In this document: positions 1-6,203 of the stretch, piece by piece | Position numbering within the stretch: the first letter of the stretch is position 1 | Layout: every line of letters starts with the position of its first letter | From: a virus | Length of the DNA: 6,203 bases | Reading direction: 5' to 3' (one strand) | IMG/VR virus record: IMGVR_UViG_3300045988_028252 | Coordinates: 1-6,203 of that record | Program-made: the position numbers and the translations under genes | The notes under the pieces: generated by a model | The model's database searches: none | What the model was told of the DNA's origin: nothing | The model's input: only the letters and a program-made list of their open reading frames with translations

Positions 1-55
1 GAAAGGCACAGCGATATTGCTGGGCATATTTTTTAATAACATTTTCTCGTTTTTG
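1..55. repeat. Terminal direct repeat (exact copy at 6149-6203) indicating a circular genome assembled with 55-bp redundancy; unit genome length 6148 nt
   Basis: Bases 1-55 (gaaaggcacagcgatattgctgggcatattttttaataacattttctcgtttttg) reappear exactly at 6149-6203, read directly from the sequence. Confidence 0.95.
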
Positions 56-81
56 TAATTTAGATAGTTTATTATCAACAT
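1..81 (-). CDS. N-terminal 27 codons of a 46-aa hypothetical protein (MLIINYLNYKNEKMLLKNMPSNIAVPFYLLNSQRANVKIIITKKSF) whose ORF wraps across the circular junction and continues at 6148..6089
   Basis: ATG at 81..79 is preceded by a perfect AAGGAGG Shine-Dalgarno (complement of 86-93) at 5-nt spacing. The frame runs in phase off position 1 into 6148 and stops with TAA at 6091..6089, which is followed by TT-ATG of the next ORF. Confidence 0.5.
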   Translation of the reverse strand, partial: MLIINYLNYKNEKMLLKNMPSNIAVPF

Positions 82-100
82 ATTTACCTCCTTGTTTTTT

Positions 101-106
101 ATTATA
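101..106 (-). promoter_or_regulatory. Candidate -10 box (TATAAT on the minus strand) about 20 nt upstream of the first-gene ATG, with the AAGGAGG RBS at 86-93; putative main promoter of the polycistronic array
   Basis: The minus-strand sequence reads ...tatatttgtagTATAATaaaaaacAAGGAGGtaaatATG. No clear -35 hexamer is present (A-run at the -35 position). Confidence 0.35.
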
Positions 107-130
107 CTACAAATATACTCATTTTTTTTG

Positions 131-142
131 ATTCTGCAGAAT
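131..142. repeat. Perfect 12-bp palindrome attctgcagaat (contains a PstI site), flanked by a T8/A8 run; candidate operator or protein-binding site upstream of the putative promoter
   Basis: The sequence is its own reverse complement and lies about 25-36 nt upstream of the TATAAT box on the coding strand. Confidence 0.4.
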
Positions 143-194
143 TTTCTGTTATTTATCTGAAGTATTTAACTTTAATTAGCAATAGTATCTTTAA

Positions 195-400
195 GCCTCC
201 GTGGCGTTTGAGCGGTGATGGAGCAATAGAGGGCGCATAGCCCTCCTTAACGTCTAGTACCTTAGTATCGGCGGAGCCGCACACCACGACCGTAGGTCGG
301 GTGCCCGTCATTCCTTATCCCGGTTTTAAGGTAGCCGCCTTTTGGTTGAAGCCGTACCTCACCCTCCCGTTATACACTCTTATCTAATCGGATGCGTAGT
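195..400. other. GC-rich (about 55-60% GC against about 35% genome-wide) hairpin-dense non-coding island immediately downstream of the rep stop; candidate replication origin or complementary-strand initiation (ssi/primosome) structure or packaging signal
   Basis: Composition was counted over 241-360. Hairpins: 229-245 (gagggc/gcata/gccctc); 282-303 (cacc-a-cgacc/gta/ggtcg-ggtg, 9 bp with one bulge); 313-331 (cctta/9-nt loop/taagg); 329-359 (aggta...tacct). The direct repeat agccgc occurs twice. No convincing ORF and no tRNA-like fold. Confidence 0.45.
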
Positions 401-1441
401 TTATGTGTAAGAATGGTTGTTATAATATAGATTGGTGAATAAATCTATATCGTTACTGAATTGGTTTTCGCTTTTTTTCTCTTTTTTCTTTAGCTTCTCG
501 GCAACTATAGTTGCTTTAGTTTCCTTCCATTGACGTTGTTTTTTAAGTCTGTTGAGATATTTTCTTTTATCCCAATCTTTTGGATTGTCGTAATATAGTC
601 TTTCGCATCGTTCTCGCTCGCTTACGAGTACTCCCATATATCTTGATTCTTCCGTTTTTAGGTTTATTTTAATGCCTAGTACGTATACAATTCCTTTTTC
701 GATTTTATCTAGGAATAGTTTTTCACGTTCTTCTTCTGTAAATATTTTGTTTCTGTAATAAATTGGTAGATTAAGTTTTCCACCGTTTCTCATTCGGTAT
801 GATTCGTTTGTTTCGCCTTGTTTGTATACATGCTTTTTGGCATCCTCTCGCTTGAGGTATCCTGCCCCTATTCCTGCCGAGCATAATACTTTCCCTCTGA
901 ATTTTGGATGTTTTTCGTCGATTTTTAGCATGTATTTTGTGATGTATCTGATTGTTTTTTCATTTACAAAATATCCGGTGAATGTGATTCCGTATTTCCA
1001 CTTGTCTATTATTTTCTTGTCATTTCCCAAGCCCCATACTATCCCGTGAAGGTGTAATCTTTCCGTTTTCTCGTGTCCGAGTTCTGTAATAAACCAATGC
1101 TTTACGGATTTTCCGGTTAATTTCCGTACTCTCTCTAGGCATAATCTTATGGCTTTTGTTGCGATGTCGTTATTATCTTTTAATTTGTATTTTTTACTTA
1201 TTTGCTTGTATGATTTATCATCGATTGTCAGTGTTAGGAAATAGGCGTTTGGTGTTTGCCTGTTTTCCTCTGACATTCTTACTATCCATTGCCTTTGTTT
1301 TTGTTTTCTACACTCGTAACAGTCCCCGCATGCTGCTGTTACATAGCGTAGTCTTTCGTCAGGACAAATGGGCGGTATTCCGCCATTTTTTTTAGTTGGC
1401 AGATACCGCTTATTTGGTATGAGTTTAGGATATAGGCACAT
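401..1441 (-). CDS. Rolling-circle replication initiation protein (Microviridae VP4/gpA-like, HUH endonuclease superfamily), 346 aa
   Basis: N-terminal CPxxx...CGxCxxC zinc-finger-like motif. RCR motif I FLTLT (residues about 68-72). Motif II HUH as RLHLHGIVWG (residues about 128-137, nt about 1031-1060). Motif III with catalytic tyrosines YITKY (Y166/Y170, nt about 932-946). Layout is typical of microvirus Rep proteins. Confidence 0.9.
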   Translation of the reverse strand: MCLYPKLIPNKRYLPTKKNGGIPPICPDERLRYVTAACGDCYECRKQKQRQWIVRMSEENRQTPNAYFLTLTIDDKSYKQISKKYKLKDNNDIATKAIRLCLERVRKLTGKSVKHWFITELGHEKTERLHLHGIVWGLGNDKKIIDKWKYGITFTGYFVNEKTIRYITKYMLKIDEKHPKFRGKVLCSAGIGAGYLKREDAKKHVYKQGETNESYRMRNGGKLNLPIYYRNKIFTEEEREKLFLDKIEKGIVYVLGIKINLKTEESRYMGVLVSERERCERLYYDNPKDWDKRKYLNRLKKQRQWKETKATIVAEKLKKKEKKSENQFSNDIDLFTNLYYNNHSYT

Positions 1442-1454
1442 AATTATTAAATAC

Positions 1455-2480
1455 TTATTTACCTATTTTTACTCCTTGTGCTGCTCCTGCTCCTTTTAAA
1501 GCTATTTCGAGCAATCCTAGTACAATGTCTTTGACGAGCTTTTGCTCTTCAATATCCAGACCTTTTTTGCCTAGTTCGTATTTGTTTATTACGTCTTGTG
1601 CATAGGCTTCCATTTGTTCTTTTTGGATTTTGAGTGCTTCTCCTTTTTTGATAAGCTCATCCCATCCTTGTAGAATTCGTGCCGGAATTGCTTTTGCTTC
1701 CTCTTCATTGACTTTTCGTTGGCTTCCTTTAAGTAGTATTTCGGACATTAGATTTTGAAGTGTTAGAGCGCTTTCTTTAACCTTGTTTTCGATTGTTCTT
1801 CTTTTGAGGTTGTTATCGAGGTCTAAACCGTCAATTTCCGCTGTTAGTTTGTCAATTCCTTTTTTGAGGCTTTTAACGTTCCATCGTGTTTCTTCGGCTT
1901 TTTCCTTCGTCCAATCTGCGGTATTCCTTTTTAGTTCTTCTTCGGCATCTGCTACTCTGATTTGTCCTAGTATAAGTCCTCGTTTTATTTTTTCGTTTGC
2001 GGTCTGTGCTATCAGGTTGTCAATGGTAGCTTTTTGTACTTCTGAATCTACGCCTTTGATTTTATTTGCTTCGGCTTCGTTTTTGTTAGCTTGGCTTTCA
2101 TTCAGTTTTATTTGGCTTAGTGCGTTTGCCATTTCTATTCCGATTTCCTGTGCTCTTAGACCCATTCCTACCGATTGGTCTTGAGGCAGTCCTACTCCGC
2201 TTGCTGTTCCTGCTCCTTGTGTCGAGCCTCCTTGTCCTCCCATTCCATAAATTAGCCCTGGACTTAGTCCTGCTTCTTTTATGTGTTTCATTTGGTTTTC
2301 AAAGTTGGTATAATTCCACATTTCCTTTGCTTGCATTGTATTGAATTTGGCATTTTTCCTATTCAATTCTGCTTGTATTTCCATTAGTTCGTGTTGTCTC
2401 TGCCAACTTTGGTTACTTGCACTATTTGCATTGAGTGCTCCCATTAGAGCTCCTCCTATTCCCATTATTGCTCCTATCAT
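1455..2480 (-). CDS. DNA pilot / minor capsid protein (Microviridae VP2 / phiX H-like), 341 aa
   Basis: Gly/Ala-rich hydrophobic N-terminus (MIGAIMGIGGALMGALNANSASN), then a conserved AGLSPGLIYG-type motif with a second Gly-rich stretch (GMGGQGGSTQGAGTASG), then a long Lys/Glu-rich predicted coiled-coil C-terminal half. Position is between capsid and rep, as in other microviruses. Confidence 0.75.
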   Translation of the reverse strand: MIGAIMGIGGALMGALNANSASNQSWQRQHELMEIQAELNRKNAKFNTMQAKEMWNYTNFENQMKHIKEAGLSPGLIYGMGGQGGSTQGAGTASGVGLPQDQSVGMGLRAQEIGIEMANALSQIKLNESQANKNEAEANKIKGVDSEVQKATIDNLIAQTANEKIKRGLILGQIRVADAEEELKRNTADWTKEKAEETRWNVKSLKKGIDKLTAEIDGLDLDNNLKRRTIENKVKESALTLQNLMSEILLKGSQRKVNEEEAKAIPARILQGWDELIKKGEALKIQKEQMEAYAQDVINKYELGKKGLDIEEQKLVKDIVLGLLEIALKGAGAAQGVKIGK

Positions 2481-2497
2481 AATTATTTACATTTTCG

Positions 2498-2517
2498 CGC
2501 TTTGATGTTTCAAAGCG
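2498..2517. promoter_or_regulatory. 8-bp stem / 4-nt loop hairpin (cgctttga-tgtt-tcaaagcg) about 20 nt upstream of the VP2 start, inside the 161-nt intergenic region 2481-2641; regulatory or structural element
   Basis: The arms 2498-2505 and 2510-2517 are perfectly complementary. No U-tract follows on the coding strand, so this is not a canonical intrinsic terminator. Two further hairpins lie in the same IGR (2568-2585 tccgg/8-nt loop/ccgga; 2618-2637 tttgaaaa/tacc/ttttcaaa, directly after the upstream gene's stop). Confidence 0.4.
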
Positions 2518-2641
2518 ATATTCTTATTACTTGATATTAAATTGTAGGTGCGTACTTTCGTGTATTATCCGGTAATTAAACCGGACAATACTCCGAAGTG
2601 CTTGTTACCTACAAGGCTTTGAAAATACCTTTTCAAACAGT

Positions 2642-2959
2642 TTAATTTTCACTTGGTGACCCTCCATCTGCTTTATTAGGCACGTCTCCGAAATCTCCTG
2701 GCTTAGGCGCTATTTCTTTTTTCGCTATATTTCTTGTCATTTTGTCGTAGGCATCCATTGCAATATCGAACCTATCCGTACGGATGTTGTATGCTGGCAA
2801 TACTCCATCTTCTTTTGCTGTGTAAATTATTGGTGCGGTGTCTGTGATTGGTTCACCGTTTTCCAGCACTCTTGCGCATTTTGTTTCAATGCTTTCACCT
2901 TCATATATTTCTACGGAGTCTAATCTTCCGTTGTTTTTTGTTGGATTTGAATACTTCAT
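2642..2959 (-). CDS. Hypothetical acidic protein, 105 aa from ATG at 2959 (the ORF track's 118-aa version uses an upstream GTG at 2998 that overlaps the capsid gene by 26 nt); located between major capsid and pilot genes, a possible scaffolding or minor structural protein
   Basis: Continuous ORF in the gene array, 13 nt after the VP1 stop. D/E/G/P-rich composition. No recognisable motif. Confidence 0.5.
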   Translation of the reverse strand: MKYSNPTKNNGRLDSVEIYEGESIETKCARVLENGEPITDTAPIIYTAKEDGVLPAYNIRTDRFDIAMDAYDKMTRNIAKKEIAPKPGDFGDVPNKADGGSPSEN

Positions 2960-2972
2960 GATGTTATAATTT

Positions 2973-4904
2973 TTATAGATTAGGAATTTGTTTTGCACTG
3001 ATTAGGCGTCTCACTTTGATGTCAAATTTTGTTTGTACCCAAAAATTCATAGCGTCTAGATTTGTGTCTGCAAAGATGTAATTGAATTTTACTGGGTCAA
3101 TATAAGTTGTTAAATCTTCTATCTGTCCGTTTGTTGCCATTGAGTAATTGCGGTTAAGTACCATGAAACTTTCTGGCATTCCTGGCGCGAAGTTTCCGAA
3201 TGTTCTGTTTACATTTGTCATGTAATTTATCCATGCCACAGTCTTTCCCGCTGCTGTTCTTGCGAGTAATGGTCCGTCTGATAGGTAATCTGTCCACCAT
3301 GCCCTTTCTCCGTTTAATGAATCTTGGTATCCGATTCCGTCAAGTGCTGGTTTGTGCCAATCGTTCATGGTTTTTAGGTAACTATCCCATGTGTTCCCCT
3401 GTCCGTAGTCGATACGTGGCGTGATTGAGCATATACACATTATGTAGCATGGTTCCGTTACCTTGATTCGAATGTGTCCGCCTTTTTGTCTTCCTGTTGT
3501 TACGCCTCTTCCGGCTAGCGTTCCTAATGGTTCGTCCTGGCTTGCGCTGTTGCTTATTACTTCTTGAAATACGATTTCTTGGCTTACACCCCCTTCAAAC
3601 ATTGGCGTTTCGCATCTTTCCATATAATTCCCGCCTGTATATACTGTTTCTAGCCAATCTCTGTAAGTTCCTCCGCTTACTGCGATTCTGTTTAGGAAAT
3701 TATATACTTTTTGTGCTAGATTCAGTGCGTCCATGGATAGTATGCCGTCTGCCACATCTACTGCACTTGCTTCGTTAATTCCGTTCACTCCTTCTATCCA
3801 TTCGGTGTTTATCCAATTTTGATATAAGTCGCTATTGTATGTTTTTAGACATAGTCCGTATTGTGGGCTATTTGTTGTTAGATTCTTCTCTCTTGTTCTT
3901 TCTGCAAAGTTTATAAATGGCCTTACACTCATTTTTGAATTTGCTAAGTCAAATACGGTATCTCCAGGAGTCATTAATATATTATCCCTGATTGTGTCTA
4001 GATTTTCCAACGGGAATTTTTCTAGTGATGTTCTTTTTGTTGAATATATCGCTGTTACATACCATGTTTGCCCTGCCGGTATTTTGGTTATTGCAATTTT
4101 TACTTCGTCTGTTTGTACACTGAAATTTCCTATTTTTGATGGAGTTAACACTTGTTCTCTTGCGTTTTGTGATGTTTTAACTCTCAGCATTAGTTCTTTT
4201 TCGGTTATTGTAGCCGGAGTTATTGTGATTGTTTTTCCGCTTGTTATTTCTCCTAGAATTTGCGGTATGTTGTCAGCGTTTGGAATTGGATTACTATTTA
4301 TTGTTGCGGTTATTTTTGGAGATGTTCCAATCATATAAAAGTTTTCTTCCTGTGTGTTTGCGTAGTAATTTTTAAATATATCAAAATATGATAGTATAGG
4401 TAACGCATTTTTGCTTACTGACTTTTCGCCACTTTTTGGCGTGTTCGCGTATCCTCTGATCCCTAGGTATGCTAGTAGGCAACTTGGATTTACTTGTATC
4501 CATTGTTTTTCTTCGTTTGACGGTGTGTCTGTTAATGTTTTTATGTTTACACTTATTTGAGGTAATTTTACTTGCTCCATGTTTAGCCCAATTTTTGTCC
4601 GGTTATTGTGTAACCAACTGTTGTACAGCCTTACCGGGCAAGTATACATGTGATGTTCTAGTTTGAATGAGCCAAATAGAGGTCCCGTTGTTGGATGTGT
4701 GAGTGCATTTGAATCTACGTCAATATCGAATGTATCCCCTTTTTGTCCTACTAGGCACAGGTTTGGAACTAGTGTTCCTGGGCTTTGTGTGTTTCTTACA
4801 ATTGTTGATAAGTCGTGTGTTGACATGTTGTAGTCATGTAGACTAACTGACATTTTGTTATTGTCTCCTATGGTATTTTTACCAATGTTTTTTTCTATTG
4901 CCAT
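2973..4904 (-). CDS. Major capsid protein (Microviridae VP1 / phiX F-like jelly-roll MCP), 643 aa
   Basis: The N-terminal region matches the conserved microvirus MCP signature (G-LVP-------GDTF----------T-P--G-LFGSF----H-Y-CPVRLY--W). Size is typical of gokusho- and alpavirus-like MCPs. A strong SD AAGGAGGA lies 8 nt upstream of the ATG, embedded in the 3' end of the preceding ORF. Confidence 0.9.
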   Translation of the reverse strand: MAIEKNIGKNTIGDNNKMSVSLHDYNMSTHDLSTIVRNTQSPGTLVPNLCLVGQKGDTFDIDVDSNALTHPTTGPLFGSFKLEHHMYTCPVRLYNSWLHNNRTKIGLNMEQVKLPQISVNIKTLTDTPSNEEKQWIQVNPSCLLAYLGIRGYANTPKSGEKSVSKNALPILSYFDIFKNYYANTQEENFYMIGTSPKITATINSNPIPNADNIPQILGEITSGKTITITPATITEKELMLRVKTSQNAREQVLTPSKIGNFSVQTDEVKIAITKIPAGQTWYVTAIYSTKRTSLEKFPLENLDTIRDNILMTPGDTVFDLANSKMSVRPFINFAERTREKNLTTNSPQYGLCLKTYNSDLYQNWINTEWIEGVNGINEASAVDVADGILSMDALNLAQKVYNFLNRIAVSGGTYRDWLETVYTGGNYMERCETPMFEGGVSQEIVFQEVISNSASQDEPLGTLAGRGVTTGRQKGGHIRIKVTEPCYIMCICSITPRIDYGQGNTWDSYLKTMNDWHKPALDGIGYQDSLNGERAWWTDYLSDGPLLARTAAGKTVAWINYMTNVNRTFGNFAPGMPESFMVLNRNYSMATNGQIEDLTTYIDPVKFNYIFADTNLDAMNFWVQTKFDIKVRRLISAKQIPNL

Positions 4905-4907
4905 GGT

Positions 4908-5189
4908 TTAGTCCTCCTTTTTTTTAGTATCGTTAACAATTCCTTTTGCGACTTTTTTCCCGGTACGTTTGAGTTTTTTTTCGTATTCGTCTGCCTCTTT
5001 ACATGCATATATCATTGCTGCAACTAGATTCCAATCTACGGAGTTGATTTTTTCTTCTGCTGCTTCACGTGTTGGAAATTTTTCAGTTGTTGCTAAATGG
5101 TTTCCAATTACAATCATGTATTCTTTTTCTTCTTGTGTTGTTGGTAATACTTTGAATACATCTTTCATGTCGTTAAATTCTTTTTCCAT
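4908..5189 (-). CDS. Hypothetical 93-aa protein with acidic N-terminal body and strongly basic C-terminal tail (KKLKRTGKKVAKGIVNDTKKKED); possible DNA-binding / packaging (J/VP8-like) or scaffold protein
   Basis: ORF immediately upstream of the MCP gene (3-nt gap), coupled to the upstream gene by a TAA-AA-ATG junction. The functional assignment is by position and charge pattern only. Confidence 0.55.
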   Translation of the reverse strand: MEKEFNDMKDVFKVLPTTQEEKEYMIVIGNHLATTEKFPTREAAEEKINSVDWNLVAAMIYACKEADEYEKKLKRTGKKVAKGIVNDTKKKED

Positions 5190-5191
5190 TT

Positions 5192-5398
5192 TTAATAGTT
5201 TTTAGGATTAATATTAATTTTTGTACTATCAACGCTTGACGTTGTCGTTTGGTCGGTCTTTTGCGTTGAGTTTTGATTGTTTTTGCTGACGCTTAAACTC
5301 ATTGTGCAACTTTGCACACAAAGCGTAGTAATGATTGCAATTATTGCGGTCGAAATAGCTCGGATAATTTCTACCCATTGCGTCCCGTTGATTTTCAT
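5192..5398 (-). CDS. Hypothetical 68-aa single-pass membrane protein (TM segment WVEIIRAISTAIIAIITTLCV, Ser/Thr-rich hydrophilic tail); candidate lysis (amurin-like) or membrane-targeting accessory protein
   Basis: ORF-track ORF. Its ATG overlaps the stop of the upstream 30-aa ORF in an ATGA arrangement, and its own stop is followed by AA-ATG of the next gene. Hydrophobic core is about 21 residues. Confidence 0.5.
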   Translation of the reverse strand: MKINGTQWVEIIRAISTAIIAIITTLCVQSCTMSLSVSKNNQNSTQKTDQTTTSSVDSTKININPKNY

Positions 5399-5487
5399 AA
5401 GTTTCCATTTTTAATGTATAAATAACTTCCGCCTATGAAGGCGATTATTAATAGTAATATTACTATTCCGAATACTTCTCTAGGCAT
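5395..5487 (-). CDS. Hypothetical 30-aa hydrophobic peptide (MPREVFGIVILLLIIAFIGGSYLYIKNGNL), a single predicted TM helix; not in the ORF track because it is shorter than the cutoff
   Basis: ATG at 5487..5485 lies 2 nt after the TAA of the upstream 84-aa ORF (taaACatg). Its TGA stop at 5397..5395 overlaps the ATG of the downstream 68-aa ORF (ATGA). It fills what would otherwise be the only gap in the small-gene block. Confidence 0.45.
   Translation of the reverse strand: MPREVFGIVILLLIIAFIGGSYLYIKNGNL
5450..5467. repeat. Perfect 18-bp AT-rich palindrome aatagtaatattactatt, embedded in the 30-aa TM-peptide ORF
   Basis: The sequence equals its own reverse complement (9+9, no spacer). An adjacent 5-bp-stem hairpin cgcct-atga-aggcg lies at 5430-5443. 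Confidence 0.6.
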
Positions 5488-5489
5488 GT

Positions 5490-5744
5490 TTAAAATAATT
5501 TAAGTTGTTTTTGATTCCATTTTTCTAAATCTTCGTTGTCTTTGTCATAAGTTTTTTCACATATTAACCTCCTTTCTTGTTTTGTGAAGATGTATTTTTT
5601 TGTAATAACATCTTCTTCTAGTTCATAACATATTTTTTTCATTTTTATTGATGTGTGAAAGTACACATAGTTTTTTAACTCCTGAAATGTATTGAAAATA
5701 TGTCCGTCTGCTTCATAATTTCTAATCTTTTTCGGTTTTTTCAT
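5490..5744 (-). CDS. Hypothetical 84-aa protein (K/E-rich, basic N-terminus MKKPKKIRN)
   Basis: ORF-track ORF within the co-oriented gene array. Its start overlaps the 3' end of the upstream 67-aa ORF by 23 nt. No SD. Confidence 0.5.
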   Translation of the reverse strand: MKKPKKIRNYEADGHIFNTFQELKNYVYFHTSIKMKKICYELEEDVITKKYIFTKQERRLICEKTYDKDNEDLEKWNQKQLKLF

Positions 5745-5925
5745 TTTCGTTAGGATATAATTTCCATGATTCTACTACTGCTATTATACGCTCGTTTTTT
5801 GGTACGACTGCTTTTGCAATTGTTACTGCTATTTTGTATGTACATTCTGTTGGTATTTCTTTTACCATTACATGAGACGTAGGATTGTCTCCCGTTGTGA
5901 TTACTGAAAATTTTGTTGCTGCCAT
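5722..5925 (-). CDS. Hypothetical 67-aa protein
   Basis: ORF-track ORF. Its ATG lies 2 nt after the stop of the upstream 52-aa ORF (taaTTatgg junction). Confidence 0.45.
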   Translation of the reverse strand: MAATKFSVITTGDNPTSHVMVKEIPTECTYKIAVTIAKAVVPKNERIIAVVESWKLYPNENEKTEKD

Positions 5926-5927
5926 AA

Positions 5928-6086
5928 TTATCTGTTTTTTATATTTTTAGTTTTCTGTATTTCTTCAATTATTAATACTATTGTAGTAATTAGCGCTTCT
6001 TTTTCTTTTTTGGAGCATTTTAATTGTCTTTCTGATTTGAATTTCCAGAGCGCTTGTTCTAATCTCATTAGTTCTTCTGATTCCAT
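5928..6086 (-). CDS. Hypothetical 52-aa protein (MESEELMRLEQALWKFKSERQLKCSKKEKEALITTIVLIIEEIQKTKNIKNR), below the ORF-track cutoff
   Basis: ATG at 6086..6084 lies 2 nt after the TAA of the junction-spanning 46-aa ORF. Its own TAA at 5930..5928 is followed by TT-ATG of the 67-aa ORF. The identical taattatgg junction occurs at both ends. Confidence 0.45.
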   Translation of the reverse strand: MESEELMRLEQALWKFKSERQLKCSKKEKEALITTIVLIIEEIQKTKNIKNR

Positions 6087-6088
6087 AA

Positions 6089-6148
6089 TTAAAAAGATTT
6101 TTTAGTTATTATTATTTTTACATTAGCTCTTTGTGAATTTAATAAGTA
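6089..6148 (-). CDS. C-terminal 19 codons plus stop of the junction-spanning 46-aa hypothetical protein (continuation of feature 1..81)
   Basis: In-frame continuation across the circular junction. The stop TAA is at 6091..6089, immediately followed by TT then the ATG of the next ORF (the taattatgg junction motif). Confidence 0.5.
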   Translation of the reverse strand, partial: YLLNSQRANVKIIITKKSF

Positions 6149-6203
6149 GAAAGGCACAGCGATATTGCTGGGCATATTTTTTAATAACATTTTCTCGTTT
6201 TTG

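Follow-up and report, generated by a model that had tools for sequence, protein, structure and literature searches.

Among the closest known counterparts of the genome analyzed here are the proposed Alpavirinae (BMV proviruses of Bacteroides and Prevotella; 'Family 5' in Kirchberger et al. 2022), which have genomes of ~6 kb with the core order VP1-VP2-VP4 and only these three genes recognizable, are abundant in the human gut and have Bacteroidales hosts (PMC3091885, PMC3394797, PMC9239249). Provirus relatives carry dif-like flanking repeats and no integrase. The order VP1-VP2-VP4 is near-universal in Microviridae (PMC3394797, PMC9239249), and the order VP4-VP2-VP1 is that of the Pichovirinae (PMC3394797). 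Gokushovirinae (Chp2, phiMH2K, SpV4 and EC6098/8DES) have a VP3 internal scaffold, VP5 and genomes of 4.4-4.9 kb, with no external scaffold or spike genes. Bullavirinae encode the external scaffold D, the spike G, J and an F-type major capsid protein (MCP); their member phiX174 has the core order F-H-A and carries intergenic hairpins flanking the structural genes.

The DNA analyzed here (the window, all 6,203 nt of IMG/VR record IMGVR_UViG_3300045988_028252) represents, with a probability of about 90%, the complete circular genome (6148 nt) of a gut microvirus (Microviridae) that has not been cultivated, from an Alpavirinae-like lineage whose relatives infect and sometimes lysogenize Bacteroidales. 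The unit lies within the range of small circular microvirus genomes (about 4-7 kb), and the ORF map places every gene on the window minus strand, as the preliminary description had stated, in the order small genes, p93, MCP, p105, pilot protein, Rep. The Alpavirinae combination of ~6 kb, VP1-VP2-VP4 and only VP1, VP2 and VP4 recognizable was found here as well. The MCP, pilot protein and Rep are detectably homologous to those of Gokushovirinae, and external scaffold and spike genes are likewise missing, but no ORF matched Chlamy_scaf, VP3 or VP5, p105 and p93 are present instead, and the genome is 1.2-1.7 kb larger, in line with the earlier remark that it exceeds gokushovirus size. The window shares with phiX174 the core order, the intergenic hairpins, a 12-nt origin core and a two-tyrosine Rep motif. 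In contrast, no similarity to phiX174 F, G, J, B, C or D was detected, and there were no Pfam matches to these proteins.

Genome closure and gene layout

Bases 1-55 are identical to bases 6149-6203, and an end-to-end comparison of the window gave exactly 55 nt as the longest prefix matching a suffix, so the true unit is 1-6148. A length of 55 is a frequent k-mer size in assemblers. Terminal overlaps in IMG/VR relatives were 55, 77, 99, 121, 127 and 141 nt; that these are k-mer-sized supports an assembly origin of the overlap. An independent ENA contig (ERZ27272220:k119_31675, 6144 nt) was 99.98% identical to the window and covered 6144 of the 6148 nt. It is linearized within the 105-aa ORF and aligned unbroken over the window end junction, crossing it once and containing no second copy of the 55-mer. 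Both the circular closure and the 55-bp assembly overlap proposed earlier are thus confirmed.

The nearest GenBank record was PV067927.1 (Microviridae sp. isolate DZY20_k141_25887; human, China; 6082 nt), with 81% identical nucleotides across 87% of the genome and protein identities of 78% for the MCP, 89% for Rep, 70% for the pilot protein and 85% for p105. Gene order, the R1 element and the promoter described below are alike in the two genomes, but they are distinct at the species level and the region from the promoter to p67 is not conserved. The record annotates three genes only.

The gene order was at first considered unusual, a view that the comparison with relatives does not support. 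The layout MCP, ~105 aa, pilot, Rep, noncoding region, small genes, ~90 aa was identical in 8/8 GenBank relatives examined, and its VP1-VP2-VP4 core is the standard one (PMC3394797, PMC9239249). The core MCP-p105-pilot-Rep order was also kept in two Bacteroidales proviruses, and core order and conserved positions were checked in 80 IMG/VR relatives. A size of ~6 kb is typical for the Alpavirinae-like lineage, with related contigs or units spanning ~4.8 to 6.2 kb and close relatives 5.9-6.2 kb. Public metagenomes contained 120 clusters of MCPs at least 84% identical, on contigs of ~6 kb. The lineage is heavily sampled and very common in the gut, and its layout is common to thousands of deposited genomes.

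Capsid, pilot and replication proteins

The three core proteins matched microvirus families in PHROG and Pfam, which bears out the family assignment. The MCP (VP1/F family; 643 aa; 2973-4904, minus strand) matched phrog_514 (2e-41) and scored 23.8 bits against Pfam Phage_F (PF02305), just below the 25-bit cut-off; its sole PDB relative by sequence was the gokushovirus EC6098 MCP (8DES, 5e-13). The DNA pilot protein (VP2/H-like; 341 aa; 1455-2480, minus strand) matched phrog_8689 (2e-10). The HUH rolling-circle initiator Rep (VP4/A-like; 346 aa; 401-1441, minus strand) matched phrog_942 (3e-26) and PF23343 (41 bits). It contains motif I (FLTLT), the HUH motif II (HLHGI) and motif III (Y166-ITK-Y170..K173) with its two predicted catalytic tyrosines, along with an N-terminal Cys4 set (C2, C38, C41, C44). 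The motif residues were invariant in 11 sequences.

Profiles built on these proteins scored higher on gokushovirus than on phiX174 counterparts. The Rep profile gave 44 bits on phiMH2K, 43 on Chp2 and 6.6 on phiX A, and the pilot profile gave 18 bits on Chp2 VP2 with no match to phiX H. The MCP profile gave 759 and 628 bits on proviruses of Dysgonomonas and Paludibacteraceae, 43 on Chp2 VP1 and -3 on phiX F. Subfamily placement is provisional and rests on these Bacteroidales proviruses and on published trees for neighbors, rather than on reference Alpavirinae sequences (BMV1-7 or the genomes of Roux 2012). One such neighbor is MG883728, which is 42.5% identical and was the top match of a published Alpavirinae-clade virus (PMC10821283). 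Gene order, size and host signs all fit these Bacteroidales-associated relatives, in agreement with the alpavirus-like lineage suggested in the preliminary description.

Small conserved and accessory genes

Two small proteins belong to the conserved core. The gene for p105 (2642-2959, minus strand; ATG start, 105 aa) lies between the MCP and pilot genes and was found in 134/146 loci and in at least 6881 clusters of the protein database. That for p93 (4908-5189, minus strand) lies immediately upstream of the MCP gene and was found in 130/146 loci. Searches of Pfam, PHROG, PDB and reference microvirus proteins (including J, G, B, C, D, VP3 and VP5) gave no match for either protein. AlphaFold modeled p105 with two helices and no strands at a pLDDT of 58, a low-confidence prediction of a helical or extended fold, unlike a G-like beta-barrel.

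The remaining small ORFs form a minus-strand block at 5192-6086 that is variable across the lineage. It includes p68 (5192-5398, minus strand; 99 loci), predicted to be a small lipoprotein and a candidate lysis or exclusion factor. Its signal peptide leads to an invariant lipobox-like QSC cysteine and a ~37-aa mature part rich in Ser, Thr and Asn. A 59-aa ORF overlapping it (5229-5408) was conserved in the closest relative only and was taken as spurious. Wedged between p84 and p68 is p30 (5395-5487, minus strand), an uncertain gene for a 30-aa protein with a single transmembrane segment (MPREVFGIVILLLIIAFIGGSYLYIKNGNL), which was present in only 5 of the 146 loci examined; the gene caller of the source had predicted it too. 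Further upstream are p84 (5490-5744; 87 loci), p67 (5722-5925; 73 loci) and p52 (5928-6086; 9 loci), all on the minus strand.

Conserved noncoding elements

Directly 3' of Rep is a 199-nt multi-hairpin element, R1 (185-384, minus strand), which is GC-rich (55%) and folds on the coding-sense strand. RNAalifold found 15/33 pairs to be compensatory. In the R1 alignment 94.6% of cells were paired and 18/33 pairs were changed on both sides, compared to 29-54% paired cells in slid controls, and its tandem G-U pairs were invariant. A covariance model had matches in 41/97 sources, every one on the coding strand after Rep, and a search of Rfam returned no match for R1. The motif occurred in 57 IMG/VR contigs, which were mostly ~6 kb but included five fragments of 3.7-5.5 kb and one 12.1-kb dimer.

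A putative Bacteroidetes-type promoter is located at 110-140 on the minus strand, with a -7 box TATATTTG (110-117) and a -33-like TCTG (137-140; TTTG in relatives), in what we take to be the Bacteroides promoter consensus. This box is the sole TAnnTTTG on the window coding strand and its position is conserved in relatives. Downstream, a Shine-Dalgarno sequence (GGAGG) accompanies an ATG at 81. We infer the promoter, origin and lysis assignments from sequence motifs.

The region between p105 and the pilot gene (2481-2641) is also structured: two hairpins, a long one at 2542-2614 and a short one at 2498-2517, enclose a conserved module. Its RNA fold reached -47.5 kcal/mol (z = -5.7), and z was below -4 in most relatives. 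The module, which reads GGTACGCA..TATATCAAGTA..hairpin..CGAAAA in the coding sense, was found in 75/81 relatives. On the opposite strand, antisense to the genes, it contains ACTTGATATTAA (2529-2540, plus strand), a 12-nt exact match to phiX174 nt 4301-4312, the core of the verified viral-strand origin including the G/A nick site. The core CTTGATAT was exact in 33/81 gaps and present in relaxed form in 60/81. As at the phiX origin, an AT-rich spacer comes next and then a conserved GCGTAC box. This motif is intergenic and antisense in the window, whereas phiX174 carries it in the sense orientation within its Rep gene. A longer ungapped match of the window to the phiX origin did not exceed shuffled sequences, and none of Chp2, phiMH2K and SpV4 matched that origin significantly. 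We regard this module ahead of the pilot gene, which carries the phiX-like core ACTTG/ATAT, as the leading candidate for where Rep nicks.

Hosts and lysogeny

A search with degenerate MCP patterns recovered two proviruses, though not the original BMVs. One lies in an isolate scaffold of Dysgonomonas sp. 521, flanked by MeaB/ROK and Usp/GyrA genes and with dif-like direct repeats 6002 nt apart, and the other lies within a 104-kb Paludibacteraceae contig. For Dulem viruses 218 and 214, published iPHoP predictions gave Phocaeicola/Bacteroides at 99% (PMC11281440 supplement). These proviruses and predictions, along with the TAnnTTTG box, point indirectly to a Bacteroidales host for the window virus. 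Integration at dif-like att sites through host XerC/D is a BMV feature that is optional for members of the group. A dif-like site was present in a provirus relative (L014); in the window no such site scored better than shuffles. Since it has neither a dif-like site nor an integrase, this genome is probably not temperate.

Synonymous-site bias

Four-fold sites in the window genes were 67% A and 10% T. The same excess of A over T was seen in 88/88 relatives (median 0.65 vs 0.135). In contrast, T made up about 60% of four-fold sites in phiX and other gut microviruses, with a range of 42-68% across phiX, Chp2, SpV4 and four further microviruses of the gut, one of them a Parabacteroides phage. The window bias is thus opposite to that of Chp2 and SpV4 and the mirror image of that of phiX174. 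Host genes had 36% T and 28% A. One gokushovirus, phiMH2K, was also A-biased (47% A). The NNT bias of ssDNA phages has been ascribed to C-to-T changes in their single-stranded DNA (PMC3278643).

Alternative interpretations

Two other readings of the genome itself were considered. The 55-bp repeat could be real, as a terminal or duplicated stretch within a linear or integrated sequence, and would then be no evidence of a circle, a reading that draws on the repeat and on a related scaffold (L010) that joins bacterial genes to the viral unit. However, the junction in that scaffold lies inside the pilot ORF, in an in-frame fusion with an S4-domain gene that is truncated, and the viral portion of the scaffold amounts to one unit and ~55 nt more, which is the signature of a chimeric assembly. 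The 12.1-kb contig is a head-to-tail dimer, the ENA contig cut elsewhere traverses the junction unduplicated, and the overlaps of relatives equal assembler k-mers, and we give this reading almost no credence. The preliminary description also compared the gene order to the phiX J-F-G-H-A arrangement. That likeness holds for position, since a small protein with a basic C-terminus precedes the MCP and an ORF of ~100 aa separates MCP and pilot, and it could be extended to a new subfamily with a truly phiX-like architecture in which p93 is the DNA-binding protein J and p105 the spike G. It does not hold for the proteins, as the core set resembles gokushovirus rather than phiX, the p93 and p105 profiles match neither J, G nor any other reference microvirus protein, and the low-confidence p105 model has no beta strands. 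With the same layout present in thousands of deposited genomes, such a subfamily seems very improbable.

Within the Alpavirinae-like interpretation, the identity of the virion strand deserves separate treatment. The minus (coding) strand was proposed earlier as the packaged one, by analogy, and this is now in doubt because the antisense origin-like motif and the mirror-image codon bias point the opposite way. Together they suggest, short of proof, that the packaged strand may be the one opposite the genes. In its full form, this would mean that virions contain the plus strand of the window, to which every gene is antisense, that the whole lineage (88 genomes examined) is negative-sense, that Rep nicks ACTTG/ATAT on the T-rich plus strand, and that R1 is a structured RNA, so far undescribed, and not a DNA origin. 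Such a reading would account for the antisense position of the phiX nick-site core in a widely kept noncoding module, for the phiX-like order of spacer and GCGTAC box, and for the lineage-wide A excess, since the extreme NNA bias would be the C-to-T signature usual in ssDNA phages, viewed from the other strand. The invariant tandem G-U pairs of R1 also fit an RNA. Against this, phiMH2K is A-biased with a presumed positive polarity, the longer phiX-origin match is at shuffle level, and the three gokushoviruses have no significant match. In 35/45 cases the gap hairpins have a slightly more stable fold when read in the coding sense, although composition-normalized z-scores are alike, and R1, if it is a DNA element, folds only on the coding strand. 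To our knowledge, all microviruses of determined polarity are positive-sense, which also counts against a negative-sense lineage. On balance we hold negative-sense packaging to be a tentative proposal, somewhat more doubtful than not.

Proposed life cycle and significance

In the proposed life cycle, transcription would start at the single Bacteroidetes-type promoter in the large noncoding region and proceed via the small genes, MCP, p105 and pilot gene to Rep. Rep would nick one strand of the double-stranded replicative form, possibly at the phiX-like ACTTG/ATAT core upstream of the pilot gene, leading to rolling-circle synthesis of single strands. These would be packaged in T=1 capsids, and the pilot protein would deliver the DNA. 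The flanking hairpins, R1 or both may serve in complementary-strand priming or as an RNA 3' end.

With the window, a heavily sampled gut lineage gains a further complete genome, and the impression of an odd layout is corrected. The lineage has two core proteins that match no Pfam or PHROG family, p105 and p93, and two conserved noncoding modules that are apparently undescribed, one with strong covariation and no Rfam family and the other a plausible Rep origin. The mirror-image codon bias and the antisense phiX-like nick motif raise the question of which strand the virion carries. Negative-sense packaging, if true, would overturn a textbook property of Microviridae, at least in human-gut phages of one major group.

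Genome closure, gene content and layout

The window is the complete genome of a known and abundant kind of gut microvirus, with a layout that is normal for its lineage, and represents at most a new species-level member. Its first 55 bases are identical to its last 55, which in an end comparison is the longest prefix equal to a suffix, so the non-redundant unit is 6148 nt. Chance cannot account for an exact 55-mer at both ends. Fifty-five is a standard assembler k-mer, and the terminal overlaps of 88 related contigs measure 55, 77, 99, 121, 127 or 141 nt, all of them k-mer sizes. The exact MCP protein of the window is also encoded on a contig from a separate assembly (ENA ERZ27272220:k119_31675, 6144 nt), which is 99.98% identical to the window. 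That contig has its break point within the 105-aa ORF; it aligns unbroken over the end junction of the window, where the duplicated 55-mer is absent. Alignment of the window ends together with the passage of this contig through the junction confirms the preliminary description of a complete circular genome with a 55-nt overlap. In addition, a related 12.1 kb IMG/VR contig is a head-to-tail dimer.

In one ENA scaffold (ERZ28578743 scaffold_2438, approximately 4094-4480), bacterial genes abut a viral unit of 85-90% identity. There the N-terminus of an S4-domain protein runs in frame into the C-terminal portion of the pilot gene, while the viral sequence amounts to one unit plus about 55 nt. With these features, the scaffold was rejected as a prophage and is probably chimeric.

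All long ORFs lie on the minus strand of the window. In order of transcription, the small genes come first (possibly p46, then p52, p67, p84, possibly p30, p68 and p93), followed by MCP (643 aa, 2973-4904), p105 (2642-2959), the pilot protein (341 aa, 1455-2480), Rep (346 aa, 401-1441) and about 460 nt of noncoding sequence. PHROG and Pfam bear out the identities of MCP, pilot protein and Rep. The Rep protein contains motif I (FLTLT), the HUH motif (HLHGI) and a two-tyrosine motif III (Y166-ITK-Y170..K173), as well as an N-terminal Cys4 cluster; the Cys4 and motif residues are invariant across 11 relatives. Within the Rep and pilot genes, ORFs of 39-40 aa are open in alternative frames (1020-1142 and 1589-1708, minus strand), and likewise in the closest relatives. 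Overlapping genes are known in phiX174; here the open frames are probably a by-product of main-frame conservation.

The nearest GenBank record is a human-gut Microviridae sp. (PV067927.1, 6082 nt). It aligns to 87% of the genome at 81% nucleotide identity, and its MCP and Rep are 78% and 89% identical to those of the window. An identical MCP is present in the protein database, along with at least 120 clusters at ≥84% identity, which come almost entirely from contigs of about 6 kb. The arrangement of the window recurs exactly in eight relatives deposited in GenBank, whose sources are humans, lemurs, tortoises, marmots and rodents: MCP, an ORF of about 105 aa, a gap of about 160 nt, pilot, Rep, a gap of about 300 nt, and four to five small ORFs. 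The MCP-p105-pilot-Rep order also occurs in two proviruses of Bacteroidales genomes, and a check of 80 retrieved IMG/VR relatives bore out where the noncoding elements sit with respect to Rep, p105 and pilot. In the literature, the order VP1-VP2-VP4 is found in all groups but Pichovirinae, and Alpavirinae genomes exceed gokushovirus length (PMC3394797, PMC9239249); BMV1, one of the Bacteroidetes proviruses that define this proposed subfamily, measures 6.3 kb (PMC3091885). The gene order had been called unusual, a view that the shared layout and the published order leave unsupported.

The suggested resemblance to the J-F-G-H-A arrangement of phiX was also rejected, since the likeness is positional only and the core profiles match gokushovirus proteins. 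Profiles of the MCP, Rep and pilot protein score 43, 44 and 18 bits against their gokushovirus counterparts, whereas against phiX F, A and H the MCP profile scores -3 bits, the Rep profile 6.6 bits and the pilot profile gives no match. The sole solved structure found by sequence search was the capsid protein of gokushovirus EC6098 (8DES). Neither p93 (4908-5189, minus strand) nor p105 had a match or consistent family in Pfam, PHROG or PDB profile searches, or a profile match among reference microvirus proteins including G, J, B, C, D, VP3 and VP5. A low-confidence AlphaFold2 model of p105 (70-sequence alignment, pLDDT 58, pTM 0.25) has two helices but lacks strands, in contrast to the beta-barrel of phiX G.

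Promoter region and small genes

We take the only TAnnTTTG box of the coding strand, at 110-117 in the large noncoding region, to be the -7 element of a Bacteroidetes promoter. Relatives keep the box and also have TTTG 19 nt upstream of it. A sigma-70 promoter scan gave fewer matches than shuffled sequences; the sigma-70 model is inapplicable to Bacteroidetes. Between the promoter with its Shine-Dalgarno sequence and p67 lies a hypervariable stretch (1-81 with 6089-6148, and 5928-6086, minus strand). The promoter, GGAGG and ATG are kept, but the downstream ORFs p46 and p52 vary among close relatives; p46 is split by the contig ends.

In a set of 146 related loci, 134 have p105, 130 have p93, 99 have p68, 87 have p84 and 73 have p67, while p52, p30 and p46 are limited to nine, five and three. 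The p105 family comprises at least 6881 protein clusters, all of about 100-130 aa and without informative annotation. The p68 protein (5192-5398, minus strand) has a hydrophobic signal peptide ending in an invariant QSC, followed by a mature part, about 37 aa long, that is highly conserved, and it is more conserved than the neighboring small genes. From its sequence it looks like a small lipoprotein. Because the provirus of Dysgonomonas sp. 521 carries an Amidase_2 lysis enzyme gene at the equivalent position (L014 3511-3936), our guess is that p68 may have a role in lysis. A 59-aa ORF overlapping p68, kept in the nearest relative alone, is probably spurious. A 30-aa single-transmembrane ORF (p30; 5395-5487, minus strand) is wedged between p84 and p68, where start and stop codons overlap; it is possibly a small membrane peptide, perhaps for lysis.

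Lineage and host

A scan with the MCP alignment of one genome per prokaryotic species returned eight loci, two of them inside long bacterial contigs. The isolate Dysgonomonas sp. 521 (NZ_QVMO01000010.1) contains a 6002-nt provirus unit with MCP-p105-pilot-Rep, flanked by MeaB/ROK genes on one side and Usp/TPR/GyrA on the other. As far as we could tell, this provirus was previously undescribed. It is bounded by imperfect, dif-like direct repeats, AACATAATAGTAATTATGTAACA and AACTTAATAGTAATTATATAACA (L014 2665-2687 and 8667-8689), which match the mode of integration at dif sites proposed for the proviruses that define Alpavirinae (PMC3091885). The provirus lacks an integrase and the R1 island described below. 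The second provirus lies within a 104 kb Paludibacteraceae contig. Dulem viruses 218 and 214, whose MCPs are 58% and 50% identical to that of the window, have published iPHoP predictions of Phocaeicola and Bacteroides as hosts at 99%. Six loci (L015-L020) are microvirus-sized contigs binned as Acinetobacter lwoffii, Bathyarchaeum, Faecalimonas, Christensenellales and Clostridium; we rejected these labels as host evidence, as contamination or mis-binning most likely accounts for them.

Membership in Alpavirinae is likely, a placement that leans on the two Bacteroidales proviruses found here and on published trees for neighbors; the NCBI taxonomy has no Alpavirinae node. A search of the window with the bacterial dif consensus and the Dysgonomonas provirus repeats found no dif/Xer site above shuffles, so the window genome itself gives no sign of lysogeny.

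Conserved noncoding elements

Directly 3' of Rep is a GC-rich island (R1; 185-384, minus strand, 199 nt) with 55% GC, compared to 36% for the genome. It is present in nearly all relatives at Rep identity of at least 52%, and is alignable even where protein identity is only about 50-60%. In a MAFFT alignment of 18 non-redundant copies, the consensus is a multi-hairpin structure with compensatory changes at 15 of its 33 pairs. In a search with a covariance model, 41 of 97 sources matched, in each case just 3' of Rep on the coding strand. In this set of 41, pairing holds for 94.6% of cells and both sides change in 18 of the 33 pairs; with partners slid by one to three columns as a control, the values fall to 29-54% and at most eight pairs. 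The multiloop-closing helix is weakly supported, and a CCTTA/TAAGG hairpin is visible as an alternative. The core motif was found in 57 IMG/VR contigs, one per genome copy, most of about 6 kb, with five fragments of 3.7-5.5 kb and the 12.1-kb dimer. An Rfam scan of the whole window (E ≤ 1) found no family for R1, only a chance miRNA match on a long hairpin.

Conserved G-U pairs in R1, one tandem of them invariant, identify the coding-sense strand as the one that folds. R1 could equally be a single-strand DNA signal for priming of the complementary strand, comparable to the proposal made for hairpins of other microviruses (PMC9865509), or a structured RNA that forms the 3' terminus of the long transcript; the invariant tandem slightly favors RNA.

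The 161-nt gap between p105 and pilot (2481-2641) folds far more stably than shuffled sequences (z = -5.7), as do most relatives' gaps, and contains a module common to 75 of 81 relatives. In coding sense, this consists of GGTACGCAYGT, an AT-rich stretch with TATATCAAGTA, a short hairpin and CGAAAA. Read by eye, the hairpin stem varies compensatorily (CGCTTTGA/TCAAAGCG, AGCTTTT/AAAAGCT, CGATTTT/AAAATCG, GCCCTTGT/ACAAGGGC); an RNAalifold consensus predicted zero pairs because the AT-rich hairpin was misaligned. On the plus strand, ACTTGATATTAA (2529-2540) equals phiX174 nt 4301-4312 over 12 nt, the viral-strand origin core CAACTTG/ATATTAATAAC, annotated at 4306. Of the 81 gaps, 33 contain the core CTTGATAT in exact form and 60 in near-exact form. 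It is followed by an AT-rich spacer and a conserved GCGTAC box, ordered as the spacer and binding sequence are in the phiX origin. A longer ungapped match to the phiX origin (20-mer) was no better than in shuffled genomes except for phiX itself, and was not significant for Chp2, phiMH2K or SpV4. With less than even confidence, we see in the module the leading candidate for where Rep nicks.

Codon bias and the packaged strand

A makes up 43% and T 20% of the coding strand, and all relatives are similar in composition. Four-fold degenerate sites in the window are 67% A and 10% T, and A exceeds T at such sites in all 88 relatives (median 0.65 versus 0.135). This is the mirror image of phiX174 (61% T, 7% A), of the gokushoviruses Chp2 (50% T) and SpV4 (65% T), and of four other gut microviruses, one from Parabacteroides (42-68% T, 10-20% A). 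It also differs from Bacteroidales host genes (36% T, 28% A).

The preliminary description took the coding strand to be the packaged one, as it is, so far as we know, in microviruses of determined polarity. Here the packaged strand may instead be antisense to the genes, a reading that we consider less likely than not. The NNT preference of single-stranded DNA phages has been ascribed to C-to-T changes in their single strand (PMC3278643); if the complementary strand were the one to undergo them, exactly the NNA bias of the window would follow. The composition thus speaks for an antisense packaged strand, as does the origin-like motif, which sits on the strand antisense to the genes; phiMH2K, however, the one A-biased reference (47% A), is presumed positive-sense. 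Folding also counts against an antisense packaged strand, in that R1 folds in coding sense only and raw energy slightly favors coding sense in 35 of 45 gap hairpins, although composition-normalized z-scores do not differ. To our knowledge, no microvirus of negative-sense polarity has been reported, and a literature search on microvirus polarity returned nothing relevant. In this lineage, the noncoding elements shared among relatives and the mirror-image codon usage are the parts worth pursuing.

Follow-up and report, generated by a model that had tools for sequence, protein, structure and literature searches.

The cis-acting replication signals of Microviridae, a family that dominates gut ssDNA viromes, are essentially unmapped outside the phiX174/G4 group. 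In phage G4, the experimentally annotated complementary-strand origin (oric) lies in the F-G intergenic region. Its hairpin I, which contains CGGCGAAAGCCG (at the primase origin), belongs to the GCGNAGC mini-hairpins; these are much less stable as RNA than as DNA, bind SSB poorly, and are also found in RSF1010 ssiA and in the N4 vRNAP promoters, and St-1 and alpha3 are reported to have GCGTTAGC as their mini-hairpin (PMC13037366). The reekeekee- and roodoodoo-microviruses were described as having intergenic hairpins whose loops are conserved and whose stems show compensatory substitutions, and which were tentatively tied to negative-strand synthesis; these hairpins are single and clade-specific, and neither exchange between clades nor a polarity issue was reported for them (Olo Ndela et al., 2022; PMC9865509). 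Like the element described here they come from uncultured microviruses, although from other clades and with other sequences.

Outside the family, the single-strand origins of rolling-circle plasmids (ssoA, ssoU, ssoT and ssoW) are non-coding, highly structured segments of ~150-300 nt, strictly orientation-dependent and read by host enzymes, which behave as interchangeable cassettes, accompany Rep genes unrelated to one another, and can be dispensed with or replaced. In the filamentous phages f1 and M13, the intergenic region carries the complementary-strand origin, the nick site and the packaging signal on the packaged strand, thereby offering a model for a nick-like motif and priming hairpins placed side by side.

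The window studied in this work (the whole stretch of 6,203 nt) represents a complete circular microvirus genome of ~6.15 kb, in which a GC-rich island lies directly downstream of rep, since Rep/VP4 occupies 401-1441 on the minus strand; its translation displays the HUH motif HLHGIVW and YITKY, and the gene is convergent with the island element. An earlier note, made from the sequence of this window, had pointed to a GC-rich, non-coding island just beyond the 3' end of rep, and these three attributes were borne out: positions 195-400 have 55.3% GC and 241-360 have 56.7%, compared with 36.4% in the whole window and 48.5% in the richest 206-nt stretch outside the island, and the element is always intergenic, with neither a conserved ORF in related islands nor a Pfam match. 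The 52-aa ORF listed in that note at 153-311 on the minus strand does exist and has an ATG start, as would be expected if the GC richness reflected a real small protein gene. However, 27 of 43 related islands, including that of the closest relative (L036), have no ORF of at least 30 aa on that strand, the ORF yielded no Pfam match, and the substitutions in the island follow base-pair covariation, not codon periodicity. A conserved coding ORF thus does not explain the GC content, and a protein gene at this site is hardly credible.

A covariance model of the island built from 34 homologues matched the element shown in Table 1, and an element of ~200 nt was found to be common to 99 non-redundant microvirus genomes, every time as one copy per genome, always intergenic and always on one strand. 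All IMG/VR matches to a strict 30-nt core pattern were on microvirus-sized contigs, and so were the metagenome matches to the element, except for a few contigs joined to bacterial-like DNA. A prophage or host link suggested by these longer metagenome contigs was discarded, as they look like chimeric joins inside phage genes.

Table 1. Features of the GC-rich island and of the related loci in the window.
Feature	Position	Strand	Evidence
Whole conserved element (GC-rich island)	185-394	+	Covariance model match, 191.8 bits, E=3e-47, model positions 1-210
Helix P1 (CCGT/GCGG stem), conserved loop GGCGTTTGA	199-215	+	96% of cells paired; 2/4 pairs compensatory (GC/CG/UA)
Helix P2 (GAGGGC-GCATA-GCCCTC)	229-245	+	96.7% paired; 6/6 pairs compensatory
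Unpaired junction CTTAACGTCTAGTACCTTAGTAT, consensus CTTAGCGTCTAGCACCTTGATAT	246-268	+	Near-invariant over 71 distinct copies
30-nt stretch in gapless alignment with the phiX174 viral-strand origin (CAACTTG^ATATTAATAACACTATAGACCAC)	258-287	+	Read off alignment
phiX174-nick-like motif ACCTT(G/A)(A/G)TATC, starting in the junction	259-269	+	Comparison with phiX174 ori
Helix P3 CGGCGGAGCCG, consensus CGGCGAAGCCG	269-279	+	100% paired; 3/4 pairs compensatory
Helix P4 (CACC-A-CGACC GTA GGTCG-GGTG), bulged A, GNA/GNNA loop	282-303	+	98.6% paired; 8/9 pairs compensatory
Variable 3' domain with invariant AGGTAG(C) (329-335)	304-365	+	Lineage-specific; no consensus structure
Terminal motif CCCGTTATACAC, family consensus CCC-N-N-TATAC-N-CC	366-377	+	Conserved
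Rep/VP4 rolling-circle initiator gene	401-1441	-	Translation; Pfam PF23343 REP_ORF2-G2P, E=2e-10
IG2, second non-coding module, three very stable hairpins	2481-2641	+	z=-6.87, 0/200 shuffles

The earlier note had also suggested looking for covarying hairpins in related genomes, and four such helices were found, comprising 23 base pairs: 97.9% of the cells were paired across 78 copies (71 distinct), against 34-45% in slid controls, and 19 of the 23 pairs showed compensatory changes, with none of 500 shuffles reaching the observed values. From the four hairpins drawn in that note, those at 229-245 and 282-303 coincide exactly with P2 and P4 and have compensatory support, whereas those at 313-331 and 329-359 are drawable only and lie in the variable 3' domain; conversely, the supported helices P1 and P3 had been overlooked. 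RNAalifold and a column-pair scan gave no consistent helix in the 3' domain and no consistent long-range helix; a 22-26/164-168 pairing came up as a candidate. The hairpins had further been called stable, a description that does not hold for the island as a whole, whose folding energy equals that of dinucleotide shuffles (z=-0.07 and -1.23 for the plus and minus strands as DNA, -0.9 and -0.5 as RNA), with no thermodynamic excess in DNA or RNA folds of either strand. Therefore, the evidence for structure is covariation, not energy.

P3 corresponds to a DNA mini-hairpin of the GCGNAGC type, closed by a GNA loop of 3 nt and reading CGGCG(A/G)AGCCG in most copies, and a census of the loops showed that the P4 variants include GCGTTAGC. 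The unpaired sequence of the island is under strong purifying selection. Short-form copies (L093, L100-L102) are devoid of the variable 3' domain and keep the terminal motif, which follows P4 directly. A terminator-like match at 321-337 belongs to the variable domain and lacks conservation. The AGCCGC motif is indeed present twice, at 275 and 333, the first copy being the 3' arm of P3 and the second lying inside the conserved AGGTAGC motif; the duplication as such may carry no meaning.

With a probability of roughly 0.6, we consider the island to be a cis-acting replication-origin cassette working as folded ssDNA on the window plus strand, the best reading being a horizontally exchanged, strand-specific single-strand origin cassette of the G4-oric or plasmid-sso kind. 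The observations behind it are the conservation, the covarying helices, the DNA-type loops, the exchange of the cassette and its constant location on the T-rich strand; from these sequence features we infer a function as ssDNA and in priming. According to this proposal, the circular ssDNA genome would be coated by SSB upon entering the cell, while the four conserved hairpins would remain folded, P3 and P4 being GNA/GNNA mini-hairpins of the kind reported as poor SSB binders. The hairpins would expose the near-invariant unpaired segment 246-268 to the host primase or RNA polymerase, and the host enzyme would begin complementary-strand synthesis, giving rise to the double-stranded replicative form. 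A signal read by host enzymes, and not by the phage Rep, could be swapped among very different microviruses sharing hosts, and would be active only when placed on whichever strand becomes single-stranded and is packaged. As its unpaired core resembles the Rep nick site of phiX174, the cassette may also contain the nick site of the viral strand, either besides the priming signal or in place of it. The element provides ~100 genomes with a concrete origin candidate that can be tested and whose helices and motifs are defined.

The single-strand origin of the G4/phiX type, which the earlier note had favoured, is the best match in kind. The G4 origin region is also a GC-rich three-hairpin island, non-coding and above its genome in GC content (58% vs 46%), and both carry an SSB-resistant mini-hairpin, CGGCGAAAGCCG in G4 and CGGCGAAGCCG or CGGCGGAGCCG here. 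The hairpins that characterize G4-type origins, including the GCGNAGC/GCGNNAGC mini-hairpin, have their counterparts in the four covarying helices, in P3 and in the P4 loops, and the St-1/alpha3 (Bullavirinae) sequence recurs in the P4 copies mentioned above. On the other hand, helix number and order differ from those of the G4, St-1 and alpha3 origins, and the comparison of G4 3884-4019 with the element gave no similarity beyond the 11-12-nt mini-hairpin. In addition, the host here is not E. coli. Priming of the G4 type is DnaG-dependent and rifampicin-resistant, and its primer starts at a CTG just 3' of hairpin I; the CTG used by E. coli primase has no conserved counterpart after P3, but the trinucleotide preference of primases is host-specific. 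Also unlike the situation in G4, distant phages exchange the module, which in this clade runs antisense to the genes.

This exchange was apparent from the element subtypes, which are 72-87% identical between genomes whose capsids are ~22% identical and whose Reps cannot be aligned by blastp. The phylogeny of the element is incongruent with that of the genomes, among which its position and orientation differ, and sharing across lineages was found at least twice, the orientation to the T-rich strand being kept each time. A non-coding module therefore moves between lineages that have been described as rarely, if ever, swapping genes across families (Kirchberger, 2022). In some members of the clade the site is occupied by another GC-rich island, and some (L085, L087) have no GC-rich island at all; therefore, the cassette is dispensable or replaceable. 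Some genomes with the sense orientation, L017 among them, have essentially no sizeable non-coding region other than the island, which is then the only candidate region.

These properties liken the element to plasmid sso: it is structured and non-coding, it accompanies unrelated Reps, it is replaced or missing at the same site in relatives, and it lies on one strand in 99/99 genomes, a regularity that points to a functional dependence on orientation, the difference being that it belongs to a phage and not to a plasmid. The family-specific motifs of ssoA are RSB and CS-6, the latter being TAGCGT in a terminal loop. Most copies of the element have a TAGCG(T/A) hexamer that may be likened to CS-6, although it lies in the junction, outside any hairpin loop, and reads TAACGT in the window.

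The sharp compositional contrast, the variable position and orientation and the incongruent phylogenies could also be understood if the island had no role in replication, being derived from the host, serving as an attachment or dif-like site, or representing a selfish, MITE-like mobile insert. As to the acquired fragment considered in the earlier note, the element does move horizontally, but between microviruses, and it is not host-derived: a search of 185,579 species-representative bacterial and archaeal genomes for the core gave four chance matches, located in GC-rich genes with no flanking similarity and in a number close to that estimated for chance. Also against an insert of this kind are the restriction of the strict core to microvirus-sized contigs in IMG/VR, the single, always intergenic copy on a constant strand, the alignments, in which no terminal inverted repeats were noticed by eye, and the strong purifying selection on unpaired sequence. 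An insert without a role in replication is thus highly improbable.

The proposed single-strand origin cassette follows a strand rule. Of the 99 non-redundant genomes, 56 have the element antisense to their genes and 43 have it in the sense orientation, whereas in 99/99 the strand bearing it is the one whose four-fold sites are rich in T, a rule that rests on few independent events, with at least 2 transfers. Accordingly, the coding strand has T4=0.64 and A4=0.14 in same-orientation genomes, and A4=0.64 and T4=0.14 in those of opposite orientation. A control computation showed that the virion strands of phiX174, G4, Chp2 and SpV4 are likewise T-rich. The isolated gokushovirus phiMH2K has an A-rich coding strand, yet it is no mirror image of G4; therefore, the skew is not an infallible marker of the packaged strand. 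The antisense copies all fall within one capsid clade, and the inversion of genes versus skew is therefore a single evolutionary event. The earlier note had placed the function on the minus strand, as the virion strand; however, GNA loops, G.T wobbles and T-rich skew are all on the window plus strand, and on the minus strand the P3 and P4 loops would be pyrimidine loops. The wobble census gave 51 G.T pairs vs 10 A.C mismatches on the plus strand, an excess partly expected from C-to-T bias alone.

Orientation and base composition together suggest that the window plus strand, antisense to all genes, may be the packaged one. We lean slightly towards regarding the whole capsid clade as 'negative-sense' Microviridae, between whose members and other microvirus lineages origin cassettes would also be exchanged. 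The polarity of replication and packaging, marked by the cassette, IG2 and the T-rich skew, would be inverted with respect to the gene block; the inversion would span all 45 sampled relatives, down to 40% capsid identity, and the virions would carry the complement of every gene. Complementary-strand genes are essentially unreported in Microviridae (Roux et al., 2012), and our literature search found no report of inverted polarity, or of this island, in microviruses. The orientation rule makes the long-standing assumption that microvirus virions carry the coding strand directly testable. If the packaging were antisense, which would be unusual among Microviridae, descriptions at the family level would need revision, mutation and not selection would account for the extreme A-rich codon usage of these phages, and strand-aware virome methods and annotation pipelines would have to allow for polarity.

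The strand rule and the conserved hairpins of ssDNA type would equally suit another kind of ssDNA signal, for instance one for packaging or encapsidation, or a nucleation site for genome condensation in the capsid, and in f1 a packaging hairpin is found next to the origins in the intergenic region. Nevertheless, packaging of the phiX174 type is coupled to Rep/ori-driven synthesis with no separate signal, and such free transfer of a capsid-specific signal is not expected between genomes with ~22% identical capsids, so that such a role appears very unlikely.

The earlier note had alternatively proposed a small structured RNA at the 3' end of the polycistronic mRNA, which does not agree with an element that has no fixed place in a 3' UTR, being antisense in this clade and sense in others. 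A broader form of the idea, i.e., an independent structured ncRNA of ~200 nt on the plus strand with a trans-acting or anti-defence role, would account for covarying helices and conserved loops as seen in functional RNA, for the tolerance of G.U pairs on the plus strand, and for the occurrence in both orientations relative to the genes, as in a self-contained gene. In this clade such an ncRNA would be expressed from a dedicated promoter, and in other clades by co-transcription. Just upstream, the window subgroup has a weak box (TATCTTTA, 185-192) that is similar to TAnnTTT, the Bacteroidetes promoter consensus; other subgroups do not conserve this box, a scan of 1-700 gave no sigma-70-like promoter, and sense-orientation genomes start the element 8 nt past the stop of the pilot gene, with no room for a promoter. 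The Rfam search that had been suggested gave no match in 1-700 at E<=10 (Rfam 15) and hence no family for the island, the three matches obtained for the whole window at that threshold being chance ones outside it, and ARAGORN detected no tRNA or tmRNA. Moreover, the loops are mostly 3-nt GNA triloops plus GCGNAGC, much weaker in RNA, and an RNA gene gives no reason for an orientation that tracks the T-rich strand through at least two transfers. A small structured RNA is thus disfavoured, and we judge the independent ncRNA improbable.

Another alternative to a priming cassette holds that the island is the viral-strand (+) origin, where Rep/VP4 nicks the ACCTTG^ATATC-like motif at 259-269 between P2 and P3. 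Nicking here would start and end rolling-circle synthesis, as done by protein A at CAACTTG^ATATT in phiX174; this reading is compatible with the main one, both origins being then adjacent as in f1. The family consensus aligns with the 30-nt phiX174 origin without gaps at 18/30 positions (14/30 for the window copy), and the matches cluster at the recognition end (10/11, CA-CTTGATAT) and at the binding end (ACCAC at 26-30; ...GACCAC in phiX174). The nick-like motif is near-invariant and free of pairing, and it lies, like the phiX174 origin, on the T-rich strand; a GAA-loop hairpin (CCCCGAAGGGG) is also found 3' of the origin in phiX174, and the Reps of both genome classes belong to Pfam PF23343.

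There are also differences from phiX174. The phiX174 origin is inside rep and the island is intergenic; the AT-rich spacer of the former is replaced by the GC-rich P3 hairpin; ACCAC is a base-paired part of P4, and covariation has changed it in some copies (ACTAC, ATCAG); and the window copy has AG for GA at the presumed cleavage site. Furthermore, the core, even in the rare form CCTTAGTATC, is common to Reps that are unalignable by blastp (window vs L017), which counts against this reading because a Rep-specific site should co-vary with its Rep, as phiX174-type origins do. The island is also missing from some clade members, and a better match to the nick site is found in IG2, clade-wide and including island-less genomes. 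A viral-strand origin in the island is therefore doubtful, though it is the least so of the alternatives weighed here.

In IG2, ACTTGATATTAA (2528-2539) agrees with the phiX174 nick region at 12/12 positions, and the 5' 80 nt of this module are conserved throughout the clade, also in genomes without the GC island. IG2 is a candidate for a rival or companion origin. With the island and IG2 as two separate structured modules, the arrangement differs from that of f1/M13, which belong to an unrelated family and show no sequence similarity to it. Other CTTRRTAT matches in these genomes were set aside as capsid coding sequence, explained by the conserved peptides GIGYQD and NLDISEV.

Bases 1-55 of the window recur as a direct repeat at 6149-6203; it is therefore a complete circular genome assembled with an overlap, with a unit of about 6,148 nt (~6.15 kb), and its minus strand carries every long ORF. 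Among GenBank records, a Microviridae genome from the human gut is nearest, with 81% identity. The GC-rich island described downstream of rep in the earlier note was confirmed, positions 195-400 reaching 55.3% GC against 36.4% overall and at most 48.5% in other 206-nt windows, as was the duplicated AGCCGC (copies at 275 and 333). From the four hairpins proposed there, those at 229-245 and 282-303 stood as described, whereas those at 313-331 and 329-359, although they can be drawn, fall in a variable segment. The overlapping 52-aa ORF does exist, but a coding role is not supported, since 27 of 43 relatives lack the ORF, the closest one among them. Regarding the supposed stability of the hairpins, folding as RNA and DNA on both strands was no better than for dinucleotide shuffles (z -0.07 to -1.23); a high density of hairpins would not in itself speak for function. 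The island had no Rfam match at E<=10, and ARAGORN found nothing within it. A host-derived fragment had also been suggested, an idea that found no support: a scan of one genome per species, covering 185,579 bacterial and archaeal species, returned only four matches, about the chance number, all in GC-rich coding DNA with flanks lacking similarity.

Features of the window and of the conserved element
Feature	Position	Strand	Remarks
Conserved element (island)	185-394	+	
P1	199-215	+	covarying helix
P2	229-245	+	covarying helix
Junction	246-268	+	unpaired, near-invariant
P3	269-279	+	covarying helix
P4	282-303	+	covarying helix
Variable 3' domain	304-365	+	invariant AGGTAG motif
Terminal motif	366-377	+	CCCGTTATACAC, conserved
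Rep/VP4	401-1441	-	Pfam PF23343 match; HUH 'HLHGIVW' and 'YITKY' motifs
Pilot protein	1455-2480	-	
IG2	2481-2641	+	second structured non-coding module
118-aa ORF	2642-2998	-	
Major capsid protein	2973-4904	-	named from homology with annotated capsid genes of microviruses; Pfam Phage_F matches weakly (E=2.4e-5), narrowly missing the curated cutoff

A blastn search of phage records detected the island in 13 further gut microviruses (74-88% identity), nearly always in unannotated DNA; some of these genomes otherwise show hardly any alignment with the window. Homologues were further collected with an nhmmer profile, with the covariance model R1 and by scanning IMG/VR and metagenomes for patterns, which yielded 78 aligned copies (71 distinct) and 99 non-redundant genomes in all. 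Every IMG/VR match to a strict 30-nt core pattern lay on contigs of 4.0-6.6 kb, and metagenome matches came mostly from microvirus-sized contigs, a few longer ones joining phage to bacterial-like DNA. Such joins occur in metagenome contigs L151, L157, L172, L178 and L189, with bacterial-like DNA of 60-66% GC in three of them, and L151 and L178 carry genes for SusC/SusD-like lipoproteins; since the junctions lie inside phage genes (pilot or capsid), these contigs look like assembly chimeras rather than prophages, and host assignment from them is unreliable.

The four helices P1-P4 are strongly supported: 97.9% of 1,598 helix cells were paired, 19 of the 23 pairs had changed on both sides, and none of 500 shuffles reached the observed values, with slid controls 34-45% paired. 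The 3' domain has no consensus structure and is absent from a short form of the element, carried by the unusually long microvirus-like IMG/VR contigs L093, L100, L101 and L102 (7.1-9.1 kb), where TATACCCC directly follows P4, P3 is CCGTCGACGG and P4 is CATCAGCACGC…GCGTGCGGTG.

P3 corresponds to the GCGNAGC 'mini-hairpin DNA' motif: 19 distinct copies have CGGCGAAGCCG, 10 others, the window among them, have CGGCGGAGCCG, and most of the remainder also have a 3-nt purine loop. According to Hirao's review, the DNA form of this mini-hairpin has extraordinary stability, the RNA form is much weaker, and mini-hairpin motifs are located at single-strand initiation sites (PMC13037366). Examples are CGGCGAAAGCCG in hairpin I of the G4 complementary-strand origin, a related mini-hairpin shown to bind SSB poorly, GCGTTAGC in St-1 and alpha3, CCGAAGG in RSF1010 ssiA, and GCGGAGC in the N4 virion-RNA-polymerase promoters (PMC13037366). 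The G4 sequence and its annotated origin were confirmed in the G4 record. GTA, GAA and GTTA are among the P4 loops, and GCGTTAGC occurs in two P4 variants. A minus-strand reading turns the P3 and P4 loops into pyrimidine loops; on the plus strand, G.T wobbles number 51 versus 10 A.C mismatches, an excess partly expected from C-to-T bias. These features suggest that the element acts as DNA rather than RNA, probably as a strand-specific complementary-strand origin. The origin proposed in the earlier note is supported in kind, on the strand opposite to the one assumed there.

The nearest known systems are G4-type oric, plasmid sso elements, phiX174 ori(+) and the f1 intergenic region, and the island may work like these without belonging to them. 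The F-G intergenic region of G4 is likewise a GC-rich three-hairpin island (58% GC versus 46% for the genome), but homology does not place our element in the G4 family, because the mini-hairpin is the sole shared part. For other uncultured microviruses, conserved hairpins in intergenic regions have been described (PMC9865509); in the literature searched, neither this element nor cassette exchange or inverted polarity in microviruses was reported.

The unpaired core, P3 and the start of P4 also align without gaps, as read by eye, to the phiX174 viral-strand origin CAACTTG^ATATTAATAACACTATAGACCAC, with 18/30 matches for the consensus, clustered at both functional ends, and 14/30 for the window copy. 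From this resemblance, Rep might nick the core, as an additional or alternative role. However, the core is common to Reps that do not align, its ACCAC is base-paired and covarying, and a second structured module exists: IG2, between the 118-aa ORF and the pilot gene, has three hairpins predicted to be exceptionally stable (z=-6.87, 0/200 shuffles), between which ACTTGATATTAA matches the phiX174 nick region at 12/12 positions, and conservation of its 5' 80 nt extends over the whole capsid clade, even to genomes that lack the island. On these grounds we rank a complementary-strand origin cassette first. Within the 5' 80 nt of IG2, a covarying hairpin is followed by TTACTTGATAT and then GTGCGTAC. 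Another candidate on the T-rich strand, TCTTGGTATC (3323-3331, plus strand), lies in the capsid gene and is kept in most clade members; it is probably no origin, its conservation being explained by the capsid peptide GIGYQD encoded opposite.

In the window and its capsid clade, the element is antisense to the genes and convergent with the rep 3' end, while in other lineages it lies in the gene sense, usually 8 nt after the pilot gene; the proposal of a structured RNA at the mRNA 3' end is therefore unsupported. Since all antisense cases fall within one capsid clade, a single inversion event is indicated. Coding-strand frequencies at four-fold degenerate sites are T 0.64 and A 0.14 in same-orientation genomes; the two values are exchanged in opposite-orientation genomes (A 0.64, T 0.14), and C and G lie near 0.11 in both. 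The element strand is the T-rich one in 99/99 non-redundant genomes. Non-coding DNA outside the island is T 0.43 and A 0.30 on the window plus strand. The window coding strand has A 0.67 and T 0.10 at four-fold sites, an extreme A-richness common to its 45 capsid relatives (loci L044-L088). Where the virion strand is taken as coding (textbook for phiX174 and G4, assumed likewise for Chp2 and SpV4), coding-strand T is 0.52 in phiX174, 0.47 in G4, 0.50 in Chp2 and 0.67 in SpV4. Typical microviruses are T-rich on the coding strand, whereas the window and its capsid relatives down to 40% identity (45/45 A-rich, with or without the element) are the mirror image. In the simplest reading, the plus strand, antisense to every gene, would be the one exposed as ssDNA and hence packaged. 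The isolated gokushovirus phiMH2K, a Bdellovibrio phage (NC_002643, L134), differs from those four phages in that four-fold sites on its coding strand are rich in A and poor in G (A 0.45, C 0.25, T 0.23, G 0.07), yet it does not mirror G4; base skew is therefore suggestive of the packaged strand and no proof of it.

Element subtypes cut across these genome classes. On the antisense side, the window and L001 copies share 72-87% identity with the sense copies of the microviruses L017, L128 and L089, and the L003 and L021 copies share 72-78% identity with the sense copy of L002. Between the two classes, capsid proteins share about 22% identity and the Reps give no blastp alignment, although both match PF23343. 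The element has therefore moved between deeply divergent microviruses at least two times, each time onto the T-rich strand. Such exchange implies shared hosts, which argue against codon selection behind the opposite A/T preferences. Rolling-circle plasmids have single-strand origins that the host reads, that depend on orientation, that can replace one another and that are not strictly essential, and the element resembles these origins in its cassette behaviour. At the same site, clade members L072, L073 and L086 carry a different GC-rich structured island, and L085 and L087 have none. These alternative islands (L072 2144-2516, L073 1428-1985, L086 4204-4862) lie after rep, antisense to the genes, and form a family with …GGTCGAGC-N8-GCTCGTCGCCAGYCGGGCGAGACCGRCC… and covarying stems, followed in L073 and L086 by TTGAAGAGGAAAGCCC / TTGAAACGGAAAGCCC repeats. 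An AT-rich (A)CTTTAAC/ACTTTAAT-type motif (window 150-194, plus strand; same position in L011, L072, L073 and L086) stands ahead of the GC island in this clade irrespective of island type, sometimes as a direct repeat (TACTTTAACAT x2 in L072), and may serve as an iteron, nick site or promoter element.

What the first reader, a model, noticed from the sequence alone, without database searches (positions are those of the whole stretch)
5192..5487. Two adjacent, translationally coupled single-TM mini-proteins (30 aa and 68 aa): candidate amurin-type lysis genes
Lysis in non-Bullavirinae microviruses is essentially uncharacterised; gokusho- and alpavirus genomes have no annotated lysis gene. This window has a 30-aa ORF that is almost entirely one hydrophobic helix (VFGIVILLLIIAFIGGSYLYI). 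It is missed by a 65-aa cutoff. Immediately after it comes a 68-aa protein with an N-terminal TM helix and a Ser/Thr/Gln-rich hydrophilic tail. Both are tightly coupled to the flanking genes (taaACatg upstream, ATGA overlap between them, taaAAatg downstream), which argues they are genuinely translated. In ssDNA phages, small TM proteins (phiX E) lyse the host by inhibiting cell-wall biosynthesis enzymes. These could instead be superinfection-exclusion or membrane-anchored scaffold factors.
Basis: partly seen in the sequence, partly recalled or inferred. Interest (0 to 1): 0.8.

Follow-up and report, generated by a model that had tools for sequence, protein, structure and literature searches.

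The report
Conserved mini-lipoprotein in Bacteroides microviruses
A tiny gut-virus genome carries a strongly conserved gene for a 68-residue predicted lipoprotein, the best candidate for how these Bacteroides viruses act on the cell envelope to get out, next to a recently inserted 30-residue membrane peptide found in only a few related genomes.

Summary
Both ORFs exist on the minus strand with the stated junctions. They are the only hydrophobic ORFs on the A-rich coding strand of this 6148-nt circular microvirus.

The two are not equivalent.

**68-aa ORF (5192-5398).** It is an old gene: 540 clusters at 90% identity, all unnamed or 'hypothetical protein'. It sits in a fixed slot upstream of the capsid gene, including in Bacteroides prophages. 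Its hydrophobic segment looks like a lipoprotein signal peptide, with a basic N-terminus, a 15-residue core and V-Q-S-Cys31 with an invariant Cys.

The 37-38-aa Ser/Thr/Asn-rich mature tail stays 76-92% identical in most relatives (57-66% in six loci) where capsid identity is about 20-50%. Synonymous sites are saturated in the distant comparisons. The tail keeps a Bacteroidota O-glycosylation sequon (D-S-T) and lacks the surface-export signal.

**30-aa ORF (5395-5487).** It arises from a 71-nt indel and occurs in only 9 related contigs. It looks coding, but it is recent and dispensable.

'E-like transmembrane amurin' is therefore not supported. A periplasm-facing lipopeptide effector, most likely the missing lysis factor, is my best reading (about 0.45). 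A superinfection-exclusion lipoprotein is the main rival. No function was tested.

The parts
5192..5398 (-). 68-aa prolipoprotein gene (conserved microvirus mini-lipoprotein)
   Evidence: ORF. Homologs are present in 4 of 4 GenBank relatives examined first and 130 IMG/VR stretches. The family has 540 clusters at 90% identity and 84 at 50%. Copies lie in Bacteroides prophages.
5309..5398 (-). Predicted signal peptide, residues 1-30: n-region with K2 and R13, 15-residue h-region A14-V28, lipobox-like V-Q-S before Cys31
   Evidence: Sequence. A PROSITE-type lipoprotein rule, recalled from memory, passes in 53 of 80 relatives; the window type fails only because position -4 is Cys. Position -1 is S, A or G in 63 of 69 representatives. 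There is a sub-threshold NCBIfam hit to 'smalltalk protein' over residues 7-32. AF2 gives a confident helix only over about residues 5-30.
5195..5308 (-). Mature lipopeptide Cys31-Tyr68 (38 aa), Ser/Thr/Asn/Lys/Gln-rich. It has two short alternating hydrophobic/polar stretches (T-M-S-L-S-V-S and K-I-N-I-N) around a polar linker.
   Evidence: Identity to relatives is 76-92% in 46 of 52 loci and 57-66% in the other six. This holds where capsid identity is about 20-50%. Synonymous sites are saturated in the distant comparisons, with pS 0.72-1.07, and there are Ser codon-family switches. Among 144 unique mature peptides, T2, S4, S6, T18 and Q20 are invariant. The tail has pLDDT < 50.
5222..5230 (-). 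D57-S58-T59, matching the Bacteroidota O-glycosylation sequon D-(S/T)-(A/I/L/V/M/T)
   Evidence: The sequon is kept in 141 of 144 unique mature peptides at one fixed position. It is kept in 52 of 69 of the 50%-identity representatives, against 9.5 expected from shuffled tails. The motif is as stated in the abstract of PMC8550257.
5395..5487 (-). 30-aa single-pass hydrophobic mini-ORF, restricted to a narrow lineage
   Evidence: ORF. It is present at the same junction in L005, L006, L009 and L093-L097 only. Between the two sequence types, 8 synonymous codon changes and 8 conservative replacements are seen. dN/dS is about 0.24 with P about 0.02, which is weak evidence.
5416..5486 (-). 71-nt indel that creates the 30-aa ORF relative to PV067927 and most relatives
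   Evidence: Alignment A1. The insert is 34% T against 20% for the coding strand, and one of its six frames is open. No donor was found in any fetched locus.
5490..5744 (-). Upstream 84-aa gene, a conserved family of unknown function that marks the 5' edge of the slot
   Evidence: Family seen in 47 loci by ORF clustering and 57 by tblastn. No Pfam, PHROG or NCBIfam hit.
4908..5189 (-). Downstream 93-aa gene, a conserved family of unknown function lying between the lipoprotein gene and the capsid gene
   Evidence: Family seen in 29 loci by ORF clustering and 63 by tblastn. In other clades the lipoprotein gene abuts the capsid gene directly, with a gap of 1-3 nt.
2973..4904 (-). Major capsid protein gene (643 aa), context only
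   Evidence: PHROG 514 at E = 2e-41 and Pfam Phage_F.

Best explanation
The window is a complete microvirus of the Bacteroides-associated, alpavirus-like kind.

**The 68-aa ORF.** It is a genuine, ancient gene for a small secreted lipoprotein. The steps below are inferred from sequence:
1. It is co-transcribed and translationally coupled with the late gene block.
2. It is exported through Sec by its N-terminal signal peptide.
3. Lgt lipidates Cys31 and signal peptidase II cleaves the signal peptide.
4. The 38-residue lipopeptide stays on the periplasmic side, because it lacks the acidic surface-export signal.
5. It is probably O-glycosylated at the conserved D-S-T.

Its near-invariant tail then binds a conserved envelope component of the host. 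I commit to the reading that this brings about envelope failure and virion release. That would make it a single-gene lysis factor acting from the periplasmic side. It would be functionally closer to colicin lysis lipoproteins than to the transmembrane amurin E.

**The 30-aa ORF.** It is a recently gained, dispensable single-pass membrane peptide. At most it modulates this function.

I put about 0.9 on 'real conserved lipoprotein-like gene'. I put about 0.45 on the lysis role.
For: **It is a real gene under strong selection.**
- It was found in every close relative examined first and in 130 IMG/VR stretches.
- The family has 540 clusters at 90% identity, none named beyond 'hypothetical protein'.
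- The mature part stays 76-92% identical in 46 of 52 loci while capsid identity falls to about 20% and the signal peptide to 30-60%.
- Synonymous sites are saturated in the distant comparisons.

**It has lipoprotein features.**
- The Cys is invariant and the position before it is small.
- There is a 15-residue h-region and a basic n-region.
- There is a sub-threshold match to a Bacteroidota small-lipoprotein-like family.

**It is predicted to be periplasmic.**
- No Asp or Glu occurs at +2 to +5 in any of 144 mature peptides. The surface-export signal is CS(D/E)2 (PMC6222051).
- The O-glycosylation sequon is conserved (PMC8550257).

**The host is Bacteroides.**
- Prophage copies lie in Bacteroides genomes.

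**The lysis inference rests on the following.**
- The two ORFs are the only membrane- or export-targeted ORFs on the coding strand.
- The window encodes no muralytic domain.
- M15 peptidase and this lipoprotein never co-occur. None of 94 lipoprotein loci has M15, 42 of them at least 5.4 kb long. None of 8 M15 microviruses has the lipoprotein.
- The slot holds a small membrane-targeted protein even where the sequence has turned over, as in mar40, mar45, mar49, Dulem 201 and Dulem 214.
- Lysis outside the phiX group is unexplained apart from peptidases (PMC7062461, PMC9239249).
Against: - No functional data exist.
- No signal-peptide or lipoprotein predictor was available. The lipobox is atypical, with Q at -2 and Cys at -4 in the window type. 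Some distant members have E at -3, or D, K or N at -1.
- Single-gene lysis proteins usually evolve fast. This degree of conservation is unusual for them and would equally fit another host-directed role.
- The M15 versus lipoprotein exclusivity is confounded by phylogeny, because the M15 genomes examined have capsids only about 22-27% identical over partial local BLASTP alignments.
- Temperate microviruses do show superinfection immunity of unknown mechanism (PMC7062461).
- Frameshifted copies occur in metagenomes. These may be assembly errors or tolerated loss.
Confidence: 0.45

Rival explanations
1. Superinfection-exclusion or receptor-masking lipoprotein, comparable to T5 Llp or the Cor proteins. 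The lipopeptide would sit in the envelope. It would block the receptor or the DNA-entry route for further microviruses, or protect released virions from debris and vesicles.
For: - It is a small phage-encoded lipoprotein of the right size.
- Relatives are temperate and integrated in Bacteroides chromosomes.
- Temperate gokushoviruses confer superinfection immunity by an unknown mechanism (PMC7062461).
- High conservation would fit a conserved host target.
Against: - The lipopeptide is about 84% identical between viruses whose capsids are not detectably similar by tblastn. That is hard to reconcile with masking one shared receptor.
- It lacks the surface-export signal, so it should not reach the cell surface.
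- It is coupled to the late structural genes rather than being a stand-alone moron.
- An optional function would not be expected to be retained in nearly every genome of a 6-kb virus.
Confidence: 0.25
2. Both products are bitopic membrane proteins that act like phiX174 E or levivirus LysM. They would inhibit a membrane step of lipid II supply (MraY or MurJ) through helix-helix contacts. MurA, which the reader also listed, is cytoplasmic and would need a different mode.
For: - Both have one hydrophobic helix.
- Small single-helix lysis proteins are established in ssDNA and ssRNA phages (PMC12506998; bioRxiv 10.1101/2023.10.16.562596, listed).
- The 30-aa ORF alone fits this type: a 21-residue helix with short ends.
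- Dulem 201 has Asp at -1, so its protein may stay anchored.
Against: - For the 68-aa protein, selection acts on the tail and not on the helix.
- The helix ends in a lipobox with an invariant Cys.
- The 30-aa ORF is missing from almost all relatives, which must still lyse.
- One copy carries a stop at codon 24.
- There is no Pfam or PHROG match to any lysis family.
Confidence: 0.1
3. The 30-aa ORF is not a functional gene. It would be a neutral insertion, or a DNA or RNA structural element, that happens to be open in one frame at an indel-prone junction.
For: - It is present in only 9 contigs of two closely related types.
- The same junction carries other indels, including a decayed duplicate of the lipoprotein 5' end in L017 and L031.
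- The window copy contains an 18-nt perfect palindrome and a 5-bp GC hairpin. The hairpin is kept through a paired change in L009.
- The dN/dS test is weak, and a control frame gives a similar ratio.
- L096 has a premature stop.
Against: - A strongly hydrophobic ATG ORF is not expected on this A-rich strand: 0 of 300 shuffles produced one.
- Only the used frame is open.
- The start and the ATGA stop junction are kept in both types.
- All 8 replacements are conservative and keep the helix.
- The palindrome is not conserved, and the folding z-score is only -1.6.
Confidence: 0.3

Closest known systems
Colicin lysis proteins / bacteriocin release proteins (small lipoproteins of Enterobacteria; properties from my own knowledge)
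   Same: - A very small prolipoprotein with a signal peptidase II signal.
- A short, polar, Ser/Thr/Gln-rich mature lipopeptide of a few dozen residues.
- Co-expression with a highly expressed cargo gene.
- Release of cell contents by envelope damage, without a muralytic enzyme.
   Different: - No sequence similarity: there is no Pfam hit at E <= 0.1.
- The host phylum differs.
- The mature part is somewhat longer (37-38 aa) and carries a conserved Bacteroidota glycosylation sequon.
- It is encoded by a virus, not a plasmid.
- A lysis activity has not been shown here.
phiX174 protein E and other single-gene lysis proteins ('amurins'), e.g. levivirus M LysM
   Same: - A small protein of a tiny phage genome that lacks an endolysin.
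- It is membrane-targeted.
- It is the leading candidate for host lysis.
- The 30-aa ORF resembles LysM (37 aa, one helix; PMC12506998) in size and shape.
   Different: - E is overprinted inside gene D and works through its transmembrane helix on MraY.
- Here the genes are stand-alone.
- The conserved part of the 68-aa protein is the exported tail, and the helix is predicted to be cleaved off.
- No sequence similarity.
Phage superinfection-exclusion lipoproteins (T5 Llp; Cor of phi80, N15 and T1; from my own knowledge)
   Same: A small phage-encoded lipoprotein acting on the host envelope. Conservation could track a conserved host protein.
   Different: - No sequence similarity.
- It is shared by viruses with unrelated capsids.
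- It is coupled to late genes.
- It is predicted to be periplasm-facing.
Two-component spanins (Rz/Rz1)
   Same: In the window the gene order is a membrane protein followed by a small lipoprotein with overlapping stop and start. That superficially resembles an i-spanin/o-spanin pair.
   Different: - The 30-aa product has no periplasmic domain to span the periplasm.
- It is absent from most relatives.
- No holin or endolysin is present.
NCBIfam NF033879 'smalltalk protein' (small Bacteroidota proteins)
   Same: Residues 7-32, the signal peptide through Cys+1, align to positions 4-29 of the 29-position profile, with E = 2.9e-4.
   Different: The score of 20.6 is below the 24.7 cut-off. The profile covers only the signal-peptide-like part and says nothing about the mature tail.

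Membership tests
Bacterial lipoprotein (signal peptidase II substrate) | Basic n-region followed by a short uncharged h-region | tested here: met
   K2 and R13 are followed by 15 uncharged residues, A14-V28. The same layout is seen in all family members inspected.
Bacterial lipoprotein (signal peptidase II substrate) | Lipobox ending in an invariant Cys with a small residue at -1 | tested here: inconclusive
   The Cys is present in all 80 loci, and P0035 shows the -4 Cys is replaceable. Position -1 is S, A or G in 63 of 69 representatives. The PROSITE-type rule, recalled from memory, passes in 53 of 80; the window type fails only at -4. Q at -2 and occasional E at -3 or D at -1 are atypical. 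No dedicated predictor was available.
Bacterial lipoprotein (signal peptidase II substrate) | Acylation of the Cys and globomycin-sensitive cleavage | not testable with these tools
   This needs biochemistry.
phiX174 E-type lysis protein | Sequence membership in the E family | tested here: not met
   No Pfam or PHROG lysis family hit at E <= 0.1.
phiX174 E-type lysis protein | Gene overprinted within a scaffold gene | tested here: not met
   Both ORFs are stand-alone, lying between the 84-aa and 93-aa genes.
phiX174 E-type lysis protein | Activity and constraint reside in the transmembrane helix | tested here: not met
   For the 68-aa protein the tail is 76-92% identical in most relatives. The hydrophobic segment falls to 30-60% once capsid identity drops below about 65%.
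phiX174 E-type lysis protein | Inhibition of MraY | not testable with these tools
   This needs genetics or biochemistry.
Colicin lysis protein / bacteriocin release protein | Sequence membership (Pfam lysis-protein family) | tested here: not met
   No Pfam hit at E <= 0.1 other than two chance-level matches.
Colicin lysis protein / bacteriocin release protein | Very small prolipoprotein with a short polar mature lipopeptide | tested here: met
   A 30-residue signal and a 38-residue mature part that is 18% S, 16% N and 16% T. This is a resemblance in form only.
Two-component spanin | Inner-membrane partner with a long periplasmic domain, conserved together with the lipoprotein | tested here: not met
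   The 30-aa ORF leaves at most 5 residues outside the helix at either end. It is absent from about 85 relatives.
Two-component spanin | Accompanying holin and endolysin | tested here: not met
   No muralytic or holin family in the window. No M15 peptidase in 94 lipoprotein-bearing loci.
Llp/Cor-type exclusion lipoprotein | Sequence membership | tested here: not met
   No hit in Pfam, PHROGs, NCBIfam or PADLOC.
Llp/Cor-type exclusion lipoprotein | Blocks the phage receptor or DNA entry | not testable with these tools
   This needs infection assays.
NCBIfam NF033879 smalltalk protein | Score at or above the curated cut-off | tested here: not met
   20.6 bits against a cut-off of 24.7.

The most novel reading that the evidence does not exclude
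The lipopeptide would be a new class of single-gene lysis effector. It would be a periplasm-facing, probably O-glycosylated, 37-38-residue lipopeptide that disables a conserved envelope process of Bacteroides.

One testable version uses the invariant D-S-T sequon. The peptide would engage the general O-glycosylation machinery and tie up undecaprenyl-phosphate-linked intermediates. That would starve cell-wall synthesis.

If so, it is the long-missing lysis gene of the dominant human-gut microviruses. The slot upstream of the capsid gene would be a lysis-gene slot where new membrane peptides, such as the 30-aa ORF and the 31-aa ORF of Dulem 214, arise.
Probability: 0.3. Interest if true: 0.85.

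Novelty: new variant of a known kind. Interest (0 to 1): 0.6.

Why it matters
Microviruses of this kind are among the most abundant phages of the human gut. How they leave the cell is unknown, apart from a subset that carries M15 peptidases.

A strongly conserved, unannotated mini-lipoprotein in a fixed slot gives a concrete gene to test. Three experiments follow directly: inducible expression in Bacteroides, a stop-codon mutant in a synthetic genome, and selection of resistant hosts.

If it is the lysis factor, its target would be a conserved weak point of the Bacteroides envelope. The peptide would be a natural narrow-spectrum lead.

If it is an exclusion factor, it would explain immunity in temperate microviruses.

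The 71-nt indel also shows a membrane mini-gene being born, and in one contig truncated (L096), at this junction.

Tried and rejected
- **DNA-structure explanation for the 71-nt insert.** Folding the region as ssDNA gave z = -1.6, and the 18-nt palindrome is not kept in the L009 type. I kept this only as a minor rival.
- **Insert derived from the lipoprotein signal-peptide region.** No DNA or protein similarity beyond shuffles. No donor was found in any fetched locus.
- **tblastn and blastn of the two ORFs against GenBank phages.** These were almost blind, because the queries are short and low in complexity. They returned 1, 0 and 5 records although relatives exist. I used pattern-based locus searches instead.
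- **Profile libraries.** Pfam, PHROGs, NCBIfam, PADLOC and PDB sequence searches gave nothing at or above threshold.
- **AlphaFold2 with a 12-sequence alignment.** Only the N-terminal helix was confident and the tail had pLDDT < 50, so I ran no fold search.
- **Rfam scan of the window.** Nothing relevant.
- **Out-of-frame 59-aa ORF at 5229-5408.** It is kept only in near-identical relatives and is not hydrophobic, so I rejected it as a gene.
- **Profile of M15 peptidases for a wider locus search.** It failed because one locus translation had stop codons. I replaced it with tblastn against GenBank phages and five fetched M15 genomes.
- **Recent horizontal transfer as the reason for tail conservation.** I rejected this because synonymous sites are saturated in the distant comparisons and the signal peptide has diverged.
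Full report
**What the window is**

All long ORFs lie on the minus strand: Rep at 401-1441, pilot at 1455-2480, a 118-aa ORF at 2642-2998 and the 643-aa major capsid protein at 2973-4904. A tightly packed block of small ORFs follows at 4908-6086. Bases 1-55 repeat exactly at 6149-6203, so this is a circular assembly of 6148 nt.

The closest GenBank record is a human-gut Microviridae genome, PV067927, at 81% nucleotide identity. Further relatives come from lemur, tortoise, rodent and human samples.

**Checking the observation**

On the minus strand the 84-aa gene ends TAA, then AC, then the ATG of a 30-aa ORF (5395-5487). Its stop overlaps the start of a 68-aa ORF (5192-5398) in ATGA. That ORF ends TAA, then AA, then the ATG of the 93-aa gene.

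The coding strand is 43% A and 20% T. On it these two ORFs are the only ones of at least 20 aa with a 19-residue window of mean hydropathy >= 1.6. No shuffle out of 300 produced an ATG ORF of at least 30 aa as hydrophobic as the 30-aa ORF. The tight junctions are typical of the whole gene block, so they add little on their own.

**The 68-aa ORF is an old, widespread gene**

- Homologs of 65-68 aa sit at the same place in PV067927, Dulem virus 218, Tortoise microvirus 13 and OP549871.
- A pattern search of IMG/VR confirmed 130 encoding stretches, of which 80 loci were kept.
- The protein database holds 540 clusters at 90% identity. All are on contigs of about 6 kb or fragments, and none is named beyond 'hypothetical protein'.
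- An exhaustive profile search of 1.84 billion representatives found 84 clusters at 50% identity. All are 44-136 aa, with no multidomain relatives.
- Copies lie in microvirus prophages inside Bacteroides genomes, for example on a 3.7-Mb contig of Bacteroides sp. f07, where the gene directly precedes the capsid gene.

So the host is Bacteroides, and the lineage is of the alpavirus kind described as Bacteroidetes proviruses (PMC3091885, PMC9239249).

**It looks like a lipoprotein, not a membrane anchor**

The N-terminus has K2 and R13, followed by only 15 uncharged residues, then V-Q-S-C31.

- The Cys is present in all 80 loci analysed. The local variants are VQSC, AQSC, TTAC, STAC and SQSC.
- In the 50%-identity representatives, position -1 is S, A or G in 63 of 69.
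- A PROSITE-type lipoprotein rule, recalled from memory, passes in 53 of 80. The 27 failures, including the window, fail only because position -4 is Cys. That Cys is replaceable by Tyr in P0035.
- NCBIfam gives a sub-threshold match of residues 7-32 to the 29-position 'smalltalk protein' model of small Bacteroidota proteins: E = 2.9e-4, 20.6 bits against a cut-off of 24.7.
- Bacteroides has the canonical Lgt and signal peptidase II pathway (PMC11573676).

I could not run a dedicated signal-peptide predictor. Some distant members have atypical residues near the Cys: E at -3, or D, K or N at -1. The lipoprotein call is therefore strong but not proven.

**Selection acts on the exported tail**

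Compared with the window, the mature part stays 76-92% identical in 46 of the 52 loci compared, and 57-66% in the other six. Capsid identity in the same comparison runs from 88% down to about 20%. The signal peptide stays 87-100% identical in close relatives and falls to 30-63% once capsid identity drops below about 65%.

Against the Bacteroides prophages the window capsid is not even detected by tblastn at 1e-3, with one marginal 63-residue hit in L091. The lipopeptide is nonetheless about 84% identical.

In the distant comparisons synonymous sites are saturated, with pS 0.72-1.07. Conserved serines have switched between the TCN and AGY codon families. The conservation therefore reflects protein-level purifying selection over a long time. 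It does not reflect recent transfer or a DNA element.

Among 144 unique mature peptides, T2, S4, S6, T18 and Q20 are invariant, and Q16, E19, D27 and S28 are about 99% conserved. C1 and K9-N10-N11 are also invariant, but my search pattern imposed those. AlphaFold2 is confident only for the N-terminal helix, and the tail is predicted disordered.

**Predicted location and modification**

Surface exposure of Bacteroides lipoproteins needs acidic residues just after the Cys, CS(D/E)2 (PMC6222051). None of the 144 mature peptides has Asp or Glu at +2 to +5, so the lipopeptide should stay on the periplasmic side.

D57-S58-T59 matches the Bacteroidota O-glycosylation motif D-(S/T)-(A/I/L/V/M/T) (PMC8550257). 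The motif is kept in 141 of 144 unique peptides at one position. It is kept in 52 of 69 divergent representatives, against 9.5 expected by shuffling, and the third residue varies only within the allowed set T, V, A, I and L. Most representatives that lack it are frameshifted or truncated. Glycosylation is an inference from the motif.

**The 30-aa ORF is recent and rare**

Alignment with PV067927 shows that the ORF is created by 71 nt (window 5416-5486) that the relative lacks. The A of the ATG and the last seven codons lie in sequence present in both. Of about 85 related loci, only L005, L006 and L009 carry it. A metagenome scan added five more contigs of the L009 type.

Between the two types, 16 codons differ. 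Eight changes are synonymous and eight are conservative replacements (R/K, V/I, I/L, I/A, G/S, S/C and N/D twice). The start and the ATGA junction are kept. dN/dS is about 0.24 with P about 0.02, but a control frame gives a similar ratio, so this test is weak. One contig (L096) has a stop at codon 24.

The 18-nt palindrome in the window copy is not conserved, and the region does not fold unusually well, with z = -1.6. No donor sequence was found, and there is no similarity to the lipoprotein signal region.

The same junction holds a decayed duplicate of the lipoprotein 5' end in L017 and L031. I conclude that this is probably a translated single-pass peptide, that it is a young accessory gene at an indel-prone junction, and that it is not half of a conserved pair.

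**What it does**

Nothing here tests function. The case for lysis rests on four points:
- An essential envelope-directed function is still unassigned in these viruses (PMC7062461, PMC9239249).
- These are the only exported or membrane products on the coding strand.
- There is no muralytic domain.
- The known alternative, an M15 peptidase as in the B. fragilis isolate phiHBP1 (PMC13064476), never co-occurs with the lipoprotein. None of 94 lipoprotein loci has M15, 42 of them near-complete. None of 8 M15 microviruses has the lipoprotein.

In relatives with 50-54% capsid identity, the slot between the 84-aa-family and 93-aa-family genes always holds a small membrane-directed product, though its sequence drifts:
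- mar40, mar45 and mar49 have ITAC or VTAC followed by TNSLFVVKG...DS(T/A).
- RodF8_19 has a clear family member.
- Dulem 201 keeps the Cys but has Asp at -1.
- Dulem 214 has an unrelated 31-aa amphipathic ORF.

Slot conservation with turnover is what lysis genes of small phages tend to show.

Three points count against lysis. Such genes usually evolve fast, whereas this tail is nearly frozen. The exclusivity with M15 is confounded by phylogeny. And temperate microviruses do have an unexplained superinfection immunity. Exclusion is less attractive for three reasons. The same peptide serves viruses with unrelated capsids. It is predicted not to reach the surface. And it is coupled to the late genes.

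**Comparison with known systems**

In form it is closest to colicin lysis lipoproteins and, more loosely, to phage lipoproteins such as Llp, Cor and Rz1. It is not a sequence member of any of them. It fails the tested defining features of E-type amurins and of spanins; see the membership table.

My full-text searches found no description of a lipoprotein in alpavirus-like microviruses. That library is incomplete.

**Verdict**

The notable object is the conserved mini-lipoprotein. The 30-aa ORF is a side story of gene birth. Interest is 0.6. Novelty is a new variant of a known kind: a small phage lipoprotein or single-gene lysis candidate.

Noticed in passing
window 1-55 and 6149-6203: An exact 55-nt terminal repeat. 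The window is a circular assembly of 6148 nt with a k-mer overlap.
   Followed up: yes
window 5183-5196 and 5402-5415: A 14-nt direct repeat, ATTAAAAATGGAAA on the coding strand, brackets the lipoprotein gene. One copy is the start of the 93-aa gene. The other starts the out-of-frame 59-aa ORF 5229-5408. It is kept in PV067927 but not in Dulem 218.
   Followed up: partly
L017 2423-2524; L031 3363-3488: At the junction where the window has the 30-aa ORF, these relatives carry a decayed duplicate of the lipoprotein 5' end (MKITGSHRAEIIR...). The junction appears indel- and duplication-prone.
   Followed up: partly
window 4908-5744 versus 2973-4904; loci L005, L036: The genome is a mosaic. The small-gene module is nearly identical to L005, whose capsid is only 74% identical. 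The closest capsid (L036, 88%) belongs to a genome without the 30-aa ORF. This implies recombination between co-circulating microviruses.
   Followed up: partly
L096 613-702; L094 around 1590-1800: One metagenomic copy of the 30-aa ORF has a stop at codon 24. Another contig has a frameshift inside the lipobox of the lipoprotein gene. Several database clusters are similar frameshift chimeras. They could be assembly errors or defective genomes.
   Followed up: no
L106 (Dulem virus 214) 5462-5557; L107 (Dulem virus 201) 4924-5142: The same slot holds an unrelated 31-aa amphipathic ORF in Dulem 214. In Dulem 201 it holds a variant with Asp before the Cys, which is unlikely to be cleaved by signal peptidase II.
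   Followed up: partly
window about 1-400 and 6087-6148: This is the only sizeable non-coding region. Part of it (about 150-400) is conserved at the DNA level in PV067927 and OP549871, and it shows up as spurious conserved ORFs. It is probably the promoter, origin or integration region, but I did not analyse it.
   Followed up: no
L090 5972-7186; L074 1396-2610: Prophage copies in Bacteroides sit next to the same host gene, a 404-aa TPR-like protein downstream of gyrA. Seven IMG/VR loci carry this gene beside the viral genes, suggesting a preferred integration site.
   Followed up: no
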